Shown here piece by piece: positions 1-64,000 of a stretch of DNA of 64,000 nucleotides. Source of the stretch: Patescibacteria group bacterium (GTDB taxonomy: Bacteria; Patescibacteriota; Patescibacteriia; Veblenbacterales; UBA10138). The stretch is from assembly GCA_041648575.1 (NCBI GenBank), contig JBAZOT010000003.1, positions 14,895 through 78,894 on the forward strand. The letters run 5' to 3'. Both the position numbers and the translations under genes were made by a program. Below the pieces are notes generated by a model. It did no database searches, was not told the origin of the DNA, and worked only from the letters and a program-made list of their open reading frames with translations. Every line of letters starts with the position of its first letter. The stretch's first letter is position 1.

Positions 1-250
1 TGAATCCACTATCAATGACTCCAGCTAAAACTGTAATACCGTGCTTAGCAGCCAAGCCTGATTTATCCCAACATAAACCAACGAAACCCTCTGGAATGGC
101 TATAGCCACGCCGGTTCTAATTCCAGAGACATACTTACCTGCCGGAGCAATATAATCCTCCAAAGCAAACAAATCCAACGCAGCATCACCCGGTAAGGCA
201 TAGCTTGGCAATTTTGCGCGCGGATCAACTTTTTTTACTTGCAGTTGCAT
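1..250 (-). CDS. dut: dUTP diphosphatase, first ~83 codons; gene runs off the window start
   Basis: Not in the ORF track. My reverse-strand translation from ATG 248-250 gives MQLQVKKVDPRAKLPSYALPGDAALDLFA...GIRTGVAIAIPEGFVGLCWDKSGLAAKHGITVLAGVIDSGF, which matches trimeric dUTPase motifs. Confidence 0.85.
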   Translation of the reverse strand, partial: MQLQVKKVDPRAKLPSYALPGDAALDLFALEDYIAPAGKYVSGIRTGVAIAIPEGFVGLCWDKSGLAAKHGITVLAGVIDSGF

Positions 251-261
251 AAATATCATAT

Positions 262-1272
262 TTACTTATTAGTAATCTTTTCTTTATTAGCCAGATTAGC
301 CAGTTTTTCTTTAGCCCTAACAATACCAGCGGGACAACGATTACCCCAACCATCTAGAAATTTACCTTCTTTTAATACACATATCACTTCACAATTATTT
401 GGACAACCACCACATTCAATACTAACAGTTTTAAATTCAATATCCTGAACATTAAAACTAAAAAGTTTTTCAGATTGTGTATCACGAGCCAACATGGCCA
501 CTCCAATCGCTCCCATTAAATGACCAATTTCATCAACAATGATTTTATGACCTGTAATATTACCGAAAGACCTTACTACTCCAACATTTTTACTAACACC
601 ACCTTGAAAAACAACTGGCGGTTCAATATTTTTTCCTTTGCCAACATTATTTAAATAATTATAAACGATGGAATTACATAACCCAGCAATAATATCCTCT
701 TTAGAATAACCCATCTGCGCTTTATGAACCAAATCCGATTCAGCAAATACAGTACAACGGCCAGCAATTTTAGTTGGCGTATTGGATCTTAAAGCGTAAG
801 TACCAAACTCCTCCACGGGGATGTTTAAACGTCTAGCCTGTGAGGCTAAAAATGAACCGGTACCAGCTGCGCACAGTGTATTCATCGCATAATCAACCAC
901 TACTCCATTATCAATAATAATAAGTTTGCTGTCTTGTCCACCAATTTCAAAAATTGTTCTGACTTCAGGATGGAACGCTAAAGTGCCAATCGCATGAGCA
1001 GTAATCTCATTCTTAATTACAGTAGCCTCTAAAATTGTACCAATCAATTCACGAGCTGAACCAGTGGTACCTACGCCAACTATTGTAAGATTATTACCAT
1101 TAATTTGCTTCTTAACCTCTTTTAGTACCAGTCGAACTGCCCCAATCGGATCACCTTCGGTCCATAGATATGATTGAGCATAAATCCTATTATTATGATC
1201 GATCACTACAGCTTTAGTAGAAATCGAACCAATATCAAACCCTAAATATACTTTAATGGGCGCTGGTAGCAT
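262..1272 (-). CDS. HgdC/BcrA/BadF-type ATPase (activase of the 2-hydroxyacyl-CoA dehydratase/benzoyl-CoA reductase family) with extra C-terminal Cys cluster
   Basis: Actin-fold motifs GFDIGSISTK and EIGGQDSK. Cys contexts NTLCAAGTGSF and GRCTVFAESD match [4Fe-4S]-bridging activators. C-terminal CGGCPNNCEVIC. Overlaps the upstream ORF by 20 nt. Confidence 0.8.
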   Translation of the reverse strand: MLPAPIKVYLGFDIGSISTKAVVIDHNNRIYAQSYLWTEGDPIGAVRLVLKEVKKQINGNNLTIVGVGTTGSARELIGTILEATVIKNEITAHAIGTLAFHPEVRTIFEIGGQDSKLIIIDNGVVVDYAMNTLCAAGTGSFLASQARRLNIPVEEFGTYALRSNTPTKIAGRCTVFAESDLVHKAQMGYSKEDIIAGLCNSIVYNYLNNVGKGKNIEPPVVFQGGVSKNVGVVRSFGNITGHKIIVDEIGHLMGAIGVAMLARDTQSEKLFSFNVQDIEFKTVSIECGGCPNNCEVICVLKEGKFLDGWGNRCPAGIVRAKEKLANLANKEKITNK

Positions 1273-2371
1273 AATTGATTTTAGTGGTATTAGAATTTAA
1301 TTTATCTCTTTTCATAATCAACATATCATAAAAAGCCTCTAAACGTGTTTTAATTCCCGTCTCTGAAGTTTGGGCGTCAAAGCTAAAATAAATAATGGGC
1401 ACTTTATAATCCTTTGATAAACGGTAAAGTGCAGACATCGCATTAACCTCGGGCATACAACCAAAAGGCTTTAAATGAATAATGCCATCAAAACCCTGTT
1501 TAATCAACTTATGGGCTAACGCTACACTTTCTGTACCATGCGCACCTATATGATATTTTAAATATGGACTGGCTAATCTTAACAATTTAGTAATATGCGT
1601 GCCAAAAGAAAAGATATCATGAAGAATACTAGAAACGCTGCAAAAACGGTAAACTTCAATTCCCTTCTTAGCTAATTCCATTTCAATATTAAAATTTGAA
1701 AAAGGTTCCATTAAAACATATAATTCACCAACAATACCAACCCTTACTGGCTTGGTTGGTTTAACTACCTCAATTTCCTTAAATAATTCTTCATACTTTT
1801 TTCTTAATTGATTGATATCTTTTTTTGTACGCACACGCCCCAACTCGGATAAAAAAATTTTAAATAGCCGTTCATATTGACCTGGGTTTTTTTCAAAACC
1901 AATATTTTTTCTGATATAATCCTCTATTTCATCAATAACCTTAACTTTAAAATATGAAAGATAATATGTTTTAAAAAAACGCCAATATGTTAACTCTGAA
2001 TTATAGCTTCTAAAAATTTTAGCCAATGAAATGGGGTTGTAAGTATTAGTTAATTTAATCAGTGTGAATTTATATCCCATATTTTTTAAAATCGCTTCCT
2101 GTACTTCGCCGTAATAACCAAAGCGGCACCCACCACCAGCTTGAATAAGTAAATTAGCGCCACGCTCTAACACCTCAATGTAATTCCCTAAATTATATTT
2201 AAAAGGGACACAAACAGCCTCGGGGCTATATTTAAAACCAAGATCAACGGTCTTCCTGGTAATTGGCGGCGGCGGCACTAATTCTCCACCCAACATTTCT
2301 GCAAATGGTTTAATAGCTACATAATAATTTCCCATTAACGGGAAACTAATTTTTCTGTGTATTTGCTTCAT
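1253..2371 (-). CDS. HgdA/B-like (HGD-D type) component of a HAD/BCR-family enzyme
   Basis: Cys motifs EAVCVPFKYNLG, AGGGCRFGYYG and LKPFGCMPE resemble the C-terminal half of large CoA-substrate-specific enzyme activase proteins. Family assigned from memory. Confidence 0.55.
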   Translation of the reverse strand: MKQIHRKISFPLMGNYYVAIKPFAEMLGGELVPPPPITRKTVDLGFKYSPEAVCVPFKYNLGNYIEVLERGANLLIQAGGGCRFGYYGEVQEAILKNMGYKFTLIKLTNTYNPISLAKIFRSYNSELTYWRFFKTYYLSYFKVKVIDEIEDYIRKNIGFEKNPGQYERLFKIFLSELGRVRTKKDINQLRKKYEELFKEIEVVKPTKPVRVGIVGELYVLMEPFSNFNIEMELAKKGIEVYRFCSVSSILHDIFSFGTHITKLLRLASPYLKYHIGAHGTESVALAHKLIKQGFDGIIHLKPFGCMPEVNAMSALYRLSKDYKVPIIYFSFDAQTSETGIKTRLEAFYDMLIMKRDKLNSNTTKINYATSAH

Positions 2372-3302
2372 ATTTCAATTTACTTGCCTTTATTTTTAAA
2401 ATATCAACAAAACTCTCCAAGCGTGTTTTTAATCCAGCTTCTGACTGCAGCTCATCTAAAGTTATTACCACAATCGGAATATCTTTTATTTTATTCTGAC
2501 AAAGATTAATAACTAAAGAATCGGGTCCGCAGGGAAAAGTCATTAAAAATATAATGCCATCAAGATGCGGACGGTAAAGTTCAATAGCACCTAAAAAGTA
2601 TTTATGATAAGTCCAATATAAATCACGAGATAAATTAGTTGCCAATTGACGCGCCTGATCTTCATCAACAATGTTAGAATAAACTAAATCAACACCTTGT
2701 GATTCTAAAAACTTAACAATTGGTACACCCAAAAACGCATCATGTGTAGTGTAGGGGTGTGAAACAATTAATACCAGTGGATTGCTATTATCCCTGTCTT
2801 TAAATTTATTTACCTGATCGTTTACTAATTTTTGGTGATGTTGCTTATATTTTTTCTTTGCCTGAATATAAGCCAAGGCACGAGTAAAGGGATTACTATT
2901 TAATTGTTTTGCCATTAAAAATAAACCTATGCTCTCCCCTTTAAACTTCCCAGCATCTATTGTATAAGTTAAAATATTGATTTTATCAAAGCTATTACGG
3001 ACAATATCAACTAAGGCCATAAACTTAGTACACAAAAATTCACCATGCCGTAACGAAACAATGCGTGGTATAAAAATATAATCAACCTTATCCTTTAAAT
3101 AATCTACATGGCCTAAAAAAATTTTTACTGACAAACAACTTTCATCAACTGCTATATTAATACCCCGAGCCATTATTTCCTTATTAGTCGGCGGACTAAC
3201 AACCAACTGGCAACCTAATCTACTAAAATACTCATGCCAAAAAACAGAATATTTATGATAAAGCAAGGCACGCGGCAAACCAATTTTCTTCATAACGAAC
3301 AT
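2346..3302 (-). CDS. DUF2229-like component of a HAD/BCR-family enzyme
   Basis: IGLPRALLYHKYSVFWHEYFSRLGCQLVVSPPTNKEI, AVDESCLSVK and MTFPCGPD resemble the DUF2229 region of fused activase proteins. The likely true start is MKKIG (ATG 3291-3293). Confidence 0.6.
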   Translation of the reverse strand: MFVMKKIGLPRALLYHKYSVFWHEYFSRLGCQLVVSPPTNKEIMARGINIAVDESCLSVKIFLGHVDYLKDKVDYIFIPRIVSLRHGEFLCTKFMALVDIVRNSFDKINILTYTIDAGKFKGESIGLFLMAKQLNSNPFTRALAYIQAKKKYKQHHQKLVNDQVNKFKDRDNSNPLVLIVSHPYTTHDAFLGVPIVKFLESQGVDLVYSNIVDEDQARQLATNLSRDLYWTYHKYFLGAIELYRPHLDGIIFLMTFPCGPDSLVINLCQNKIKDIPIVVITLDELQSEAGLKTRLESFVDILKIKASKLKYEANTQKN

Positions 3303-3305
3303 GAT

Positions 3306-3878
3306 TTATTTAATATATCTACTAATAATCTTATTCTCAATTTGCTTATATAATTCTCCCAATGTATTTTCATTTATCAACTTAATACTAGCTTTCTTTC
3401 CCAAACGCTTAATATAAACCTCGGTTGGTAAATTTTCTTCGCGTTTAAATTGTTCAATGTTAAAATGCGCTTCGCCAACTTTTTCACTCCTGGCTTTAGC
3501 CCGCTTAAAACGTGTCGCTAAACTCGCAGTAACATAAACTAGTAAAAATCCAGGTATTTTGCTTAAAATCTCATATTCTCCAAGATGTCGTAAACCATCA
3601 ATCACAAATTTATTACCAGTTGTTCCTTCTAACCTAAATTTTAACACCTCGGCCAGTATTCCACCGCCAAATCGCTCACGTAATCCTCCCATCAAATTCA
3701 TCTCATTAACTCTGGTAATGGGTAAATGAAGCCTGTTTAAAATATCTACCACAATTTTAGAAAAACGAAAACTCTTAAACCGGTATCGTTTAACCAAATA
3801 TTTGCTAACCATTTCTTTACCGGAAAGTTTTTCTCCTACCAAAACTGATATTATTTTCTTGGTCTTAATTGTTTTCAT
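3306..3878 (-). CDS. small P-loop nucleotide-kinase-like protein with atypical Walker A
   Basis: GEKLSGKE replaces GxxxxGK[ST]. VIDGLRHLGE and LVYVTASLATRFKRAKAR resemble UPF0200/dephospho-CoA-kinase-like small kinases. Lies 3 nt from the next gene. Confidence 0.4.
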   Translation of the reverse strand: MKTIKTKKIISVLVGEKLSGKEMVSKYLVKRYRFKSFRFSKIVVDILNRLHLPITRVNEMNLMGGLRERFGGGILAEVLKFRLEGTTGNKFVIDGLRHLGEYEILSKIPGFLLVYVTASLATRFKRAKARSEKVGEAHFNIEQFKREENLPTEVYIKRLGKKASIKLINENTLGELYKQIENKIISRYIK

Positions 3879-3897
3879 AAAATAAACCTAGATTACT

Positions 3898-4464
3898 CTA
3901 GGTTTTAAAATTCTCATAAATTTTACTAGCCTGTGGAACATCGGCACCATAATACTTGGAACGAAGCTCCTTGCTTCCATAAGGCCGTTCGCAAGGAGAA
4001 GACAGTGGCATAAAAGCAATCTGCGCTATAGCCATTTTGTAATATAGCTTTACTGGCAAGTTACCAATATTATGTAGTTCTAAAGTCGGCTTTAATGAAT
4101 TTCCTGGATCAATAAAACCGGCCGTAGCATGAATGATAATTCCAATCCTGCCCAAAGAAGATTTTCCTTCTAAACGCCCTACCATATCATTAGACAAAGT
4201 TATTCTTTCTATAGTAACACCAAGAGCAAATTCGCCTGGGTGTAGAACAAACGGTTGATCTTCTTTAATTTCTACTTTATCCATTAAATCTGGTGTCTTC
4301 TCTCTAACATCAATGCAAACATGACCGGTGTTTTTAAATATCAAAAATTGATTATCCAAATGCAAATCAACAGATGCCGGTTGAATAGATTCATCAAACA
4401 ATGGCTCAATTTTTATTCTACCTTCAGCTAATATTTTTTTAATATCTTTGTCTGATAAAATCAT
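3898..4464 (-). CDS. dcd: dCTP deaminase
   Basis: MILSDKDIKKIL, ASVDLHL, GRLEGKSSLGRIG and HATAGFIDPG are motifs of the dCTP deaminase family. Confidence 0.9.
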   Translation of the reverse strand: MILSDKDIKKILAEGRIKIEPLFDESIQPASVDLHLDNQFLIFKNTGHVCIDVREKTPDLMDKVEIKEDQPFVLHPGEFALGVTIERITLSNDMVGRLEGKSSLGRIGIIIHATAGFIDPGNSLKPTLELHNIGNLPVKLYYKMAIAQIAFMPLSSPCERPYGSKELRSKYYGADVPQASKIYENFKT

Positions 4465-4537
4465 ATAATTGGATAAATAATTTTCAATCTACGGCTCATA
4501 ATTTTTTACACTAACCACTGTATTAGTGATCTTTAAA

Positions 4538-5221
4538 CTAAATTACCAAGGGAATGGCTGGCCCCATAGAACAAGTCAATACAGCATTTTTAAGATAAGT
4601 ACCCTTAACGCCTGTAGGTTTAGCCTTGCGTATCGCCTGCAACAGATTTTCAGCGTTTTCCTGTAATTTTATTGCGTCAAATGACATTTTACCAATCATC
4701 TGATGCACATTACCAGATTCATCCACTTTAAAACTAATTTTACCAGAATTAAGTGCTTGCACAACTTTTCCCACATCTGGAGTAATAGTCTCGGTTTTAG
4801 GATTAGGCATTAAACCTTTTTGCCCCAGAATTTTAGCAATCGGTGCCATTTTCTTCATCATACCTGGTGTAGCAACCGCAACATCAAAATCACATTTCCC
4901 AGTGGTGGCTATTATTTTTATTAACTCGTCTCCACCCACAATCGTCGCTCCAGCTGCCTTAGCTTCTTTTTCATTAGCTTCTTCACAAAAAACCGCCACT
5001 TTTTTTAACTTACCTAAACCGTGTGGCAAAGTTGTGAAACCACGCACTTGTTGATTAGCTTGTTTAGTGTCAACTCCCAGTTTGAAATGAATTTCCACCG
5101 ATTGATCAAACTTAGTGGCTGGCATTTGTTTTAAAAGCTCTACTGCTTCTTTAATATTATAACGCTTGCCCGGCTCAATTTTAGAACGGGCAGCTGTATA
5201 TCGTTTACCTGATTTTGACAT
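4538..5221 (-). CDS. rplA: 50S ribosomal protein L1
   Basis: 227 aa with typical L1 sequence (KFDQSVEIHFKLGVD, GATIVGGDELI). Lies downstream of rplK. Confidence 0.95.
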   Translation of the reverse strand: MSKSGKRYTAARSKIEPGKRYNIKEAVELLKQMPATKFDQSVEIHFKLGVDTKQANQQVRGFTTLPHGLGKLKKVAVFCEEANEKEAKAAGATIVGGDELIKIIATTGKCDFDVAVATPGMMKKMAPIAKILGQKGLMPNPKTETITPDVGKVVQALNSGKISFKVDESGNVHQMIGKMSFDAIKLQENAENLLQAIRKAKPTGVKGTYLKNAVLTCSMGPAIPLVI

Positions 5222-5323
5222 AAATTTTTCCTTTCTTTACTCTCTCGTCCTGCCTATTGGCAGATACAAGATTAGTGGTTCAAACTCCCGATATTAATCA
5301 GGATCCCACCCATATTAATTAAA

Positions 5324-5752
5324 TTATCCTTCTACTGTTAAACCCATTTGCCTGGCAGTACCTTCAATAATTTTCATTGCGGCATTGATATCGTTGGCAT
5401 TTAAATCCGACATCTTTATCTTAGCAATTTCTTCAATTTGTTTCTTAGTAACTTTACCTACTTTCTCTTGCAAAGGCTTACCCGAACCCTTGGTAATACC
5501 AGCGGCTTTTTTAAGCAGCTCGGCTGCCGGCGGAGTTTTTAAAATAAAAGTATAACTGCGATCCTCAAAGACAGTTATTTCACAAGGAATAATATCATTA
5601 CCCTTGTCTTTGGTGGCGGCATTAAATTTAGTGCAGAATTCCTGCAAATTTAATCCATGTTGCCCCAAAGCTGGCCCCACCGGCGGCGCTGGAGTGGCTT
5701 TACCTGCTGATATTTGAAGTTTGATAACTGTTTTTACTTTTTTACCTGCCAT
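5324..5752 (-). CDS. rplK: 50S ribosomal protein L11
   Basis: 142 aa with the [15 protein letters not shown] motif. Sits in the canonical nusG-rplK-rplA order. Confidence 0.95.
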
Positions 5753-5786
5753 ACAAAAATATAAAATTTAAAAATAAAATGCAAAA

Positions 5787-6332
5787 TTAGATCTTTTGAA
5801 TTTGTAAAAAATCCAACTCTACTGGCGTTTCCCGTCCAAACATTGAAACCAATACTTTTACTTTACCCCGACCTTCGTCTACCTCGGATACCTTACCGTC
5901 AAAATCCTTAAAAGGCCCATCACTAATTTTTACTGCCATACCAACAGTCACATCCATTTTATAAGTTGGCTCTTCAATGCCCATTCTTTTTTGCAACGCC
6001 TTCATTTCTTCTTCTGAAACTGGAGTTGGAGTGGTGCCGCTACCAATAAATCCAGTAACATTTGGGGTATTACGCACCACATACCATGAATCATCAGTCA
6101 CCATCATTTCCACTAATACGTATCCTGGAAAAATTTTCTCTTCAACCACTTTACGCTTGCCATTTTTAATGCGAATCTTTTTTTCAGTGGGAATTAAAAT
6201 ATTAAAAATCTTATCACCCATATCCATTGATTCAATACGCTGCTTTAAATTGCGGGTAACATTTTCCTCATAACCAGAATAGGTATGTAGGGCATACCAA
6301 CGTCTACCTTGTTGTATTATCTGTCGCGGCAT
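5787..6332 (-). CDS. nusG: transcription termination/antitermination factor NusG
   Basis: RWYALHTYSGYEENV (NGN domain) and a C-terminal KOW domain. I prefer ATG 6330-6332 (MPRQ) over the TTG at 6344 in the ORF track, because that TTG lies inside the repeat element. Confidence 0.9.
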   Translation of the reverse strand: MPRQIIQQGRRWYALHTYSGYEENVTRNLKQRIESMDMGDKIFNILIPTEKKIRIKNGKRKVVEEKIFPGYVLVEMMVTDDSWYVVRNTPNVTGFIGSGTTPTPVSEEEMKALQKRMGIEEPTYKMDVTVGMAVKISDGPFKDFDGKVSEVDEGRGKVKVLVSMFGRETPVELDFLQIQKI

Positions 6333-6333
6333 A

Positions 6334-6481
6334 TCCAGTAACAATAACTTGACCTGCTAAAAATTAAGCGAGTCAAAAGTTTATTTAATAGTTAGATCGG
6401 TCTTGTTTAAAAAAGATAACATAGATTAATAGTATAGATAATTTCTATCAGCACGAGCTTAAGTCAAGTTTTGTTACTGGA
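6334..6481 (-). mobile_element. MITE-like element copy 1 (148 bp) with about 20-bp terminal inverted repeats and CATA flanking duplication
   Basis: The ends are TCCAGTAACAATAACTTGAC ... GTCAAGTTTTGTTACTGGA. CATA occurs at 6330-6333 and 6482-6485. A second copy lies at 51634-51774. Confidence 0.75.
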
Positions 6482-6487
6482 CATAAT

Positions 6488-6676
6488 TTATTTATATAAT
6501 AATTGCTGCAACCCTATATTAAAAATATAATCTAAGGCGCCTAAAAAAATAGCTACCCCCAAAGAAATACCAATCACCAACAAAGTATGTTGGGTAGTTT
6601 CTTTTTTGGTAGGCCAAACAACCCTTTTAAGTTCTTCAATTGATTGTTTAAAATAATTGGTTAATTTATTAGGCAT
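6488..6676 (-). CDS. secE: preprotein translocase subunit SecE
   Basis: 62 aa with VVWPTKKET followed by a single TM helix. Lies upstream of nusG. Confidence 0.8.
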   Translation of the reverse strand: MPNKLTNYFKQSIEELKRVVWPTKKETTQHTLLVIGISLGVAIFLGALDYIFNIGLQQLLYK

Positions 6677-6725
6677 AACGATCTTAAAATCAATTATTCA
6701 TTAAAATAAAACCCAGTTTTTAAAG

Positions 6726-6752
6726 TCTTTTAAAAGGCCCCTTGCTGGGCCT
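6726..6752 (-). terminator. hairpin plus U-tract (terminator or attenuator) upstream of secE
   Basis: The minus strand reads GGCCCAGCAAGGGGCC followed by UUUUAAAAG (stem 6736-6740 with 6747-6751). Confidence 0.4.
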
Positions 6753-6846
6753 CTATTAAAAAGAATAGCACGAAGTTAAAATGCTGGCAAGTGCCTAAAA
6801 CACTATTGAAAATTAATAAAAAGCCCTAAATACCGTAGTAGTTGGG

Positions 6847-7039
6847 AGATAGTGGTGAAGATTATTAAGAATTAATGTTTTGTAGAGAAGATGTGCAGAT
6901 GCACAAGGGGCGAGTTTTTTAGTAGGAGTTTGGGGATACAATTTAAACCTCTAAGTTATAAAGATTTAAATTGTATCCCTGTCACCACGCTACCAACCTG
7001 CCTGTTTTTCCTCTTGTTAATCCTTCTCCACCACCATCT
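6847..7039 (-). ncRNA. candidate 193-nt rod-shaped RNA (6S-like architecture), or a structured leader of the secE operon
   Basis: It starts at the predicted TSS of a consensus promoter. There is a 15-bp closing stem (7039-7025 with 6847-6861, including 2 G.U pairs that form only on the minus-strand RNA), a loosely paired centre, and a perfect 15-bp apical stem (6933-6947 with 6965-6979). No ORF. Confidence 0.45.
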
Positions 7040-7045
7040 ATCTTA

Positions 7046-7074
7046 ATTTTACTCCTAAATTAACAATTTGTCAA
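7046..7074 (-). promoter_or_regulatory. sigma70-type promoter TTGACA-17-TAAAAT
   Basis: Reverse complement: TTGACA (7074-7069), the 17-nt spacer AATTGTTAATTTAGGAG, then TAAAAT (7051-7046). Predicted start is A at 7039. Confidence 0.6.
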
Positions 7075-7105
7075 ATCAACCAAATTTGGATTGCGTATAA
7101 CGTAT

Positions 7106-7170
7106 GCGGATATGAGAAGTTGCGAAGCAATTTGGGATGAGACTCTGCAAGAGCCGAGACTCATATCCGC
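7106..7170. repeat. 65-bp GC-rich palindromic element
   Basis: Perfect 11-bp arms GCGGATATGAG / CTCATATCCGC with inner mini-hairpins TTGC-GAA-GCAA and CTCT-GCA-AGAG. It shares GCGGAT and CGAAGCAAT with the pheT insert. Confidence 0.6.
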
Positions 7171-7171
7171 T

Positions 7172-7237
7172 GTTAGGCGAGGGTGAGCGACCAACGGGAG
7201 CGAAAGTGCAACGCCCCCTTGAGTTCAAACCTGAGCC
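7172..7237. repeat. left terminal inverted repeat of the SDR cassette, interrupted by a 41-bp GC-rich insert (7181-7221)
   Basis: GTTAGGCGA[41 nt]AGTTCAAACCTGAGCC matches the reverse complement of 8032-8056 (GTTAGGCGAAATTCAAACCTGAGCC) at 24/25 once the insert is removed. Confidence 0.65.
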
Positions 7238-7247
7238 GTCCCTCAAT

Positions 7248-7982
7248 TTAGTTTTTAACATTCTTTTGCTTGATTACAATAATTTGTCCAGTAATATGAT
7301 CTGCCTCTTTTGAAGCTAAAAACAAAGTCAAGCTTGCGACATCTTCGGATTGAAGTGCGTTATCTGGTGTAGCATCATCTGGGAAAAATTTTTTGTACGC
7401 TTCAGTTGCTACATCAGAAGGCGAAATGCAATTAACTTGAATTTGATGATTTCTAAGTTCGTGAGAAAGTCCAACCGTTAAATCTTCAATCGCTTTTTTG
7501 GACACGAAATAAGGAAGCCAACCTTTTGCGCCACTCTCGAAAGTTCCTGAAATGTTGATGATTTTACTACCTTGTTTCATTAAGGAAACGAGTTCGTGTG
7601 ATAAAATGGTTGGCGCAGTTAAACCCACTGCGTAAGTATCCAAAATTTCATCGGTTGAATAATCAGCAAATTCAATCCCTGAAAACGCTTTGTCTTTAGA
7701 GTGCCAAATACCAGCAACATTGACGAGAATATCTATTTCGCCTTCTGACTCCTTGATATTTTGAGCAAACTTTTTTATCTCATCAACACTTCTTAAGTCA
7801 ACACAAAAAATTTTTCCTTCGCTACCTGCTTCTTTAACAAGCTCAAGTGTTTTTTCTAAACCATCTTTGGAGCGAGCCAAAAGCATAGTTTTCGCACCTT
7901 CCGAAGCGAGCTTGACGGATATAGCACGACCAATGCCAATACTTGCACCTGTGATGACGGCAATTTTGTTTTTTAGCTTCAT
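7248..7982 (-). CDS. short-chain dehydrogenase/reductase (SDR) family oxidoreductase
   Basis: Contains TGASIGIGRA (TGxxxGxG), NVAG and the catalytic YFVSK (YxxxK). 244 aa. Confidence 0.85.
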   Translation of the reverse strand: MKLKNKIAVITGASIGIGRAISVKLASEGAKTMLLARSKDGLEKTLELVKEAGSEGKIFCVDLRSVDEIKKFAQNIKESEGEIDILVNVAGIWHSKDKAFSGIEFADYSTDEILDTYAVGLTAPTILSHELVSLMKQGSKIINISGTFESGAKGWLPYFVSKKAIEDLTVGLSHELRNHQIQVNCISPSDVATEAYKKFFPDDATPDNALQSEDVASLTLFLASKEADHITGQIIVIKQKNVKN

Positions 7983-7988
7983 AAAATT

Positions 7989-8017
7989 ATTGTAATCATT
8001 AAGGATTTATAAAACAA
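7989..8017 (-). promoter_or_regulatory. promoter TTGTTT-17-TACAAT, with the -10 box 6 nt from the SDR ATG (leaderless)
   Basis: Reverse complement reads TTGTTT TATAAATCCTTAATGAT TACAAT AATTTT ATG. Confidence 0.5.
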
Positions 8018-8031
8018 TCGATAGCTTGATA

Positions 8032-8056
8032 GGCTCAGGTTTGAATTTCGCCTAAC
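8032..8056. repeat. right terminal inverted repeat of the SDR cassette
   Basis: GGCTCAGGTTTGAATTTCGCCTAAC. Its 14-bp core is a perfect inverted copy of 7224-7237. Confidence 0.65.
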
Positions 8057-8149
8057 TGGTTTATATGTGGAGTAAATGTTTAATATATGCATAAATTTGT
8101 ATGATATGTGGAATAAACTTACAAAATTATTAAATATCTAAATTCTTAA

Positions 8150-8310
8150 CCCACCTCCGCCCTGGCTGCAGGTAAATTTTCCAACCATTTTCTTATTCGC
8201 ACGAATAAGAAAGTAGTAATCCAGGGATAACCACTTAAATACCCAACTTCTTTACCCGCCTCCGCTAAAGCTTCTGGCTTCGCTCTAGCTTAGGCGGACA
8301 ACTCGGTGGG
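8150..8310. other. GC-rich multi-hairpin element between the gyrB stop and the SDR cassette
   Basis: Long-range pairs are CCCACC/GGTGGG, TCCGCC/GGCGGA and CCCTGG/CCAGGG. There is a perfect 10-bp hairpin at 8190-8211 and a local hairpin CCGCCT-AAGCT...AGCTT-AGGCGG. Confidence 0.4.
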
Positions 8311-8318
8311 CAGGCATT

Positions 8319-10373
<2,055 letters not shown>

Positions 10374-12881
10374 TTAATGATCTCTAACTTCTGCGTTAAA
10401 TTTTTTAATTAATATTTGCTTAATCTTTTCTATTACCTTGTCCACTTCTTCTGATGTTAATGTCCTATCCGAGGCACGTAAAGTCACGGTAAAGGCGATA
10501 CTGTGTTTAGGGGCGTAAACATCAAATAGTTCAATTGATTCTAATAAATCCATATTCTCAATTTCTTTTTGAATTTGAGACCAAGTTACCCTTTCTGGCA
10601 AAATAATTGATAGATCTCTCGCAGCTTCGGGGTACTCTGGTGGCGGTTCCGATGGGCTGGTCGGCCCTATTTCCAACATATCAAGTGACAACTCAATTAC
10701 TGCAGTAAATTCAGGCAAATCTAACTCCCGTCGTAATTTTTCTTGCAATATCCCGATGTGCCCAACTGTCTCGTTATTAATAATAATATCGGCTGCCATA
10801 TTTTCATTAAACCAGTCATGCTTAATTTTTTGCACTTCCACTAACTTAAAATCATTTTCCAGTTCATGGCCGATCTGTACGAGAACCCCAACCATATCAC
10901 GGTAACACCGGAGGAGGTCATCTCGTTCGTCACGTTTATTTCTACCAAGAACTATACCCAAATGAAACGGCTGTTTGGGTAAATTGCCACCCCCAGGTCT
11001 TCGTAAATACTCCTTACCGGATTCCGCCACAAAGACCCGGCCAATTTCAAACATTTTAACATTTTTATGTTTCTGACTATTTAAACCGGCTTGCCCTAAA
11101 AAGTTGGGTAATAAAGTTGGTCGTAAATAAGGCTTGCCCTGATCTGTTGGGTTTTCTAATTCAATACTTAAATCGCTTGTTATATGTTTACCTCTAATAG
11201 TCAGCCCAAAGTTTTGTAAATCTTTTTCACCCACAAATGAATGACTTAAAGTCTCTGTAAACCCAGCACCAATCAAGCACTCACGAATTTTTTGCATTAA
11301 CAATTGCTTTTCATCGGCCAATGGTTTAGTAATGGTAAAACTCGGCAGACTCGGCGTAATTTTTCCATAACCATAAATCCGTGCTACTTCCTCCAACAAA
11401 TCTTCACGAATTGTTACGTCTCTAGTGGCCCGCCATGAAGGCACGGTTACTTGCCATTTGACCACGCTGTCATCGCGATCCGCCCTGATCGGAGTGGCGA
11501 TCTTATGAGATTGCTTCGATCCGCTCGCAATGACTTTTATTTTAAAACCCAAATTCTCCAATATATTTTTAATCTGGCTATATTTTATTTTCGTACCCAA
11601 ACGCTCATTAATCCAATCGGGATTTACATTAATTTCAACCGGTTTAAATTTTTTAGGATATTCATCAACTAGGTCGCTGGCAACTTTTACGCCTGTAATT
11701 ATTTGTTGCATTATAGCCACAAAGCGCTTAATGCCAATTTCTGCTAGTTCTGGATCCAAAGCTTTTTCAAAACGAACAGATGCTTCGCTGCGTAAACCAA
11801 GTTTGCTGGCTGTTTGTCTTATACTAATCGGATTAAAAGTCGCAGATTCTACCACCAAGTTAGTTGTGCTAGATGAAACCTCACTAAACTCGCCACCCAT
11901 TACGCCAGCCACAGCAATCGCACTTTTATCATCAGCAATAACCAACATCTCACTGGATAATTTTCTGGATTCTCCATCTAGTGTTTTTATTACCTCTCCG
12001 GAGTTTGCTGTTCTGACAACAATTTTTGGAGAAGATAATTTTTGTAGATCAAAAGTGTGCAGTGGTTGGCCAGTTTCCAACATTACATAATTAGCAGCGT
12101 CCACCACATTATTTATTGATCTCATACCCAGGGCTTCTAATCTATTCTTTAACCATGTTGGTGATGAGGTAATCTTAATTCCAGCCAGCACCACCCCCAT
12201 ATACCTGTGGCATAAATCAGAGTTTTTAATTTCAACTTTAAACCCATTAGAGCCTTTTGGCAAATCAGCCAATTCCGGTAGTTTTAATTTTGTATTCCAC
12301 AAAGCTGCTAACTCCCTAGCCACACCCAAATGACTCCACAAATCAGGTCGATGAGTAATTGATTTATTATCAACTTCAATAACCAAATCATCTTTACCTA
12401 AAGCTTTGGCTAATAGTGTTCCAGGTTTAGCATCCAAATACGATAAATCCATAATGCCGTGCTCTGGTTCGTTATCATCAACCAAACCTAATTCTGCGGC
12501 CGAACAAGCCATACCATTACTTTTAACTCCACGAATAGTAGCAGCTTCCAATGACGCAAATTCACCCTCTCCATGCCATTTGACCAACGCGCCAGGTTGA
12601 GCCAGCGCGACTTTCATTCCTTCTTTTAAATTAATTCCTCCGCATACTATTTCCACTGTTTTGCCACCAATATCAACTGTAGCTAACTTTAATTTATCAG
12701 CATTAAGATGTGTTGATACTTTTATAACTAAGCCTACCGTGACTTTATTCAACTTTTCTGCCTCGCTGGTAACTGATTCTACCTCCATAACTGACATAGT
12801 CAAAAGCTCGCCCAACTCGCGCGCACTGATCCGCTTGGGTTTAACTATTAACTCTGCTAATGTTTTGTAAGAAAGATGCAT
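10374..12881 (-). CDS. pheT: phenylalanine--tRNA ligase beta subunit
   Basis: 835 aa with an N-terminal tRNA-binding domain, B3/4 and B5 domains, WQVTVPSWRATRDVTIREDLLEEVARIYGY, and a C-terminal FDX-ACB domain. Confidence 0.95.
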   Translation of the reverse strand: MHLSYKTLAELIVKPKRISARELGELLTMSVMEVESVTSEAEKLNKVTVGLVIKVSTHLNADKLKLATVDIGGKTVEIVCGGINLKEGMKVALAQPGALVKWHGEGEFASLEAATIRGVKSNGMACSAAELGLVDDNEPEHGIMDLSYLDAKPGTLLAKALGKDDLVIEVDNKSITHRPDLWSHLGVARELAALWNTKLKLPELADLPKGSNGFKVEIKNSDLCHRYMGVVLAGIKITSSPTWLKNRLEALGMRSINNVVDAANYVMLETGQPLHTFDLQKLSSPKIVVRTANSGEVIKTLDGESRKLSSEMLVIADDKSAIAVAGVMGGEFSEVSSSTTNLVVESATFNPISIRQTASKLGLRSEASVRFEKALDPELAEIGIKRFVAIMQQIITGVKVASDLVDEYPKKFKPVEINVNPDWINERLGTKIKYSQIKNILENLGFKIKVIASGSKQSHKIATPIRADRDDSVVKWQVTVPSWRATRDVTIREDLLEEVARIYGYGKITPSLPSFTITKPLADEKQLLMQKIRECLIGAGFTETLSHSFVGEKDLQNFGLTIRGKHITSDLSIELENPTDQGKPYLRPTLLPNFLGQAGLNSQKHKNVKMFEIGRVFVAESGKEYLRRPGGGNLPKQPFHLGIVLGRNKRDERDDLLRCYRDMVGVLVQIGHELENDFKLVEVQKIKHDWFNENMAADIIINNETVGHIGILQEKLRRELDLPEFTAVIELSLDMLEIGPTSPSEPPPEYPEAARDLSIILPERVTWSQIQKEIENMDLLESIELFDVYAPKHSIAFTVTLRASDRTLTSEEVDKVIEKIKQILIKKFNAEVRDH
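11469..11534. repeat. 66-nt palindromic element inserted in frame in pheT
   Basis: GTCATCGCGA...TCGCAATGAC termini. On the coding strand it is exactly 22 codons (VIASGSKQSHKIATPIRADRDD) in the loop before WQVTVPS. Confidence 0.7.
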
Positions 12882-12977
12882 GTAATTTCAAAATGTAAAA
12901 ATCAAAATGCAAAATGACAGATTAAACTTTAAAATTAATAAATAATTTTGATTTTTGATTTTTTAATTTTAAATTAA

Positions 12978-13025
12978 CTAAAATTGCTCTAAAAATCTTA
13001 AATTTACTGACAGAAGAAGAAATGA
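12978..13025 (-). pseudogene. orphan duplicate of the pheS 3' end
   Basis: Reads LSFLLLSVNLRFLEQF-stop versus the pheS tail IRLFLSGDLRFLEQF-stop. 12978-13003 matches 13899-13924 at 24/26 nt. Confidence 0.65.
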
Positions 13026-13034
13026 TAAATAACC

Positions 13035-13880
13035 CTACTTAATATTTCTTGATGAAGCCTCGTGTAATCCAGTAGATAAATCGCCCTTTGGTTGACTTAG
13101 ACAAAACAATAACACATAATCTTGATCATTATTCTTTGAGGTGTAAGTATAATCTTGATCGGGACAACCTCCTTCCATCCATGGCTGAGGATTACTGGGT
13201 ATCTGCCCCATATACACGGTTTCAAGTTTAGCATCGCAGTGACTCATAAAACCTTTTGAACTTAAACACAACCCACCCACAGCCAACGGTGCGGTGACTT
13301 TTGGATAATAATTTAACTCATCAAAATAAAACTCTAGCACCGTTTGTATTTGCCTTACGTCTGACAATCGTTTACCATCTCGTGATTTTTCTAATTTAGA
13401 ACTACCTGCGGGTAATACGCCAAGTAGAATCACTGCGATAATTATGTAACTCACCACATTAAACAAAACAGTCAATAGTGCGGTTTGACGACGAGTAAAT
13501 CCAAGCTTAAACAACCTACTTTTTACTACCCAGTACTCAATAAAAACAGTCGCGGGGAATAAAAATATGATGAAATAGGCAACATCAGTACCATAACCGT
13601 TTATTGGTAAAATTCCACCAATTATAGAAGTAACAAGATTGGCGATTAAGGATACTAAAATACTTTGCTTCCACGAAATTTCTTTTTTAAAAATCCAGCG
13701 CGAGAAATAGTAAATAGCTAGTGTCTCTGAAATAAAAATTATTGGGTAAATATACCAAACCGGAAGTAATGTATAGATAATTGGGGCTGCTAAATCCGCG
13801 TGGGCTATACCAGGCATCAACAACATGATTCCAATAACAAACAAGAGTCTATTAATTTTTATAATTATAAGTCGATTCAT
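13035..13880 (-). CDS. polytopic membrane protein with a C-terminal type IV pilin-like globular domain
   Basis: Signal-like N-terminus and about 5 TM helices, followed by SRDGKRLSDVRQIQTVLEFYFDELNYYP (the post-helix motif of pilin-like proteins) and paired Cys. It has no G/FTLIE prepilin site. Confidence 0.5.
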   Translation of the reverse strand: MNRLIIIKINRLLFVIGIMLLMPGIAHADLAAPIIYTLLPVWYIYPIIFISETLAIYYFSRWIFKKEISWKQSILVSLIANLVTSIIGGILPINGYGTDVAYFIIFLFPATVFIEYWVVKSRLFKLGFTRRQTALLTVLFNVVSYIIIAVILLGVLPAGSSKLEKSRDGKRLSDVRQIQTVLEFYFDELNYYPKVTAPLAVGGLCLSSKGFMSHCDAKLETVYMGQIPSNPQPWMEGGCPDQDYTYTSKNNDQDYVLLFCLSQPKGDLSTGLHEASSRNIK

Positions 13881-13898
13881 AATAGAGTAAATAAAAAA

Positions 13899-14921
13899 TT
13901 AAAATTGTTCTAAAAATCTTAAATCACCCGATAAAAATAGACGGATGTCATCAATCTGATATTTCATCATAACCAAACGAGACAGGCCTAAGCCAAAGGC
14001 AAAACCAGAAAATTTTTCAGGATTTACACCTCCAGCTTTTAATACGTTGGGATGCACTAAACCACAAGGCATCAATTCCACCCAACCAGATTGCTTACAA
14101 ACACTGCAACCTTTACCACCGCAAATAAAGCATTTTACATCCAGCTCAAATCCCGGCTCCACAAATGGAAAATAACCAGGTCGCAATCGAATCTCCACCT
14201 CTTTTTTAAATATTCCTTTTAACAACTCATTCATTACCCCGATCAAATGAGCTACGGTTATACCCTCTGCCACTACCAAACCTTCTAAGTGCCAAAAAGT
14301 ATTATCATGAGAAGCGTCAGTTGCTTCATAACGAAAGACTTTTCCCGGCACTACTGCGCGCAAAGGTGCGCCATATTTTTCCAGAGCCCTTACTTGCACG
14401 GACGAAGTATGAGTACGAAGCAACATCCTGTTGCCACTAATTGGCTTTTTTTCTTTAATATAAAAAGTGTCTTGAATATCTCGTGCTGGATGCCAGGAGG
14501 GAATATTTAAAGCCTCAAAATTATAATACTCGCTTTCCAATTCTGGTCCATCGAGTACCATAAAACCCATAGAGCGAAACAAATCTTCTAGTTCTTTTTG
14601 TACAATGGTTATGGGATGATAATGCCCGCGCGCGGGTTTAATACCAGGCAAAGTAACATCAAAAAATTCATCTAACTCTTTATTATTAGAAATATTTTTT
14701 TGCGTAAAAGCATTTTCTAAATCAACCTTCAACTCATTGGCTAACTTACCTAAACGTGGCCTCTGTTCTATACTAGATGCTTTAACCAATTGCATGACAG
14801 CGGCTAACTCTCCCTTACGGCCTAAATACTTAATCTGCCAATTTCGTAATTCGGCAGTCGAACGTAAAGATGACAATTCAGTCAGCGCTTGTTTTTTTAC
14901 ATTATTAATCTTATCAATCAT
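13899..14921 (-). CDS. pheS: phenylalanine--tRNA ligase alpha subunit
   Basis: 340 aa with class II motifs (HPARDIQDTFY, FRYEATDASH, GFAFGLGLSRL). Confidence 0.95.
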   Translation of the reverse strand: MIDKINNVKKQALTELSSLRSTAELRNWQIKYLGRKGELAAVMQLVKASSIEQRPRLGKLANELKVDLENAFTQKNISNNKELDEFFDVTLPGIKPARGHYHPITIVQKELEDLFRSMGFMVLDGPELESEYYNFEALNIPSWHPARDIQDTFYIKEKKPISGNRMLLRTHTSSVQVRALEKYGAPLRAVVPGKVFRYEATDASHDNTFWHLEGLVVAEGITVAHLIGVMNELLKGIFKKEVEIRLRPGYFPFVEPGFELDVKCFICGGKGCSVCKQSGWVELMPCGLVHPNVLKAGGVNPEKFSGFAFGLGLSRLVMMKYQIDDIRLFLSGDLRFLEQF

Positions 14922-14924
14922 AAA

Positions 14925-15320
14925 TCAATCTTGTTCAGGCGGAACCTGTCGCCGCATTGATAAAAAGAAAAATTCAATTATTGTTAAAGCCAAAATTAAA
15001 ATAACTAAATTCCACCATGTTAATAATTTTTGATCTTGAAGTAATAAGGCTAACACAATTACGATTCCTAAAGATATTCCTTGACGAAAAGATATAGAAA
15101 CTTGCCTAAACACCACTTCATCTTTGCGCAACCAATAGCGAATTGCAAACCCTATCAATGTGGTAGTGCCAATAATGGCAATAAACAAGGCCAGGTAAAA
15201 AAACACAAACCCCATTGTTCCAGCTGATTCTGGTGCTAAATAATTAATTACCAATAACCAAGCTGCCCAAGCACCACAGGTACTTAACAGCATTAAAAGA
15301 ATATACTGGCGTAATGTCAT
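14925..15320 (-). CDS. hypothetical membrane protein (about 4 TM helices)
   Basis: 131-aa hydrophobic ORF lying 3 nt upstream of pheS and downstream of a good promoter. Confidence 0.5.
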   Translation of the reverse strand: MTLRQYILLMLLSTCGAWAAWLLVINYLAPESAGTMGFVFFYLALFIAIIGTTTLIGFAIRYWLRKDEVVFRQVSISFRQGISLGIVIVLALLLQDQKLLTWWNLVILILALTIIEFFFLSMRRQVPPEQD

Positions 15321-15363
15321 GAAAATTATTAAAAATTAAAAAAGGGGTTTTATTTACCCATTT

Positions 15364-15392
15364 ATTTTAGCATATTTTCAGCATTTCTACAA
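15364..15392 (-). promoter_or_regulatory. promoter TTGTAG-17-TAAAAT with TGC extended -10
   Basis: Reverse complement reads TTGTAG AAATGCTGAAAATATGC TAAAAT, about 38 nt upstream of ATG 15320. Confidence 0.5.
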
Positions 15393-15434
15393 GTCTAAAA
15401 TGTTAATGAAATTATGCCAATTCTACTGCTAACA

Positions 15435-15725
15435 TTAGCCAAAAATTCTCAATCTTTTAACCTTTCCAGGAAACCGTGTTTCCAGGATTTTTAAAATCTC
15501 TTTTTCTGACAATTTTATCTCCTGCCCCAAGACCGAAGAAGAGACTTGAATATGTAAAGTATCATCCTTAAAAAATACGTTGCGAACAATATCTAAAGCA
15601 GAATTTCCCCAACGTTTTGATAAATAACTATTAAATTCTTCAACCATTTGGGCAATAATTGCTTGTTTTAACACCCCGTGATCCAACAACCGCGATGGTA
15701 AAATGCTTTTTAATGATTGGAACAT
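15435..15725 (-). CDS. DUF721/DciA-like small protein
   Basis: 96 aa. The overall pattern (LHIQVSSSVLGQEIKL..EKEILKIL) resembles DUF721 proteins, which are usually found near gyrB/recF. Assigned from memory only. Confidence 0.5.
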   Translation of the reverse strand: MFQSLKSILPSRLLDHGVLKQAIIAQMVEEFNSYLSKRWGNSALDIVRNVFFKDDTLHIQVSSSVLGQEIKLSEKEILKILETRFPGKVKRLRIFG

Positions 15726-15727
15726 AG

Positions 15728-17170
15728 TTATTTAATTTTCTTAACTATACCTTTATTAGCGTCTACTTCCACCAAATCGCCATCTTTAAATAATAAAGTG
15801 GCATTATTAGTACCAACTATACAAGGAATCTTTAATTCCCTGGCAGTAATGGCAGCGTGACAAATCAAGCCGCCTTTATTAGTAACAATAGCCGCTGCTT
15901 TTCTCATAGCTGGTAATAAATCAGGACTAGTAGCTTGCGAAAGCAAAATATTACCGCGATTCATCTTTATCATATCTTTAGGTATTTGTATAATCTTTAC
16001 CACCCCTTTGACTTTTCCGGTATAAGCACATTGCCCCCTAGTTTCTTTGGATAAAGACTGTTCTTGTTGAATAATTAAGGAAGAAACATACTTTTTAGCT
16101 TGAGAATCAATCATCATCTGATTGCCTTGCTTATTAACTAAAAAACATGAAAAATGACGTCGTCTTTCTAACGCAGAAATATCTAGCTTCTTTTCCAGAA
16201 TAAACCCAGGCACCTCCCAAGGAAGAAGGAAAGTAAATATTTTCCAGTCATTCACACCTTGTTGTTTTGCAAGCAATCTCCACAGTGCCTCATATGAATA
16301 AAAGCTATGAGTCAAAAGGTCTTTACGTAAACCTTTCTGCCAAATTACGGTCTGGGCTAACTGAACCAGAAATCTCGCTCGATTAGTATAATTTAACTTA
16401 GCCATTAACTCCTGCTGTTGTTTTTTTATTTTATTAAGTTGCAGAGGTAAAGACAAATTAACATTTCCCCTACAGACAGTACCGAACTCTTTCTTAAATT
16501 CTTCAAATAAAATAACTGGACCTAAATATAAATAATCAAGCCAACAATAATTCCTATATAATTTTTTTAAAATTAAGGTGAGCCGATTTTTACTTAATGC
16601 TTTACGGCGGCTAGCTAATAAAGCTAACTTGTAATCTTTTTTTTGATGAAGACTTAATTTGGTAACTTGGCTCAATAATGTCCAATGTTTATTAAAATCC
16701 TTAGCAGAAGAGAATCCTCTCAATTCTTCCATGATTTTATTCGATAGATGATTTTTACCATCAATAATTAAACCGTTTACTATTACTCCACTCACTTGAT
16801 AGAGGTGTTGAAGATTACTAACTTTCATAAACTCCTTCGCTAAACTTGATCTGGATAATTTATCTAACGGTAAATTCCTAAACAACTTAGCGCTCTTAAA
16901 AAATTTATCAGCATAAAGGTTAATCTTATCGTATATCTTGGTACGCCATTTGTTATCATTTAACAAGCGATTAGCGGCAAAGTTGGCTGATTTATTAAAC
17001 TCTTGATCATCAAAAAAATAAGTGCACACACCTTTGTCCATCACTGCTATAACTTTGGTGATATAACTACCACCCCCTAATCGAGGAAAATCATGAACAA
17101 AGCCACGTCCATGGTACCCTAACAATAACCAATGGCCACTAAATATCCTGTCATAAATTAACAGAGCCAT
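15728..17170 (-). CDS. protein with a C-terminal PEP-utilising-enzyme mobile (swivelling phosphohistidine) domain
   Basis: Matches GKVKGVVKII...ATSPDLLPAMRKAAAIVTNKGGLICHAAITARELKIPCIVG. The N-terminal ~370 aa are unassigned. Confidence 0.6.
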   Translation of the reverse strand: MALLIYDRIFSGHWLLLGYHGRGFVHDFPRLGGGSYITKVIAVMDKGVCTYFFDDQEFNKSANFAANRLLNDNKWRTKIYDKINLYADKFFKSAKLFRNLPLDKLSRSSLAKEFMKVSNLQHLYQVSGVIVNGLIIDGKNHLSNKIMEELRGFSSAKDFNKHWTLLSQVTKLSLHQKKDYKLALLASRRKALSKNRLTLILKKLYRNYCWLDYLYLGPVILFEEFKKEFGTVCRGNVNLSLPLQLNKIKKQQQELMAKLNYTNRARFLVQLAQTVIWQKGLRKDLLTHSFYSYEALWRLLAKQQGVNDWKIFTFLLPWEVPGFILEKKLDISALERRRHFSCFLVNKQGNQMMIDSQAKKYVSSLIIQQEQSLSKETRGQCAYTGKVKGVVKIIQIPKDMIKMNRGNILLSQATSPDLLPAMRKAAAIVTNKGGLICHAAITARELKIPCIVGTNNATLLFKDGDLVEVDANKGIVKKIK

Positions 17171-17175
17171 ATTAT

Positions 17176-17889
17176 TTAAATAATGCTAATAATATTAGTA
17201 TTTTCAGAGGAAGAAAGTAAACGGAAACCGCCTAATGGTTTGGGTCTTTTTGTTTGGGTAAATTCTTTCCTCATTAACTCTGCTATTTGTTCGTCTGTAA
17301 ATTTCTCATCCTGGTAGCTAATAGCCAAATCCAAAGTACGGGCAAAAAAGCCATGTGAAATGAATAGCGGCTGACGATTGGTATACTTATTTATTCTCCT
17401 TAAATATGTCAAAAAATTATTAGCTCTTTTATAAACATCAACAGGCCCCTCATCAATGATGTTGCCGTTTAAGAATGAATCGATGAATTTATTCCTCACC
17501 TCACTCATATCCTTAGCTTGTTCATAATATTCTGGAGTTATGTCGTCCATAGGAAATTTTACTTCTTTCAAATAATCGGAGGGGTGTACCTCTATATCAG
17601 CATCTACCAACCCTCTGACTAATTCAGCTGTCTGTCTACCTCGCAAAGCTGATGAACAAATAATGATATCAAAATCACCTTTCTTAATTTCTCCACTGCT
17701 TATCTTTTCTTGAATCAATTTAGTACTACTTTCTTTGTCTATGGGCGGATCCGTTTCTCCCCTCATAAATTTCACCAGTAACTCATAAGGAGGTTTTTCA
17801 CCTTTCTCAATATAAGTACTAATATCTAACACGTCGCCATGCCGTAAAAATAGTGATTCTAAATTCTCTCTACTAGACTTTGTGAACAT
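17176..17889 (-). CDS. histidine phosphatase (PGAM-like) family protein
   Basis: Carries LRHGDV (RHG motif), CSSALRGRQTAE and ISHGFFAR (second catalytic His context). Confidence 0.65.
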   Translation of the reverse strand: MFTKSSRENLESLFLRHGDVLDISTYIEKGEKPPYELLVKFMRGETDPPIDKESSTKLIQEKISSGEIKKGDFDIIICSSALRGRQTAELVRGLVDADIEVHPSDYLKEVKFPMDDITPEYYEQAKDMSEVRNKFIDSFLNGNIIDEGPVDVYKRANNFLTYLRRINKYTNRQPLFISHGFFARTLDLAISYQDEKFTDEQIAELMRKEFTQTKRPKPLGGFRLLSSSENTNIISII

Positions 17890-17896
17890 ATATTTA

Positions 17897-20800
17897 TTAT
17901 ATCAAAAATTTATACTGACAATCGTGACCGCCGTCTTTGTGAATCTCACTAAAATTATCCTGCTTTATAGATTCTATTATTTGCTCAATAACTTCTAAAT
18001 AGCGCGCTTGTAAATCTTCTAATTCTTCAGCCGCGCCCAAAAACGGATCAGACCAAACATTTTTATTTAAATACCAATATTGGCAATTAACCACTTTCTC
18101 CTGAAGAAACTCCTGCGCTGCTAATTGATAAATTAATAACTGGTCCTTGTCCACTTTAGCTAAATTTTTTGGCGGATTTTCACCAGTTTTATAATCAATA
18201 ATATTTACACCACCGACAGTAACATCCATCCGATCTATTTTGCCGACAAATTTATAATCACCAAAACGTATTTTAAAAAACTGCTCAATATATTTCGGTT
18301 GGGGTGGGTTATTTTTAATGGCATCGTAAAAAGTCTTAATTTGCTCCAATCCCCGCTTTTTAAAATTCTCGCGCTCTTGTTTGCTTTCGTACCAATCATC
18401 CAACCACACCTCTTGATAAATATTTTCCAGCTCTTTAATAGTTGGTAATTGAATCTTGCCTTTAGTTTTGCTGCCGGCAGTAAACAATCCCAACTGTTCT
18501 GAAGACAGGCGGCTTTGCCAAAGTTTCATAAAATGCTCCAAGGCTTTGTGCATGCTAGAACCAAAGCTTAAATAAGCATTACCCGGGGTAGGAATTTTTA
18601 GTAAATAACGGTATTTAAATTCCAACGGACATTTTAAATAACTGGAAATCGAAGAAAAAGAAAAATGTTCTGGTATTGAATAACTAACTTTTCTAGTTTT
18701 TACGCTGGTTTCTTTTTTATCCAACATTGATTCATCTTTCACTGTTGATTTGTCATAAACATTTTTATCAGCTAACCCAAGCTCATAAAGAAATTGCGAC
18801 GGCTTCCTTTTTTGCTTGCCAAAATAATCTAAAGCATAAGTAAAATATAAGCTGCGTTTGGCTCGCGTCATAGCTACATAAAACAGCCGACGCTCTTCTT
18901 GTAAATGAACATCACCTTCGGGTAAAATTTCCTTAATTAATTCCGTAGGCAAAACAATGGCTTCACGCCGCTCTGTGGATGGAAATCGGCGATCCACTAA
19001 CTGCACAATAAATACATATTTAAATTCCAAACCCTTGGCCGAGTGCACAGTAATTACTTTTACCATTTCCGGACCTTCTTCCCAAGCTGGCGGCAACTCG
19101 CCCTCTTCTCCAGCTTCCAGCTCTAAGGCAAACAAATTTAAAAAATTATTTAAACTTTTGTCAGTATTATCCAATTCAAACTCCTGGGTTTTTTTGAAAA
19201 AAGCCGTTAAATAATTAGCTTGTTTAATAACTTCGTAATTATCTTGATTTTGCACTAGCCAATCGCTCACGCCAATATCGCGTATCACGCGCAAATATGT
19301 TTCACTGGCTGTTTTTTCGCGGGCAAAACTAGAATGTTTAGTAATAAAATTTAATAAATTTTCAACTATTTTTTGGCCCTCGGTTGATAAAGGAATAGTT
19401 TTGGACTGATTTATAGCTTCGTACAAAGACAATGCTTTGCGATTGGCAAAATAAAGCAAGCTAGACAGGTCACTATTAGGCAATTTGAACCAGGGTGTGG
19501 TTAAAATGCGGTATAGGGCTTGAGACTCGTGATAATTGTCTAACAGCTTAAAATAAGCCATTAAATCAAGAATAATGGCCTCCTGGTAAAGCCCACGGCT
19601 AGCTACATACTCAAAAGGTATGCTGGCCTTGCGCAAACCCTGCAAAAACGGTTCAGCCGAAGCATTAGCCCTAACTAAGATAGCAAAATCATCCCAAGTA
19701 GCTTCTGAATCTATCTTTTTTAATTCAACAATTTTATTTATTACTCCAAACGATTCCTGATGAAGATTACTATAAGTCAGCAGTTCAATATTACCTGACT
19801 CACAACTGACTGCTTTTAATTTCTTAGATAATTTTTTTGCGCCTTGGCTCAACTTTATTTCTAATCGGTAAGGATTGTTTTGTTGGATAAATTTATAAGA
19901 CAAATCCAGAATGTCTTGCGTGCTGCGATAATTGGTAATTAACAAAATTTCTTTGGCCTGCGGATAATCTTTTTTAAATTCCAAAATATTAGAAATGGAA
20001 GCACCGCGGAATTTAAAAATTGACTGATCGTCATCCCCTACTACCGTAACATTATTAGCTGGAGCTGCTAAAATTTTTATTAATTCGTATTGCGCATAAT
20101 TAGTATCTTGAAACTCATCAATTAAAATGTATTTGAATTGTTTCTGAAAATGTTTTAAAACCCCAAGCCTAGTACGAAAAAGTTTCAAGCAATAATTAAT
20201 TAAATCACCAAAATCCAAAGCATTGTTATCTAACAGCAATTTTTGATAAACATGATAAGCCCGCGCAACTTCTTGCAAGCGTACGCTTTCATTTTCGTCT
20301 TCATTAATAATCTCGCTTTCGGTTTTTTCCACATCCTTACTTTTTCTCGTACTCTTACTCTTACTAATTTTCAAGAACTCACTTTGACCAGTGTTAAGTC
20401 TTTGTGATTCAGCTAGTTTCAAATAATCCCCCGGATACACTTCTTCATCTTTTGCTCGGGAAAAATGCTTAATTAAAGCATGCACAAATTTAGTGGAATT
20501 ACCCAAAGGCCGATAATAATCCAAATCAAATTTATCTAAATTCTGTTTAACCAATAGCCACTGTTCAGTAGTATTTAACAATTTAAAATCTCCGGGTAAG
20601 CCAATGTCCAGGCCATAATCTTTTAACACGCGCTCGGCAAAGGAGTGGAAAGTAGAAACCCATAAATTTACATAACCTAAAGGAAGTAGCTTATCCACCC
20701 GCTCTTCCATTTCACCAGCTGCTTTATCAGTAAAAGTTAAAGCTAAAATCTCGTTCGGTTTAGCTTTTTTTTGCTCAATTAGCCAAGCAATCCGCCTGGT

Positions 20801-20929
20801 AATTACAGTAGTTTTGCCCGTGCCAGCGCCAGCCACTATAAGAAGCGGCCCATCGCCATGCGTCACCGCCACTTTTTGTTCGGGATTTAAATCTTTGAGC
20901 AAATCATTGGTTCCTAACTTTTTCACCAT
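17897..20929 (-). CDS. UvrD/PcrA-type helicase fused to a C-terminal PD-(D/E)XK (Cas4/AddB-like) nuclease
   Basis: Helicase motifs GAGTGKT, DEFQDTN, VGDDDQSIFKFRGA and TVHSAKGLEF. The C-terminus carries CPLEFKYRY...IDRMD...IDYKTG...C motifs. Confidence 0.85.
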   Translation of the reverse strand: MVKKLGTNDLLKDLNPEQKVAVTHGDGPLLIVAGAGTGKTTVITRRIAWLIEQKKAKPNEILALTFTDKAAGEMEERVDKLLPLGYVNLWVSTFHSFAERVLKDYGLDIGLPGDFKLLNTTEQWLLVKQNLDKFDLDYYRPLGNSTKFVHALIKHFSRAKDEEVYPGDYLKLAESQRLNTGQSEFLKISKSKSTRKSKDVEKTESEIINEDENESVRLQEVARAYHVYQKLLLDNNALDFGDLINYCLKLFRTRLGVLKHFQKQFKYILIDEFQDTNYAQYELIKILAAPANNVTVVGDDDQSIFKFRGASISNILEFKKDYPQAKEILLITNYRSTQDILDLSYKFIQQNNPYRLEIKLSQGAKKLSKKLKAVSCESGNIELLTYSNLHQESFGVINKIVELKKIDSEATWDDFAILVRANASAEPFLQGLRKASIPFEYVASRGLYQEAIILDLMAYFKLLDNYHESQALYRILTTPWFKLPNSDLSSLLYFANRKALSLYEAINQSKTIPLSTEGQKIVENLLNFITKHSSFAREKTASETYLRVIRDIGVSDWLVQNQDNYEVIKQANYLTAFFKKTQEFELDNTDKSLNNFLNLFALELEAGEEGELPPAWEEGPEMVKVITVHSAKGLEFKYVFIVQLVDRRFPSTERREAIVLPTELIKEILPEGDVHLQEERRLFYVAMTRAKRSLYFTYALDYFGKQKRKPSQFLYELGLADKNVYDKSTVKDESMLDKKETSVKTRKVSYSIPEHFSFSSISSYLKCPLEFKYRYLLKIPTPGNAYLSFGSSMHKALEHFMKLWQSRLSSEQLGLFTAGSKTKGKIQLPTIKELENIYQEVWLDDWYESKQERENFKKRGLEQIKTFYDAIKNNPPQPKYIEQFFKIRFGDYKFVGKIDRMDVTVGGVNIIDYKTGENPPKNLAKVDKDQLLIYQLAAQEFLQEKVVNCQYWYLNKNVWSDPFLGAAEELEDLQARYLEVIEQIIESIKQDNFSEIHKDGGHDCQYKFLI

Positions 20930-20948
20930 AACTTTAGTTTATCAATCA

Positions 20949-20977
20949 TTGACAAATTAGACTAGATGGTGTAAAAT
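20949..20977 (+). promoter_or_regulatory. promoter TTGACA-17-TAAAAT
   Basis: TTGACA (20949-54), spacer AATTAGACTAGATGGTG, TAAAAT (20972-77). It overlaps the ATG used by the ORF track, so the real start must be downstream. Confidence 0.55.
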
Positions 20978-21035
20978 GTTTTTACAAAAAACAAAGTATT
21001 ATTTACAATATCTAAATATAGAAAGGAAAACTGCA

Positions 21036-21263
21036 ATGATAAATACATCTGGTTGCTCAATGGCCGTTATTGTTGGTATATGTCTAATACTTATGGCTGA
21101 TTTTATTGCACTTATGGGTGCGATCCCACAATATAACTCCATGATTATAATACTCGCGATTGTAATAATGGCAATGGGAATTTTGACACTTAGTATTTCC
21201 GCGTATTTTTGGTTAAATAGACTTGACCATAATCAGGGGGAAATATTGAAAAAATTAAAATAA
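21036..21263 (+). CDS. small two-TM membrane protein (75 aa)
   Basis: ATG 21036 is preceded by GAAAGGA. The ORF has two hydrophobic helices, its own promoter, and a shared hairpin terminator. Confidence 0.45.
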   Translation: MINTSGCSMAVIVGICLILMADFIALMGAIPQYNSMIIILAIVIMAMGILTLSISAYFWLNRLDHNQGEILKKLK

Positions 21264-21329
21264 CTAAATTAAACACAAACGATTTGACGCTGACAAAAAA
21301 AATTGCCGGCGTTTTTTATAAAATTTAAA

Positions 21330-21358
21330 AAGTGACCCATAATATTTATGAGCCACTT
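21330..21358. terminator. hairpin between convergent genes
   Basis: AAGTGACCCATAA-TAT-TTATGAGCCACTT, with 11 of 13 positions paired. Confidence 0.4.
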
Positions 21359-21379
21359 CATGTTAGATAAATCTCTGTT

Positions 21380-21904
21380 TTACATCTTTACAATATACTG
21401 ACGCCGTTTGCTACCACTGAAAACATGTAATATTGGAATAACTTCCAATAATTCTCCTTGCTGTGGTGGAAATTTTTTTTCACTATAAGATGAAAACAAG
21501 GCTTTGGTCACAAAATATGCTTCGCGTAGCATTAATAATAACTTATCAACACTAATATCTTTAACTCTAGCCCAAGCGCAAGGGTAATGAACTCCAAGAA
21601 CAATTGTATGAATATCCTTCATTATTGCGCCATCTACTAATTGCTTTAATAAAGCAACGCGCAACGGATTATCAAGTTCATCAATACCTAGAACCGCAGC
21701 ACCACCATGATGAGAAAAAATATGAATTCGTTTGTTAAATTGATGATGGTGTGTTATCCAATCATGTGAATGATCACCGTCAGAACAGATAATAAGTTCA
21801 ATTCCGTCTGCACGAGTTAAACTTGAGGAATCAACATCAAGTAGCAGACCGGCTTTTCGCCAAGATGCAATACGTTGAATATCTTCTTTATTAATATCTA
21901 CCAT
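21380..21904 (-). CDS. hypothetical protein with a His/Cys-rich patch
   Basis: 174 aa containing CSDGDHSHDWITHHHQF, FSHHGGA and GVHYPCAWA. I recognise no family. It has its own promoter. Confidence 0.5.
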   Translation of the reverse strand: MVDINKEDIQRIASWRKAGLLLDVDSSSLTRADGIELIICSDGDHSHDWITHHHQFNKRIHIFSHHGGAAVLGIDELDNPLRVALLKQLVDGAIMKDIHTIVLGVHYPCAWARVKDISVDKLLLMLREAYFVTKALFSSYSEKKFPPQQGELLEVIPILHVFSGSKRRQYIVKM

Positions 21905-21957
21905 ATTTTTTTCCTTTGATTAATTTATTTATAAAGAACAACATTTTTTAATACTTT

Positions 21958-21986
21958 ATAATATATTAGTAATCAAAAAATGTCAA
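21958..21986 (-). promoter_or_regulatory. promoter TTGACA-17-TATTAT
   Basis: Reverse complement reads TTGACA TTTTTTGATTACTAATA TATTAT. Confidence 0.5.
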
Positions 21987-22022
21987 GAGTAAAAATATTT
22001 AACTGATTATAAATTCTATTTA

Positions 22023-22472
22023 TTATTCTTCAATTCTTGGCCCCAGTGGCTTACGGTCGCGTCTTTTGCGAACTACCTTAAGCCGAGCTAATTCTTTTTC
22101 CAACTTAGCTGCCAAAGCTGTGTAATCAACTGCCTCAACCTGTTTTTTCTCCATTAAATCCTTGGCTCTTTGTCGCGCTTCTTCTGCTCTAATTTCATCA
22201 ATTTCTTCTGCTCGTTCTGCTGTATCTGCCAGCACCACGACTTTACCAGGTCTAACCTCAATAAATCCACCAGAAACTGCCATAGAAATTTCTTCATTGC
22301 CAATCTTTACTCTGACTTCTCCAGGAACTAATGAAGATACCAAAGGAAGATGATTTGGCAAAACAGTAATCTCGCCCATTTTAGTCGGCAGAGTAATTGA
22401 TTCCACATTTGGCGCGTCAAACACCACGCGTTCGGGGGTGGCTATTTGAAAATGAAGATTTTTTTCAGACAT
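22023..22472 (-). CDS. atpC: ATP synthase F1 epsilon subunit
   Basis: 149 aa with an N-terminal beta-sandwich and a C-terminal helical hairpin. Follows atpD. Confidence 0.9.
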   Translation of the reverse strand: MSEKNLHFQIATPERVVFDAPNVESITLPTKMGEITVLPNHLPLVSSLVPGEVRVKIGNEEISMAVSGGFIEVRPGKVVVLADTAERAEEIDEIRAEEARQRAKDLMEKKQVEAVDYTALAAKLEKELARLKVVRKRRDRKPLGPRIEE

Positions 22473-22492
22473 AAATTTTAAACACTTAGAAT

Positions 22493-23899
<1,407 letters not shown>

Positions 23900-24022
23900 T
23901 TAATAGTTGATAGTTATTAGTAATAAATTTAAGCTATTGACAGATTAATAAGTTTATATTAAGGTTAGATAAAATTCAAGATAAATAATTAATTAAAATT
24001 GTAAATTTCTAAGGAGTAAAAA

Positions 24023-24220
24023 ATGATTATCTATATCTACGACATATTAACCCCTGATGACCTAACCATCACTGAACTTAGAGAATTAATGAATCATTAT
24101 GGCCAAAAAGGAATTAAAGTCAAAGTGCTACACATAGAAAAAATTCGGGGGGGAATTGTACAAAATTGCGGTAATATTATTTTACAAACAACACAAGAAG
24201 TGGCTACCATCCAAAAATAA
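24023..24220 (+). CDS. orphan 65-aa protein encoded antisense inside the atp operon
   Basis: AAGGAG lies 8 nt before the ATG, an upstream TTGACA is at 23937-42, and an intrinsic terminator follows directly. No recognisable family. Confidence 0.4.
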   Translation: MIIYIYDILTPDDLTITELRELMNHYGQKGIKVKVLHIEKIRGGIVQNCGNIILQTTQEVATIQK

Positions 24221-24256
24221 AATACTCCTGTCAAATATCAATTTATTCGTTTCTTC

Positions 24257-24295
24257 AACTCCAGCGATGAATACATCAACGGAGTTTTTTATTTT
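24257..24295 (+). terminator. intrinsic terminator of the 65-aa ORF
   Basis: AACTCC (24257-62) pairs with GGAGTT (24281-86), followed by TTTTTATTTT. Confidence 0.55.
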
Positions 24296-24320
24296 CTTAA
24301 AATTACAGTTTTTATTTTTT

Positions 24321-24388
24321 CTGGATTCCCCCACTACGCGGGGCAAGCCGCTGGAGTTTATCCCCGCGTAGGCGGGGACGGGAATGAC
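24321..24388. repeat. GC-rich palindromic element ending in GGGAATGAC
   Basis: CTACGCGGGG (24334-43) pairs with CCCCGCGTAG (24362-71). It lies in the atpG-atpD gap. Confidence 0.5.
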
Positions 24389-24427
24389 GTTTTTAAATCT
24401 TACTCTATACTCTTACTCTTACTTAAT

Positions 24428-25369
24428 TCATCCTTCCACCGCTACACGGCCGCCAGTGATATCTGCTAATTCCGTGGTAATTGAAGCTTGGCGCGCCTGG
24501 TTATAAGTTAGGGTTAATGAGGAAACCATATCGTCCGCTGCGTCAGAGGCATTGCGCATAGCCAACATTCTGGCTGAATGCTCCGAAGCATCAGATTCTA
24601 AAAGAGCTTGGTAAATTTGCACCTCAAGCAACCTGGGGAGCAAATCTTCCAGTACCTGATCTGGTGTTGGTTCAAATAAATATTCGTAATTATATAAATA
24701 CGACGGCTGGTACTTTTCTGACTGATTTGGTTTATCTTGATCCGGTATGCGCGCTTGACCTAAATCAGCATCTGCTTCAATTTCTATTGGCAGTAATTGT
24801 TTAATACGTGGTTTTTGTGCCATGGGAGAAATAAAATCCGTATATGCCATTACCACGCGATCATAATAACCACGCAAATAATCATCAATTAATAATTTGG
24901 CAATCGGAGTTACCTCGTCAATTCTGGTGGTAATGTCAGCTTTGGTAAACTCTGCCATGATAGTATGACCATGTCTAAACATAATGTCGCGACCACGCTT
25001 TCCTACAGCCACTAAATCAGCCTCTAGCTCAACCTGCTGACTGCGATGGCGTTCAATATATAAATTTGCTCTATTAGCCAACTGATGATTAAATCCACCG
25101 CATAATCCACGATTAGATGTAACTATCACCAACCCAATATGTTTGGTGGTTTCTCGACGATGCAATAACGGGTGGTGGGCAGGATCGGTGCGCCTAACTA
25201 GCTCCTGCAGCATTTCCCAGCCCAAATTAGCATAAGTACGCGTAGCTAAAACATTGGCTACTGCTTTTCTCATTTTAGCAGCCGACACCATTTCCATTGC
25301 TCGAGTTATTTGATTGGTGTTTTTTATGGAGCGTATTCGCCTTTTTATTTCGCGAGTAGCCTGGGGCAT
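24428..25369 (-). CDS. atpG: ATP synthase F1 gamma subunit
   Basis: 313 aa with N-terminal IKRRIRSIKNTNQITRAMEMVSAAKMRKA and C-terminal ITTELADITGG. Confidence 0.9.
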   Translation of the reverse strand: MPQATREIKRRIRSIKNTNQITRAMEMVSAAKMRKAVANVLATRTYANLGWEMLQELVRRTDPAHHPLLHRRETTKHIGLVIVTSNRGLCGGFNHQLANRANLYIERHRSQQVELEADLVAVGKRGRDIMFRHGHTIMAEFTKADITTRIDEVTPIAKLLIDDYLRGYYDRVVMAYTDFISPMAQKPRIKQLLPIEIEADADLGQARIPDQDKPNQSEKYQPSYLYNYEYLFEPTPDQVLEDLLPRLLEVQIYQALLESDASEHSARMLAMRNASDAADDMVSSLTLTYNQARQASITTELADITGGRVAVEG

Positions 25370-25404
25370 ATTAAAAATTTAAAATTTAAAAATCAAAATG
25401 AAAA

Positions 25405-26907
25405 CTAAACTATCATTTTTTTAACCTCTTCAACTGCTGTCTTAATTGCTTGTTCAATTTCTGGAGTTAATTCTTTTTTATCAGCAATCTGTTTTAATAC
25501 CGGCTGTCCTTTTAGATAATGATGGAATTTCTTTTCAAAATCAGAAATTTTCTCGACTGCTACATCATCCAGTAAACCATTAACTACCGAGTACAATATG
25601 GCGATTTGATTTGTAACGGACAAAGGTTCATACTGGCCTTGTTTTAAAATTTCAGTAATACGCTTACCTCGCTCTAATTGTTTCTTAGTTGTTTCGTCTA
25701 AATCAGAACCAAACTGGGCAAAAGCGGCGAGCTCTCTGTATTGGGCCACATCCAAACGCAATTTTCCAGCAACTTTTTTCATCGCCTTAACCTGTGCTTT
25801 TGAGCCAACGCGCGATACTGATAACCCCACATTAACTGCTGGCCTAATACCCTGATAAAATAAATCGCTTTCTAAATAGATCTGACCATCGGTAATGGAA
25901 ATAACATTAGTGGGAATATAAGCTGATACGTCGCCAGCTTGCGTTTCAATAATCGGCAAAGCTGTTAAACTTCCACCGCCATAATCTTTGTTGAGCTTAG
26001 CGGAACGTTCCAGTAACCGGGAATGTAAATAAAAAATATCTCCCGGATATGCCTCACGTCCTGGTGGCCTCCTTAGTAATAAAGAAATCTGCCTGTAGGC
26101 CACTGCATGTTTGGATAAATCATCATAAATCAACAACACATCTTTACCTTTATCCATAAAATATTCTCCCATTGCACATCCGGAGTATGGCGCTAAAAAC
26201 GTTAACGCCGCCGGATCCGAAGCACCAGCTACCACCACAGTGGTATAATCCATGGCGCCGAATTCCTGTAACTTGGCAACAATTTTTGCCACTTTTGATT
26301 CTTTTTGTCCAATGGCAACATAAACACAAAATACCTCCTGACCTTTTTGATTAATAATCGTATCAACCGCCAAAGCAGTTTTACCGGTTTGCCGGTCACC
26401 AATAATAAGCTCGCGCTGCCCGCGACCAATGGGAATCATTGAATCAATTGCTTTAATACCGGTTTGCAACGGGGTGTCGACTGATTGCCTAGTAATAACA
26501 CGTGGAGCAATTTTTTCTACTGGATAAAAAGTTTCAGCTTTAACTGGGCCTTTACCATCTAGTGGTTCGCCCAAGGGATCAACTACGCGACCGACAATTC
26601 CCTTGCCAGTAGGAACAGATAATATACGGCCAGTGGTTTTTACTGTGTCTCCTTGTTTAATCTCCACATAGTCCCCTAAAATCATGACTCCGACCATTGC
26701 TTCTTCTAAATTTAAAGCCACACCAAAAATTCCTTTGGGAAATTCAACCATTTCGCCTGATTGTACCGTCGCTAAACCAGAAATTTTAGCAATACCATCG
26801 CCTACCTCCACTACTGTACCGATTTTTTCGCCTGTTACCTTTCCTTCAAAATCAGCTAATTTGCTGGTTAATGATTTTAATAAACTTTCTTTGGTAATTT
26901 CAGTCAT
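25405..26907 (-). CDS. atpA: ATP synthase F1 alpha subunit
   Basis: Carries GDRQTGKTA (Walker A), [11 protein letters not shown] and the alpha signature [13 protein letters not shown]. Confidence 0.97.
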
Positions 26908-26931
26908 ATAAGCTATTTAAAAAATTAATTT

Positions 26932-27327
26932 CTAATTTGTTAATTGATAATATAATTTGTCCAGCTTTCCTTTAACGCTAAAATCGAACCGTTCGCCATC
27001 TATAACTACCACTACTCCACCCAGCAAATGTGGCTTAACCTGCCATTCAACAGTAAATTCTCCCGGAACAGATTTTTTCAAGCTACTTACTAAGCCTTTT
27101 TGCTCTTGAGTATTAAGCTCCCTGCCGGTGGTAATTAATATTTGATGTTCCTGAGTTAAAGAATGCCAAACATCGTTAACCTCCTGAACAATTCTCTTGC
27201 GCCAAACAAAATGCTTGTTTTTTAGAACTTGTTGCCATAAACAGTCAATAATTTTATCTTTATTTGCTGGCTGCCGCAAGACATCGGAGATTAATTGTTT
27301 AGCGTAATAGCGAGGACTTATTTTCAT
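26932..27327 (-). CDS. atpH: ATP synthase F1 delta (OSCP) subunit, short form
   Basis: Lies between atpF and atpA. C-terminal LLGGVVVVIDGERFDFSVKGKL. At 131 aa it is shorter than a typical delta subunit. Confidence 0.7.
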   Translation of the reverse strand: MKISPRYYAKQLISDVLRQPANKDKIIDCLWQQVLKNKHFVWRKRIVQEVNDVWHSLTQEHQILITTGRELNTQEQKGLVSSLKKSVPGEFTVEWQVKPHLLGGVVVVIDGERFDFSVKGKLDKLYYQLTN

Positions 27328-27329
27328 AA

Positions 27330-27845
27330 TTATTTTTTGTGATTACGATTAGTTATTTCTTGCATTGCTTCATCAATCACTTTTTTGTCTAAAGTAGGAG
27401 TTGTTACTTTACCTAAAACTTTAGCCACTGCTTGGACCACTAAACTAGAGGCCTGCTTTTTAACTTCATTTAACATCTCTTCTTTCTCCACTATAAATTT
27501 TTGACGTGTCTCCTGAACCACTCGTTCTGCTTCGGTACGTACTTTTTGCAACGTTTCCTGACGCTGGACTTCGCTTCTGGCTTCACCCTGGCGCTGAATT
27601 TCTTCCGACTGTTTTCTAGCCTCAGTTAAAACCTCTTCTCGAGTTATGGTTAATTGCTTCATTTCTTGTTCAATCCGTTTGGCGTCGGCTAGACTTTTTT
27701 CTATTTCCTTGGTCCGACTGTCCATAGTTTTCATTAATGGTTTAAGTGCAAATTTCCACAATACTCCTATTACAATACCGAAATTGATTAATTGGGCAAT
27801 CATTAATTTCCAATCAACGTGAAATGTATTTATAAAATCTTCCAT
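27330..27845 (-). CDS. atpF: ATP synthase Fo subunit b
   Basis: One N-terminal TM helix followed by a long charged coiled coil. The operon position fits. Confidence 0.8.
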   Translation of the reverse strand: MEDFINTFHVDWKLMIAQLINFGIVIGVLWKFALKPLMKTMDSRTKEIEKSLADAKRIEQEMKQLTITREEVLTEARKQSEEIQRQGEARSEVQRQETLQKVRTEAERVVQETRQKFIVEKEEMLNEVKKQASSLVVQAVAKVLGKVTTPTLDKKVIDEAMQEITNRNHKK

Positions 27846-27916
27846 AAATATTAATTAAAAATAATCATTTTTCGGCAGAAGGCTTGCGTTTTTCAAACCT
27901 TCTGAATGAAAAACAA

Positions 27917-28174
<258 letters not shown>

Positions 28175-28223
28175 TTATTATTTAACGTCACCAGCAAATA
28201 CTCAGTTAATTAATAAATGCAAA

Positions 28224-29153
28224 TTAATGTTCCTCTGCTGTCGAAGCAACAGAAAAATAAACTAAAGTTAGCATGGCAAAAATCAACGCCTGAACAACAC
28301 CCACTATTACTTCTAAAAACATGAAGGGTATAGGCAAGACAAAAGCAAAAATTACGGCAATTGATGCTAATAATACTTCACCTGCAAAAATATTACCAAA
28401 TAATCGAAAAGATAGTGAAGCGACTTTGGCCGCTTCTCCAATAATTTCAATCAAACCAACAAAAAATTTTACTGGACTGATAAAAATTACTGCCGGCTCT
28501 TTAATTATTTTCTTTGGTATATTTATTAATTCCTTAATGTTAATAAACTTATTAAAATATTTCCAAATGCCTACTGAAATAACGCCAAAAAGATTTGAAC
28601 CAATCACCGCCATCACTGCCAAAACAAAAGTAGTGTTGAAATCTGCGGTAGCGCCACGTAACAATGGAACAAAAACTTGGTGTCCGCTCTCAACCTCTAT
28701 AAAACCAACCGACCCAACTCCTGGTAACAATCCTAACCAATTATTCAATAGAATAAAAATAAAAATCACAAAAACAAAGGGAAAAATTTTAAGAGATTTT
28801 TTTCGATCACCGGTAACTTGGTCAGCCAACCCTAATGACCCTTCAATAATAGTTTCCAACGCAGTTTGCAACCGCGAGGGAATTCTGGTTATTCTTTTGC
28901 TAATTACCATAGCAAATAAAACCAAAATCACCACTACCAACCAAGAATTAATTAATGAATTAGTAACTGTAAAATTGCCAATGTGAAAAATCGGTTCTGA
29001 ATACAAAGTAACTTCGTGAGTTACCTGCTGTTCTATATTTTCTTCATTAATCAAGGTAGTTTCATTATTAACTGGTAATTGAAGATTATTGGTTTCTTCT
29101 GCTAACATCATTAGTGGTCTTTCTTTGACGCGCTTCTTTGTCTGCTTCCGCAA
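28224..29153 (-). CDS. atpB: ATP synthase Fo subunit a
   Basis: Polytopic protein with LSFRLFGNIFAGE (the conserved Arg helix). The real start may be the internal MMLAEE (about 29111). Confidence 0.85.
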   Translation of the reverse strand: MRKQTKKRVKERPLMMLAEETNNLQLPVNNETTLINEENIEQQVTHEVTLYSEPIFHIGNFTVTNSLINSWLVVVILVLFAMVISKRITRIPSRLQTALETIIEGSLGLADQVTGDRKKSLKIFPFVFVIFIFILLNNWLGLLPGVGSVGFIEVESGHQVFVPLLRGATADFNTTFVLAVMAVIGSNLFGVISVGIWKYFNKFINIKELINIPKKIIKEPAVIFISPVKFFVGLIEIIGEAAKVASLSFRLFGNIFAGEVLLASIAVIFAFVLPIPFMFLEVIVGVVQALIFAMLTLVYFSVASTAEEH

Positions 29154-29367
29154 TATATCTGGAAGCGATGCGAGTTATAGACAAGGTAGCAACAACAATT
29201 CCTAAACTTAATAAAATTAAAGTATACAGAGGTTCGCTATTATATATTTTATCCAAAATCCTGCCGCCATAAAGCGCCGCGATTATAGGCACCACAATTA
29301 ACCCAGTTACTTCCGAAAAAAGCGCCAGGGCTTGGTGCCACCACTGGTTATTTTTTTGCTCAATCAT
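29086..29367 (-). CDS. AtpZ/AtpI-like small membrane protein
   Basis: 93 aa with two TM helices. It is the first gene of the atp operon. Confidence 0.55.
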   Translation of the reverse strand: MIEQKNNQWWHQALALFSEVTGLIVVPIIAALYGGRILDKIYNSEPLYTLILLSLGIVVATLSITRIASRYIAEADKEARQRKTTNDVSRRNQ

Positions 29368-29493
29368 AGCTTTATTTTACCCCTAGACGCTCCTTTTGGA
29401 CAGCGCAATCTAAAGCATTGATTATTAACTCGCTCGGACTAAATAAACTTATGATGATAAATAAAAAGGGCAGTGGTAAAACCTCAAGCGAGT

Positions 29494-29522
29494 ATTATAA
29501 CCATTTTTTATGATTACGTCAA
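29494..29522 (-). promoter_or_regulatory. atp operon promoter TTGACG-17-TATAAT
   Basis: Reverse complement reads TTGACG TAATCATAAAAAATGGT TATAAT, about 120 nt upstream of ATG 29367. Confidence 0.65.
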
Positions 29523-29602
29523 TGGTTAATAAATTTTTTGGCTAAAATTAGATAAAAAACAAATATAACTCTAATTTTTAAGAGTTTTTTATCTATTATA
29601 AT

Positions 29603-30649
29603 TTATTCATCCTCGTTCTTCGGCTTATCTAAAACTAATGGTTCAATCTCGGCCGCCGTTCCAGAAATTCTTAGCACATCCTTATCTATCTTCCCCAATT
29701 CTTTATAAGCAATATTGTAAGTACTAACAGTTGTTCCTAAATGCCCACCCAACTTTTTCATATACTCTTCGTAACTGGCAATATGTCTCCCTAACGCTTC
29801 TACGTTTTTTCTAATCTCTTTAGCCGATTCTTCTATTTGTAAAGCTTTCAAACCCTGCAGCACAGTTTGTAAATATGCCAAAAAAGAAGTTGGCGAAACT
29901 ATAATCACATGTTTTTCTTTAAACGCATACTCAATTAAATCACGGGTATTAACTTTTACCGCGCCAACCTGTGTCACTAACAAATCATAATAAATTGCCT
30001 CATGCGGAATAAACATAAAAGCAAACTCCATGGTTTTTTCAGCTGGTTTTACGTATTTTGAAGTTTCATCAATTCGCGCCTTTAAATCAGCTTTAAAGGT
30101 TTTTTCTAACCGCTCGCGTTCTACTGGATCTCTTTCTTCAGCTAAACGATTATAATTTTCCAGAGAAAACTTAGAATCAATGGGAATAATTTTGTCTTTT
30201 ACAAAAACTACTGCGTCTACAATCGTACCGTCTTTAAATTCATATTGCATCTGGTAACTGCCAGTTGGTAAAACATTTTTTAATAAAGTCTCTAAATAAT
30301 ATTCACCCAATATTCCCCGCTGCTTTGGATTTTTCAAAATATCTTGTAAACTTTGCAGCTGATCAGCAAAATTAACCACCTGCTTGTTGGTTTCATCCAG
30401 CTTAGTCAGACGCTCGGTTACATCCCGTATTATTTTAGCTGACTCCCCAAACTGCTGTTGCATAGCCTTGGTTGATTCGCCCAATTTATTATCCAAAGTT
30501 CTGGTAATCTCATTTAGCTGGTTTTGGAGCATTAATAAACTATTTGCATCGGGTGCTGAACCAGTAGAAATGCGCGATTTCAATAATAAAAACAAGACGA
30601 CAAACCCTACTAGCACGACAATTAAAAGTATAATAAATTCTATACTCAT
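29603..30649 (-). CDS. rmuC: DNA recombination protein RmuC
   Basis: N-terminal TM helix and coiled coil, then the nuclease-like core FAFMFIPHEAIYYDL...VIIVSPTSFLAYL. Confidence 0.85.
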   Translation of the reverse strand: MSIEFIILLIVVLVGFVVLFLLLKSRISTGSAPDANSLLMLQNQLNEITRTLDNKLGESTKAMQQQFGESAKIIRDVTERLTKLDETNKQVVNFADQLQSLQDILKNPKQRGILGEYYLETLLKNVLPTGSYQMQYEFKDGTIVDAVVFVKDKIIPIDSKFSLENYNRLAEERDPVERERLEKTFKADLKARIDETSKYVKPAEKTMEFAFMFIPHEAIYYDLLVTQVGAVKVNTRDLIEYAFKEKHVIIVSPTSFLAYLQTVLQGLKALQIEESAKEIRKNVEALGRHIASYEEYMKKLGGHLGTTVSTYNIAYKELGKIDKDVLRISGTAAEIEPLVLDKPKNEDE

Positions 30650-30655
30650 AGAATT

Positions 30656-30683
30656 ATTATAACAGAACTTCGTTCTTTTGCCA
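30656..30683 (-). promoter_or_regulatory. promoter TGGCAA-16-TATAAT (TGT extended), with the -10 box 6 nt from the rmuC ATG (leaderless)
   Basis: Reverse complement reads TGGCAA AAGAACGAAGTTCTGT TATAAT AATTCT ATG. Confidence 0.5.
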
Positions 30684-30688
30684 GGATC

Positions 30689-30716
30689 TTATTTACTATA
30701 AAAATTGTGTTATACT
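30689..30716 (+). promoter_or_regulatory. extended -10 promoter (TGT TATACT) for the TonB-like gene
   Basis: TTATTT-16-TGTTATACT. The RBS AAGGAG lies 8 nt before ATG 30778. Confidence 0.4.
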
Positions 30717-30777
30717 TAAAGTAAATCTAACAAAAAGTGCCATTTTACAAATCAATACCCCTGAAAGGAGTAACGCC

Positions 30778-31488
30778 ATGACTAAAGCTCTGACTTTTAA
30801 TCGTACTACTTTTCCCCTTCTTTACCGTCGCTATTTAAGTATTGCTTTAACTATAGCAATCTTTGTACATCTTGCGGTAATTGCTGTTTATTATATTGTC
30901 TCGTCATTTACCGTTGAAGAGTCAATAGTAATGGTCAGACTAACAAAATATATCGACCTACCACCTCCACCATCAATAGATCAGGCTAATAATCCACCAA
31001 TAGTTAACTTTAATATACAAGCAACAATTGGAAAAGGGATACCCGTCCCTGTGCTTGACGCAGAAGTCAATCCCGATCAAACCATTGCTTCACAAACAGA
31101 ACTATCACAGCAAGCTAACGCCACCAGTAATATTTTAAATACTCAATCAAATGTAGAATTTATTCTTGACCAAAAAATTAATATTGAAGACGAGGAACCT
31201 CCTGATTTTGTGCCAGTAGAGAAACAACCTGTGCCTGTTAAGACTCAACAACCAGCATATCCTGAAATTGCCAGACGAGCTGGTGTGGAAGGAACTGTTT
31301 GGGTAAAAATTCTTATAGATAAAGAAGGTAAAGCTAAGAAAGCGGTAATTATTAAAAGCGATGCAGAGATATTTAATGAAGCGGCAATTCAGGCTGCACT
31401 GCAATGGGTGTTTACGCCCGCTATGATGAATAATGGTCCAGTTCAAGTATGGGCCGCTGTTCCTTTTCGTTTTAAATTAAATAAATAA
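30778..31488 (+). CDS. TonB-like protein (N-terminal TM, Pro-rich linker, TonB C-terminal domain)
   Basis: Carries LPPPPSIDQANNPP, and a C-terminus PAYPEIARRAGVEGTVWVKILIDKEGKAKKAVIIKSD...ALQWVFTPAMMNNGPVQVW. Confidence 0.65.
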   Translation: MTKALTFNRTTFPLLYRRYLSIALTIAIFVHLAVIAVYYIVSSFTVEESIVMVRLTKYIDLPPPPSIDQANNPPIVNFNIQATIGKGIPVPVLDAEVNPDQTIASQTELSQQANATSNILNTQSNVEFILDQKINIEDEEPPDFVPVEKQPVPVKTQQPAYPEIARRAGVEGTVWVKILIDKEGKAKKAVIIKSDAEIFNEAAIQAALQWVFTPAMMNNGPVQVWAAVPFRFKLNK

Positions 31489-31526
31489 AAAAACTGCTTT
31501 GACAACATCAACTCAATAAACAAAAC

Positions 31527-31556
31527 AATCCCGTGTATTCCATCACGGGATTTTAA
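31527..31556 (+). terminator. intrinsic terminator of the TonB-like gene
   Basis: AATCCCGTG pairs with CACGGGATT, followed by TTTTAATTT. Confidence 0.6.
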
Positions 31557-31591
31557 TTTACCAAATAAATGTAATAATCCGAGTCGACAAC

Positions 31592-31629
31592 TAGTCATTT
31601 TTATGTCTGGCCAGACATAAAAATGACTA
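31592..31629. repeat. 38-bp perfect palindrome TAGTCATTTTTATGTCTGG|CCAGACATAAAAATGACTA
   Basis: Read directly from the sequence. It shares the outer arms CAACTAGTCATTT...AAATGACTA with 32712-32749. Confidence 0.8.
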
Positions 31630-31764
31630 TCCCAATTTAAAGGGGAAATGGAGAAAATTTTTGGAATAAAATACATTCGAACCGCCACGCGATTTTAAAT
31701 ACCAAAAAAGGGCCACAAAACCAACTAAAACTATTATGATTAAAAATATAAATTCCGTATTCAT
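31627..31764 (-). CDS. possible 45-aa hydrophobic peptide (leaderless)
   Basis: My translation is MNTEFIFLIIIVLVGFVALFWYLKSRGGSNVFYSKNFLHFPFKLG. TGC-TAGAAT (31771-76) lies 6 nt before the ATG. It is below the ORF-track size cutoff. Confidence 0.3.
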   Translation of the reverse strand: MNTEFIFLIIIVLVGFVALFWYLKSRGGSNVFYSKNFLHFPFKLG

Positions 31765-31778
31765 AACACCATTCTAGC

Positions 31779-31815
31779 AAAAAAGAAAGGGTCTGGAAAT
31801 ACAATCCCAGACCCC
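31779..31815 (-). terminator. intrinsic terminator of the 240-aa gene
   Basis: The minus strand reads GGGTCTGG...CCAGACCC followed by TTTCTTTTTT. Confidence 0.6.
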
Positions 31816-31843
31816 ATGAAACTACTATCTAATGGCCTTAGTG

Positions 31844-32566
31844 CTAAAACGATTGAAATGATCGGACAATCTTATCCACCCAGCTAGCCCTACGCATTAA
31901 CTCGTTAGCTATCTGCGGTGCTTGACCCTCCATTACCTTCGCCTCCTCAATCAGTATATTCCTCATCTCAACATTGGTGAGACCAGAAACATCATACCAA
32001 GCCAACGCGGTATCCAGATAAGAAATATTACCTGGTTCCATGTATCGTTCTCCAGTAACAACACTACGCATACCGTCGCTATAGAAACTGAGATACAAAT
32101 TACCAACCATCACCGCCGAGCGCGAAGCTGATACCGTATCACCGCACTTGATGTATAAGTGATAAGCATACTCTGGAAAACTCTTTCTCCCATAACCATC
32201 ATCACAATGTGGTATCCCATAGTATGTTAAGTCTGCTAGGAGTAAGCCCCACCCCTGACGTCTCTTGAACCAGTATGGATCATCACAGGAACTATCACAT
32301 ATCTGATAAATCCTTCTCACTGTGTTTACAAACTCCCAACCACAATAAAATGGGTCATCGGTCCCTGAATAACCCCCTACATCAGTCCATGAATAATTAT
32401 CTGGGTTATATCTCATACCCTCCACAATCTTATACTCGACCAGATTCTTGACCAAAGTGCGATAAGACTGTTCAGGGGACTCTTGCTTTTCCTTGGCAGG
32501 TAAAGTGTTATTTATGACTAAACCAGCCACAGCCAAAAAGATAATGATTGTAAAGTACTTTTTCAT
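31844..32566 (-). CDS. secreted Cys-rich hypothetical protein
   Basis: 240 aa with signal peptide MKKYFTIIIFLAVAGLV and 8 Cys. By eye it is more GC-rich at codon third positions than its neighbours. It has its own promoter and terminator. Confidence 0.55.
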   Translation of the reverse strand: MKKYFTIIIFLAVAGLVINNTLPAKEKQESPEQSYRTLVKNLVEYKIVEGMRYNPDNYSWTDVGGYSGTDDPFYCGWEFVNTVRRIYQICDSSCDDPYWFKRRQGWGLLLADLTYYGIPHCDDGYGRKSFPEYAYHLYIKCGDTVSASRSAVMVGNLYLSFYSDGMRSVVTGERYMEPGNISYLDTALAWYDVSGLTNVEMRNILIEEAKVMEGQAPQIANELMRRASWVDKIVRSFQSF

Positions 32567-32651
32567 ATAACACCTGTTTATTTTTGTTTAATAAATTCCC
32601 CATTATTTGGGACTTTTTTAAAGATCTTTACTGTTTTTACAATAACAATAC

Positions 32652-32680
32652 ATAATACGGCAAACTACTTTATTTGTCAA
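32652..32680 (-). promoter_or_regulatory. promoter TTGACA-17-TATTAT for the 240-aa gene
   Basis: Reverse complement reads TTGACA AATAAAGTAGTTTGCCG TATTAT. AGGTG lies 6 nt before the ATG. Confidence 0.6.
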
Positions 32681-32711
32681 TATCCATACTAAACTAGATT
32701 AAATCACCAAC

Positions 32712-32749
32712 TAGTCATTTACCCTTTCGCGCGAAAGGGTAAATGACTA
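32712..32749. repeat. 38-bp perfect palindrome TAGTCATTTACCCTTTCGC|GCGAAAGGGTAAATGACTA
   Basis: Read directly from the sequence. It lies between the arsR-like stop and the promoter of the 240-aa gene. Confidence 0.8.
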
Positions 32750-32777
32750 AAGAAATAATTTATGCATAAACAGTTAA

Positions 32778-33056
32778 TTAGCTAGTCTGACGGACTTGCT
32801 TAAGAAGCTGCTGCAACAAACTACTTAACCCCTCATCTAAACTATATAGACCTACGTATCCAAATTGCCTGCGTTCTAAAAACCCCACTTGCCGCAATAG
32901 CACTAAGTGTTTAGAGGTGGACTTAAATGATAGATGAATCGCCGTCGCAACGTCACCTACTGTCCGCTCTTTACCATCGGACAACAACCTTAGTATCTCC
33001 AGCCGCTTTCTCGCACCCAGCGCCCGGTAAACCTTTTCTAACTCTCGTAGACGCAT
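32778..33056 (-). CDS. ArsR/SmtB-family transcriptional regulator
   Basis: 92 aa with a winged HTH: LGARKRLEILRLLSDGKERTVGDVATAIHLSFKSTSKHLVLLRQVGFLERR. I see no obvious metal-binding Cys. Confidence 0.8.
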   Translation of the reverse strand: MRLRELEKVYRALGARKRLEILRLLSDGKERTVGDVATAIHLSFKSTSKHLVLLRQVGFLERRQFGYVGLYSLDEGLSSLLQQLLKQVRQTS

Positions 33057-33062
33057 GTTGGT

Positions 33063-33100
33063 AGTATATCATATTTACTGATTCGCGCGAAAGGGTAAAT
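33063..33100 (-). promoter_or_regulatory. leaderless arsR promoter (TGA TATACT, 6 nt from the ATG) overlapped by a degenerate copy of the TTTACCC..GGGTAAA palindrome
   Basis: ATTTACTGATTCGCGCGAAAGGGTAAAT (33073-33100) covers the -35 position and may be an operator. Confidence 0.45.
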
Positions 33101-33120
33101 AATCATATAAACCAACACAT

Positions 33121-33960
33121 TTACAAACTAAATAAATTTCTCGCATTTTGAGTTGTAACCCTAGCCAGCTCGTCTAAACTTATATTTTTCAATTCAGCTA
33201 TTTTCTTTGCCACCTCCACTATATACGCCGGCTCGTTGCGGGTGCCCCGATAAGCTTGGGGGGCCAGATACGGCGCGTCTGTTTCTACCATTATCCTATC
33301 AATTGGAGTTTCTTTTACTACTTTTAACAATCCCGGACTGGCATTTTTAAAAGTAATAATTCCGGTAAACGATAATAAAAATCCTAAATCTAAAAATTGT
33401 TTAGCTTGCTCTTGGGTACCTAAAAAACAATGAGCCACGCCCTTTTTTGATAATCTACCTTTGTCTAATTCTTGTTTTAAAATCATCAACAAATCATCAT
33501 AAGCTTCACGGCAATGAATAATAACAGGTAAATTAAGTTCGTCGGCTAAAGTAATATGCTGCCTAAACAATTCTTGTTGCTTTGTTTTAACTTCTGTCTT
33601 ATCAACGCCATCTGGAAAACGATAATAATCCAATCCACACTCCCCTATGGCTACCACTTTACTACCAGAACCACGTGCTAAAGCAGAATATCTTGATGGA
33701 TTAAAAACCTCGGCCCGAGTTTTAAAATAAATTTCTTCCTCATCCACTTCTTGCTCAAATAAATGAATGGGATGAAGCCCAATCGCGGCATATAAATTAT
33801 CATGTTCCTGTGCTAATTTTACTGCCCGCTCCGATGTGTCCCATTGACTGCCAAGATTAATAATACAAGTCACACCAGCACGATGAGCTCGTTTAATTAC
33901 CTCATCAGTATCATTCTTAAACGCATTAAAATTCAAATGGCAGTGAGTATCAATCAACAT
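33121..33960 (-). CDS. tatD: TatD-family metal-dependent hydrolase/DNase
   Basis: Carries MLIDTHCHL, GECGLDY, PVIIHCREA and VETDAPYLAP. Confidence 0.9.
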   Translation of the reverse strand: MLIDTHCHLNFNAFKNDTDEVIKRAHRAGVTCIINLGSQWDTSERAVKLAQEHDNLYAAIGLHPIHLFEQEVDEEEIYFKTRAEVFNPSRYSALARGSGSKVVAIGECGLDYYRFPDGVDKTEVKTKQQELFRQHITLADELNLPVIIHCREAYDDLLMILKQELDKGRLSKKGVAHCFLGTQEQAKQFLDLGFLLSFTGIITFKNASPGLLKVVKETPIDRIMVETDAPYLAPQAYRGTRNEPAYIVEVAKKIAELKNISLDELARVTTQNARNLFSL

Positions 33961-33963
33961 TTA

Positions 33964-34497
33964 TTAAATAGACAAATTAACATTAGGAATGTATGGTTGT
34001 ATTTTTTCGAGAACTTCCGGTAATAATGGGATTAAAACTCCGGCAAACATAATTAAATCTTGGGCAATATCAGAATTAGCTATAGCTTGAGTAATTGATA
34101 ATGGCAAGTCAACTGATCCGGAAAAATATAAAACTAAGCCCAAGGTTAAACCACCCTCTACCAACCCCAGCACCGCACCACCTAAATGATTAATAGTTTT
34201 TAAAAATGGAATAAAGCTGACAAAACGAAAAGTACGATCCAAAATATAAAAACCAAAACCAACCAAGCGATTAATCACTATAAATAATATAAGAAAAATT
34301 ATAATTTTAATCCATCCTGAATCATAACCAATCCAATTGACAACTAAATCAAAAATTGGCAGATAAAGTCGTCCAGCAATAAACGCACCAGCAATTGTCC
34401 CCACTAAAGCTCCGAGTGTATGAATAAAACCAAACCAAAATCCAAACCAAACAAAACCAAACAAAATAAGAAGTAAAAATGCATCAAAAATTCCCAT
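33964..34497 (-). CDS. CvpA-family membrane protein
   Basis: 177 aa with 4 TM helices. The N-terminus DAFLLLILFGFVWFGFWFGFI resembles colicin V production protein family members. Confidence 0.7.
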   Translation of the reverse strand: MGIFDAFLLLILFGFVWFGFWFGFIHTLGALVGTIAGAFIAGRLYLPIFDLVVNWIGYDSGWIKIIIFLILFIVINRLVGFGFYILDRTFRFVSFIPFLKTINHLGGAVLGLVEGGLTLGLVLYFSGSVDLPLSITQAIANSDIAQDLIMFAGVLIPLLPEVLEKIQPYIPNVNLSI

Positions 34498-34508
34498 AAA
34501 TGTTATTA

Positions 34509-35915
34509 TTAGTTAGTTAATCGCGGAAATAATGGCTCCGCTTTAGTAATTTTATCAGCAAATAGCGCCCGTTGAATAGTCTTGGCAGTTTCGGGCATAA
34601 AGGGTAATAACAATTCGGCTACCAATTGTAATTTTGCAACACTTTCTCCTAAAAATATTTTAACTTCATCAATTTTACCCGCTTTAAAAAGTAGCCATGG
34701 CTTGTGGTTGTCAATTGATTGATCAATTTCCCTACTTAAACCAAAAATATAATTAAGCGCCCCATTAAAATTTAGTGAATTAATATAATCATCTATACTA
34801 CCCCTAACCGGTGAAGATTTTTTTATACCATACTGTTCCACCATATTAGTAACTCGAGAAAAAGTATTGCCCAGACCATTAGCCAAATTGCTATCGTAAC
34901 GCTCTCGAAAACGAGCTAAAGAAATATCGCTATCATTTGCAAAAGATAATTGCGATAAAATAAGATACCTAGTGGCATCAAGGCCAAATTGCTTAATCAA
35001 ATCAGCAGGATCAATAACATTGCCTAAAGATTTGGACATCTTCTGGCCATCAACAGTAAAAAAACCATGTGCGGCCACTACTTTGGGTAAATCTAATCCA
35101 GCTGCCAATAAAAAAGCTTCCCAAATAACTGCATGAAACCATAAAATATCTTTTCCTAATAAATGAACCTGAGCAGGCCAAAAACCTTTTGCTTTCTGGA
35201 TAAATTGAGTTGCCGAATAATAATTAACTAGAGCATCTATCCATACATAAACCGTTTGTGTTTTGTCCCAGGGTATTGGTACACCCCAACTTACTTCGGA
35301 TCGTGAAATTGAAACATCATCTAATCCTTTTTTTAATTTTCCTACTATTTCATTTTTTCGTTCTTCAGGAACAATCTGGTATTTACCTTGGTTTATGGCA
35401 TTAAGTAACTCTTCTCTAAAAGCCGATAGTTTGAAAAAATAATTTTTTTCCTTTTGCTTAACTGGTTTATCTTTGGGATGTAATGGACATACATTGTTAA
35501 TCAAATCATCAATCTGTAAAAATTTCTCACAACCGATACAATAAAGCCCTTCATATTCCCCATCATAAATAAATCCGCGATCATAAATTTTCTGCAATAA
35601 TTCCTGCACTATTTGTTGGTGTTCCGGTTGAGAGGTACGAATAAAATCATCATGAGACAACCCGAGGATTTTCCAAGCCTGTTTAAAAGTTTGGGAAATT
35701 TTATCTGTAAATTCTTCAGGTGTTAAACCAGCAGCCTCGGCCGCCTGTTGAACCTTGGCGCCATGCTCATCAGTTCCAGTTAAAAAAAATACTTCATCCC
35801 CCCTATCTCGATGCCAACGCGCTAAAACGTCAGCACATAAAGTGGTATAAGCATGCCCCAGGTGTGGTTTATCATTCACATAATAAATAGGAGTGGTGAT
35901 ATAATATTTACTCAT
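34509..35915 (-). CDS. metG: methionine--tRNA ligase
   Basis: Carries PIYYVNDKPHLGHAYT (HIGH) and KMSKSLGN. I prefer the MSKYY start at 35913-35915, which removes the overlap with rsmI. Confidence 0.95.
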   Translation of the reverse strand: MSKYYITTPIYYVNDKPHLGHAYTTLCADVLARWHRDRGDEVFFLTGTDEHGAKVQQAAEAAGLTPEEFTDKISQTFKQAWKILGLSHDDFIRTSQPEHQQIVQELLQKIYDRGFIYDGEYEGLYCIGCEKFLQIDDLINNVCPLHPKDKPVKQKEKNYFFKLSAFREELLNAINQGKYQIVPEERKNEIVGKLKKGLDDVSISRSEVSWGVPIPWDKTQTVYVWIDALVNYYSATQFIQKAKGFWPAQVHLLGKDILWFHAVIWEAFLLAAGLDLPKVVAAHGFFTVDGQKMSKSLGNVIDPADLIKQFGLDATRYLILSQLSFANDSDISLARFRERYDSNLANGLGNTFSRVTNMVEQYGIKKSSPVRGSIDDYINSLNFNGALNYIFGLSREIDQSIDNHKPWLLFKAGKIDEVKIFLGESVAKLQLVAELLLPFMPETAKTIQRALFADKITKAEPLFPRLTN

Positions 35916-35919
35916 ATTT

Positions 35920-36594
35920 TTATTTACCTTCTGTATTAACAATAACAACGAATTCGCCCTTGGTCGAGCTGGCCTGCAGTTGTTTTAAAATTTCCGTCGC
36001 AGTTCCACGATAAATAGTCTCAAATTTTTTTGTTAATTCCCGCGCCACAATTAAGCTTCGGGCGGGTATAATTTCGGATAATACTTCAAGCGTTTTAACT
36101 ATCCGATAAGTTGATTCATAAAAAATAACTGGCGAAGAACTAGCAGCTACTCGTTTAAAAAAAGTTTGCCGGCCTTTTTTGTGAGGCGGCCAACCAAAAA
36201 AATAAAATTCCTGTAAATTTATACCAGCAATGGAAATGGCACAAGTTAAAGCCGATACCCCAGGTATAGGCACAATAGTAATTCCCTGTTTAACCGCTTG
36301 TTCAACCAATTTACCACCCGGATCAGCCAACCCTGGCGTACCAGCATCTGTAACATAAGCGAATACGCTGCCCTTTATTAATTTATTAACAAATACATCT
36401 AACTCCGCTTGTTTTGAGTGTTGATGTAAACTAAATAACTGTTTATGAATATCAAAACGCTCGAGTAATTTACTGGTTACTCTTTTATCTTCACAAATTA
36501 TTGCATCAACCTGTTTTAAAACATCCCTAGCCCTAAAAGTCAGGTCAGCTAAATTACCAATAGGTGTTGCTACGACATACAAAACTCCAGCCAT
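35920..36594 (-). CDS. rsmI: 16S rRNA (cytidine1402-2'-O)-methyltransferase
   Basis: Carries LYVVATPIGNLADLT and TDAGTPGLADPG, the tetrapyrrole-methylase fold typical of RsmI. Confidence 0.9.
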   Translation of the reverse strand: MAGVLYVVATPIGNLADLTFRARDVLKQVDAIICEDKRVTSKLLERFDIHKQLFSLHQHSKQAELDVFVNKLIKGSVFAYVTDAGTPGLADPGGKLVEQAVKQGITIVPIPGVSALTCAISIAGINLQEFYFFGWPPHKKGRQTFFKRVAASSSPVIFYESTYRIVKTLEVLSEIIPARSLIVARELTKKFETIYRGTATEILKQLQASSTKGEFVVIVNTEGK

Positions 36595-36603
36595 GATATT
36601 AAC

Positions 36604-37686
36604 TTAAGGTATTTTATCAGAAGTTGTCTCCTCGGTTTCCAATTTTTGATCACTAGTTTGCCAACCTTCAAAAAAATCAGAAACAAATACCGCAATAGCA
36701 GTGGCTAAAGGAATAGACAAAATCGCGCCCATAATTCCACCTAATTTTACGCCAACCAATATCACTACTATTGATATTATTGGGTTTAAACCAACCGCTT
36801 TCCTCATAATAGTCGGCACAATAATATTGTTCTCTAATTGCTGCACTACTACATAAAGAACAACAATTAATAAACCTTGAATTGGTGAAATAGTAAAAGC
36901 AAGAAAAACAGCTGGTATGGCTCCAATTATTGGACCGACAAAGGGAATAATTTCTGTTAAACCAGCCCACAACGCCAACACTAAGGCATATTCCATACCA
37001 AATAATTTTAGACCAATATAAGTCAACGCTCCAATAATTAACATTAATAACAATTGCGCCCGAAACCACAAACCCAGCTTGATATTTATCCTGCTCATCA
37101 ACTGCATAATGTATGGCTGATACTTAGCTGGTGTAATGGACCGTAAAAATCGTTTAAGACCGTTTTCTTGCACAATCAAATAAAAACTAATTACTAAAAT
37201 TACCACCAACTGAATCAATCCGCCAAAAATAGAAGTGACAGTAGAAAAAATTGAGTTAGCAGTACTGGCCAGTGTTGCGCCGATATTTTCTAAAAATGAT
37301 CTGATGGTTGCGGCCGACTCTATATCACTAGAATGTTGTATGGCTGATAGTCCACTAACTGCTTTAATATAATAATTGGGCAAAGCAGAAGCCAACTGCT
37401 GTATTTGCTGAACCAGTGGCGGTATTAATAAAAAAACTACCAATGAAATTATTAAAAAAATTGCCAAATAAATAGCAATCAATGATACGGCACGAGGTAT
37501 TCGATGTCGTTGTAATGAATCTACCCAAGGCCCCAAGGCAGCCGCTACCACAACTGATACAAATAACAGCCCTAAAATATCCAGGATCATATATAACAAA
37601 TAGATTAACAGAATAACTAAGGCCACTTTTACTATGGAGCCAATAGAAATGGTTAATGATGAAGTGTTAGATAATGGTCTTTGCAT
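36604..37686 (-). CDS. AI-2E family transporter (PerM-like)
   Basis: 360 aa with about 8 TM helices and the motif TEIIPFVGPIIGAIPA. Confidence 0.8.
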   Translation of the reverse strand: MQRPLSNTSSLTISIGSIVKVALVILLIYLLYMILDILGLLFVSVVVAAALGPWVDSLQRHRIPRAVSLIAIYLAIFLIISLVVFLLIPPLVQQIQQLASALPNYYIKAVSGLSAIQHSSDIESAATIRSFLENIGATLASTANSIFSTVTSIFGGLIQLVVILVISFYLIVQENGLKRFLRSITPAKYQPYIMQLMSRINIKLGLWFRAQLLLMLIIGALTYIGLKLFGMEYALVLALWAGLTEIIPFVGPIIGAIPAVFLAFTISPIQGLLIVVLYVVVQQLENNIIVPTIMRKAVGLNPIISIVVILVGVKLGGIMGAILSIPLATAIAVFVSDFFEGWQTSDQKLETEETTSDKIP

Positions 37687-37701
37687 AAGTGTTTAATTAA
37701 A

Positions 37702-38970
37702 TTATTTTAACCAAGAAACAAATTTTTTAGCCTCTTTAAAAGGCCCAATCATAGCTAAAGTATAACATTTGGGATCAATAATTGCACGCGCCACCCGCTG
37801 TAAATCTAATGCAGTGATTTTTTGAATCCTATTGATTAATTCAGCTGGCAGCTCTAATTTATGCTCCAGTAGTATTTGTCTACCTATCAATTCAGCCACA
37901 CTAGCCGAATCTTCCAATGAGAGTAATAATTTTCCTTTAACAAAATCCTTGGCCTTGGTTATTTCTGTTAATGGAATTTTTTCTATTCGCAGTCGCTCTA
38001 ATTCTTGACGGATTAAAGTTACAGCCCTGGATAACCTGTCTTTATCCAACCCAGCTTGAATAGCCAAAACACCAATACCTTCATAGGCAGATAATGATGC
38101 TCTTATAAAATAACACAAACCTTCTTGCTCTCTTAATCGAGAAAATAAACGCGAACTCATGTTGCCGCCTAGAATCACTGCTAATAATTCAGCAATTAAA
38201 ATGTCGGGGTGACGTAATGATAAAGCCGGTAATCCTAATGATAGCTGTATTTGTTTGGTATCTTTGTATTTTACAACTACCTTTGGCTGCCTAATCTTAA
38301 TAATTTGTTTGCCAAATTTTGGTTTTATACCAACACCAGTATTTTTTCCAAAATATTTATTTATCAACTGAAGTGCCTGTGAATTACTTTTTCCCGATAC
38401 AACTAGTAGCATATTTGAGGGGTGATAATATTTTTTCAAATAATCATGAACCGCTGGCTTGGTTAAAGACCGTACTGATTCTCGCGAACCGCTTATTAAT
38501 CGTCCCAAGGTTTGGCCTTTAAACATTTCGCCCTCAAGTAAATCTTCTACATACAATATTGGATTGTCTTCATACATATTTATTTCCTGAACAATAACTT
38601 CTTTTTCTCGCGCCATTTCTTGTTTATCTATCAATGGCTGCCAAACCAATTCCGATAACACTTTAAGTATAGTTTCAAAATGTTCAGCCGCTGCTTTAAT
38701 ATATAAACCTGTAACCTCTTTACCGGTATAAGCATTAAAATCTGCCCCTAAACCATCAATTAAATGAGTAAGCTCTTTTGAGGTTGGCCAGGTTTTAGTA
38801 CCTTTAAAAACCATGTGCTCTAAAAAATGTGAGACACCTGCTTGATTATTTTTTTCTAGACGCGATCCGGTATGTACCAAAACCAAAACCGTCACCGCTT
38901 CGGTTGAACCAAGATCAGCGATGACTACTGGCAGCTTATTTGCCAAACTATAACGTTTTTTTATTTTCAT
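37702..38970 (-). CDS. M16-family zinc peptidase (insulinase-like)
   Basis: Carries HFLEHMVFKGT (inverted zinc motif HxxEH). 422 aa. Confidence 0.8.
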   Translation of the reverse strand: MKIKKRYSLANKLPVVIADLGSTEAVTVLVLVHTGSRLEKNNQAGVSHFLEHMVFKGTKTWPTSKELTHLIDGLGADFNAYTGKEVTGLYIKAAAEHFETILKVLSELVWQPLIDKQEMAREKEVIVQEINMYEDNPILYVEDLLEGEMFKGQTLGRLISGSRESVRSLTKPAVHDYLKKYYHPSNMLLVVSGKSNSQALQLINKYFGKNTGVGIKPKFGKQIIKIRQPKVVVKYKDTKQIQLSLGLPALSLRHPDILIAELLAVILGGNMSSRLFSRLREQEGLCYFIRASLSAYEGIGVLAIQAGLDKDRLSRAVTLIRQELERLRIEKIPLTEITKAKDFVKGKLLLSLEDSASVAELIGRQILLEHKLELPAELINRIQKITALDLQRVARAIIDPKCYTLAMIGPFKEAKKFVSWLK

Positions 38971-40392
38971 TTAAATAAAAGAATATTTTTCATTAAAGTA
39001 GCCTAACAGGTCGCTAATTACCACCCGCTCCTGCTTCATGGTGTCGCGATCGCGTACCGTTACTTTATTGTCGGTTAAACTTTCAAAGTCAACCGTGACA
39101 CAATAAGGCGTACCAATTTCATCTTGCCGGCGATAACGACGCCCGATAGAGGATATTTCATCGTAATCAACCATAAAACTAGAGGATAAAACCTGCCAGA
39201 TTGATTGAGCAACTTTACTAAGTTCTGGTTTTTTGGAAAGTGGTAAAACTGCAGCCTTATAAGGCGCTAAGTCTTTATGAAGTTTAAGTACTACTTCGGT
39301 CTCTTTGGTAGATTCAGTAGTAGTAGTACGCCCGCCCTCAATTTCAGTATAAGCGTCAACTAAAAACGCTAAAGTTGCCCGATCAGCCCCACCCGAAGTT
39401 TCAATTACCCAAGGAGTATATTTCTCACCTGTTTCTGTATTATGATATTTTAATTCCTTGCCGGAAAATTTCTCATGTCGTGAAAGGTCCCAATCGCCCC
39501 GATTATGAACTCCTTCTAATTCCTTAAATTCCGCATCGCCAGCAAAAGGAAATCTATAATCAATATCTACAGCGCGTTTGGCATAATGAGCTAACTCATC
39601 CTTTTTGTGTTCTCGAATATTAAGGTGCTCTGATTTAATGCCATAAGCCTTATACCACTCTTGTCTTTGTTTTAACCAATACTCAAACCACTTATCAGCG
39701 TCTTTAGAATTTATAAACCACTGCATTTCCATTTGTTCAAACTCCCGCGTACGAAAGATAAAATTTCCTGGCGTGATTTCATTGCGAAAAGCCTTGCCAA
39801 TTTGAGCAATACCAAAAGGAATTTTCTGTCGCGTGGTATTAACCACGCTATCATAATCAACATAAATACCCTGAGCTGTTTCTGGCCGCAAATAAAGCTG
39901 CGCTGCATCTCCCTCCACTGGACCCATAAAAGTCTTGAACATTAAATTAAAATCGCGTTTACCAGTTAATTCTCCATTGCATTCAGGACATTTTAATTCA
40001 CTAACGTCGCGTGGTATTTCTTTATCCCATTTAGGATAAAGGCTACGGAAATCTTCTAATAAATGATCAGCGCGAAACCTTTTTTTACATGATTTACAAT
40101 CCACCAGTGGGTCGGTAAAACTTTGAATATGACCCGATGCCTCCCAAACCTTGGGGTGCATTAAAATTGCTGAATCTAACCCCACAATATCCTGATGTTG
40201 TTGCACCATCGTTTTCCACCAAGCTTTTTTAATATTGTTTTTCAGCTCCACCCCCAGCGGCCCGTAATCATAACAAGAATTAAGCCCGCCATAAATTTCT
40301 GATGAAGGAAAAATAAATCCCCGCCTTTTTGCGAGGCTGACAATTTTCTCCATTTTATCTTGAACTGAAGATGTTTTATTGACTTTAACCAT
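38971..40392 (-). CDS. glyQS: glycine--tRNA ligase (homodimeric type)
   Basis: 473 aa with RGFIFPSSEIYGGL, FRNEITPGNFIFRTREFEQMEMQ and a C-terminal anticodon-binding domain. Confidence 0.95.
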   Translation of the reverse strand: MVKVNKTSSVQDKMEKIVSLAKRRGFIFPSSEIYGGLNSCYDYGPLGVELKNNIKKAWWKTMVQQHQDIVGLDSAILMHPKVWEASGHIQSFTDPLVDCKSCKKRFRADHLLEDFRSLYPKWDKEIPRDVSELKCPECNGELTGKRDFNLMFKTFMGPVEGDAAQLYLRPETAQGIYVDYDSVVNTTRQKIPFGIAQIGKAFRNEITPGNFIFRTREFEQMEMQWFINSKDADKWFEYWLKQRQEWYKAYGIKSEHLNIREHKKDELAHYAKRAVDIDYRFPFAGDAEFKELEGVHNRGDWDLSRHEKFSGKELKYHNTETGEKYTPWVIETSGGADRATLAFLVDAYTEIEGGRTTTTESTKETEVVLKLHKDLAPYKAAVLPLSKKPELSKVAQSIWQVLSSSFMVDYDEISSIGRRYRRQDEIGTPYCVTVDFESLTDNKVTVRDRDTMKQERVVISDLLGYFNEKYSFI

Positions 40393-40476
40393 AGTGTCTT
40401 TACTTTAATAAATTTTATGGTTTTTGGCAAATAAAAAACTCTTTAACAATATATGACAATTGCCCATTATCTATTA

Positions 40477-41445
40477 TTACTCAATTAACTTCTTAAACTT
40501 TTCCACCATTGGCACTTGTTCTGCTTCTACTCCATAAGATTGTGCTAAATAATATGCTGTCCAGTCTGCTAACAATAACGAGGAAAATACCTTTTGTAAG
40601 TGTGAATCACCTTGTAATTTAATTATTTTAACAGGAAACTTTCTATCTTTATATAACTTTTCTAATACTTCCATTCTGGTTTGAATACGTTCATTATCAT
40701 CATCATCTAGTAAAAAAATAAAAAAATACTTTTTGGATAAAGCACGTGTAGAGCCAACCGCATCAAAACCCGTCATCTCATTATGATTCATTTCCGGCAA
40801 AATATTATAAAAAGCAGGAATTTTTCCTGTCTCATTTAATTTTATTTTCCAGCTATAAGCAATTATTTGATTACGAAATGAACTGTAAATAACTGGCACA
40901 TATTCATGGAGTGTTTGTGCCAATTCTTTTCCTACTGGTTCCAACGCTTCGGGATTAAGCAAACGCAACAATGAATTGGATTGTTTAATTAACTGATCTT
41001 CACCCATTGCTTTCAATATCGCTCGGTAATTAAAACCTAATGCCATGCGCGGTTGAATGCCGGTGTTGGGAATGATAATTCTAGGAACTTTGTATTCCTC
41101 AGCTAATTCATGCAACTTGCCATTAATAGATATTGCCAAACGCTGGTATTTTAATTGTCCAGCGCAATTAAAACCGTCCAACGGCTCTTCCGTATTTCCA
41201 GAGTAAGATACAAATATAGTTAGGGTTTTTGACTGTTTATTTTTAGGAATAAAAGGCAACCCGTAATCAGGATGGGTGACGAGTGGTAATTCGGGATTTA
41301 AGGACTTTACTAAATTAGCAGCCAACAGTGACCCCCCAATACCACAGGCCACAAAATTGTTAAAATTTTTGGTATTACAAACAGGATCTATTCGCGGATT
41401 AAACAAAAACTGTTTGGGAAAATTTAAAATAGCTTCGCGCATCAT
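40477..41445 (-). CDS. bifunctional phosphoglucose/phosphomannose isomerase (SIS domain)
   Basis: Carries FVSYSGNTEE and LPEMNHNEMTGF, motifs of the PGI/PMI family. Confidence 0.75.
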   Translation of the reverse strand: MMREAILNFPKQFLFNPRIDPVCNTKNFNNFVACGIGGSLLAANLVKSLNPELPLVTHPDYGLPFIPKNKQSKTLTIFVSYSGNTEEPLDGFNCAGQLKYQRLAISINGKLHELAEEYKVPRIIIPNTGIQPRMALGFNYRAILKAMGEDQLIKQSNSLLRLLNPEALEPVGKELAQTLHEYVPVIYSSFRNQIIAYSWKIKLNETGKIPAFYNILPEMNHNEMTGFDAVGSTRALSKKYFFIFLLDDDDNERIQTRMEVLEKLYKDRKFPVKIIKLQGDSHLQKVFSSLLLADWTAYYLAQSYGVEAEQVPMVEKFKKLIE

Positions 41446-41449
41446 AAAT

Positions 41450-42358
41450 TTATGAATTAAAAATATTATAAAAATAATGATATTGGTCTGCGATGCTATC
41501 TATTGCTTGCTGGTCAGTAAGTTTATTATTCAAATATTGCTTTAATGATTCTAAAAAAATAGTACGACCAATGGCAAAACCAATAACGCCAGTGATCCCC
41601 TTACCAGCCATTAGCCACCTTTCCATATTTTGCGGATTTTCTCCCCTACCTAAAATAATTAAATTAACATTATCCCGTCCACCAGCTTTAATTTGTTTAA
41701 TCGTTGTTTGATAATGATCTGATTTAGTCATGCCCTCAATTTTCCAAACATCTGGCTCTACTCCAGCAGTTTGTAATTCAGCTATCATTTTTACTACCAA
41801 AGAAGGGCGAATTTCTTGATCATATTTATTAATATCACCAGCTTGTGCTAATTGTTCCGCTGTTGCCGGCACTAAAGTTTCAATTAAAAATTTATAACCG
41901 CTCTTATGGCACCAATCACTAAACTCTTTTAATTTTTTTTGCTGCCGCAAATTTGATTCTTGATCACCCCGCGGATTGTAGCGAATTAAAGCTTTAATAA
42001 AAGTTGGCTGATATTTTTCTATATGTTGATCAAATTCCTTACCGTATTCTAGAGTAAATTCTGTTTGTCCACTTTTTTCTACTGACAAACAAACTAAATA
42101 ACCAGCGTGCTTAGCTTCGTGTAATATTTTATCGCAAAACTGTTCATCTACCAAAATCGCAGCTCGTTCTTTCGGCACTAAATTACTTTCTATCGCTTTA
42201 ACAAAACCCTGATAAATTAGATGTTTTAAATCACAAATCTTATGTGAATCTTCATTACCTAACTCACCACTAATATGCAGTAAATCACGAATAAACGAAG
42301 ACCGATGGTCAAAAGCCAAGATAAACAAGGGTTTAGTATAACCTAAATTTGCTACCAT
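41450..42358 (-). CDS. DUF2090-type class I aldolase-like TIM-barrel protein
   Basis: N-terminal PLFILAFDHRSSF and WKIEG, as in DUF2090/LacD-like aldolase domains. Adjacent to PGI/PMI. Family assigned from memory. Confidence 0.55.
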   Translation of the reverse strand: MVANLGYTKPLFILAFDHRSSFIRDLLHISGELGNEDSHKICDLKHLIYQGFVKAIESNLVPKERAAILVDEQFCDKILHEAKHAGYLVCLSVEKSGQTEFTLEYGKEFDQHIEKYQPTFIKALIRYNPRGDQESNLRQQKKLKEFSDWCHKSGYKFLIETLVPATAEQLAQAGDINKYDQEIRPSLVVKMIAELQTAGVEPDVWKIEGMTKSDHYQTTIKQIKAGGRDNVNLIILGRGENPQNMERWLMAGKGITGVIGFAIGRTIFLESLKQYLNNKLTDQQAIDSIADQYHYFYNIFNS

Positions 42359-42411
42359 AGTTAAAGTTTACCAAGTTTTACTGATAAATTAAACCCGCCG
42401 TTACCTTGTAT

Positions 42412-43095
42412 CTATTGTTCTTTAAATTCATCCAAGCAAGTTTCCAAATCTGGGGTTTTGGTCCAACCACATTGGTTATCTTCCTGGCGCTCGCAAACCG
42501 CCCGAGTATAACACACGTATTCGGGTTTAAAGTCGCAAGTCGTAATAACTTCTTCATCAGCGCAAATCTGTTTACTACAACCAGTTATAATACACGGTTT
42601 GGTGAGTAGTTGATTATCTTCACCAAATAATACCGGGATATTAATTTGTGCGTCGTACTCTGGTAAACCAGAAGGATTGTCTTTTTGTAAAACCAAAACC
42701 CCAGCATCGCTAGATGGTTTGGTAAAAGTTAAACTGGCAACAAATGGCACAAAATTTTCTGTCATCCAATCACTTTGCGCTTGGGCAATACCTTGGGCTA
42801 ATATATTTCCTTGGTCATCTAAAAGTCTAATCGGAAACGATGCTTCAAAAAACCAGGTTCCGCGCGCCTCTCCAGTAACTTGTAACGGACTGGCTACTAA
42901 CTGCTGCTTCTGCGGTTTAACAACTTTAATTAAATTCTCAACTTCTTGATCAACATCAACTGGACTATTGTTAACTATAGGCGAATTATTATTTAAGTTA
43001 TCACTGGTCTCAAACTGCTGCCAAATTATAAATCCCATCCAACCCAAAGCTAAAATGATTACCAGACTGATTATTATTCTTATAATTTTAGTCAT
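42412..43095 (-). CDS. Gmad2 Ig-like domain protein with a Cys-rich C-terminal module
   Basis: N-terminal TM helix, then LQVTGEARGTWFFEASFPIRLLDDQGNILAQG...FVPFVASLTF, and a C-terminus with 8 Cys. Confidence 0.6.
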   Translation of the reverse strand: MTKIIRIIISLVIILALGWMGFIIWQQFETSDNLNNNSPIVNNSPVDVDQEVENLIKVVKPQKQQLVASPLQVTGEARGTWFFEASFPIRLLDDQGNILAQGIAQAQSDWMTENFVPFVASLTFTKPSSDAGVLVLQKDNPSGLPEYDAQINIPVLFGEDNQLLTKPCIITGCSKQICADEEVITTCDFKPEYVCYTRAVCERQEDNQCGWTKTPDLETCLDEFKEQ

Positions 43096-43103
43096 AGATT
43101 TTG

Positions 43104-43592
43104 TTATGGTTGTAAAATATCTTCAGTACGTCCGTCAATAGAAATTATAACTTGTTTAAGTTCTGGAAATTGTTGCAGAGTGCTAATAATTTGCTGACGA
43201 ATATTGGTCACTCGGCAAGAACCGCCGACTTGATACTCTAACTGTTGATTAAAATCAACGCGTACTACACACTGTTCAATGATAAAATTTTGAATAACTA
43301 CTCCTTGATTAATACTAGTAAAATAACCTTGTTCTTTCTCGTCATCGGTTGGACCAATTAGTAGACTTTCCAGGACTACTTGCTCTTTATTAATAATGGA
43401 TACCTGCCTTAAAACTGGAAAAACCTTAGTACAGTCTAGTGCTTGTGGATCAAGCTTGCTATTGCCAAAAAATAATTCCACTGTATTCATTTGCTCTAGT
43501 GGCGCTTTGGCTTCTTGAATAGTTAATATAAAAAATATTAATGCTATGATTAAAAACAGTACAATAATCAACAATACATAACGGCGGGTCAT
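43104..43592 (-). CDS. GerMN-domain envelope protein
   Basis: N-terminal TM helix, then LLIGPTDDEKEQGYFTSI, VRVDFNQQ and QIISTLQQFPELKQVIISIDG. Confidence 0.6.
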   Translation of the reverse strand: MTRRYVLLIIVLFLIIALIFFILTIQEAKAPLEQMNTVELFFGNSKLDPQALDCTKVFPVLRQVSIINKEQVVLESLLIGPTDDEKEQGYFTSINQGVVIQNFIIEQCVVRVDFNQQLEYQVGGSCRVTNIRQQIISTLQQFPELKQVIISIDGRTEDILQP

Positions 43593-43598
43593 AAAATA

Positions 43599-44177
43599 TT
43601 AATTGATTTCTAATAATTCAATTTCAAAAATAAGTGTGGCTTTGGCGGGTATCGCTCCATTGCCCACGCCTTGATCACCATAAGCAAGGTTAGAGGGAAT
43701 AATCAATTTGCGCTGTTCGCCTGGCTTCATTCCCACTAATCCCTGATCCCAACCCTTAATAACTTGCCCCTCGCCAAGGGAAAACACAAATGGTTCACCA
43801 CGATCCCGACTGGAATCAAATTTTGTACCATTGGTAAGCCAACCGGTATAGTGGACTGCTAGCTCGTCGCCTGTTACTGCTTCGCGCCCCTGGCCTGGTT
43901 TAATTATTTCAATTAACAAATTATCTGACTGACTAGTAGCAGTATTAGTTGGTAAATTTGTTCCTGTATTTCCAGATGATTCTTCGGTTGTTTTTAAACT
44001 ATCCCTAAATTCAATGGCCTGCTCATTGTTATTATTAATAATTTCCATATCATTATTCTTAAAAAAAATAAAATAAATTCCAATCAAAACTGCTAAACCA
44101 ACTAAAGTGCCAATAATTATGCCAATTGTCTGACTGGTATAAGTACGCTCACTTCTATTAGATAAATCTAGATACAT
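43599..44177 (-). CDS. membrane-anchored FKBP-type peptidyl-prolyl isomerase
   Basis: Matches [60 protein letters not shown]. Confidence 0.85.
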
Positions 44178-44201
44178 AAGATGAAACTATTTTAATATTT
44201 A

Positions 44202-44816
44202 CTACTTTACATTCTGGTTATTAAATCGCCGATTAATGATTTCTATTTGTTGCTTTAATAAATTATCATCAGTTACCAGTTTTATTTTCTCTTGTTTAAG
44301 AGCAGGTGGTAATTTATCAAATTTCTCTACTATATTTTTGATGGTAACTAACTGTTCGTGATTATAACTCTGCTCATTAATTTTACTTTGCTTGTTAATA
44401 TAAGGCCAGATTTCCTCTAATGCTTCGTGTTCAGCAATAATTCTAGTTAAGGTTTTCTCCCGACTAGTGGCTAATTGGTAATGTTTTTGATCATACCATG
44501 ATACGCTAATGCCTTGCTTATATAACAACTCTCCCAGTTGAACTAAATAAGAGGCTACATTATGACTTTCTTTTAAATCATGCGAACGCTGTTGGTCTTG
44601 ATCATCTAGTAAAATGCTAAATTCCCATTCTAATTGATGTAACATACTAGTGCATAAACCCTCCATAACTGCATGATACTGCGATTTTTCAAATTTTTCA
44701 GTAATATTATTTTCAAAATCACCCAAACGATCAATGATTTTTTCATCAAAATTAGATAATTGTTCTGTAACTAATTCTGGATTTTTTTCACTGGTGGTTA
44801 ATGTCTCGCGAAACAT
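44202..44816 (-). CDS. hypothetical cytoplasmic protein
   Basis: 204-aa acidic helical ORF lying 3 nt downstream of the Clp-like gene. Confidence 0.5.
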   Translation of the reverse strand: MFRETLTTSEKNPELVTEQLSNFDEKIIDRLGDFENNITEKFEKSQYHAVMEGLCTSMLHQLEWEFSILLDDQDQQRSHDLKESHNVASYLVQLGELLYKQGISVSWYDQKHYQLATSREKTLTRIIAEHEALEEIWPYINKQSKINEQSYNHEQLVTIKNIVEKFDKLPPALKQEKIKLVTDDNLLKQQIEIINRRFNNQNVK

Positions 44817-44819
44817 AAA

Positions 44820-47393
44820 TTATAATTTACTGGCTTTTTCTACCCTCACCACGCTCCCCGGCTCTAGCACTACCACATCTCTACGGGTCAATTTACCAGT
44901 TAATAAATAATTTGCCAAAGCATTATCAACTTTATCTTGAATTACCCGTTGCAAAGGTCGTGCTCCGTATAATGGATCAAATCCTTCGCGTGCTAATTCT
45001 TCAATTGCCGTTGCTGAAGCTTGCAAAGTTATTCCTTTGGTTAATAAATTTCGCGCCAATTTATCTAGCAATAATTTAGTTATAGCAATTACGTTTTGAA
45101 AATCTAACGGTTTAAAAACTACCACGCCATCAAATCTATTAATCAATTCCGGTCTAAAATACTGTTTTAATTCATTTTGTAATAAGTATTGATGAATTTG
45201 TATAATGGTCTTGCCTTGACGCATGCTGTCCTGAATAAATTGCGTGCCAGCATTAGAAGTGGCAATGATAATCGTGTTAGTGAAATCAACAGTTCGTCCA
45301 GTTGAATCAGTTAACCGACCGTCATCGAATAACTGTAAAAAGACATTTAAAATATCAGGATGAGACTTTTCAAATTCATCAAGTAAAATTAAAGCGTAGG
45401 GAGCTTGCCTTACTGCTTCGGTTAAGTAACCAGCTTCCCGACCCATCCCTGGCGGCGCGCCTATTAGTCGATAAATGCTCTCGGCAGTTTGATATTCTGA
45501 CATATCCAAACGAATCATCTTGTTTTCGCCGCCAAAATATTCAGCTGCCACGGTTTTTGCTAATTCTGTTTTACCAACACCTGTCGGGCCTAAAAATAAA
45601 AAAGTGGCAATTGGCCGTGATGCTGTCCGTAACTCAACGCGTGCCCGCCTTAAAGCTGCTGCCACCAACCGCACAGCTTCGTCTTGGCCAATAATGCGCT
45701 GATGTAAAATATCCTCCAAATTAAGCAACCTTTCGCCCTCGGCCTTGCTGATTTTGGTAACTGGCACATTTACTTTTCCCGACACCAGTTGAGCAATATC
45801 TTCAGCGGTAATAGTTGTATTCTCTTTATTTTTTTGCCTGACAAATACTGCAGCTTCTTCACAAATCTTAATGGCTTTCTCTGGTAAAAAACGATCAGGA
45901 ATAAAACGCCGTGATAAATCCACCGCTTGTGCTAAGGCCCCATAAGAAAAATAAACTTTATGCTGATATTCAAGCTGCCCCACTGTTGCCTCTAAAATTT
46001 GTATGGCCACATCGTTTGTTGGCTCTTCTATTTTTACTTTTTCCAAAGCATTACCCAAAGAAGTACGATCCAAATAACTGCGCTGGTCGCTGGGGGTAGT
46101 AGACGCTAAAGTAATAATCCCTGACTTACCAATAAAATTGGCGATCATTTCTGACACATCTAAATTTTCCTTGCCACCAGTACTTTGACCCACTAAATTA
46201 TGAATGTCATCAATATATAAAATAATATTGCTAGCTCGCGATATCTCATTCATGATTTGCAGTAACTTATGTTCAACTTCATTAGCATTGTTAGCGCCGC
46301 CAACTAATGCGGGTACTGATAACTGAATCAATTTTTTGTCTTTCATTGTCTCTGGTACTTCTTCGGCCACCATAGCTTGGGCAATACCCTCGACAATTGC
46401 TGTTTTACCGACGCCCGATTCACCAACTAAAACCACGCTGGAATGACCACCTTCAATAATGCGGAAAATTTCCTGAATTTCCTTATCGCGTCCAATACAA
46501 GGCTTCAGATATCCATGAGCTGCCAAATAGGTTAATTCATGACTAATTTGATCTAATAAAGGCGTAGCTACGGCTAAATAGGCTCGATCTAAAGCATGGC
46601 GCGGGCGCCAGGCTGCTTTTCGCGCACGACGCGATACTTCTTGCCGTAAACGGCGCCTAACAGCAAACCAAATAGTAATATTTTCTATCATCACTGGTTC
46701 AATAGCCAACTCATCTAAAACTTCCCGCGCTAAAGATTCATTTTTAGCTATGGCTAAAAGCATTTCTCCAACTTCAACTTGCTGACTTCGCTGGACTAAA
46801 GCCAATTCAGTCGCCTTAACAAAAATTCCTTGCACTGAATTGCTTAATTGTGGATTAGTACCAGTGGTTACTTTAGTCAACGCGTTTGATAAAGTATTAA
46901 ATAACTTATCTGGATCAACACCTAATCTGGAAAAAACCGCTTGTCCACTTCTGGTTTTTAAAGAGGCAGCCAATAAATGAATTTCCTTAATTTCATTATG
47001 CGAAAATTTATGGGCATATCGAAACGCCTCTTCCAGTAACTGCCAAACTTCGGGTGACAAATAATTCTCAACTTTAATAGCTTGATCTTTAGCGTCAATT
47101 AAAATTTTATGAGCAGTCCGTTCCTGTTCTAAGCGATAAAAAGTATAACCAAAAAAGAAAACTGCCAACCAAAATAATCGATGTAGCTCGGCTGGCGGCA
47201 TAATTGACTCCCACCAAAATCCTCCTTGTTCAATAAATAAAAATAATCGCCAGAAATAAAATACCAAAAAAATTATCGCTAACAACAATGAACAACCACC
47301 CACTAAGCGATACATTAACTGGCGAAATTTGCGCGCCAATAACGACGGTAAAGTTGGTTTTATTGTCCAGGCAATGACCGACATTTTAAACAA
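44820..47393 (-). CDS. ClpC/ClpB-like double AAA+ ATPase with N-terminal transmembrane helices
   Basis: Two hydrophobic helices lie in residues about 30-95, followed by Clp_N-like repeats. Also present are GESGVGKTA and GPTGVGKTE Walker A motifs, and sensor GARPLQRVI. No long M-domain is evident. Confidence 0.85.
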   Translation of the reverse strand: MFKMSVIAWTIKPTLPSLLARKFRQLMYRLVGGCSLLLAIIFLVFYFWRLFLFIEQGGFWWESIMPPAELHRLFWLAVFFFGYTFYRLEQERTAHKILIDAKDQAIKVENYLSPEVWQLLEEAFRYAHKFSHNEIKEIHLLAASLKTRSGQAVFSRLGVDPDKLFNTLSNALTKVTTGTNPQLSNSVQGIFVKATELALVQRSQQVEVGEMLLAIAKNESLAREVLDELAIEPVMIENITIWFAVRRRLRQEVSRRARKAAWRPRHALDRAYLAVATPLLDQISHELTYLAAHGYLKPCIGRDKEIQEIFRIIEGGHSSVVLVGESGVGKTAIVEGIAQAMVAEEVPETMKDKKLIQLSVPALVGGANNANEVEHKLLQIMNEISRASNIILYIDDIHNLVGQSTGGKENLDVSEMIANFIGKSGIITLASTTPSDQRSYLDRTSLGNALEKVKIEEPTNDVAIQILEATVGQLEYQHKVYFSYGALAQAVDLSRRFIPDRFLPEKAIKICEEAAVFVRQKNKENTTITAEDIAQLVSGKVNVPVTKISKAEGERLLNLEDILHQRIIGQDEAVRLVAAALRRARVELRTASRPIATFLFLGPTGVGKTELAKTVAAEYFGGENKMIRLDMSEYQTAESIYRLIGAPPGMGREAGYLTEAVRQAPYALILLDEFEKSHPDILNVFLQLFDDGRLTDSTGRTVDFTNTIIIATSNAGTQFIQDSMRQGKTIIQIHQYLLQNELKQYFRPELINRFDGVVVFKPLDFQNVIAITKLLLDKLARNLLTKGITLQASATAIEELAREGFDPLYGARPLQRVIQDKVDNALANYLLTGKLTRRDVVVLEPGSVVRVEKASKL

Positions 47394-47736
47394 AAATTAA
47401 AATTAATGACACTGGTAACAATGCCAGCCAAATTAAAAAAATCGCCGTGTACCACAACACCCAAAAAACCAAACGAATAAATTTATAGATCACCAAAACC
47501 GTGCGCATCAATAAACTAATGGCGCGCCCCGAAATGGTGTAATCGCCATACATTGGCTTAAAAAAGTATTTTAAAAATAACCCCAGAGCCAACCGTTCCC
47601 AGGTATTATGAAGACTTTCTAAGCAATACTGGCCAACCATTTTTAACCCACCAGTATACCACCACCAAGGGAACCGCCACAGGTCGCCAATAACATTTAA
47701 AGCTAATTTACTAACTTCTTCCCGCGCATATGTCAT
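47386..47736 (-). CDS. hypothetical membrane protein
   Basis: 116 aa with WRFPWWWYTGG and 2 C-terminal TM helices. Overlaps the Clp-like gene by 8 nt. Confidence 0.5.
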   Translation of the reverse strand: MTYAREEVSKLALNVIGDLWRFPWWWYTGGLKMVGQYCLESLHNTWERLALGLFLKYFFKPMYGDYTISGRAISLLMRTVLVIYKFIRLVFWVLWYTAIFLIWLALLPVSLILIFV

Positions 47737-47789
47737 ACGCTTATATTATACTTTATTTTATGCAGGGAGAAAAGAAAATATCTTTGCTT

Positions 47790-48920
47790 CTATAACTTAC
47801 CTTTTTTAATAGCTAAACGAATAATCTTCATCAATTCCAAATAAAAATGCAGATTGTGAATAGTGGCCAGGCGCAAGGCCAGGGTTTCTTGGATATCAAA
47901 CAAATGTCTTAAATAAGCGCGGGTGGTTTTTAATTGGGCGCAGGTAAAACACAAACAACCTTGCTCCAAAATAGAAAAATCTTTTTTATAAACCGCGCTT
48001 TTAATATTTATTGCTTCATAAAACTTTTTACCGCTGGCTAGTAATTTTACTTTATCCTGCTGGCCTGATTTTAACCACAGATAAATTCGTCCATGCCGCG
48101 CCTCTCGAGTCGGAATTACACAATCAAAACAATCCACTCCTCGCTTTACCGCCTCCACAATATTTTCTGGATACCCCACGCCCATTAAATAATGTAATTT
48201 ATCCTGCGGCAATAACGGAACAGTATAATCTAAAACTTGGTACATTTGTTTTGGTTCTTCGCCAACAGCTAATCCACCAATAGCATAACCATCAAAGGGT
48301 AATTGTTTTAATTCTCCGCAACTTTGCTGACGCAAATCTTTAAAAACTGAACCTTGAGCAATTCCAAACAATGCCTGACCCGGTTTTTTAATTTTTGGCC
48401 AATACTTTATTGCTTGCTTAGCCCATGATGAAGTTCGCTCTACTGCCGCACCTGCTTCTTGCTTAGTACAAGGATAACCAACACATTCATCTAACACCAT
48501 TACTATATCTGATCCTAATTCAACTTGTATGGCTAAAGCTAATTTAGGAGTTAAAAAATATTTATTACCATTTTCCGGTACTCTAAATTCCACTCCATCT
48601 GGTTTTACTTTACGTACCTTACTTAAACTAAAAACTTGAAACCCGCCTGAATCAGTTAAAACTGGACCTGACCAACCCATAAATTTATGCAAACCACCGG
48701 CCTGGCGAATAACCTCACGTCCAGGCTTTAGCCATAAATGATAGGTGTTAGACAAAATAATTTGGGCACCCAGCGCCTTAATATCTGCCACAGACAAACT
48801 CTTTACTGCCCCACGGGTAGCAATTGGTAAAAAAAACGGCGTTTCGATTTTACCGTGCCGAGTTTTAAAAACCCCAACCCGGGCTTGACTTTTAGGTGAC
48901 TTTTGTTCTAAAGTAAACAC
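47790..48920 (-). CDS. tgt: queuine tRNA-ribosyltransferase
   Basis: Carries LTDSGGFQV, DGYAIGGLAVGE and zinc site CxCxxC...H (CLCFTC). GTG start. Confidence 0.95.
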   Translation of the reverse strand: MFTLEQKSPKSQARVGVFKTRHGKIETPFFLPIATRGAVKSLSVADIKALGAQIILSNTYHLWLKPGREVIRQAGGLHKFMGWSGPVLTDSGGFQVFSLSKVRKVKPDGVEFRVPENGNKYFLTPKLALAIQVELGSDIVMVLDECVGYPCTKQEAGAAVERTSSWAKQAIKYWPKIKKPGQALFGIAQGSVFKDLRQQSCGELKQLPFDGYAIGGLAVGEEPKQMYQVLDYTVPLLPQDKLHYLMGVGYPENIVEAVKRGVDCFDCVIPTREARHGRIYLWLKSGQQDKVKLLASGKKFYEAINIKSAVYKKDFSILEQGCLCFTCAQLKTTRAYLRHLFDIQETLALRLATIHNLHFYLELMKIIRLAIKKGKL

Positions 48921-48974
48921 AATTAAAAAATATCACAAATCAAATCAAATTAAAAATAAAAGGAGGGTAATGTC

Positions 48975-49721
48975 TTGTTCCTTAATAAAATGTTAATAAA
49001 GGCAGAGATTATAGCCTCTGTGATAATAAGGGTAAAAGATATAACAATAGATTATATTATTGATCCATTTGTTCCGATTCAAACAAATCGCCGTAAAATC
49101 AGAAACGCCTTAGTTTCTTTTGCAAAATATCTATCACGTCCGCTATCGGAAAAAGTTGACTTGTGGATTGAGCAAGATATAATCTCAACCGCTAATATTA
49201 TCTCCCTAAGCAGGGCACTAATGGCTGGCCCGCTATTCTTAATATTTACCCATTTTGACTTGGGTATTACCTACCAAATGGGACCCTTGATATGGGCTTT
49301 CGTTTCTGACTATATAGATGGAGTTTTAGCTAGAAAAATGTCTCAGGTGACTGATTTAGGCGCTGGATTAGATGCGGCTTGCGACAAAATATTTGCCTTT
49401 TTTGTTGCAATATCTTATTTAGATCAACTTTTTTACTCGCCGTTCAACGCCGTGGCGTTTATAATATTAGATGGATTCCTGCTAACTTTAGGTATTATGT
49501 TGTATTTAGCCAGAAAAAAAGGACATTATCAAGGTAAGGCCGAAGTTAGAGCTAATTGGTTAGGTAAAATTAAATTCAACCTTCAAGCTGGAGCATGTTT
49601 CTGTTGGATGAATTACTGGACAACAGAGGGCCACTACTTTTTACTTGGCGCCAATTTGTTTGCACTTGGTAGCCTGATACGGCACCTTTCTCCTAAAATA
49701 AAAAATAATGAGACCGGATAA
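48975..49721 (+). CDS. CDP-alcohol phosphatidyltransferase family protein
   Basis: SDYIDGVLARKMSQVTDLGAGLDAACDK fits D(x2)DG(x2)AR(x8)G(x3)D(x3)D. TTG start 6-7 nt after AAGGAGG. Confidence 0.75.
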   Translation: MFLNKMLIKAEIIASVIIRVKDITIDYIIDPFVPIQTNRRKIRNALVSFAKYLSRPLSEKVDLWIEQDIISTANIISLSRALMAGPLFLIFTHFDLGITYQMGPLIWAFVSDYIDGVLARKMSQVTDLGAGLDAACDKIFAFFVAISYLDQLFYSPFNAVAFIILDGFLLTLGIMLYLARKKGHYQGKAEVRANWLGKIKFNLQAGACFCWMNYWTTEGHYFLLGANLFALGSLIRHLSPKIKNNETG

Positions 49722-49739
49722 GCAACTTCTGGTCTTTTT

Positions 49740-51632
49740 TTATCTAACAACCACTCCTTTGCCTTGCGCGCCTAAATCATTATCCAGTTCTGTGGTAACT
49801 AATTTATCTGTAGCAATTAAATCTGCACCGCTATAAGCATCCCGAGCTGTGGCAGTGGTGGTTTTTACCAACACTAAAATTTTATCCGCATCTTGCTCTG
49901 CCGGTGTAATAGCTACTTCAAAAGACGCTTCTGGTTTATCAAATTTAAACCCTACGCCCGCAGGCAGACGATTTAATTCCCAACGCACTTCGCGAGTATT
50001 GGGATTATATGTTAATGGCTGGCCATGCGATACTGTCGTTTGTCCGGTCCAGGTTACATCTTGGGGTAAAGTAGTAGTAACTTCAACGTTGCTAGCCTCA
50101 TTAATAGTATTGGCTAATCTCCAAAAAATATTATAAGTGGTAGTGTTGCCTACTCGCGGCGGCAACTGTCCCGAGCCAATTTTTATCAACTGATCTGTGT
50201 AATACCTACCTTCTGTTTGAACTAATAATTGTGTATTAATCTTGGTAATTATAATATTTGATTCAGTAGTAACCGGCTGTAATTTACCACCAATCAATTG
50301 CTCGGCACTCGCCTTAACGCTGGTATTAAAACTATAAGGCGACATATTGTTAGGAGCAACACTTACAACTTTCAAGCGAAAATTAATACTGCCTTTGGTA
50401 CCAGGAGCAACTCTAGCTAAACTGGGCAACTCATTTTTTGTCCAAACCACTGCGTTTTCTGTCTCTTTAACATTAGTTGGCGTATCTGTTTGCCAAGAGG
50501 TCCAATCTAATAACTCGGAATTTAATTTGGTCTCTAACACTAAATTAGTTAAAGCAATTTCCCCTTCATTAGCATAACGCAATTCAAAATCAATTTGTTC
50601 CCCCCAATCAGCATAGCTTTTTAAAACTACCTGATTCGCAGTTAATGACAATGTTAAATGAGACTCAATTAACGTTACAGATATTTTCTTTTCTTCTTGA
50701 ATAGTAAAAGTATTATCGTCATTAATCACACCAATGGCTACAGAAAAATCCTGAATACCAGCACTAGCTGAAGTGGTAAACCTGCCGGTAAATTCCAGCT
50801 CGCCAACACTTTTGGCAGATAGGTCATCCAATTTCCATAAATTTATTTCGCCAATTACTGATTCTAATTTTGGAAGATCCAATTCGAAGCCGCTGGGGCT
50901 AATGAATTTTAATGCTAAATTCGGCAACGCCGCAGTAGAAGTATTATTATACTTAATTTTTAATGCCAAATCTTGATCAAAAGGTAATTGTGCAGGAGCT
51001 TCTAAATCTATGGTTACTACCGAAGCAATTAATTCTGTGGAAAAAACTGTCGTCTTGGCAAACTGTGCTTTAAAATTTTCCGGCTCATATGTAAAAACCG
51101 CGGCCATTTCCTTAATCTCGCCAACCTCACCAACCATTTGCCCGGTTATTACCAACTCTCCACTACCTTTGGCGTCAACTTGACCTAAGAGAAATCTAGT
51201 CTTGGCTTCATCATCAGCTGGTTTACTGGTTTCAGTTACGACAAAACCAGTCGGATAGCGAAAATTAACTTCCAAAAAATTTAAACCAACTCCCTGATCA
51301 TTATTCCAAGACAAAGTATAATTAATCATTTGCCCCGATGGCGCACTGACTGGACCAGATAATTTCACCTTAACCGCTTCTTCGCCAAATTTTGTATTCT
51401 GACCACTAAAAAAAACAAACCAAATGCCACCGACAATAATTACCACTAATAAAGTGGTCGTTAACCATAACCAACCACGCTGACGTGAAGCTTTTTTTCT
51501 TAGCACGCGAAAATCTTCAGGTGGATCTTGGCGATACATGCGCGCCAATTCACGCTCGGCAACTTCTGCAGTTAAAGGTGTTTTTTTTGATTTTGATAAA
51601 GTATCAAGAGGTGGCCTAGAAATATTAGACAT
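49740..51632 (-). CDS. large membrane-anchored surface protein with repeated beta-sandwich (DUF11/CARDB-like) modules
   Basis: N-terminal cytoplasmic tail, one TM helix (LWLTTTLLVVIIVGGIWFVFF), then about 550 aa rich in T/V/N. I prefer ATG 51630-51632 over the TTG inside the repeat. Confidence 0.6.
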   Translation of the reverse strand: MSNISRPPLDTLSKSKKTPLTAEVAERELARMYRQDPPEDFRVLRKKASRQRGWLWLTTTLLVVIIVGGIWFVFFSGQNTKFGEEAVKVKLSGPVSAPSGQMINYTLSWNNDQGVGLNFLEVNFRYPTGFVVTETSKPADDEAKTRFLLGQVDAKGSGELVITGQMVGEVGEIKEMAAVFTYEPENFKAQFAKTTVFSTELIASVVTIDLEAPAQLPFDQDLALKIKYNNTSTAALPNLALKFISPSGFELDLPKLESVIGEINLWKLDDLSAKSVGELEFTGRFTTSASAGIQDFSVAIGVINDDNTFTIQEEKKISVTLIESHLTLSLTANQVVLKSYADWGEQIDFELRYANEGEIALTNLVLETKLNSELLDWTSWQTDTPTNVKETENAVVWTKNELPSLARVAPGTKGSINFRLKVVSVAPNNMSPYSFNTSVKASAEQLIGGKLQPVTTESNIIITKINTQLLVQTEGRYYTDQLIKIGSGQLPPRVGNTTTYNIFWRLANTINEASNVEVTTTLPQDVTWTGQTTVSHGQPLTYNPNTREVRWELNRLPAGVGFKFDKPEASFEVAITPAEQDADKILVLVKTTTATARDAYSGADLIATDKLVTTELDNDLGAQGKGVVVR

Positions 51633-51633
51633 A

Positions 51634-51774
51634 CCCAGTAACAAAAACTTGACCTGCTAAAAATTAAGCGAGTCGAGATAATTAATAATAAAAGTTGGTT
51701 GGTTTATAAAAGCTGACATAAATTGATAATATAGATGATTTTTACCAGAGCTTAAGTCAAGTTTTGTTACTAGG
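51634..51774 (-). mobile_element. MITE-like element copy 2 (141 bp)
   Basis: The ends are CCCAGTAACAAAAACTTGAC ... GTCAAGTTTTGTTACTAGG. CATA occurs at 51630-33 and 51775-78. It has the same orientation relative to transcription as copy 1. Confidence 0.75.
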
Positions 51775-51779
51775 CATAT

Positions 51780-52529
51780 TTATAGAATACTACGTAAAAG
51801 TTTTAATGTATAGAGTTGTCGTCCTGCCTGTCCTTGGACATAATCAACCAAAAATCCTAAAAGTTCAGCTGGTAATTGACGATTATACGGTGGTTCCGCT
51901 CGTGTCGCTAGGGTGTGTAAATAACTTAAAGCGTCATCAGTTAATAAAAACAAACCACTGCTATCGATGATACAATTTTTATGATAAAAACCATGTTCTC
52001 TAAAACTAAACACCACGGGCGCTGCTAATTCACCTTGGCATTTTGGACACCTAGTAACTTGAATTGCTAGACCAGTAATTTTTAATATTTTATAAATAAA
52101 TCTGCCCAGATATGTTCTGGCTCGCTCACGCCAAGCCGGCTCATCTTTGGGAATATCTTTTAATTGGCTTAAATAATACCTTAGCGATTTTAATAATTCC
52201 GGTTCAGGCGCGCCTAAAGAAGTTAGCACATCAGTTATTTCCAAAAACGAAGTGCCTAAAATGGCGGTATTTAAATGATAAGGTGTTTTTAAAAAAATTC
52301 TTTTAAGTTCCGCGCCTGCTAATTTATCATATTTTTTCCCCGGTGCCACCTGTACCTGAACTTCACCAAAAATCACCAAATGTGGAGCTAATTTAGATAA
52401 AATTTTTCGCGAACTAGTAGCTACCGCCTCAACCTTACCCCGTCGCTCTGTAAAAATAGTATAAAGCCGATCATTTTGCCTATGACTTCTAGCGCGTAAA
52501 ACAATACCGGTAGTGGTATAAGTAGACAT
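51780..52529 (-). CDS. recO: DNA repair protein RecO
   Basis: N-terminal OB fold (TTGIVLRARSHRQNDRLYTIFT) and zinc finger CPKCQG...HKNC. Confidence 0.8.
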   Translation of the reverse strand: MSTYTTTGIVLRARSHRQNDRLYTIFTERRGKVEAVATSSRKILSKLAPHLVIFGEVQVQVAPGKKYDKLAGAELKRIFLKTPYHLNTAILGTSFLEITDVLTSLGAPEPELLKSLRYYLSQLKDIPKDEPAWRERARTYLGRFIYKILKITGLAIQVTRCPKCQGELAAPVVFSFREHGFYHKNCIIDSSGLFLLTDDALSYLHTLATRAEPPYNRQLPAELLGFLVDYVQGQAGRQLYTLKLLRSIL

Positions 52530-52539
52530 GTTTAAAAAG

Positions 52540-53022
52540 CTATTTTTTTTCTTCTCTTTCCTTTAATATTTCTTTAAGAGTGGCTAAAAGTAATTGTTCC
52601 CGATTAACCTGCTCTAATAGAGAAAACTCATAATTAGCTTTATCAGCTATATTTCTCCTCCGACCATGTTCTAGATCTTTTATTTCTTTTTTTATAAATT
52701 CATTAGAAGCGTTAATATATCTACCTTTAATATTTTTAATAAAGTTATCCCATTCTAATCTGATATTATCAATTTGTTTAGTAGTCGGCTCTAACCTTGT
52801 AGATCCATCTTCGGAAAATACTAATTTGGCGCCATCAGCTAATAATTCTTTGGTTTCTATTTCTTGTTCGATCACTATTTGTTCTTCGTCGGTGAATCCC
52901 TTACCTATTCCTTTTTCTTTAACGACCTCATCTCTTAATTCTTTCCAACTCCTTTTCTTATCTTTTGAAGTGTTTTGGACCAATTCTGGCGCCGGCGACA
53001 TTTCTCTTGAATTCATAAACAT
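52540..53022 (-). CDS. hypothetical charged protein
   Basis: 160 aa. Its start codon abuts the ileS stop (TGAATG). Confidence 0.5.
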   Translation of the reverse strand: MFMNSREMSPAPELVQNTSKDKKRSWKELRDEVVKEKGIGKGFTDEEQIVIEQEIETKELLADGAKLVFSEDGSTRLEPTTKQIDNIRLEWDNFIKNIKGRYINASNEFIKKEIKDLEHGRRRNIADKANYEFSLLEQVNREQLLLATLKEILKEREEKK

Positions 53023-55983
53023 TCAATTAATTATTAAATTTATTGTTATAATTACACCATCGATTTCTATTTTTTCTGGCAAAGTCTCTTTAGTATAATC
53101 AATTTTAGATGCAATAGTACTTTTAATAACTTGTTTTTCGTTGGATTGCAGAGCTTTAACAATATTATCTGGTGCTGATACTTTTAGATTAACTTTATCT
53201 TTCACAGTTAATTTTTTCTCTTTTCTTAAAGCGTTTACTTGCCTAATAAATTCACGCACCAAGCCCATATCCTTTAGTTCTTCGTCTAATTTTATGTCCA
53301 ATTCGCAAGACAAACTATCGTCTTTGATAGTGGTCACTTCTAAAACATTAACCTCTTCTGCTAAAATCTTTTTTAAATCATCAGTCAAATCTAAACCAGT
53401 AACTTTTAATAACCGTAGTGGCTGTCGCACTTTAATTTTACTTTCTGCTCGCTTTGCCAAAGCCAGTTCTACTGCTTGCCTTAAGTTAGACATATTAGAC
53501 AATAAGATATTCTGATCCTTAGATAAATCATTGCTCGTAGGCCAATTATCTAAATGAACAGATTCTTGTCCACCCTGAAGGCGCCGATACAATTCTTCTG
53601 CTATAAAAGGTGTAAATGGAGCAAGTAAAATTGCCAGCTTATAAAGCACAAATCCCAAAGTGGAGCGGGCTAAATTTTTATCTTCACCGTCTTCTTTAAA
53701 CCGCTCTCGACTGCGCCTGACATACCAAGTTGATAATTCAGTAATAAATTCAGTAATTTTTCTACCCGCTTCAGTAATCTCATATTTTTCTAAATGTTCA
53801 GTTATTTCATTAATTAATTTTTGTAACAAAGCTAAAATCCACTGGTCTAATATATTTGGTGATTTAGATACCGCCGTTGGCACCGGATCATCTTGTTTAT
53901 ACAATTCATAAAATGTTAAAACATTCATTAAAATTAATAAAGTCCGCTTAACCACTTCTTCAACTGCTTGGGGGTCAAAATTCTTTGGCTCGCCAGGCTG
54001 ATTAGCAGTATAAAAATGGAAACGCAGGGCATCAGCTCCATATTTAGCAAAAATTTCCCAAGGATCAACAATATTGCCTTTAGATTTAGACATTTTTTGC
54101 CCGTGTTTATCATTTATATGCCCCAAGCAAATCACATTTTTATAAGGTGGAATTTCTTTAATCGCTCCTGATTTTTTAAGTAAAGTAGCCACAGCTAAAA
54201 GCGTATAAAACCAACCGCGGGTTTGATCAATGGCCTCTGATATAAAATCAGCCGGATAACTATTTGCTATTTGCTCCGAGCTTCCAGTTAAGTATGGGTA
54301 TCCCCATTGAGCAAAAGGCATACTCCCTGAATCAAACCAGCAATCAGCCACTTCTGGCACACGCTTCATTGTTCCGCCACACTTACAAGACCAGGTTATT
54401 TCATCAATAAATGGGCGATGAATATCAAATTCATGATTCATTATTCTTGATTCATGATTCGATGCTAATTTTGCAAGCTCTTCCAAACTGCCAACGCACA
54501 TTATTTCCTTACACTTATCACACACCCAGATTGGTAATGGCGTTCCCCAATAGCGCTCCCGAGAAATAGCCCAATCTTTAGCACCATCTAACCACTCGCC
54601 AAATCGCCCATGTTTGATATGCTCCGGATACCAATTTATTTTCTCATTAGCAGCTTTCATTTCCTCGCGAAGCTCTGACATTTTTATAAACCACGACGGC
54701 TTAGCATAATAAAGCAGTGGCGTGGAACAACGCCAACAAAACGGATAATCATGAGTATACATTTCTTGCTTAAACAAAAGCTCACGTTTTTTTAAATCCT
54801 CAACTATTCCTGCTTCCACTTCTTTATCCTTAACAAATTTGCCAGCCCATTGGACTACGTCTTTAGTAAAATGACCGTCTTCACTAACCGTATGATATTT
54901 AGGTAAACCAACTTGTGTCCCCAAATCAAAATCATCTTCGCCATACATCACTGCCGCATGCACTACACCACTACCTTCGGTCGTGGTAACAAAATCAGCT
55001 GCGTACACGCGGTAGGATTTGTCGTTCTGAAGGGGTTTGATGTCAAATAATGGTTCATATTCAAGGCCAACTAGGTCTTTTCCTTTGAAAACTTCTTCCA
55101 CTTCCAAAGCGCAACCCATAAAAATCCTGCCTCCAAGAGCCGACTCCGAACTCTTTTCAAAAATATCTTTTGCTAAAATAAGGTAGCCACTCCCATGCTC
55201 GTTCGGAATAGAATCAACGAACTCCGCTTCGGGAAGAATTCGTGCCTTCACGTATTCAATGTTTTTCCCAACTGCCAACGCTACATTTCCAGGCAAGGTC
55301 CAAGGAGTAGTCGTCCAAGACAAAATATAAGTATCATTATCAATTTTGATTTTTGCCTGCCCCGGCTTCACTTTAAACTTAATGTACACCGACGGTTCGG
55401 TAATACTTTTATAACCCAATGCTACTTCGTGACTAGAAAGCGCGGTTTCACAGCGCGGACAGTGGGGCAAAACTTTATAATCTTTATACAATAAACCGGA
55501 CTCGTAAACTTTTTTCAAAATCCACCACAAACTTTCAATATAATAATTTTCATAAGTTACATAGGGGTGTTCCAAATCCAACCAATAACCCATGCGCTCG
55601 GTTAATTTTTCCCAATCAGCTTTGTATTTCCACACATCCTCGCGACAATGAGCATTAAATTTAGCCACGCCGTATTTTTCAATATCTGGCTTGCCTTGGA
55701 ATTTTAATTCTTTTTCCACTTGTAATTCCACTGGCAAACCTTGAGTATCCCACCCGGCTTTACGCTCCACTTGGAACCCGCGCATAGTTTTATAACGTGG
55801 GATTAAATCCTTAAAAGCCCGCGCTAACACATGATGCAAACCGGGCTTGCCGTTAGCCGTGGGCGGGCCTTCAAAAAAAACAAAGCGTCCTTGAGGTGCT
55901 TCTTTCTCCAGTGATTTTTGAAAAATATTATTCTTTTTCCAAAAATCAAGAATCTTTTGTTCCAGCTCGGGAAATTTAATCAT
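53023..55983 (-). CDS. ileS: isoleucine--tRNA ligase
   Basis: Carries PPTANGKPGLHHVLARA (HIGH), KMSKSKGN, a CP1 editing domain and Zn-type Cys clusters. Confidence 0.97.
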   Translation of the reverse strand: MIKFPELEQKILDFWKKNNIFQKSLEKEAPQGRFVFFEGPPTANGKPGLHHVLARAFKDLIPRYKTMRGFQVERKAGWDTQGLPVELQVEKELKFQGKPDIEKYGVAKFNAHCREDVWKYKADWEKLTERMGYWLDLEHPYVTYENYYIESLWWILKKVYESGLLYKDYKVLPHCPRCETALSSHEVALGYKSITEPSVYIKFKVKPGQAKIKIDNDTYILSWTTTPWTLPGNVALAVGKNIEYVKARILPEAEFVDSIPNEHGSGYLILAKDIFEKSSESALGGRIFMGCALEVEEVFKGKDLVGLEYEPLFDIKPLQNDKSYRVYAADFVTTTEGSGVVHAAVMYGEDDFDLGTQVGLPKYHTVSEDGHFTKDVVQWAGKFVKDKEVEAGIVEDLKKRELLFKQEMYTHDYPFCWRCSTPLLYYAKPSWFIKMSELREEMKAANEKINWYPEHIKHGRFGEWLDGAKDWAISRERYWGTPLPIWVCDKCKEIMCVGSLEELAKLASNHESRIMNHEFDIHRPFIDEITWSCKCGGTMKRVPEVADCWFDSGSMPFAQWGYPYLTGSSEQIANSYPADFISEAIDQTRGWFYTLLAVATLLKKSGAIKEIPPYKNVICLGHINDKHGQKMSKSKGNIVDPWEIFAKYGADALRFHFYTANQPGEPKNFDPQAVEEVVKRTLLILMNVLTFYELYKQDDPVPTAVSKSPNILDQWILALLQKLINEITEHLEKYEITEAGRKITEFITELSTWYVRRSRERFKEDGEDKNLARSTLGFVLYKLAILLAPFTPFIAEELYRRLQGGQESVHLDNWPTSNDLSKDQNILLSNMSNLRQAVELALAKRAESKIKVRQPLRLLKVTGLDLTDDLKKILAEEVNVLEVTTIKDDSLSCELDIKLDEELKDMGLVREFIRQVNALRKEKKLTVKDKVNLKVSAPDNIVKALQSNEKQVIKSTIASKIDYTKETLPEKIEIDGVIITINLIIN

Positions 55984-55992
55984 AATGTTTTT

Positions 55993-56021
55993 ATTATAGT
56001 AAAAATATTACCAAAAAACAA
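55993..56021 (-). promoter_or_regulatory. promoter TTGTTT-17-TATAAT, 9 nt from the ileS ATG
   Basis: Reverse complement reads TTGTTT TTTGGTAATATTTTTAC TATAAT AAAAACATT ATG. Confidence 0.55.
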
Positions 56022-56071
56022 GGCTCGAGGTTTAAAAAATATTAGCTATTGGCTACAAGCTATTAGCCAAT

Positions 56072-57781
56072 TTACATCCTTTCCACTGTTTCTATACCTA
56101 AAATTGCCAAACCTTGCTTTAAAATCAGCGCTGATTTTTGCACCAGGTCTAAGCGCAAAAAACGCAACGGTCCGCTGGCTTTTAATACTGGCGACTCATG
56201 ATAATAAAAATTCACCGTATTAGCTAACTCATAAAGATAATTGGCCAGCAGGTGCGGAAAATTTTCTTGTGCCGAACGGGTTAAGGCGTCCTGATATTGC
56301 ACTAACTTTCTTAATAACTGCAAATCGTTATCTTCCAAATAATGAGAATCAAATTTAATCGTAGTTATTTTTCCAGCTTTAGCTAAAATACTTTTTAAAC
56401 GAACATAAGTATATTGTAAATACGGCCCGCTGTTACCGGAAAACGATAACATTTTATTCCAATTAAAGACAATATCGGTTAAACGATTTTGTGATAGATC
56501 ATTATATTTAATAGCGCCAACGCCAATTGCTTCAGCCGCCGTGGTTTTTTCCACTGGTGATAATTTGGGATTTTTCTTTTGTACTACTCGCCAAGCCAAA
56601 TCCACTGACTTGTTAAATAATTCTTCCAATTTAACAATTTTTCCTTCGCGTGTAGCCATTTTTTTACCATCTTCGCCAAAAATAAAACCAAACTTAATAT
56701 GCTGTGGCTTCGTTTTGCCAGCATATCTTGCTAATTCTGCCGTAGCAAATAATTGATCAAAATATAAAGATTGTTCGCTTCCCACCACATAAAGCATTAA
56801 CCAAGGTTTATATTTACTAACCCGTGATCGTAAAGCGGACAAATCGCGAGTTGAATAAAGAGAAGCGCCGTCGGATTTTTGTACTAGCATGGCAGGCAAC
56901 TTTTCATTGTCAAAAATTACCACAATGGAACCATCTGGATTCTTAGTAACAATTTTTTGCTTAATTAAATCTTTAAGTACACCAATTAAGGCTTTTTGGT
57001 ATAAACTTTCACTTTCAAAGTGATCGAATTTTATTCCCAACCGTTGATATAACTTATTAAACTCCTTGAGTGAAAAAGTTTTAAACAGACGCCAAATGGA
57101 CTGCAGTTTAGGATTGCCATCTTCTAATTTTCTAAAAGCAATTTGGGCTTCTTTTTCTAATTCCGGATGTTTGGTAACTTGCTCATGAAAATAAACATAA
57201 ACCCGTAACATTTCATTAATAGGATTTTTTTTCAAATTAACCTTACTACCCCATTTTTGATAAGCCACCAATAATTTACCAAATTGTGTACCCCAATCAC
57301 CCAAATAATTCAAGCTAACCACTTTGGCTCCCAACGCTTTATAAATATTAACCAGAGCCTGACCAATAATAGTCGAACGCAAATGACCAATATGCATTGG
57401 CTTGGCAATATTGGGTGATGAATATTCAATCACAATTTTTTTACCACGATATAATGGAAAAACTGCTGTTTTGCTTTGATTTATTAATTCGTGATATAAC
57501 GCTTCTGATGACAAGAAAAAATTAACAAAACCTGGGCCAGCCGGTTCAACTTTGGCAAAATGCTGACGAATAAATTTACTTTGCACTAACTCACCCACCA
57601 GAGTATCGGTAATTTGACTGGTGGGAACACCCCAACGCGCGGCTACTTTAAGCGCCACATTAGTAGTGAAGTCCCCTTGCCACAATTCCTTAGGTGCGGT
57701 TATTTCTACATCTTCAGCTGCCAATTGCCAGTGCGCCTTAACTACTTTGCCAATTTCTTGTTGTAACTTTTTTATTAACAT
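56072..57781 (-). CDS. argS: arginine--tRNA ligase
   Basis: Carries SSPNIAKPMHIGHLRST (HIGH) and a C-terminal DALR anticodon-binding domain. I prefer ATG 57779-81 over the TTG at 57787. TGCTATAAT lies 10 nt upstream. Confidence 0.95.
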   Translation of the reverse strand: MLIKKLQQEIGKVVKAHWQLAAEDVEITAPKELWQGDFTTNVALKVAARWGVPTSQITDTLVGELVQSKFIRQHFAKVEPAGPGFVNFFLSSEALYHELINQSKTAVFPLYRGKKIVIEYSSPNIAKPMHIGHLRSTIIGQALVNIYKALGAKVVSLNYLGDWGTQFGKLLVAYQKWGSKVNLKKNPINEMLRVYVYFHEQVTKHPELEKEAQIAFRKLEDGNPKLQSIWRLFKTFSLKEFNKLYQRLGIKFDHFESESLYQKALIGVLKDLIKQKIVTKNPDGSIVVIFDNEKLPAMLVQKSDGASLYSTRDLSALRSRVSKYKPWLMLYVVGSEQSLYFDQLFATAELARYAGKTKPQHIKFGFIFGEDGKKMATREGKIVKLEELFNKSVDLAWRVVQKKNPKLSPVEKTTAAEAIGVGAIKYNDLSQNRLTDIVFNWNKMLSFSGNSGPYLQYTYVRLKSILAKAGKITTIKFDSHYLEDNDLQLLRKLVQYQDALTRSAQENFPHLLANYLYELANTVNFYYHESPVLKASGPLRFLRLDLVQKSALILKQGLAILGIETVERM

Positions 57782-57840
57782 AAGCAACTTTATTATAGCA
57801 GAAATTTTAGTTTATCACTTCATAATGATAAATTTTCAAA

Positions 57841-57871
57841 ATAAAAACCCTAGTCTATTTCAAAACTAGGG
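57841..57871 (-). terminator. intrinsic terminator of the 254-aa gene
   Basis: The minus strand reads CCCTAGT-TTTGAAATAG-ACTAGGG followed by TTTTTATTTT. Confidence 0.6.
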
Positions 57872-57913
57872 TAATTTATACATTTCTATTGATTTAACAC
57901 CTAATTGATCCTT

Positions 57914-58678
57914 TTAAATCCTTTTGCGTTTTTCCATCACAGAAAGTGTTAAATATACATTAACAAGCCCCCTCATTCTATTATTGGGAGATCCATCTTT
58001 ACCAAGCACTGCATCAGTTATAGAATCACAACCACATCCATAATCTTTTTTATACTGGTCATGAATATACTTTTCTAACACGGGAATAGCTAAAAATTCC
58101 TCAGTAAAAATAAAGTGCTCGTCTTGCTCCGCCAAAATCATTGGTAAAATAATACGCTGATGAATTTGAGAAACCTCTGGTAAGTTGGCTAAAATTGCTG
58201 CTTCATATGTAGTTAATCTACTCTCGTTGATACTACGATTACGACTGACAGCATAATACACGATGTACAAAAAATCTTTTAAATGCTTTTTGTCCTGCTC
58301 CCGATGAGAAATATTCTCATTGCTTGAAAAAAAATTTAAAATATTAAGTACAAATTTACCAATATTTGGATTTTTGTCCTGTGCCAAAAGGCTAAAGTCA
58401 AGACAAGCGCAAAGAACCGAACGTGCCTTTTCCGCTACACTATCGTTATAACAATTCAATTGACTACCTTTATAACTCCTGCCGGGTGACATATCAGCGA
58501 ACTCTATAAGCAAGTTAAAAGCCTGTTCCACCTCAATATATGACTTTTTTACGCCAAAGTACTGACCCACCGCATGGAGCAACCCGATCGCCTCATCTGT
58601 ATTTGTCAAGTTGGGGTTATACAACTTCTCTTCAATTTCTTTGAATGAAGTGGTTGGTGTAAAATCTCGTTGTATCAT
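57914..58678 (-). CDS. hypothetical cytoplasmic protein (orphan)
   Basis: 254 aa with TAGGAG 8 nt before the ATG. I recognise no family. Confidence 0.5.
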   Translation of the reverse strand: MIQRDFTPTTSFKEIEEKLYNPNLTNTDEAIGLLHAVGQYFGVKKSYIEVEQAFNLLIEFADMSPGRSYKGSQLNCYNDSVAEKARSVLCACLDFSLLAQDKNPNIGKFVLNILNFFSSNENISHREQDKKHLKDFLYIVYYAVSRNRSINESRLTTYEAAILANLPEVSQIHQRIILPMILAEQDEHFIFTEEFLAIPVLEKYIHDQYKKDYGCGCDSITDAVLGKDGSPNNRMRGLVNVYLTLSVMEKRKRI

Positions 58679-58836
58679 TGTTAAAACTCCTATATTATTT
58701 TTGTATTTCGCCCGCCTATTTTAGGCCGGCTTGGTTAGTTATTTTTCTCAGGCTTAACCCGAGTATATTACCTTAATACTTTGAGTATTTTAAGTCAAAT
58801 TCTTATTGCCTCGCTAGGGCGTTTGATTTAAATATT

Positions 58837-58967
58837 GCCACCATAGCGAGGGTAAGGTAACGGCGTGGAACCGGAGCGAGCGAAATGGTAGCCGCGTGTT
58901 GTGTCCTTGCGGCATAGCGGCTACCGTGAGCTACGGTAACGCCGTCTTGCCCGAAGCTCTAGGTGGC
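58837..58967 (+). ncRNA. candidate structured RNA or long imperfect palindrome (131 nt)
   Basis: Nested pairs GCCACC/GGTGGC, GGGTAAG/CTTGCCC (a U.G pair only on the plus-strand RNA), ACGGCGT/ACGCCGT and GGTAGCCGC/GCGGCTACC. Possible promoter TTGCCT-17-TAAATA upstream and GGTGG..CCACC-ACTTTTTTT downstream. Confidence 0.3.
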
Positions 58968-58976
58968 GCTTTTTCC

Positions 58977-59001
58977 CACCACTTTTTTTAAAAAAGTGGT
59001 G
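58977..59001. terminator. perfect palindrome CACCACTTTTTT-T-AAAAAAGTGGTG (bidirectional terminator-like)
   Basis: Read directly from the sequence. It lies between the rplT terminator and the GC-rich palindrome. Confidence 0.45.
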
Positions 59002-59021
59002 AAAGACAATTTTTTAATAAA

Positions 59022-59052
59022 AAATCAAAAAACCCCGAACTTAATCGGGGCT
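59022..59052 (-). terminator. intrinsic terminator of the infC-rpmI-rplT operon
   Basis: The minus strand reads CCCCGA-TTAAGT-TCGGGG followed by TTTTTTGATTTTTT. Confidence 0.7.
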
Positions 59053-59073
59053 TGATAAAAAATTTACAGACTA

Positions 59074-59427
59074 TTAAGTTTTGGGTTTAACCATTTCTAC
59101 CACTTTGGAAAAAATAATAGGATGTTCAGCAGCTAATTCAGATAATACTTTTCGGTTCAAAGTAACTTTGGCTTTTTTTAATAAATTAATAAATTGACTA
59201 TAGGTTAACCCATGCTCCCTAACCGCGGCATTTAATCTAATAGTCCAAAGTTTGCGGAACTCCCGCTTACGGTTGCGGCGATCACGATAAGCATAAACAC
59301 CAGCTTTACGAGACGCCACTTTAGCTAGTTTAATCTTACTCTTGCGACCCCAACGGTAACCTTTGGTCCGTTTTAAAATATTTCTTACTCTTTTAGCGTG
59401 CATTACGCCGCGTTTTACTCTAGACAT
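59074..59427 (-). CDS. rplT: 50S ribosomal protein L20
   Basis: MSRVKRGVMHAKRVRNILKRTKGYRWGR is a typical L20 sequence. Confidence 0.95.
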   Translation of the reverse strand: MSRVKRGVMHAKRVRNILKRTKGYRWGRKSKIKLAKVASRKAGVYAYRDRRNRKREFRKLWTIRLNAAVREHGLTYSQFINLLKKAKVTLNRKVLSELAAEHPIIFSKVVEMVKPKT

Positions 59428-59475
59428 AAATTTATAAATCCTAAATTCTAATCCGCCGGTAGGCGGCTAAATTAA

Positions 59476-59673
59476 TTAACTTCCAGGAATTAATTTTCTC
59501 AACGCCCTAACATTAACATCAGCAATAGTTGAATCGCGTCGTTTCGCCATGCTGGTTTTTCCTGACTCTCTAGCATTAAAATGATCCTGACCAGCAGTTC
59601 GTTTTAAAAATTTACCACGAGCGGAAATTTTAAATCGCTTGCTAGATGCTTTATGTGTCTTCTTTTTTGGCAT
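59476..59673 (-). CDS. rpmI: 50S ribosomal protein L35
   Basis: MPKKKTHKASSKRFKISARGKFLKR is a typical L35 sequence. Confidence 0.9.
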   Translation of the reverse strand: MPKKKTHKASSKRFKISARGKFLKRTAGQDHFNARESGKTSMAKRRDSTIADVNVRALRKLIPGS

Positions 59674-59758
59674 AATTATAAATAAAGGGATAAAACAAAA
59701 GCCTTAAAACAGGCTTGCTATATGGCTGATATATTTATACAGTATTTTCAAAAAATAT

Positions 59759-60274
59759 TCAAGTTTTACGCGTAATTTGCATGGACAACCGCCCTCCCTG
59801 CCTAGAAAACGCCGCCTGTACTACTATATTGTCGCCTAATGAAGATATAAAATTATTAAACACCTGCTGGGCTAAATCGCCTCGTGCTTTTTCCCTACCC
59901 CTTAAAATCATTTCCAATTTTATCTGATTTCCTTCTATTAAAAATTTTTCTGCCTGCTTTTTTCTTATTTCCAAATCATGCTTACCAATGTTTAAAGTTA
60001 ATCTTAAACCTTTAACCTCAATTTTCTTAAGTTTCGCTTTTTGCTGCTTTTCCAATTTTTGCTGCTTATACTGAAACTGACCAAAATCCATTATTTTACA
60101 AATTGATGGCCGAACCGTAGGGTTTACTTCTACCAAATCCAAACCAGCCTCTTGCGCCAGCTGTAAGGCAGTATAAGTTGCTACCACGCCCCTGGGCTTG
60201 CCAGTTTCATCTATTAACTGAACCTCGGGTAGACGTATATATTGATTAACTCGATAACGAAATTTATTACTCAA
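59759..60274 (-). CDS. infC: translation initiation factor IF-3
   Basis: Carries INQYIRLPEVQLIDETGKPRGV and C-terminal domain motifs. It has a non-ATG (TTG) start, as is usual for infC. Confidence 0.9.
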   Translation of the reverse strand: MSNKFRYRVNQYIRLPEVQLIDETGKPRGVVATYTALQLAQEAGLDLVEVNPTVRPSICKIMDFGQFQYKQQKLEKQQKAKLKKIEVKGLRLTLNIGKHDLEIRKKQAEKFLIEGNQIKLEMILRGREKARGDLAQQVFNNFISSLGDNIVVQAAFSRQGGRLSMQITRKT

Positions 60275-60292
60275 GTCTTTTTGATTAAATAG

Positions 60293-60550
60293 TTAAATTA
60301 GACTTAATGTTTCTCTTAATATTAGATGTAAAGATTTTTTCCCAGGATTAGTTTTAAAATATTTCTCGCGCCTTAGGGCGTCACCCTTAGCTAAAAAACC
60401 TTCATAAAAAATTAATTTACACGGGCGTCTATTCTTGGTAGCGGGTGCCCCTCCTGCGTTATGTGTTTTAACTCTGTCCTTTAAATTCGAAGTAAAACCA
60501 ATATAAAACTTTTTATCTTTCAAACTATATAATAGGTAAACGTAATACAT
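60293..60550 (-). CDS. GIY-YIG nuclease family protein (small stand-alone type)
   Basis: Matches MYYVYLLYSLKDKKFYIGFTSNLKDRVKTHN...ALRREKYFK. I prefer ATG 60548-50 over the upstream start in the ORF track. Confidence 0.8.
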   Translation of the reverse strand: MYYVYLLYSLKDKKFYIGFTSNLKDRVKTHNAGGAPATKNRRPCKLIFYEGFLAKGDALRREKYFKTNPGKKSLHLILRETLSLI

Positions 60551-60593
60551 TTGTCTACTGCCCTTAAAGTACGCGCTTCGCTTGACTTTAGGG

Positions 60594-60700
60594 CATGAAG
60601 TATATGCTAGCAAATTAATACGCCATGAAGTTGTATAAAGAAGTAAATACTTCTTGGCTCGCCATGAAGTTATGCGAATAAAATGAGCATATACTTCATG
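60594..60700. repeat. cluster of CATGAAGT/ACTTCATG repeats abutting the tmRNA 3' end
   Basis: A 15-bp inverted repeat CATGAAGTATATGCT (60594-608) pairs with AGCATATACTTCATG (60686-700). The direct repeat CGCCATGAAGTT occurs twice, and there is an inner hairpin AGAAGTA-AA-TACTTCT. Confidence 0.6.
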
Positions 60701-61081
60701 GTGGAGATGGCGGGAATTACACCCGCGTCTAAGACAATTAACTTTACCCTTCTACAAACTTAGTCTGATTAATTTTGACAGAAGTCAAATCAGACCAAAG
60801 CCCCTGTCAATCTGTCCTAAGTAATGTCGGCCTAAGCACTAGAACAATACTTAAACCCTGCTCGATAAATGACGCTCTATAAGACTATCGAGATCGTCTA
60901 ATAGAACGGCCTCTGCTTAAATTAAGCAAAAGCTGGTGCTAGTGTCAAAGTGCTAAAAGCAGCTTTGGCGCGAGCTACAAATGATTTGGCATTTGTGAAG
61001 TGTGATGCTTTTATTACGCAGACACATCAACTGCGGTCTGCCAGACAAAGATCACTGCCTTATCGATTGTTAAACATCCCC
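60699..61081 (-). ncRNA. ssrA: tmRNA (transfer-messenger RNA)
   Basis: The 5' GGGGATG pairs with the 3' CATCTCC-A-CCA, including a G3.U pair. T-arm GCGGG-TGTAATT-CCCGC. An internal tag frame ends ...LAPAFA-TAA with the stop inside hairpin GCTTAA-TT-TAAGC. Adjacent to smpB. Confidence 0.85.
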
Positions 61082-61167
61082 CAAAGTCAAGCAAGAGTCT
61101 TGGATAAGTGTAAAAAAACTAACCTCTTTTCTCTATCTCTTACTCTTTACTCATCGTTGGCGAAAGT

Positions 61168-61614
61168 TTAATATTTTAACGAGCGTCTAATTTCTCTATT
61201 AACTTCTCTTTTTTTAATAGCTACTCTTTTATCATATTTATTCTTGCCCACAGCCACAGCAATCTCTACCTTTACCATACCGTGAGTAGTATACACTGAA
61301 ATTGGAACAATTGTCAAGCCTTTAACCCTGCCTTTACCTAATAAATAAGAAAGTTCTTTTTGATGCAAAAGTAATTTGCGATCACGCTTTGGCTCGTAAT
61401 TTTTTTGCACACCTCGGGCTGGTGCATAAGGCGCAATATGAGCGCCCACCAACCATAATTCACCCTGTTTGGGAATAACATAACTGCCTTGCAAATTAAT
61501 GCTACCGCGTTTAGCAGATTTCACTTCTGCGCCCTGCAATACCAAACCAGCTTCAAATTTCTCCTGAATATTGAAGTTAAATAGAGCTTTTTTATTGTCA
61601 GCTAAATGAGGCAT
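61168..61614 (-). CDS. smpB: SsrA-binding protein SmpB
   Basis: 148 aa with KFEAGLVLQGAEVKS and RKLLLHQKEL motifs. Confidence 0.95.
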   Translation of the reverse strand: MPHLADNKKALFNFNIQEKFEAGLVLQGAEVKSAKRGSINLQGSYVIPKQGELWLVGAHIAPYAPARGVQKNYEPKRDRKLLLHQKELSYLLGKGRVKGLTIVPISVYTTHGMVKVEIAVAVGKNKYDKRVAIKKREVNREIRRSLKY

Positions 61615-61634
61615 AGATTAATAATAACTTTTTA

Positions 61635-61676
61635 ATAAAAAAATGGCCATCCCGTAAAAATTACTAGGAGATGGCC
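61635..61676 (-). terminator. intrinsic terminator of the 107-aa gene
   Basis: The minus strand reads GGCCATC...GATGGCC followed by ATTTTTTTATT. Confidence 0.5.
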
Positions 61677-61687
61677 TTCTAACTTGT

Positions 61688-62011
61688 TTATTCTTTTTCT
61701 TCGCGTTCGCACCGTTCAATGAATCTTCGGATTCGTTCCGAACCGCTATATGCATCATTACTAAATAATATGACACCAATGCCCACGTGTCTAACATCAA
61801 TGGCAGTGGCGGTTATTATCTTAGTAACAACCAGAAGGCCACGAAGATAAATTCTTCGCATCCTAGGTATCAACCAGGTGAAAGGAATAATAATGCAAAC
61901 AACATCAAATGGTGTTGGTAAATTAATGAAACGAGTAGCTGCCACTAATAATAAAATTGAAGAAATGACAGCAACTAGCACGAGGATAAAACGTACAATT
62001 TTATGCGACAT
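61688..62011 (-). CDS. hypothetical membrane protein
   Basis: 107 aa with two N-terminal TM helices. It is the last minus-strand gene before the strand switch. Confidence 0.5.
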   Translation of the reverse strand: MSHKIVRFILVLVAVISSILLLVAATRFINLPTPFDVVCIIIPFTWLIPRMRRIYLRGLLVVTKIITATAIDVRHVGIGVILFSNDAYSGSERIRRFIERCEREEKE

Positions 62012-62111
62012 TATATGTCCCTTTAATTAAGTTGAACATTTATTTTTTTATTTTTTATTTAAAAGTACAGCTATTTATACTATATCAAATCCCTAATTTT
62101 GTCAATGGTAA

Positions 62112-62148
62112 TTATCCACAAGCTGGCCTTGACAAATTCTGTGGATAT
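62112..62148. promoter_or_regulatory. pair of inverted DnaA-box-like sites flanking a -35 element
   Basis: TTATCCACA (62112-20, perfect consensus) and TGTGGATAT (62140-48, 8/9). An AT-rich tract lies at about 62040-62065. Confidence 0.4.
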
Positions 62149-62156
62149 GCTATCAT
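62129..62156 (+). promoter_or_regulatory. promoter TTGACA-16-TATCAT with TGC extended -10
   Basis: TTGACA (62129-34) and TGC TATCAT (62148-56), about 200 nt upstream of ATG 62363. A second TTGACA-17-TAAAGT is at 62185-62213. Confidence 0.5.
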
Positions 62157-62362
62157 ATAATGTTTTGAAGGTTTTGATTGAATTTTGACAATTGAAAAGC
62201 TCGGTAGTAAAGTCTTGCCTGTGCACGGACAAGGTAACCCCTTTATTATCGGGCCCAATTAGGTGCTAATAATTACTAAAACCAAAAACCCGTTTTTGTG
62301 TTGTCAGTCTTGTGGGTTACAAGATTGAAACAAACAAAAACATATAGGAAGGAAATATTCCT

Positions 62363-63250
62363 ATGGAAAAAAATAACATAAATAACGCAGTAGTTGATGA
62401 GGCGTTGAATGATACAGCGCCGATAACAACTGTGGAACCGGAATCAACGTCGCCTACTCCGGATCCGACACTAGCAATAGATGATCGACCAGAGCCAGAT
62501 CTTGCTCCAACAGGAGACGATCAATCGTGGTTCCAAAAAAATATTCTTTTAATCGGCCTGATTGTCGGGGTCGTGTTGGTGGCACTCATACTATTTGCGT
62601 TTAAGTCATGTGGCGGAGACGATAAGGGCACAAAAAAAACGACAAAGATCGTTGACTCAACAGCCGTAGCTGATTCAACTGCGAGGGCTAAAGCCGACTC
62701 GCTCGTGAAGGCTAAAGAACTCGGCTATCAAAATCTTATTGATTCACTAAATAAGATGCAGCCAATGAATCTATTGGACGTTATTTCTCAACTCGACGTT
62801 CAAGGAAAAATCTGGAAAAGCCAGGTTAAGGCAGTACAAACAGTGACTGGTAATCTTCACCAGAAAGCGCTGGCACTCGACGGCCAATCTAGAGTTGGAG
62901 TATGGGGTCAAATTACCCAAATGTCATCAACACTACCCAGTGTTTCCACTATTCCCGAGATCCTCAACACTATCTCAGCAGATGTTGTTGAGATAAAAAA
63001 GGACATAAAGGAACATCGGAAAGGTGCTCGTGCCTCTCATAATCAAGCGGTTGCCCAGCGCAATGAAATCCAGAACCAACTAGACGATCTGGATACTCAA
63101 ATAACTATGGCTCGTGGTGCACTTACTACTGCCAAAGAAGAGCTCAAAAAAGCTCTTCAATCTGGTGAGCAATCAAAAATTGATAACCAGATGATAAATC
63201 TCCAGCTTCGTCTTGAAGCTCTGGAAAGATTACAGAAAATACATAAGTAA
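62363..63250 (+). CDS. membrane-anchored coiled-coil protein
   Basis: 295 aa with a Pro/Thr/Asp-rich N-terminus, one TM helix (ILLIGLIVGVVLVALILFAF) and a long C-terminal coiled coil. RBS AGGAAGGA. Confidence 0.55.
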   Translation: MEKNNINNAVVDEALNDTAPITTVEPESTSPTPDPTLAIDDRPEPDLAPTGDDQSWFQKNILLIGLIVGVVLVALILFAFKSCGGDDKGTKKTTKIVDSTAVADSTARAKADSLVKAKELGYQNLIDSLNKMQPMNLLDVISQLDVQGKIWKSQVKAVQTVTGNLHQKALALDGQSRVGVWGQITQMSSTLPSVSTIPEILNTISADVVEIKKDIKEHRKGARASHNQAVAQRNEIQNQLDDLDTQITMARGALTTAKEELKKALQSGEQSKIDNQMINLQLRLEALERLQKIHK

Positions 63251-63274
63251 CCATCAATAAACATTGAGGTTACG

Positions 63275-63310
63275 AAGGAGTTATCAACGCATAACTCCTT
63301 TTTTATTTTT
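63275..63310 (+). terminator. intrinsic terminator
   Basis: AAGGAGTTAT-CAACGC-ATAACTCCTT followed by TTTTATTTTT. Confidence 0.7.
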
Positions 63311-63327
63311 AAGCCTTAGTGTTTGCC

Positions 63328-63398
63328 GTCATTGCGATTGTCACCCTACGGGTGATCTCCCGAAGGGACGACTTCGTCACGTTGTTCCTCGCAATGAC
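63328..63398. repeat. 71-bp palindromic element with GTCATTGCGA/TCGCAATGAC termini
   Basis: Perfect 10-bp terminal inverted repeat. Inner hairpins are TCACCC-TAC-GGGTGA, TCCC-GAA-GGGA and GACGA-CT-TCGTC. The termini match those of the pheT insert. Confidence 0.7.
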
Positions 63399-63407
63399 AA
63401 AAAAATG

Positions 63408-63425
63408 GTTGTTCCTCACAATGAC
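63408..63425. repeat. solo right-end copy GTTGTTCCTCACAATGAC
   Basis: Matches 63381-63398 at 17/18, lying 27 nt downstream of it. Confidence 0.55.
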
Positions 63426-63450
63426 CAAAAAACGACCAAACGCGTAGGTC

Positions 63451-64000
63451 CTATTTATTTAATATCTGCTCGGCTTTACCGATTAAGTTCTGAGCTTGAA
63501 ATTGCTTTTCTATCAACTCCGCTTTTCCAATCAATGCTTGAGCATTGGTTTTGCTTACCACCAACTTTTCCAAATTCTCGCCAATAGTACCAGAAAGCTT
63601 GCCTTGAGATAATTTATGCCCCAAAGTAGTATCTAATTCTTGGTACAATTTATCAATCATCGCTTGCTGTTCCCCGCCGTAACTGCCCTTAAAACTCGCT
63701 AATGCTGTTTTGGTATCAAGCGACAATACTTTATTTACTAAATTATGATCTTGAGCAGCAGGAATTATTTCAAATCTGCTTTTTAATATTCTCACATAAT
63801 CAGCCAGCTCGGTTTGCGCGTTTTTAGCCAGCTCATAAGTATGTGTCACAGTTTCAGCATCAAATTTATTTTTATCAATAAATTCCACTGCTAAATTTTT
63901 ATTAGTAGCAGGCGACAATAACTTGGTCTGTAATTTTACACCGTCAGTGACGCGATTATGCTTTACCATCTCGTCTACATAATTATAATCAACTTCTTTC
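63451..64000 (-). CDS. hypothetical helical protein; the 5' end probably lies beyond the window
   Basis: The frame stays open upstream of the M at 63969 (KEVDYNYVDEMVKHN...). The C-terminus has the internal repeat LIGKAE. No family recognised. Confidence 0.5.
   Translation of the reverse strand, partial: KEVDYNYVDEMVKHNRVTDGVKLQTKLLSPATNKNLAVEFIDKNKFDAETVTHTYELAKNAQTELADYVRILKSRFEIIPAAQDHNLVNKVLSLDTKTALASFKGSYGGEQQAMIDKLYQELDTTLGHKLSQGKLSGTIGENLEKLVVSKTNAQALIGKAELIEKQFQAQNLIGKAEQILNK

What the first reader, a model, noticed from the sequence alone, without database searches (positions are those of the whole stretch)
31592..33100. 38-bp perfect palindromes with shared outer arms punctuate the islet; one version overlaps the arsR promoter
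What the sequence shows: 31592-31629 (TAGTCATTTTTATGTCTGG|CCAGACATAAAAATGACTA) and 32712-32749 (TAGTCATTTACCCTTTCGC|GCGAAAGGGTAAATGACTA) are perfect palindromes. They share flanks and arms (CAACTAGTCATTT ... AAATGACTA) but have different cores. A degenerate copy of the second (ATTTACTGATTCGCGCGAAAGGGTAAAT, 33073-33100) covers the -35 region of the leaderless arsR promoter. The perfect copy lies about 35 bp upstream of the -35 of the secreted-protein gene. Established background: ArsR/SmtB repressors bind inverted repeats overlapping their promoters. Inference: TTTACCC-N-GGGTAAA is the operator of this ArsR, which would then control both itself and the secreted protein. Conserved arms with variable cores also recall recombination sites.
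Basis: partly seen in the sequence, partly recalled or inferred. Interest (0 to 1): 0.5.

Follow-up and report, generated by a model that had tools for sequence, protein, structure and literature searches.

The report
Operator palindromes bracketing two regulator cassettes
The two perfect 38-bp palindromes are most likely binding sites of two different small DNA-binding regulators: one belongs to the neighbouring ArsR-like gene, and the other is left over from a PaaX-like regulator gene that has been deleted. The unusual part is that in these tiny-genome (CPR) bacteria such regulator genes carry a copy of their own site at both ends.

Summary
**Observation:** confirmed. Window 31592-31629 (pal1) and 32712-32749 (pal2) are perfect 38-bp palindromes. 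An independent assembly also contains them.

**pal2:** it is the 3' copy of the operator of the adjacent ArsR-like gene. Its 5' copy (33073-33100) covers the -35 and spacer of a leaderless promoter. Of 76 related loci, nearly all from Patescibacteria, 70 have the TTCG[CT][GA]CGAA-core site upstream, 66 downstream and 60 both. Neighbouring genes vary. Only 1 of 66 downstream sites is followed by a T-run.

**pal1:** it has an unrelated core. In relative L217 that core flanks a PaaX-like regulator gene on both sides. Here only the last 14 codons of that gene survive (31636-31677), fused to 29 codons of rmuC.

**Shared arms:** CAACTAGTCATTT / AAATGACTA are native to the pal1 locus and absent from the ArsR 3' site in eight relatives. 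So pal2 is a chimera with an ArsR-type core inside PaaX-type arms, which puts an old recombination junction inside it.

**The islet:** it lies in a roughly 5-kb recombinant tract, in a slot that holds different regulator cassettes or solo palindromes in relatives.

the operator idea is supported. Control of the secreted-protein gene is not shown. An attC-like recombination site is not supported. No protein-DNA binding was tested.

The parts
32712..32749 (.). pal2: perfect 38-bp palindrome. It is the 3' copy of the ArsR-like operator (inner 28 bp ATTTACCCTTTCGCGCGAAAGGGTAAAT) with outer TAGTC/GACTA arms found only in this genome.
   Evidence: The inner 28 bp is conserved 17-67 nt after the arsR stop in L046, L047, L048, L051-L054, L219 and L222. 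As RNA it would fold at -31.2 kcal/mol, but no T-run follows.
33073..33100 (.). 5' operator copy (imperfect palindrome) covering the -35 (TTCGCG) and spacer of the arsR promoter.
   Evidence: The same asymmetric sequence (..CCC[AT]TTCGCGCGAATCAGTAAAT) is conserved in L046, L047, L048 and L051. The site centre is 31 nt from the ATG.
32778..33056 (-). ArsR-like regulator gene (92 aa, HTH_5, no cysteine). The -10 box TATACT is at 33063-33068, 6 nt before the ATG (leaderless).
   Evidence: Pfam HTH_5, 32.6 bits against a cutoff of 22. Profile hits to CzrA, HlyU and SmtB structures. The 6-nt gap between -10 and ATG is conserved in five loci.
31592..31629 (.). pal1: perfect 38-bp palindrome. It is the relic 3' operator-type site of a deleted PaaX-like regulator (core ATGTCTGG|CCAGACAT).
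   Evidence: Homologues sit at the same position after the TonB-like gene's terminator in L217 and L215. The same core lies upstream of the PaaX-like gene in L217. A further homologue with a compensatory change is in L175.
31636..31677 (-). Remnant of the PaaX-like gene: the last 14 codons (NVFYSKNFLHFPFK).
   Evidence: tblastn gives 13 of 14 residues identical to the C-terminus of the 184-aa PaaX_M protein of L217 (Pfam).
31678..31799 (-). rmuC' fragment: the ancestral rmuC promoter (TTTCCA-17-TAGAAT) plus the first 29 codons. It is fused in frame to the PaaX-like remnant, giving the 45-aa chimeric ORF at 31627-31764.
   Evidence: It matches the rmuC promoter and N-terminus of L048.
31844..32566 (-). 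Secreted 240-aa ORFan (sec240), with its own promoter at 32652-32680 and terminator at 31788-31815. It occupies the variable slot after pal2.
   Evidence: No homologue other than itself was found. L048 has an unrelated 69-aa ORF in the same slot.
31588..31600 (+). Copy 1 of the 13-nt direct repeat CAACTAGTCATTT (native flank and arm of pal1).
   Evidence: L217 has CAACTAATCATTT at the homologous position.
32708..32720 (+). Copy 2 of the 13-nt direct repeat CAACTAGTCATTT (flank and arm of pal2, absent from relatives).
   Evidence: Flanks in relatives are listed.
33121..33340 (-). 3' end of tatD, carrying a recombination breakpoint at about 33330-33340.
   Evidence: Identity to L214 is 97-100% at 33329 and above, and 71-83% at 33129-33328.
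31527..31552 (.). Canonical bidirectional intrinsic terminator of the TonB-like gene, included for contrast with the palindromes.
   Evidence: It is conserved in L214, L215 and L217.
8187..8214 (.). Orphan ArsR-family-type site ATTTTCTTATTCGCACGAATAAGAAAGT. No regulator gene lies beside it.
   Evidence: (I17).

Best explanation
**What the palindromes are.** They are operator-type binding sites of two different winged-helix autoregulators. Each of those regulators normally carries a copy of its site at both ends of its own gene.

**pal2.** It is the 3' copy for the ArsR-like protein encoded next to it.
- The 5' copy (33073-33100) overlaps the -35 and spacer of a leaderless promoter, so the protein would repress its own transcription by blocking the promoter.
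- The 3' copy lies 29 nt after the stop codon. Its role is inferred, not shown. The most likely role is a second high-affinity site that either blocks read-through out of the cassette when occupied, or cooperates with the 5' site through a roughly 350-bp DNA loop. The hairpin it would form in RNA may add partial termination.

**pal1.** It is the equivalent 3' site of a PaaX-like regulator. That gene was lost when a segment from a tatD-arsR-X-rmuC type genome was joined illegitimately to codon 171 of the PaaX-like gene. The segment carried arsR, pal2, the secreted ORFan gene and the first 29 codons of rmuC. pal1 is therefore probably an orphan site in this genome.

**Shared outer arms.** They are not a common functional motif. 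pal2 here is a chimera of an ArsR-type core inside PaaX-type arms, a scar of cassette replacement at a palindrome.
For: **Shown for pal2.**
- The two-site architecture holds in 60 of 76 ArsR-like loci.
- 139 of 175 core matches in 796 kb lie within -130 to +200 nt of the gene.
- The upstream and downstream 28-mers are 0.87 identical within a locus and 0.70 between loci.
- The module keeps both sites in several different gene contexts (tatD-rmuC, folD-integrase, after rplU). Neighbouring genes show no conserved partner.
- Only 1 of 66 downstream sites has a T-run after it.
- Long perfect arms are the minority. What is universal is a pseudo-palindrome of about 28-30 bp, the size of ArsR/SmtB operators.
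- The protein is an ArsR/SmtB-family member.

**Shown for pal1.**
- L217 has TonB, terminator, a pal1 homologue, a PaaX_M gene, a site with the same core, and then tatD.
- The window keeps 13 of the last 14 residues of that protein.
- L215 has a solo homologue with a compensatory T:A to C:G change, and L175 has another.
- Other PaaX-like genes (L102, L115) are also bracketed by their own repeats.

**Shown for the history of the region.**
- Ancestral synteny is seen in L048 and L219.
- The rmuC' fragment matches the rmuC promoter and N-terminus of L048.
- There is a sharp identity break in tatD against L214.

**Inferred only.** Protein binding itself, the role of the 3' site, and the order of the recombination events.
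Against: - No binding data exist.
- The distance from the 3' site to the next gene varies from 7 to 165 nt, and the spacing between the two sites (336-386 bp) is not phased with the DNA helix. Neither looping nor control of a downstream promoter is therefore favoured by geometry.
- The ArsR-family loci were collected with a peptide pattern from the recognition helix, so the constancy of the helix and core is partly an ascertainment effect.
- The link between pal1 and the PaaX-like regulator rests on one gene-bearing locus (L217, and L218 from the same organism) plus solo sites.
- A PaaX-like gene could exist elsewhere in this genome, outside the window.
- The origin of the 13-nt identity is reconstructed, not observed. 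The outer extensions of these palindromes are normally private to each site, so the event was unusual.
- pal2 would form a very stable RNA hairpin (-31 kcal/mol), so a purely RNA-level role is not excluded.
Confidence: 0.7

Rival explanations
1. The palindromes act mainly as RNA hairpins: factor-independent (possibly bidirectional) terminators or 3'-end stabilisers for arsR and for the rmuC'/PaaX-like transcript. On this reading the resemblance to the promoter site is incidental or secondary.
For: - Both fold as 17-bp-stem hairpins far more stable than shuffled sequence (-31.2 and -26.5 kcal/mol, z = -8.4 and -4.7).
- Both lie just downstream of ORFs.
- arsR has no other terminator before the next promoter.
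- In L047 and L051 the site lies between convergent genes.
Against: - Only 1 of 66 downstream sites has at least 5 T in the 8 nt after the arm.
- Ordinary terminators in the same region do have GC stems followed by T-runs.
- Most family members are imperfect pseudo-palindromes whose perfect arms are only 6-7 nt. These would fold poorly, yet they are conserved in sequence and match the promoter copy.
- Some overlap the stop codon.
Confidence: 0.15
2. The palindromes are site-specific recombination sites (attC-like or Xer/dif-like) that delimit mobile gene cassettes. The conserved outer arms would be recognised by a recombinase and the cores would be free to vary.
For: - The two palindromes share 13 + 9 nt of arms and flank, and differ in their cores.
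- In gene orientation, variable DNA begins right after AAATGACTAGTTG at both sites. Those segments are the ORFan gene and the horizontally acquired TonB-like gene.
- The tatD/TonB/rmuC slot holds different contents in L214, L215, L217, L048 and the window.
- A tyrosine recombinase lies next to the arsR 3' site in L047 and L051.
Against: - No recombinase is present in the 64-kb window.
- The 'variable cores' are each conserved, in other genomes, together with a particular regulator family.
- The arms are not found on the ArsR site in eight relatives.
- The palindromes are perfect, with no extrahelical bases and no R''/R' boxes on both sides.
- A scan of metagenome contigs for these arms found no family with diverse cores, only one pal1 homologue.
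- Partner sites for tyrosine recombinases need identical central regions, which these lack.
Confidence: 0.1
3. The palindromes are members of a dispersed repeat family (REP/MITE-like) or are an assembly artefact.
For: Assemblers break at these sequences, which could suggest repeats.
Against: - There are only two copies in 64 kb, with no target-site duplications or terminal repeats.
- Independent assemblies read through the palindrome centres.
- Contig breaks are expected from the palindromic k-mer structure alone.
Confidence: 0.03

Closest known systems
ArsR/SmtB-family autoregulatory operators (for example the 12-2-12 inverted repeats bound by SmtB and CzrA; from my own knowledge of the family)
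   Same: A small winged-helix dimer protein. An imperfect inverted repeat of about 26-30 bp overlaps its own promoter, implying auto-repression. The fold assignment is supported by Pfam HTH_5 and by profile hits to CzrA, SmtB and HlyU structures.
   Different: The protein has no cysteine and no recognisable alpha3 or alpha5 metal site, so it is probably not a metal or arsenic sensor. A second, often better, copy of the operator sits immediately after the stop codon in 66 of 76 loci. No resistance gene or other conserved target gene accompanies it.
Operator pairs that bracket or lie inside the regulated unit and cooperate by looping or roadblock (lambda OL/OR around cI-rex, lac O1/O2, gal OE/OI; from my own knowledge)
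   Same: Two copies of one protein's site a few hundred bp apart, one on the promoter and one downstream, enclosing the regulator's own gene as in the lambda immunity region.
   Different: There is no evidence that an ArsR-like dimer forms higher oligomers. Site spacing (336-386 bp) is not helically phased across relatives. The function of the 3' copy is untested.
PaaX-type regulators (winged helix plus Cas2-like PaaX_M domain)
   Same: The relative's gene next to the pal1 homologue hits PaaX_M (E = 1.7e-15). Palindromic sites flank it.
   Different: The CPR proteins are short (about 185 aa) and are not next to phenylacetate genes. In the window the gene itself is gone apart from 14 codons.
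Homology-facilitated illegitimate recombination and quasi-palindrome template-switch mutagenesis (known mechanisms; from my own knowledge)
   Same: One end of the islet is a homologous crossover (identity break inside tatD). The other end is an illegitimate in-frame join between rmuC codon 29 and PaaX-like codon 171. Extension of palindromes to perfect symmetry is what template switching produces.
   Different: The events are inferred from comparisons with relatives that are not the true parents. The exact microhomology and the order of events cannot be fixed.
Integron attC sites
   Same: Imperfectly conserved palindromes at cassette boundaries, with conserved outer parts and variable inner parts.
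   Different: The palindromes here are perfect, have no extrahelical bases, have no R''/R' boxes on both sides, have no integrase nearby, and have cores tied to regulator families.

Membership tests
ArsR/SmtB-family regulator with autoregulatory operator | The protein has the ArsR-type winged helix-turn-helix fold. | tested here: met
   Pfam HTH_5, 32.6 bits (cutoff 22). A profile of 21 homologues hits Lmo1102, HlyU, CzrA, SmtB and CadC over nearly full length, E = 2e-11 to 1e-6.
ArsR/SmtB-family regulator with autoregulatory operator | An inverted repeat of about 26-30 bp overlaps the regulator's own promoter. | tested here: met
   33073-33100 covers the -35 (TTCGCG) and spacer, and ends 4 nt before the -10 box. 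The core is present upstream of the gene in 70 of 76 loci.
ArsR/SmtB-family regulator with autoregulatory operator | The protein binds the repeat and represses transcription. | not testable with these tools
   Support is comparative only: co-occurrence and within-locus co-variation.
ArsR/SmtB-family regulator with autoregulatory operator | Metal or metalloid sensing site (alpha3 Cys pair, or alpha5 His/Asp/Glu). | tested here: not met
   The window protein has no cysteine, and no conserved Cys or His cluster appears in alignment A2. Membership is by fold. 'Arsenic repressor' is not implied.
Intrinsic (Rho-independent) terminator | A stable GC-rich hairpin immediately followed by a U-tract. | tested here: not met
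   The hairpin is stable. But only 1 of 66 downstream sites has at least 5 T in the next 8 nt, and the promoter/terminator scan does not call pal1 or pal2.
Integron attC / cassette recombination site | An integron integrase (or any tyrosine recombinase) is associated with the array. | tested here: not met
   tblastn with the L047 and L051 recombinases finds nothing in the window. The recombinase is adjacent only in two relatives.
Integron attC / cassette recombination site | An imperfect palindrome with R''/R' boxes (RYYYAAC / GTTRRRY) and extrahelical bases. | tested here: not met
   Read directly from the sequence: the palindromes are perfect. GTTG is present on one side only, and no AAC box lies on the other side.
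Dispersed palindromic repeats (REP/BIME, MITE) | Many copies per genome, often with target-site duplications or an associated transposase. | tested here: not met
   Two copies in 64 kb. Nothing similar in viral contigs. One homologue among 86 metagenome matches. The complete genome was not available.
Operator of a PaaX-like regulator (pal1) | The same site is found beside a PaaX-like gene, at its promoter. | tested here: met
   In L217, ATGTCTGGCCAGACAT lies about 55-75 nt upstream of the start of the PaaX_M gene, and a pal1 homologue lies just after its stop. The window retains 14 codons of that gene.
Operator of a PaaX-like regulator (pal1) | The cognate regulator is present in this genome. 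| tested here: inconclusive
   None in the 64-kb window apart from the remnant. The rest of the genome was not searched.

The most novel reading that the evidence does not exclude
In CPR/Patescibacteria, small winged-helix autoregulators of at least two unrelated families (ArsR-like and PaaX-like) form portable cassettes that are bracketed by their own operator at the 5' and 3' ends. The operator palindromes would then double as hot spots where cassettes are swapped or deleted at fixed chromosomal slots. Solo and chimeric palindromes such as pal1 and pal2 would be what such swaps leave behind.
Probability: 0.25. Interest if true: 0.7.

Novelty: new variant of a known kind. Interest (0 to 1): 0.5.

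Why it matters
**Regulation in CPR bacteria.** These bacteria have very few transcription factors, and almost nothing is known about how they regulate genes.
- This work gives a concrete, testable operator (ATT..C..ATTCG[CT][GA]CGAAT..G..AAT) for an ArsR-like family found across many Patescibacteria lineages.
- It shows a recurring layout in which the regulator's site is repeated right after its own stop codon. That layout is not part of the textbook ArsR/SmtB picture, and it recurs in PaaX-like regulators.

**Interpreting orphan palindromes.** An orphan perfect palindrome can be the fossil of a lost regulator cassette. This matters when palindromes in metagenome-assembled genomes are interpreted.

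**Assembly.** The same palindromes fragment short-read assemblies.

**Limits.** For this particular window the practical consequence is modest. The sites are probably ordinary autoregulatory operators plus a relic.

Tried and rejected
- **Rfam.** Only sub-threshold miRNA-hairpin look-alikes hit the palindromes. The whole window contains only a tmRNA.
- **Viral contigs.** 41 matches to the arm pattern, none with a palindromic N20 core or the CAAC flank.
- **Metagenome scan for the arms.** 86 loci, essentially chance matches except L175. The window's own genome is not in that collection.
- **IS end hypothesis for L175.** The neighbouring IS982-like element has its own terminal repeats 110 bp away, so the palindrome is not an IS end.
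- **A conserved partner gene for the ArsR-like regulator.** None found. Neighbours are diverse hydrolases, transporters and others.
- **Homologues of the secreted 240-aa protein, to trace the cassette.** It is an ORFan.
- **Integrase in the window.** None.
- **Homology between the pal1 and pal2 flanks beyond the 13 + 9 nt.** None.
- **General concerted evolution of outer arms within a locus, as an explanation for the shared arms.** Rejected, because outer extensions are usually private to each site.
- **Literature searches for this regulator-palindrome pair in CPR.** Nothing relevant.
Full report
**1. The observation**

- Window 31592-31629 and 32712-32749 are perfect palindromes with 19-nt arms and no spacer. 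They are the only two of that quality in the window.
- The pattern AGTCATTT-N(10-40)-AAATGACT occurs only at these two places, and never occurred in 100 shuffles.
- The two palindromes share 13 nt on one side (CAACTAGTCATTT) and 9 nt on the other (AAATGACTA). Their inner 20 nt are unrelated (read).
- A degenerate copy of the second palindrome lies at 33073-33100.
- Contigs of an independent assembly (Logan, SRR8449827) read through the centres of both palindromes and then stop (L002, L004). So the palindromes are real sequence. As expected for de Bruijn graph assemblers, they fragment assemblies. The same happens in relatives (L046, L216, L222).

**2. Gene map (genes are on the minus strand unless stated)**

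| Coordinates | Feature |
|---|---|
| 33121-33960 | tatD |
| 33073-33100 | 5' site |
| 32778-33056 | ArsR-like gene (HTH_5) |
| 32712-32749 | pal2 |
| 32680..32652 | strong promoter |
| 31844-32566 | 240-aa secreted protein, no Pfam match, with a canonical terminator at 31788-31815 |
| 31627-31764 | 45-aa ORF with its own promoter |
| 31592-31629 | pal1 |
| 31527-31552 | canonical bidirectional terminator |
| 30778-31488 (plus strand) | TonB_C gene |
| 29603-30649 | rmuC, followed by the atp operon |

The organism is a Patescibacteria (CPR) MAG.

**3. pal2 is the 3' copy of the ArsR-like protein's operator**

Close homologues of the 92-aa protein were located in their contigs.
- In every case the gene has the asymmetric site ..ATTTACC[CT][AT]TTCGCGCGAATCAGTAAAT 4 nt before a -10 box. 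The -10 box is followed by exactly 6 nt and the ATG. The leaderless geometry is therefore conserved.
- In every case it also has a (near-)perfect ATTTACCCTTTCGCGCGAAAGGGTAAAT 17-67 nt after the stop codon.
- This holds in at least three different gene contexts: tatD-arsR-rmuC in L048 and L219, folD/arsR/tyrosine recombinase in L047 and L051, and after rplU in L222.

A scan of species-representative genomes returned 77 loci, almost all from Patescibacteria. Of 76 loci analysed:
- The core [TGA]TCG[CT][GA]CGA[ACT] lies within 130 nt upstream in 70, within 200 nt downstream in 66, and in both places in 60.
- 139 of all 175 core matches in 796 kb fall in those narrow windows.
- The upstream and downstream 28-mers of one locus are 0.87 identical, against 0.70 between loci. 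Outside the core the figures are 0.81 and 0.61.
- Arm sequences change by lineage (TTTACCC.., TATTCGCTTATTCGC.., TAGTCTCCTAGTCGC..), and both copies change together.

The genes next to the module are highly variable, with no conserved partner.

This is the pattern expected for a protein and its binding site. The protein is a bona fide ArsR/SmtB-fold member. It lacks any cysteine or obvious metal site, so 'ArsR' describes the fold and not the ligand.

**4. The 3' copy is not an ordinary terminator**

- Only 1 of 66 downstream sites is followed by a T-run. Genuine terminators in the same region have one.
- Averaged over the family, palindromy extends about 15-16 nt from the centre.
- Perfect arms of at least 15 nt occur in only 18 of 66 downstream and 11 of 70 upstream sites. 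The conserved entity is therefore a pseudo-palindromic site of about 28-30 bp, not a hairpin.
- The 3' site is anchored to the arsR stop codon and sometimes overlaps it. It lies 7 to 165 nt from the next start codon. It is a property of the regulator cassette, not of the downstream gene.
- In the window it lies 31 nt upstream of the -35 of the secreted-protein gene, where a repressor would not block the promoter.
- I therefore infer, without having tested it, that the 3' copy is a second binding site. It would act as a protein-dependent roadblock or insulator, or cooperate with the promoter site. The strong RNA hairpin of this particular perfect version (-31 kcal/mol) could add some termination.

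**5. pal1 belongs to a different, deleted regulator**

- The TonB-like protein has its nearest non-CPR relatives in Ignavibacteria and Bacteroidota (60-67% identity). It has three CPR relatives.
- Their contigs show what the slot between the TonB-like gene and tatD looks like elsewhere:

| Locus | Content of the slot |
|---|---|
| L214 | only a 24-bp palindrome, AGAACTATTCAC\|GTGAATAGTTCT |
| L215 | a solo 40-bp perfect palindrome, ATCCAGTGATTTATGTCCGG\|CCGGACATAAATCACTGGAT. It has the pal1 core with a compensatory T:A to C:G change |
| L217 | CAACTAATCATTTTTATGTCTGGTCAGGCATAAAAATGATAA, then a 184-aa PaaX_M-type regulator gene (Pfam E = 1.7e-15), then AAAATATGTCTGG\|CCAGACATATTTT in that gene's promoter region, then tatD |

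- So the pal1 core brackets a PaaX-like gene in the same way that the ArsR core brackets arsR.
- The window retains the last 14 codons of that gene (31636-31677, 13 of 14 residues identical), fused in frame to the first 29 codons of rmuC. The 45-aa ORF is that chimera.
- Two more PaaX-like genes (L102, L115) are also flanked on both sides by their own repeats. In L102 the upstream one is imperfect and the downstream one perfect.
- A further pal1 homologue with a compensatory A:T to C:G change sits in an unrelated high-GC contig. It lies outside the terminal repeats of a neighbouring IS982-like element (L175).

**6. History of the islet**

- L048 and L219 show the arrangement tatD-arsR-(short variable slot)-terminator-rmuC.
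- The rmuC' fragment in the window matches the rmuC promoter and N-terminus of L048. The full-length rmuC is orthologous from about codon 40 onward.
- Comparison with L214 shows a roughly 5-kb recombinant tract with a more diverged piece at the tatD end:

| Window region | Identity to L214 |
|---|---|
| 26960 to about 28250 | 99-100% |
| 28260-31492 | about 90% |
| 31493-33128 | not alignable |
| 33129-33328 | 71-83% |
| from 33329 on | 97-100% |

- The simplest reading is as follows. DNA from a tatD-arsR-X-rmuC type genome replaced most of the PaaX-like cassette. One crossover was homologous, inside tatD. The other was an illegitimate join between rmuC codon 29 and PaaX-like codon 171.
- The order and number of events are inferred.

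**7. The shared arms**

- CAACTA[G/A]TCATTT is native to the pal1 locus (L217).
- None of eight relatives has TAGTC/GACTA or CAAC on the ArsR 3' site.
- Outer extensions of these palindromes are normally private to each site.
- A 13-nt match at the same register cannot be chance (about 1e-8).
- pal2 in this genome is therefore a chimera of an ArsR-type core inside PaaX-type arms. This implies a junction inside the palindrome, at the ATTT/AAAT boundary that both site types share, followed by symmetrisation of the other arm.
- The alternative is a short templated transfer from pal1, which lies 1.1 kb away. I cannot decide between the two.
- As a result, 13-nt direct repeats now flank the 1,107-bp segment that carries the ORFan gene and the chimeric ORF.

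**8. Verdict**

- The palindromes are real and non-random.
- The operator interpretation for pal2 and the promoter copy is well supported by comparative evidence, though not by any binding data.
- The idea that the perfect copy controls the secreted-protein gene is not supported.
- The 'recombination site' reading is not supported in the attC or site-specific sense.
- The slot is nonetheless a hot spot of cassette turnover, and pal2 carries a recombination scar.
- The regulator-bracketed-by-its-own-operator layout recurs in two wHTH families across CPR. I found no description of it in the searchable literature. It is the most interesting by-product of this work.

Noticed in passing
window 8187-8214: An orphan ArsR-family-type site (ATTTTCTTATTCGCACGAATAAGAAAGT). 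It lies in the 336-bp gap between the gyrB 3' end and an SDR gene. It belongs to a sub-class typical of other CPR lineages, and no regulator gene is beside it. It could be a regulon target or a relic of another lost cassette.
   Followed up: partly
window 30778-31488 (+): The TonB_C gene in this Patescibacteria genome is 60-67% identical to Ignavibacteria and Bacteroidota TonB proteins. It is found in only a few CPR relatives, so it was apparently acquired horizontally. Its role in a cell presumed to lack an outer membrane is unclear.
   Followed up: partly
window 31844-32566 (-): The 240-aa signal-peptide protein has no Pfam match. It has no homologue other than itself among 5.8 billion clustered proteins. 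Its GC content (about 0.44) is higher than that of its surroundings (about 0.36).
   Followed up: partly
window 31627-31764 (-): A 45-aa chimeric ORF: the RmuC N-terminal transmembrane segment (29 aa), then the last 14 aa of a PaaX-like protein, then LG. It keeps an intact leaderless promoter (TTTCCA-17-TAGAAT, 6 nt, ATG). Its stop codon is the TAG of the pal1 arm.
   Followed up: yes
window 26960-33560 vs L214 (GCA_043806155.1): The two genomes are nearly clonal (99-100%) except for a roughly 5-kb tract (about 28260-33330) that is about 90% identical or unalignable. This is a clear homologous-recombination import spanning atpB, rmuC, the TonB-like gene and the 3' end of tatD.
   Followed up: partly
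L214 4592-4615; L215 6789-6828: The same intergenic slot in relatives holds solo perfect palindromes. L214 has AGAACTATTCAC|GTGAATAGTTCT, which resembles an ArsR-type core with symmetric G-to-A / C-to-T changes. L215 has a 40-bp pal1-type palindrome.
   Followed up: partly
L047 5857-6669; L051 6487-7326: In the two relatives whose ArsR proteins are 81-83% identical, a tyrosine recombinase gene converges on the ArsR 3' palindrome. No such gene is in the window.
   Followed up: partly
L079, L080, L083, L092, L122 (coordinates): Some loci carry a third, or even fourth, copy of the ArsR-type palindrome 0.4-1 kb away. Each encloses one extra gene, which suggests small local regulons or tandem cassette boundaries.
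   Followed up: no
window 30656-30684, 31771-31799, 33063-33068: The promoters of rmuC, rmuC' and arsR all have a -10 box followed by exactly 6 nt and the ATG, with no Shine-Dalgarno sequence. Leaderless mRNAs seem common in this genome, although the secreted-protein gene does have a leader with AGGTG.
   Followed up: partly
L002, L004, L046, L216, L222 contig ends: Short-read (k = 31) assemblies consistently terminate inside these perfect palindromes. Regulator cassettes of this kind will therefore be systematically fragmented or lost in CPR MAGs.
   Followed up: partly

What the first reader, a model, noticed from the sequence alone, without database searches (positions are those of the whole stretch)
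44820..47736. Membrane-anchored ClpC/ClpB-like unfoldase translationally coupled to a small membrane protein
What the sequence shows: the 857-aa double-AAA+ protein starts with about 95 residues containing two strongly hydrophobic helices (SLLLAIIFLVFYFWRLFLFI and LFWLAVFFFGYTFY). These precede the Clp_N-like repeats. An Arg-rich linker replaces a long M-domain. Its start overlaps by 8 nt the end of a 116-aa membrane protein (WRFPWWWYTGG plus 2 TM helices). No clpP is nearby. Established background: canonical ClpB/ClpC are soluble. Inference: a membrane-tethered unfoldase or extractase, functionally closer to FtsH-like or secretion-associated ATPases.
Basis: partly seen in the sequence, partly recalled or inferred. 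Interest (0 to 1): 0.5.

Follow-up and report, generated by a model that had tools for sequence, protein, structure and literature searches.

The report
Membrane-anchored Clp ATPase with small partner
This gene pair encodes a Clp/Hsp100-type ATPase anchored in the membrane and a small membrane protein that almost always sits beside it in one group of ultra-small (CPR) bacteria; the ATPase has lost most of the parts such machines use to pull proteins through their pore, so it probably works differently from ordinary ClpB/ClpC.

Summary
The core observation holds. Two hydrophobic N-terminal helices precede a genuine Clp_N domain. All 118 relatives examined have them; none of 73 ordinary Clp proteins does. 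The 116-aa gene upstream (47386..47736) belongs to a Patescibacteria family with no Pfam match. In 79 of 80 species-representative genomes it lies directly upstream of such a Clp.

Three details need correction:
- With the ATG start, one base separates the two genes; there is no 8-nt overlap.
- The Arg-rich stretch is the N-domain-to-D1 linker, not an M-domain replacement. The M-domain is simply absent.
- The small protein has one clear C-terminal membrane helix, not two.

New findings:
- The ClpP-docking loop is absent family-wide.
- Ring D1 is degenerate: Walker B Glu kept in 4/118, Arg fingers lost, pore tyrosine 0/118.
- Ring D2's catalytic residues are invariant (118/118), but its pore-loop aromatic survives in only 18/118, and not in the window's protein.
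- In about half the species the pair sits between ftsL and mraY.

Best reading: a ClpP-independent, D2-driven membrane remodeller with an obligate partner, probably not a classical threading unfoldase. It is a new variant of a known kind. No paper in the searched library describes it.

The parts
47386..47736 (-). Small partner protein, 116 aa. It has a conserved FPxWWYxxG motif (residues 22-30), a conserved tip F59-x-P61-M62...G70-R71..S74...R78, and one C-terminal hydrophobic helix (residues ~84-116).
   Evidence: Family alignments show W25, W26, G30, P61, M62, G70, S74 and R78 invariant. There are at least 1560 clusters, with no Pfam hit in the precomputed Pfam column of the 120 listed; the source names given are almost all Patescibacteria-group. 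The window's own protein has no Pfam or NCBIfam hit. AlphaFold2 gives pLDDT 92.9 with two 48-residue helices forming a hairpin. Hydropathy and charge profile. No solved-structure match at E<3.
44820..47384 (-). Membrane-anchored Clp/Hsp100-family ATPase, 854 aa from the ATG at 47384. The TTG at 47393 would add 3 residues.
47295..47384 (-). N-terminal cytoplasmic basic segment (residues 1-30, net charge +5). Most relatives carry an extra CxxCxGxG zinc ribbon here; the window's protein does not.
   Evidence: The 25 residues before TM1 carry a mean charge of +3.1 across 118 members. At least two CxxC motifs occur in 78/118. The best Pfam match is DnaJ_CXXCXGXG, below threshold.
47232..47294 (-). 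Membrane helix 1 (residues 31-51, CSLLLAIIFLVFYFWRLFLFI).
   Evidence: Kyte-Doolittle mean 2.44. It lies within the AlphaFold2 helix 12-52. Present in 47/47 family proteins against 0/73 other Clp.
47178..47231 (-). Short loop, inferred to be extracytoplasmic (residues 52-69, EQGGFWWESIMPPAELHR).
   Evidence: Loop length is ~16-23 residues and mean charge is about -0.2 across the family. The topology is inferred.
47130..47177 (-). Membrane helix 2 (residues 70-85, LFWLAVFFFGYTFYRL), ending in a conserved Y-R.
   Evidence: The segment is conserved in 118 members with mean Kyte-Doolittle 1.6. It lies within the AlphaFold2 helix 68-91.
46701..47072 (-). Clp_N domain (residues ~105-228).
   Evidence: Pfam Clp_N scores 26.1 bits against a cut-off of 20.7. 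The AlphaFold2 model has eight helices. Foldseek matches HSP101, ClpV1, ClpC1, ClpB and ClpA N-domains at probability 1.0.
46599..46673 (-). Arg-rich N-domain-to-D1 linker (residues 238-262, IWFAVRRRLRQEVSRRARKAAWRPR).
   Evidence: It continues the last N-domain helix, and pLDDT falls after residue ~250. It lies upstream of the TPLLD start of D1.
45825..46562 (-). Ring D1, degenerate. Walker A GESGVGKT is kept (46401-46424). Walker B is IDDIH, with Asp where the catalytic Glu would be (within 46194-46223). The pore loop is GGANNANEVE with no Tyr (46272-46301). The Arg-finger site reads N-A (within 46029-46061). No M-domain is inserted at its end (junction 45780-45872).
44871..45767 (-). Ring D2 plus the D2-small domain, catalytically intact. 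Walker A GPTGVGKT is at 45567-45590 and Walker B LILLDEFEK at 45366-45392. Sensor-1 N, Arg finger R750 and sensor-2 R809 are present. The pore loop is shortened to GAPPGMGREAG with no aromatic residue (45429-45461). There is no ClpP-docking loop (site 45180-45263).

Best explanation
The pair encodes a two-component membrane machine specific to one part of the Candidate Phyla Radiation (Patescibacteria). It consists of a Clp/Hsp100-derived ATPase and a small partner protein.

Anatomy:
- The ATPase is held at the cytoplasmic face of the membrane by an N-terminal two-helix hairpin, with both ends in the cytoplasm.
- The small partner resembles a tail-anchored protein. Its conserved helical-hairpin domain is inferred to face the cytoplasm.
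- The ATPase works without ClpP, because it has no docking loop.
- It works without a DnaK- or MecA-type M-domain.
- Ring D1 has kept its nucleotide-binding loop but lost its hydrolysis and pore residues. It probably serves as a structural assembly ring.
- Ring D2 is the only motor.

Mechanism (inferred): the D2 pore loop has lost its aromatic gripping residue in most lineages, including this one. ATP hydrolysis is therefore most likely used for non-processive remodelling, holding or release of membrane-associated clients or of the partner itself. This would be Torsin-like or Pex1/6-like, and not FtsH-style processive threading.

Likely field of action (inferred from gene context): cell-envelope and division biogenesis.

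What is shown: the anatomy, its conservation, the gene pairing and the motif losses. What is inferred: the topology, the physical partnership, the non-threading mechanism and the envelope/division role.
For: Membrane anchor:
- Present in 47/47 family proteins against 0/73 other Clp proteins.
- The region before TM1 is positively charged. A cytoplasmic-type zinc ribbon sits before TM1 in 78/118 members.
- The AlphaFold2 model is confident, pLDDT 91.5.

Partnership:
- The small gene lies directly upstream on the same strand in 79/80 species-representative loci, across at least three different genomic contexts.
- The gap is within +/-13 nt in 60/73 pairs.
- The partner family has invariant residues.

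No ClpP and no M-domain.

D1 dead, D2 live:
- D1 Walker B Glu is kept in 4/118. The D1 Arg fingers are kept in 7/118 and 0/118. The D1 pore Tyr is kept in 0/118.
- D2 Walker A Lys, Walker B Asp-Glu, sensor-1, Arg finger and sensor-2 are all 118/118.

Pore-loop loss:
- The D2 pore loop has an aromatic residue in only 18/118 members.
- Within the window's own subclade the equivalent position varies (Met, Ser, Ala/Val, Thr), so no hydrophobic grip is under selection.
- Among the protein-search hits, the D2 motif (PG[YF]xG[YF]) is present in 72/73 ordinary Clp proteins and in 0/47 family proteins.

Context:
- 43 of the 73 loci cross-tabulated have a division/cell-wall (dcw) context, typically MraZ-RsmH-FtsL-[pair]-MraY.
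- The Clp stop lies within 35 nt of the mraY start in 23/39.
- In the window, the downstream genes encode proteins with N-terminal hydrophobic segments carrying FKBP, GerMN and Gmad2 domains.

Precedent: Torsins are Clp-related, lack aromatic pore loops, associate with membranes and depend on transmembrane cofactors (PMC5425593).
Against: - No experiment exists. Physical contact between the two proteins was not modelled or shown.
- One subclade keeps the D2 pore tyrosine (10/14 loci in the T4SS-pilin/DsbA context). Threading was therefore probably ancestral and may persist there.
- Other residues might substitute for the lost aromatic. Pore-loop 2 and contributions from the partner were not analysed.
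- An N-terminal anchor puts the usual substrate-entry face (N-domain/D1) towards the membrane, as in FtsH and Msp1. That geometry suits an extractase.
- Gene context differs between subfamilies. The window's own pair is not in the dcw cluster.
- Whether the genome has clpP elsewhere is unknown.
Confidence: 0.45

Rival explanations
1. Classical membrane-protein extractase or unfoldase. A hexamer sits with its N-domain/D1 entry face against the membrane. It grips membrane or tail-anchored proteins and threads them through the pore into the cytoplasm, as FtsH or Msp1 do but without a protease. The small protein would act as adaptor or substrate receptor.
For: - The N-terminal anchor gives the same geometry as FtsH and Msp1 (established knowledge).
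- The D2 ATPase site is fully conserved.
- A genuine Clp_N domain is retained.
- A DnaJ-like zinc ribbon in 78/118 members hints at binding of unfolded proteins.
- A subclade keeps the D2 pore tyrosine.
Against: - The D1 pore Tyr is kept in 0/118 members.
- The D2 pore-loop aromatic is lost, with a 2-6 residue deletion, in most of the remaining 100/118 members, including the window's protein.
- No conserved hydrophobic replacement exists within the window's subclade.
- D1 lacks its hydrolysis residues and Arg fingers.
Confidence: 0.3
2. Export or translocation motor. The twelve anchor helices of a hexamer, plus the partner's helices, form a membrane conduit. The ATPase feeds proteins into it, as Plasmodium HSP101 does in the PTEX translocon.
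For: - The N-domain's best structural match is the HSP101 N-domain.
- Neighbouring genes often encode envelope or secreted proteins: DUF11/CLIPPER-like surface protein, DsbA, T4SS pilin, and FKBP/GerMN/Gmad2 proteins with N-terminal hydrophobic segments.
Against: - Hsp100 machines move substrate from the N/D1 face to the D2 face (established knowledge). With an N-terminal anchor, substrate would move away from the membrane.
- The pore loops are degenerate.
- The top structural hits are all Clp N-domains with similar scores, so the HSP101 match is not specific.
- No channel-forming features were shown.
Confidence: 0.07
3. Dedicated divisome or peptidoglycan-precursor factor. The pair is an ATP-driven assembly or turnover factor for FtsL, MraY or other division membrane proteins. 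This concerns the client and could combine with either mechanism above.
For: - 43 of the 73 loci cross-tabulated have a dcw context, typically the pair between ftsL and mraY.
- The pair is often separated from mraY by 35 nt or less (23/39).
Against: - The window's subfamily and the T4SS-pilin subfamily are not in the dcw cluster.
- Gene neighbourhood alone does not identify a client.
Confidence: 0.15
4. Ordinary soluble ClpC whose start codon was called too far upstream.
For: An in-frame Met (residue 62) lies downstream of an AAGGAGG.
Against: - The region upstream of that Met is conserved as protein, with both hydrophobic helices, in all 118 relatives down to ~20% identity.
- The AAGGAGG is 19 nt from the Met.
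- Only 6/42 genes in the window use such a motif.
- A start at Met62 would still leave helix 2 in the protein.
- The M-domain and ClpP loop are missing in any case.
Confidence: 0.01

Closest known systems
ClpC / ClpA / ClpB (class-I Clp/Hsp100 AAA+ proteins)
   Same: It is homologous throughout: Clp_N domain, two AAA+ rings, AAA_lid_9 and D2-small domain. The best solved relative is B. subtilis ClpC at E=4e-142. Like ClpA it has no M-domain. Like ClpB it has no ClpP-docking loop.
   Different: - It has an N-terminal two-helix membrane anchor (0/73 ordinary Clp proteins have one).
- It has neither an M-domain nor a ClpP loop, a combination that none of the three shows.
- D1 Walker B Glu, the D1 Arg fingers and both pore-loop tyrosines are lost.
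- It scores below every NCBIfam cut-off.
- It has an obligate small membrane partner.
Torsin ATPases with the LAP1/LULL1 cofactors (eukaryotic ER and nuclear envelope)
   Same: Torsins are Clp/Hsp100-related AAA+ proteins that lack aromatic pore loops, associate with membranes through an N-terminal hydrophobic segment, and depend on membrane-anchored cofactors (PMC5425593). This is the closest functional analogy for a non-threading Clp derivative.
   Different: - Torsins have a single ring, sit in the ER lumen and lack their own Arg finger, which the cofactor supplies. Here the active D2 ring keeps its Arg finger in 118/118 members.
- The partner here is a small helical hairpin, not a degenerate AAA+ fold.
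- No direct descent from Torsins is implied.
FtsH and Msp1/ATAD1 (membrane-anchored AAA+ extractases)
   Same: They have an N-terminal membrane anchor that places the ring's entry face at the cytoplasmic membrane surface. They act without ClpP (established knowledge; PMC7949044 and PMC12793716 were listed).
   Different: FtsH and Msp1 have a single AAA ring with an intact aromatic pore loop, and FtsH carries an M41 protease domain. Here there are two Clp-type rings, no protease domain and degenerate pore loops.
Pex1/Pex6 with Pex15/Pex26 (peroxisomal type-II AAA+ and its tail-anchored receptor)
   Same: From my own knowledge, not tested here: a double-ring AAA+ in which D1 is hydrolysis-inactive and D2 is the motor, held at a membrane through a small tail-anchored protein with a helical cytosolic domain.
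   Different: It is a different AAA+ clade. Pex1/6 is itself soluble and keeps its D2 pore-loop aromatics. Here the ATPase carries its own anchor.
Plasmodium HSP101 in the PTEX translocon
   Same: It is an Hsp100 working at a membrane together with membrane proteins. Its N-domain is the top structural match (4iod/4irf).
   Different: HSP101 has an M-domain and working pore loops, and is not itself a membrane protein. As noted under the export-motor rival, an N-terminal anchor would move substrate away from the membrane.

Membership tests
Clp/Hsp100 class-I (double-ring) AAA+ | Two AAA+ modules with a Clp-type lid (AAA_lid_9) and a C-terminal D2-small domain | tested here: met
   Pfam: AAA 2.8e-21, AAA_lid_9 8e-15, AAA_2 1.7e-57, ClpB_D2-small 7.8e-20.
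Clp/Hsp100 class-I (double-ring) AAA+ | Clp_N (double four-helix repeat) N-domain | tested here: met
   Pfam Clp_N scores 26.1 bits against a cut-off of 20.7. The AlphaFold2 model matches solved Clp N-domains at probability 1.0, TM-score 0.66-0.86 against the standalone N-domain targets.
Clp/Hsp100 class-I (double-ring) AAA+ | Aromatic pore-loop residues in both rings (D1 KYRGEFE, D2 GYVGY) | tested here: not met
   The window has GGANNANEVE in D1 and GAPPG--MGREAG in D2. D1 Tyr is kept in 0/118 and a D2 aromatic in 18/118. Ordinary Clp proteins keep them in 69/73 and 72/73.
ClpB (disaggregase) | Long coiled-coil M-domain inserted in the D1 small subdomain | tested here: not met
   The ~120-column ClpB insertion is absent in all 118 members. 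The PDB alignment skips it.
ClpB (disaggregase) | Reaches the NCBIfam TIGR03346 equivalog cut-off | tested here: not met
   600.8 bits against a cut-off of 1232.1.
ClpC | Short M-domain (MecA-binding coiled coil) | tested here: not met
   Query residue 523 aligns to ClpC 407 and query 519 to ClpC 462, so ClpC residues 408-461 have no counterpart.
ClpC / ClpA (ClpP partners) | ClpP-docking (I/L/V)G(F/L) loop in D2 | tested here: not met
   ClpC's KYVGFNVQDE aligns to QDSMRQGKTI plus a gap. The loop columns are empty in the whole family.
ClpA | Reaches the NCBIfam TIGR02639 equivalog cut-off | tested here: not met
   529.7 bits against a cut-off of 993.15. The domain order without an M-domain does resemble ClpA.
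ClpV / TssH (type VI secretion) | Reaches the TIGR03345 cut-off | tested here: not met
   483.6 bits against a cut-off of 884.95. T6SS neighbours were not searched for; the census queries included no T6SS proteins.
FtsH | N-terminal membrane helices, a single AAA ring and an M41 zinc protease domain | tested here: not met
   The membrane helices are present. No Peptidase_M41 appears among the best 25 of 33 Pfam hits, and there are two Clp-type rings instead of one.
Torsin-like (functional class, not homology) | Clp-related ring without aromatic pore loops, membrane-associated, with a membrane cofactor | tested here: met
   Torsin properties are taken from PMC5425593.
Torsin-like (functional class, not homology) | The active site lacks its own Arg finger, which the cofactor supplies | tested here: not met
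   The D2 Arg finger R750 is conserved in 118/118 members.
The new CPR family itself (membrane-anchored Clp with small partner) | Two-helix N-terminal anchor, a degenerate D1, and an adjacent upstream FPxWWY-motif small gene | tested here: met
   The window's protein is 95% identical to P0001 and falls within the P0001-P0047 cluster (643-1796 bits). Ordinary Clp proteins score 504 bits or less. The pair is present in the window.

The most novel reading that the evidence does not exclude
A bacterial counterpart of the Torsin/cofactor or Pex1/6-Pex15 principle. The Clp-derived double ring would no longer thread polypeptides. Its single live ring (D2) would drive cycles of binding and release on an obligate tail-anchored partner. 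The complex would be a core, lineage-specific part of the division and peptidoglycan-precursor machinery (ftsL-[pair]-mraY) in this CPR lineage. This would be a previously unrecognised class of membrane AAA+ machine.
Probability: 0.2. Interest if true: 0.8.

Novelty: new variant of a known kind. Interest (0 to 1): 0.6.

Why it matters
- Clp/Hsp100 proteins are textbook soluble threading machines. This family is integral to the membrane. It has dropped the M-domain, the ClpP loop, D1 catalysis and, in most lineages, both pore tyrosines. Yet it keeps a perfectly conserved D2 ATPase. It is therefore a natural experiment on what such a ring can do without a gripping pore.
- The family is widespread. 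The partner gene was found in 271 species-representative genomes from a single peptide pattern, and it forms at least 1560 protein clusters.
- It is currently annotated only as 'ATP-dependent Clp protease ATP-binding subunit' plus 'hypothetical protein'. That wrongly implies ClpP-dependent proteolysis.
- In about half the species it sits inside the division/cell-wall gene cluster. It is thus a concrete candidate for a lineage-specific envelope or division factor in ultra-small bacteria, whose cell biology is largely unknown.

Tried and rejected
1. Internal start or soluble ClpC. Rejected on orthologue conservation. Shine-Dalgarno motifs are rare in this genome (6/42 genes).
2. clpP, clpX or ftsH nearby. 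Only the Clp gene itself hit, weakly. Presence elsewhere in the genome could not be tested.
3. Promoter and terminator scan of 43500-48100. Counts were at chance level, so it was uninformative.
4. Structure search with the small protein against the PDB. Only generic helical hairpins, all E>3.
5. Search with the Clp N-terminal 275 aa. It returned nothing at E<=1e-3, although P0001 is 91% identical over this region. This is unexplained and probably a tool artefact.
6. Foldseek against afdb50. The library was unavailable.
7. Complex prediction. I prepared paired small-protein/Clp fusions for a complex model. I did not submit them, because the prediction tool returns no contacts or PAE and an interface could not have been read.
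8. Natural fusions. An exhaustive search with a concatenated query found only standalone small proteins. The one exception is P0341 (414 aa), which looks like a frameshifted or mis-called read-through of the pair.
9. Literature. Five full-text searches found no paper describing a membrane-anchored Clp/Hsp100 or this pair.
10. TM7x paper. Its clpP and clpX mentions carry the APY09_ locus tags that the paper uses for the host and say nothing about CPR.

Full report
**What is at the coordinates**

The minus strand carries a 116-aa ORF (47386..47736) followed by a long ORF (44820..47393, 857 aa from a TTG). The sequence at the junction reads ...ATT TTT GTT TAA A ATG TCG... The TTG start would overlap the upstream gene by 8 nt. 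An ATG three codons further on lies one base after the TAA stop.

Pfam finds Clp_N (26 bits, one repeat), AAA, AAA_lid_9, AAA_2 and ClpB_D2-small in the long ORF. It finds nothing in the 116-aa ORF. No NCBIfam equivalog cut-off is reached: ClpB 601 against 1232, ClpA 530 against 993, ClpV 484 against 885.

**The start codon and the membrane anchor**

A protein search returns a sharply separated cluster, P0001-P0047, scoring 1796 down to 643 bits. These proteins are 694-924 aa long (a few partial) and cover 86-100% of the query; the source names given are mostly Patescibacteria. Scores then drop to 504 bits for ordinary ClpC and ClpB.

The closest cluster members (P0001-P0007) begin M..[IV].WTI[KRN]PT., which matches the window's MSVIAWTIKPTL. 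The real start is therefore the ATG at 47384, and the protein is 854 aa.

All 47 cluster members have a strongly hydrophobic segment in the first 140 residues. None of the 73 ordinary Clp proteins from the same search does.

I enlarged the set to 118 members by adding 70 complete genes taken from the genome loci. In this alignment both hydrophobic segments align throughout. TM1 is window residues 31-51 and TM2 is residues 70-85. The loop between them is mostly 16-23 residues. The 25 residues before TM1 carry a mean charge of +3.1, and the loop about -0.2. In 78/118 members a CxxC...CxxC zinc ribbon precedes TM1. Its best Pfam match is the DnaJ CXXCXGXG domain, below threshold.

Zinc ribbons are cytoplasmic and the ATPase rings must be cytoplasmic. 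The topology I infer is therefore a hairpin with the N-terminus and the body both inside the cell.

AlphaFold2 models residues 1-275 confidently (pLDDT 91.5, pTM 0.81). It shows helices 12-52 and 68-91, followed by eight helices. Foldseek matches these to solved Clp N-domains at probability 1.0: HSP101, ClpV1, ClpC1, ClpB and ClpA.

The refuting scenario of an internal start is excluded. The internal Met62 has an AAGGAGG 19 nt upstream, but only 6 of 42 genes in the window have any Shine-Dalgarno-like motif.

**What is missing compared with ordinary Clp proteins**

- In the alignment to B. subtilis ClpC, query residue 523 aligns to ClpC 407 and query 519 to ClpC 462 (857-aa numbering). ClpA aligns as one uninterrupted stretch. 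The M-domain is therefore completely absent. The same holds for all 118 members.
It is not a replacement for the M-domain.
- ClpC's ClpP-docking KYVGF loop has no counterpart here or anywhere in the family.
- No clpP, clpX or ftsH was found in the 64-kb window or in the 88 related loci. Whether the genome has clpP elsewhere could not be tested.

**A dead D1 ring and a live D2 ring with a stripped pore**

Across the 118 members:

| Ring | Residue | Conservation |
|---|---|---|
| D2 | Walker A Lys | 118/118 |
| D2 | Walker B Asp-Glu | 118/118 |
| D2 | sensor-1 Asn | 118/118 |
| D2 | Arg finger | 118/118 |
| D2 | sensor-2 Arg | 118/118 |
| D1 | Walker B Glu | 4/118 (Asn 68, Asp 35; the window has Asp) |
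| D1 | first Arg finger | 7/118 (the window has Asn) |
| D1 | second Arg finger | 0/118 (the window has Ala) |
| D1 | Walker A Lys | 97/118 (Arg in 21) |
| D1 | pore-loop Tyr | 0/118 |

The D2 pore loop reads GAPPGYVGYEEGG in the canonical ClpB reference. It keeps an aromatic residue in only 18/118 members. Elsewhere it is shortened by 2-6 residues. The window has GAPPG--MGREAG. Within its own subclade the equivalent position is Met, Ser, Ala/Val or Thr, so no hydrophobic grip is conserved.

Simple motif counts give the same split. Among ordinary Clp proteins, 72/73 have the D2 loop motif, 69/73 the D1 loop motif and 73/73 the D1 Asp-Glu Walker B. Among family proteins, 0/47 have any of the three.

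**The small partner**

The 116-aa protein has homologues immediately upstream of the Clp gene in all six loci first examined. A profile search finds at least 1560 clusters. None of the 120 listed has a Pfam hit, and the names given are 'hypothetical protein', almost all from Patescibacteria-group bacteria.

A scan of one genome per species with a single peptide pattern finds the gene in 271 genomes. Of the 80 loci fetched, 79 have the Clp homologue directly downstream on the same strand. The exception, L062, has ruvA-like and FemAB-like genes downstream instead. The distance from the small gene's stop to the Clp start is most often +3, +1 or -4 nt, and is within +/-13 nt in 60/73 pairs.

AlphaFold2 models the small protein as two 48-residue helices forming a long hairpin (pLDDT 92.9). 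The invariant P61-M62...G70-R71 motif sits at the tip. No solved structure resembles it specifically.

Hydropathy shows one strongly hydrophobic stretch (residues 84-116), preceded by a +3.1 charge cluster. The N-terminal helix is only amphipathic. I therefore read it as a tail-anchored-type protein with a cytoplasmic helical domain. I do not read it as a protein with two membrane helices.

An exhaustive search with the two sequences concatenated found about 220 representatives at 50% identity. Nearly all are standalone proteins of about 85-190 aa. There is no convincing natural fusion.

**Subfamilies and gene context**

73 of the genome loci, those whose Clp gene entered the family alignment, were cross-tabulated. 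They fall into three groups:

| Context | Loci | Zinc ribbon | D2 pore loop |
|---|---|---|---|
| dcw context (any of MraZ, RsmH, FtsL, MraY beside the pair) | 43 | yes | shortened by 4-6 residues; no aromatic in 41/43 |
| T4SS-pilin or DsbA gene beside the pair | 14 | yes | full length in 12/14; aromatic kept in 10/14 |
| RecO / DUF11-CLIPPER-like / GlyRS context (the window's type; tgt is inserted upstream in the window) | 14 | absent in 11 | no aromatic in 12/14 |

- In the first group the Clp stop lies within 35 nt of the mraY start in 23/39 loci.
- In the window, the downstream genes are a 204-aa ORF with no Pfam hit, then FKBP prolyl isomerase, GerMN and Gmad2 proteins. The last three each begin with a hydrophobic segment. 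Only the closest relative shares this arrangement.

**Interpretation**

Shown:
- This is a lineage-specific, membrane-anchored Clp/Hsp100 derivative with an almost invariably adjacent small membrane partner.
- It has no M-domain and no ClpP loop.
- D1 is catalytically degenerate.
- The D2 ATPase site is fully conserved.
- The canonical pore-loop aromatics are lost in most lineages, including this one.

Inferred:
- D1 serves as a nucleotide-binding assembly ring and D2 is the only motor.
- The two proteins form a complex at the cytoplasmic membrane face.
- ATP hydrolysis drives non-processive remodelling, holding or release, and not FtsH-style threading.

The closest functional precedents are Torsins and Pex1/6-Pex15. 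Torsins are Clp-related, lack aromatic pore loops, associate with membranes and depend on transmembrane cofactors (PMC5425593). Pex1/6-Pex15 is cited from my own knowledge.

The extractase reading remains a serious rival, for three reasons:
- The anchor geometry matches FtsH and Msp1.
- One subclade keeps the D2 tyrosine.
- Other loops were not analysed.

The dcw neighbourhood suggests envelope or division clients. It is not universal and does not apply to the window's own locus.

**Novelty**

Five full-text literature searches found nothing on a membrane-anchored Clp/Hsp100 or on this pair. Databases label the two proteins 'ATP-dependent Clp protease ATP-binding subunit' and 'hypothetical protein'. 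I class this as a new variant of a known kind and score interest at 0.6.

Noticed in passing
window 42412-44816 (-): Four genes lie directly downstream of the Clp gene. The first is a 204-aa ORF with no Pfam hit that starts 3 nt after the Clp stop. The others are an FKBP prolyl isomerase (192 aa), a GerMN/Germane protein (162 aa) and a Gmad2 Ig-like protein (227 aa), each beginning with a hydrophobic segment. Together they look like an envelope-folding cluster. Only the closest relative L009 shares the FKBP and Gmad2 genes, and only L014 has a weak match to the 204-aa ORF.
   Followed up: partly
window 1-64000: 45 of 51 ORFs of 150 aa or more are on the minus strand. The six plus-strand ORFs include two that lie inside longer minus-strand ORFs. 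GC skew is negative in every 2-kb window (-0.06 to -0.25). No tRNA gene was found in 64 kb. Only 6 of 42 genes have a Shine-Dalgarno-like motif upstream.
   Followed up: partly
window 49740-51644 (-) and 48975-49721 (+): A 634-aa protein with DUF11, DUF7619 and CLIPPER-like domains and an N-terminal membrane helix lies upstream. So does a divergently oriented CDP-alcohol phosphatidyltransferase. Both are syntenic with the pair in many relatives (RecO-CLIPPER-[CDP-OH_P_transf]-pair). In the window and ~15 loci, tgt lies upstream of the pair; in the window it sits between these genes and the pair.
   Followed up: partly
L023, L028, L031, L034 and ~40 further loci: In the dcw cluster of these CPR genomes the pair occupies the position between ftsL and mraY. 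In textbook dcw clusters ftsI, murE and murF sit there. DUF192 and rplU (L21) follow mraY.
   Followed up: partly
L062 5959-7935: This is the only one of 80 loci in which the small gene is not followed by the Clp gene. A RuvA-like 189-aa ORF and a FemAB-like 325-aa ORF follow, then a 100-N scaffold gap.
   Followed up: yes
P0341 (414 aa, from the representative library): A single ORF contains the small-protein domain (residues 165-257) followed by a Clp-type N-terminal membrane hairpin. It looks like a frameshifted or mis-called read-through of the pair, not a genuine fusion.
   Followed up: partly
window 47216-47222 (-), inside the Clp coding region: A perfect AAGGAGG lies 19 nt upstream of the in-frame Met62. 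It encodes part of the conserved loop (EQGG) and is unlikely to be a ribosome-binding site.
   Followed up: yes
record titles of L009, L010, L015 and others; also L079 and P0037: Many source records are titled 'uncultured Gammaproteobacteria bacterium', and single ones 'Candidatus Udaeobacter' or 'Kapabacteria'. Their gene content and synteny match the records titled Patescibacteria. The titles are probably placeholder or mis-binned names.
   Followed up: no
(query window:46560-47384:-): The word-index protein search with the N-terminal 275 aa returned no hit at E<=1e-3, although P0001 is 91% identical over this region. This is unexplained and probably a tool artefact.
   Followed up: no

What the first reader, a model, noticed from the sequence alone, without database searches (positions are those of the whole stretch)
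51630..51778. Second MITE copy between recO and a large surface-protein gene: same target type, same orientation
What the sequence shows: the element at 51634-51774 (141 bp) has ends CCCAGTAACAAAAACTTGAC / CCTAGTAACAAAACTTGAC (reverse complement) and CATA flanks (51630-33 and 51775-78). Removing it restores TAA-AT-ATG between recO and the 634-aa gene. As in copy 1, the duplicated ATG opens a mini-ORF (MPSNKT-stop). The side of the element carrying CTGCTAAAAATTAAGCGAGTC faces the downstream gene. Two independent insertions into near-identical targets (TAAAT/TATG, a stop-start junction), in the same orientation, argue for target specificity or for selection on polarity.
Basis: partly seen in the sequence, partly recalled or inferred. 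Interest (0 to 1): 0.6.

Follow-up and report, generated by a model that had tools for sequence, protein, structure and literature searches.

The report
MITE family that inserts at start codons
A 141-bp non-coding mobile element sits exactly between the stop codon of recO and the start codon of the next gene in a Patescibacteria (CPR) genome; its relatives in other CPR genomes almost always lie at gene starts in the same polarity, and this copy is far better conserved than neutral DNA, so it may have been co-opted as a gene leader.

Summary
Window 51634-51774 is a 141-bp element with 19/20-nt terminal inverted repeats. It is flanked by a 4-bp direct repeat (CATA on +, TATG on the gene strand), lies between recO and a 630-aa DUF11 surface-protein gene, and has a second copy between secE and nusG (6334-6481).

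It is a real MITE. A relative with 89%-identical RecO has the empty site (TAG-TTA-TATG-GCT), and three relatives have empty secE-nusG junctions.

A metagenome scan and walks through relatives gave 16 independent insertions from about four subfamilies, all in CPR-type contigs:
- All 16 have the same polarity relative to the downstream gene.
- In 13 of 15 loci the duplication overlaps the start codon (TATG, CATG, ATGA, TTAT-G).
- This exceeds what a strict TATG target plus purifying selection predicts (P about 1e-4 to 3e-3).

The orthologous recO-site copy in a sister genome is 86.5% identical, while four-fold sites of the flanking genes are 47-51% identical. That means constraint, or conversion from other copies.

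No autonomous partner, Rfam family or published description was found. The function is inferred, not shown: a hairpin leader that keeps stop-start coupling.

Verdict: new variant of a known kind, moderately high interest.

The parts
51775..51778 (-). Upstream copy of the 4-bp target-site duplication (TATG on the gene strand). Its ATG (51777-51775) opens the mini-ORF.
   Evidence: The empty site in L018 has a single TATG.
51756..51774 (-). 5' (short) terminal inverted repeat on the gene strand: CCTAGTAACAAAACTTGAC.
51757..51777 (-). Mini-ORF ATG CCT AGT AAC AAA ACT TGA (MPSNKT*). It is a by-product of the duplicated ATG plus the arm sequence.
   Evidence: It is absent where the duplication does not carry a full ATG (L018a, L018b, L029).
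51675..51755 (-). A/T-rich variable interior. It is 86% identical to the orthologous L017 copy and 69% identical to copy 1.
51654..51674 (-). Asymmetric conserved block (GACTCGCTTAATTTTTAGCAG on the gene strand). It forms a small hairpin with an A/U-rich loop just 5' of the long arm.
   Evidence: 100% identical in copy 1 and in L017. A local hairpin is predicted in every family member.
51634..51653 (-). 3' (long) terminal inverted repeat, GTCAAGTTTTTGTTACTGGG, with one extra base relative to the short arm. It abuts the start codon.
51630..51633 (-). Downstream copy of the duplication (TATG). Its ATG (51632-51630) is the true start of the DUF11 gene.
51780..52529 (-). recO (249 aa). Its stop codon TAA is at 51782-51780, 1 nt before the duplication.
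   Evidence: Pfam RecO_N and RecO_C.
49740..51632 (-). 630-aa membrane-anchored DUF11/DUF7619 surface protein, the gene directly downstream of the element.
6330..6485 (-). Copy 1 with its duplications: CATA 6330-6333, element 6334-6481, CATA 6482-6485. It lies between the secE stop (6488) and the nusG ATG (6332-6330).
   Evidence: Empty sites in three relatives.

Best explanation
The element is a non-autonomous terminal-inverted-repeat transposon (a MITE) of a family confined, as far as seen, to Patescibacteria/CPR genomes.

Shown:
- It entered a T|ATG start-codon junction with a 4-bp staggered duplication. The upstream copy stays next to the recO stop codon and the downstream copy recreates the start codon of the DUF11 gene, so both genes stay intact.
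- The family inserts at, or within one nucleotide of register of, start codons.
- It always has the short arm upstream and the asymmetric long arm directly against the downstream ATG. The long arm is preceded by a small hairpin with an A/U-rich loop.
- The recO-site copy predates the split of two lineages and has evolved about five times more slowly than four-fold degenerate sites.

Inferred:
- The element is co-transcribed with the operon and its arms form a stem of about 20-22 bp. The base of that stem places the recO stop codon and the real AUG side by side, and pairs the first bases of the real start region.
- A ribosome terminating on recO, or translating the 6-codon mini-ORF that lies in the 5' arm, would melt the stem. 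The 3' half then refolds into a local hairpin that leaves the last ~18 nt and the AUG unpaired.
- In this way the stop-start coupling of a genome with almost no Shine-Dalgarno sequences would be preserved.
- This tolerated or useful configuration exists in one polarity only. That would explain both the polarity and the later conservation of the copy as part of the gene's leader.
For: Identity as a MITE:
- Arms of 19 and 20 nt, a 4-bp direct repeat, no coding capacity, and a second copy with unrelated flanks.
- The family was recovered from 13 metagenome contigs with the same ends.

Mobility:
- The recO junction is empty in L018 (RecO 89% identical; TAG-TTA-TATG-GCT) and in L019, and occupied in L017.
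- The secE-nusG junction is empty in L024-L028.
- The window is the empty counterpart of the ileS insertion in L018.

Target and polarity:
- 16 independent insertions are all co-oriented with the downstream gene (15/15 gives two-sided P = 6e-5; L029 adds a 16th).
- In 13 of 15 loci the duplication overlaps the start codon. The downstream genes are nusG, rpsE, ruvA, greA, ligT, rplT, argS, ileS, secE and others, with N-termini checked by Pfam or orthologues.
- Under a strict TATG-only target with only non-disruptive sites allowed, 33-49% of sites are start codons. That gives P(8/8) = 1.5e-4 to 3e-3.
- The register varies (TATG, CATG, ATGA, TTAT-G), which argues against a fixed tetranucleotide target.

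Constraint:
- Window copy versus L017 copy is 86.5% identical overall, 86% in the interior and 95% in the block plus arm.
- Four-fold sites of recO, ileS, argS and the DUF11 gene are 47-51% identical, against a random expectation of 28%.
- Control spacers are 44-58% identical where non-functional and 83-97% where they are promoters or leaders.
- Phylogeny: window and L017 are sisters and L018 is the outgroup.

Structure and host context:
- The stem is predicted with z about -5 and extends into the duplication.
- The 3' half alone forms a local hairpin that leaves the AUG region free in all 17 copies.
- The host genome has few Shine-Dalgarno motifs (17/68 on a loose criterion) and T at -1 in 46/68 starts.
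- Essential genes (nusG, rpsE, argS, ileS) lie directly behind elements, so this polarity must permit expression.
Against: - No autonomous element or transposase with these ends was found, so the transposition chemistry is inferred only from the inverted repeats and the duplication.
- Two insertions are not at start codons: L004a is 6 nt before the stop codon of a histidine-kinase gene, and L016 is in the -35 box of the uvrA promoter.
- The mini-ORF is not universal. L018a, L018b and L029 have no upstream ATG, so it cannot be essential to any function.
- Arm complementarity, the internal arm-like repeat and the covarying small hairpin can all be explained as transposase-binding sites at the DNA level.
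- The conservation argument rests on one orthologous pair. Gene conversion from other copies in the same genome could mimic it, because identical tracts of 38-45 nt exist.
- The five or six single-arm changes that give G-U on the gene strand fit the strand-biased C-to-T and A-to-G mutation of the leading/coding strand just as well. L017 also has two C·A mismatches.
- No expression data were available.
Confidence: 0.6

Rival explanations
1. Purely selfish MITE with a sequence- and orientation-specific integration site (T-A-T-G-like). Under this reading the start-codon association arises because TATG is the standard start context in these compact, A/T-rich genomes and because other insertions are purged. 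The conservation comes from gene conversion or re-insertion, not from function.
For: - 44 of 68 window starts are TATG.
- About half of all non-disruptive TATG sites are start codons.
- L008 has tandem arrays that share a single TATG, and L004 has neighbouring copies. Both look like repeated hits on a preferred sequence.
- The two non-start insertions show that a start codon is not required.
- Identical tracts of 38-45 nt between copies would allow gene conversion.
- The asymmetry of the ends may simply reflect the layout of transposase-binding sites.
Against: - 8/8 TATG insertions at start codons is still unlikely under this null (P = 1.5e-4 to 3e-3).
- The register of the duplication shifts around the ATG (ATGA, TTAT-G, CATG), and the non-start cases use TTGA rather than TATG.
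- The interior, which transposition does not need, is 86% conserved between orthologous copies, while the transposition-critical tip has decayed in L017.
Confidence: 0.28
2. Mobile promoter or translation-initiation cassette. The long-arm side would carry an outward sigma-70-type promoter (-10 TAAATT in the conserved block) or an A/U-rich S1-type enhancer that drives the downstream gene independently of upstream signals.
For: - Six metagenome copies have TTCACA/TTGACC-N15-16-TGc-TAAATT ending 26-28 nt before the ATG.
- That -10 resembles host promoters seen in the flanks (TGCTAAAAT, TGCTACAAT).
- The triple array in L008 puts the gene about 460 nt from its own promoter.
- Correia elements are a precedent for promoter donation (PMC2649163).
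Against: - The motif pair is absent from both window copies, L017, L003, L006, L008b, L010 and L018a.
- Promoter-like hits are as common on the opposite strand of these A/T-rich elements.
- The window copies sit inside operons and do not need a promoter.
Confidence: 0.08
3. IS200/IS605-type single-strand transposition (a palindrome-associated element), which would explain the strand and polarity bias mechanistically.
For: - Strict polarity.
- Insertion next to a short motif.
- A Y1 transposase fragment occurs in a related contig (L019).
Against: That family has no terminal inverted repeats and makes no target duplication. Here 19-20-nt terminal inverted repeats and locus-specific 4-bp duplications of different sequence are seen.
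Confidence: 0.02
4. Not mobile: an ancestral cis-regulatory RNA upstream of these genes, or a segmental duplication.
For: - High conservation.
- A stable predicted structure.
Against: - Empty orthologous sites with a single TATG.
- Unrelated flanks and unrelated downstream genes.
- Direct repeats specific to each locus.
- No Rfam family.
Confidence: 0.02

Closest known systems
Correia repeat-enclosed elements (CREE/NEMIS) of Neisseria
   Same: - Non-coding elements of about 100-155 bp with terminal inverted repeats, scattered next to genes and co-transcribed.
- The inverted repeats form RNA hairpins.
- They can alter expression of the adjacent gene (PMC2649163).
   Different: - No sequence similarity.
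- CREE duplicate TA, whereas this family duplicates 4 bp that usually contain the start codon.
- CREE occur in both orientations and hundreds of times per genome. Here the polarity is fixed and the density is low (2 copies in 84 kb).
- IHF binding and RNase III cleavage were not testable here.
ERIC/IRU elements of enterobacteria and Yersinia
   Same: - Imperfect palindromes of about 127 bp in transcribed intergenic regions of operons.
   Different: - No sequence similarity.
- Different host phylum.
- ERIC elements are not reported to sit on start codons or to have a single polarity.
Rickettsia palindromic elements (RPE)
   Same: Small palindromic mobile elements whose insertions are compatible with the function of the gene they hit, in reduced genomes (review PMC10969869).
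   Different: RPEs insert in frame inside ORFs and are translated. This family stays outside ORFs and duplicates the start codon.
Site-specific insertion sequences such as IS1397/ISKpn1 (REP-targeting), from my own knowledge
   Same: Insertion into one narrowly defined class of intergenic site rather than at random.
   Different: - Those are autonomous insertion sequences that recognise a palindromic DNA repeat.
- Here the recurrent feature is the gene start, and no transposase is known.

Membership tests
MITE (non-autonomous TIR transposon) | Small size (below about 500 bp) and no transposase gene | tested here: met
   - The elements are 140-158 bp. One is 290 bp because it carries a nested insert.
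- Only short, non-conserved ORFs are present.
MITE (non-autonomous TIR transposon) | Terminal inverted repeats | tested here: met
   Arms of 19 and 20 nt, complementary right to the tips, in every copy.
MITE (non-autonomous TIR transposon) | Target-site duplication whose sequence differs between loci | tested here: met
   - Duplications seen: TATG, CATG, ATGA, TTAT and TTGA, each matching on both sides of its own locus.
- The empty site has one copy.
- L004a, L004b, L018a and L029 match at only 3 of 4 positions.
MITE (non-autonomous TIR transposon) | Multiple dispersed copies with unrelated flanks | tested here: met
   - 2 copies in the window.
- 16 independent insertions in at least 8 contig lineages.
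MITE (non-autonomous TIR transposon) | Presence/absence polymorphism at orthologous sites | tested here: met
   Seen at the recO, secE-nusG and ileS sites.
MITE (non-autonomous TIR transposon) | A cognate autonomous IS with the same ends | tested here: inconclusive
   - None in the window or in the fetched loci.
- Genome-collection scans returned nothing.
- Plasmid, phage and viral collections gave nothing relevant.
Correia element (CREE) | Conserved 26-bp Correia inverted repeat and TA duplication | tested here: not met
   The ends read CCCAGTAACAAAACTTGAC and the duplication is 4 bp.
IS200/IS605-derived palindrome-associated elements | No terminal inverted repeats and no target duplication; subterminal hairpins; insertion 3' of a fixed tetranucleotide | tested here: not met
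   Terminal inverted repeats and variable duplications are present.
Any Rfam RNA family | Score at or above the family gathering threshold | tested here: not met
   - The only gathering-level hit is tmRNA, elsewhere in the window.
- The element gives only sub-threshold generic-hairpin hits.

The most novel reading that the evidence does not exclude
The family may be a start-site-homing mobile leader. Under this reading its transposition machinery recognises the transcription or translation start junction itself, not a fixed tetranucleotide. It installs, in one polarity only, a two-state RNA hairpin that brings the old start context and the real AUG together. Upstream termination or mini-ORF translation would then unmask the real start, a bacterial analogue of structure-mediated coupling or shunting. 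Fixed copies would then be kept by selection as part of the gene's expression signal in Shine-Dalgarno-poor CPR genomes.
Probability: 0.2. Interest if true: 0.8.

Novelty: new variant of a known kind. Interest (0 to 1): 0.62.

Why it matters
MITEs are common, but I found no description of any in Patescibacteria. I also know of none whose insertions fall almost exclusively on start codons in a single polarity.

If the bias is mechanistic, it points to a transposase with an unusual way of choosing targets. If it is selective, it shows which insertions a minimal, Shine-Dalgarno-poor, partly leaderless genome can tolerate.

The elements lie directly in front of essential genes (nusG, rpsE, argS, ileS, secE). 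One copy has evolved about five times more slowly than silent sites. This suggests that mobile DNA has been built into the expression signals of organisms that cannot yet be studied genetically.

It also has a practical consequence. Gene callers extend ORFs into these elements: 634 aa instead of 630 aa here, and 578 aa instead of 569 aa for argS in L018.

Tried and rejected
- Exact-pattern scans of the species-representative genome collection, with the right arm and with the conserved block, found nothing. The organism and its close kin are not represented there with these sequences.
- The viral-contig scan gave one match with no partner arm, which I treat as chance.
- L005 from the metagenome scan is also a chance match, inside coding-looking sequence.
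- blastn against plasmids and phages gave nothing relevant.
- Rfam, at gathering and at permissive thresholds, gave only generic hairpin noise.
- Extending the source contig by about 20 kb gave no third copy.
- A promoter inside the element: candidates exist in some subfamilies but not in the window copies, and they are equally frequent on the other strand.
- A conserved peptide from the internal ATG: the 13-23-aa ORFs differ in length and sequence. Between orthologous copies there are 4 non-synonymous and 2 synonymous codon changes (read from the alignment), so I rejected coding.
- G-U-only substitutions as evidence for an RNA stem: there are five or six cases, but strand-biased mutation explains them equally well, and L017 has two counter-examples. 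I did not use this as evidence.
- IS200/IS605-type transposition was rejected on anatomy.
- One look-up failed because the gene caller's product differed.
Full report
**What is at the coordinates.**

On the + strand the window reads CATA (51630-51633), CCCAGTAACAAAAACTTGAC (51634-51653), a 102-nt A/T-rich interior, GTCAAGTTTTGTTACTAGG (51756-51774) and CATA (51775-51778). The flanking genes are on the minus strand.
- recO is 51780-52529 (Pfam RecO_N and RecO_C).
- The downstream gene carries DUF11/DUF7619 domains and starts at the ATG at 51632-51630, ending at 49740, which gives 630 aa.

On the gene strand the junction reads TAA-A-TATG[element]TATG-TCT. Deleting the element and one TATG restores TAA-AT-ATG. 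The upstream ATG opens the mini-ORF ATG CCT AGT AAC AAA ACT TGA.

A second copy lies at 6334-6481, flanked by CATA, between secE and nusG. The two copies share 45 nt at one end and 34 nt at the other, are about 70% identical in the interior, and have unrelated flanks. The arm and the block each occur exactly twice in the window, against 0.07 and 0.01 expected.

**Host.**

The RecO protein is annotated in NCBI as coming from a Patescibacteria-group MAG. The same locus is found on a 101-kb ENA contig and on a Logan contig. The window is 35-40% G+C, 62 of 68 genes are on the minus strand, and it is about 90% coding.

Only 17 of 68 genes have even a loose Shine-Dalgarno-like motif. Position -1 is T in 46 of 68 starts. 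Many first genes of operons have a -10 box followed by 6-9 nt and then the ATG, a leaderless-type layout.

**It is mobile.**
- The relative with 89%-identical RecO (L018, GCA_964530635.1) has recO TAG-TTA-TATG-GCT with no element.
- The 78% relative (L019) is also empty.
- The 90% relative (L017, GCA_043806155.1) is occupied at the same position.
- IleRS, ArgRS and RecO identities place the window and L017 as sisters with L018 outside. One insertion in their common ancestor is therefore the simplest history.
- The secE-nusG junction is empty in three relatives with 91-93%-identical NusG; each has T-ATG directly after secE.

**The family.**

Two exact scans of the species-representative genomes found nothing. 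A paired-arm pattern scanned against JGI metagenome contigs returned 14 loci, of which 13 carry real elements and L005 is chance. Walking through relatives revealed three more elements in L018, belonging to related subfamilies with different but internally complementary arms, and one in L029.

After collapsing identical loci, there are 16 independent insertions:

| Insertion | Position | Duplication |
|---|---|---|
| w1 | before nusG | TATG |
| w2 (= L017) | recO / DUF11 junction | TATG |
| L003 | rplR / rpsE junction | TATG |
| L004a | 6 nt before the stop codon of a histidine-kinase gene; the arm supplies CAG TAA | TTGG/TTGA |
| L004b | before an SH3-domain gene | CATG/TATG |
| L006 | exactly on an overlapping ATGA stop/start | ATGA |
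| L007 | before ligT | CATG |
| L008a and L008b | tandem array of three elements separated by single TATGs | TATG |
| L010 | before ruvA | TATG |
| L012 | before greA | TATG |
| L016 | in the -35 box of a TTGACT-N17-TATCAT promoter upstream of uvrA | TTGA |
| L018a | before rplT | TTAT/TATG |
| L018b | before argS | TTAT, the ATG being AT+G |
| L018c | before ileS; the window holds the empty site | TATG |
| L029 | before secE | TTAT/TATG |

Downstream gene identities and N-termini were checked by Pfam or by orthologues.

**Non-randomness.**

All insertions have the short arm upstream and the long arm against the downstream gene. For 15/15 the two-sided P is 6e-5, and L029 adds a sixteenth.

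In 13 of 15 loci the duplication overlaps the start codon.
- If any non-disruptive 4-nt site were equally likely, only 0.8% of sites would qualify, giving P about 1e-23 (computed for the 12 of 14 loci known before L029).
- Under the most favourable null, a strictly TATG-specific target with coding insertions purged, 33-49% of available TATGs are start codons. That gives P(8/8) between 1.5e-4 and 3e-3.

The register of the duplication moves by one nucleotide around the ATG (TATG, ATGA, TTAT-G), and the two non-start insertions use TTGA rather than TATG. A fixed tetranucleotide target is therefore not a complete explanation.

Polarity relative to the gene is confounded with polarity relative to an asymmetric target. 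In the window it is also confounded with replication direction.

**Anatomy of the family** (gene-strand orientation).
- The 5' arm reads CCCAGTAACAAAACTTGAC.
- The interior is variable and A/T-rich.
- An internal partial repeat of the inner arm follows (AACTT, or TTGAC in the window copies).
- A small hairpin with an A/U-rich loop comes next: CTTGC-TAAATTTTG-GCAAG in the metagenome copies and CTCGC...GCGAG in the L018 subfamilies. This is a T-A to C-G double change.
- The 3' arm is GTCAAGTT-N-TTGTTACTGGG, with one extra base relative to the 5' arm.
- The duplication containing the ATG follows directly.

Folded as RNA, the arms make a stem of about 20-22 bp that runs into the duplication (z about -5). 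The 3' half folded alone makes a local hairpin in all 17 copies and leaves the last ~18 nt and the AUG unpaired.

Every one of these features could equally be a transposase-binding architecture in DNA.

**Conservation.**

The window copy and the orthologous L017 copy are 86.5% identical:

| Region or control | Identity |
|---|---|
| 5' arm region | 96% |
| Interior | 86% |
| Block plus long arm | 95% |
| Four-fold degenerate sites of recO, ileS, argS, DUF11 (same genome pair) | 47-51% (random expectation 28%) |
| Non-functional control spacers | 44-58% |
| Promoter and leader spacers | 83-97% |

The interior is most similar between the two recO-site copies (86%, versus 69-74% to copy 1), which supports orthology.

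In L017 the terminal CTGGG has decayed to TTAAG while the adjacent 38 nt are unchanged. This is what would be expected if mobility was lost but something else is kept. It also weakens pairing at the start codon.

By a simple exponential correction the element has changed at roughly one fifth of the four-fold-site rate. The caveats are that there is only one orthologous pair and that gene conversion from paralogous copies cannot be excluded.

**How it probably works.**

Shown:
- MITE anatomy and mobility.
- Start-proximal, polar insertion.
- Regeneration of both the stop context and the start codon.
- Slow evolution of the fixed copy.

Inferred:
- A DDE-type transposase supplied in trans makes 4-bp staggered cuts.
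- The element is read through as part of the operon mRNA.
- The long stem puts the upstream stop codon and the real AUG at its base.
- A terminating ribosome, or one translating the mini-ORF that occupies the 5' arm, opens the stem. The 3' half then refolds locally and the AUG region becomes single-stranded. This preserves translational coupling in a genome that relies on unstructured A/U-rich start regions rather than on Shine-Dalgarno pairing.

The mini-ORF cannot be essential, because three copies lack it.

An outward promoter (TTCACA-N16-TGcTAAATT, 26-28 nt before the ATG) is plausible for six metagenome copies but absent from the window copies.

**Comparison with known systems.**

The closest analogues are listed below. 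There is no sequence similarity to any of them.
- Correia elements of Neisseria: co-transcribed hairpin MITEs that modulate neighbouring genes (PMC2649163).
- ERIC elements: orientation-dependent effects in operon spacers (from my own knowledge).
- RPEs: insertions compatible with gene function (PMC10969869).

The 4-bp duplication carrying the start codon and the single polarity set this family apart. IS200/IS605-type elements are excluded by the inverted repeats and the duplication. Rfam has no matching family. Literature searches found no MITE described in Patescibacteria and no MITE described as start-codon-directed.

**Verdict.**

It is a new variant of a known kind of element. The open questions are the transposase, whether the start-codon bias is mechanistic or selective, and whether fixed copies function as leaders.

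Noticed in passing
L018:4935-5085 (also L017:2600-3000 and L018:4600-4830): A GC-rich insert of about 150 nt is nested inside MITE copy L018b and flanked by TTGAC repeats. Similar GC-rich blocks lie upstream of argS in two relatives of this A/T-rich lineage. None has an Rfam match, so this may be another mobile or structured element.
   Followed up: partly
window 5755-5789, 12882-12913, 25373-25407: An A/T-rich repeat of about 30 nt (AAAAATTTAAAATTTAAAAATCAAAATG on +) lies directly upstream of three minus-strand start codons: rplK, pheT and the gene at 24428-25369.
   Followed up: no
window 32717-32744 and 33073-33100: Two 28-nt perfect or near-perfect palindromes (ATTTACCCTTTCGCGCGAAAGGGTAAAT) flank the small ORF at 32778-33056.
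   Followed up: no
window, all gene starts: Shine-Dalgarno motifs are very rare (17/68 on a loose criterion) and T occupies position -1 in 46/68 starts. Many -10 boxes lie 6-9 nt before the ATG (for example upstream of 17889, 30649, 33056 and 7982). This suggests widespread leaderless or near-leaderless expression.
   Followed up: partly
L008:2713-3171: Three elements lie in tandem: one of one subfamily and two identical copies of another. They are separated only by single TATGs, all in the same polarity, in front of one gene.
   Followed up: partly
L029:546-686: A more distant subfamily (arms TCCAGTAATACAACTTTGC / GCAAAGTTGCTATACTGGA) sits on the secE start codon in a relative. The nhmmer profile of the main family did not detect it, so the superfamily is probably broader than sampled here.
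   Followed up: partly
window 60699-61081 (-) and 61168-61614 (-): A tmRNA gene (Rfam 97.5 bits) lies next to smpB.
   Followed up: no
L019:1-1127 and 16060-16296: The 78% relative carries a reverse transcriptase with a bAvd accessory gene (diversity-generating-retroelement type) and a Y1 transposase fragment near the syntenic region.
   Followed up: no
window 52540-53022 (-): The 160-aa ORF between ileS and recO has no significant Pfam family (its only match, DIRP, scores below the curated cutoff) and is only 55% identical to its L017 orthologue. Its neighbours are 78-90% identical.
   Followed up: no
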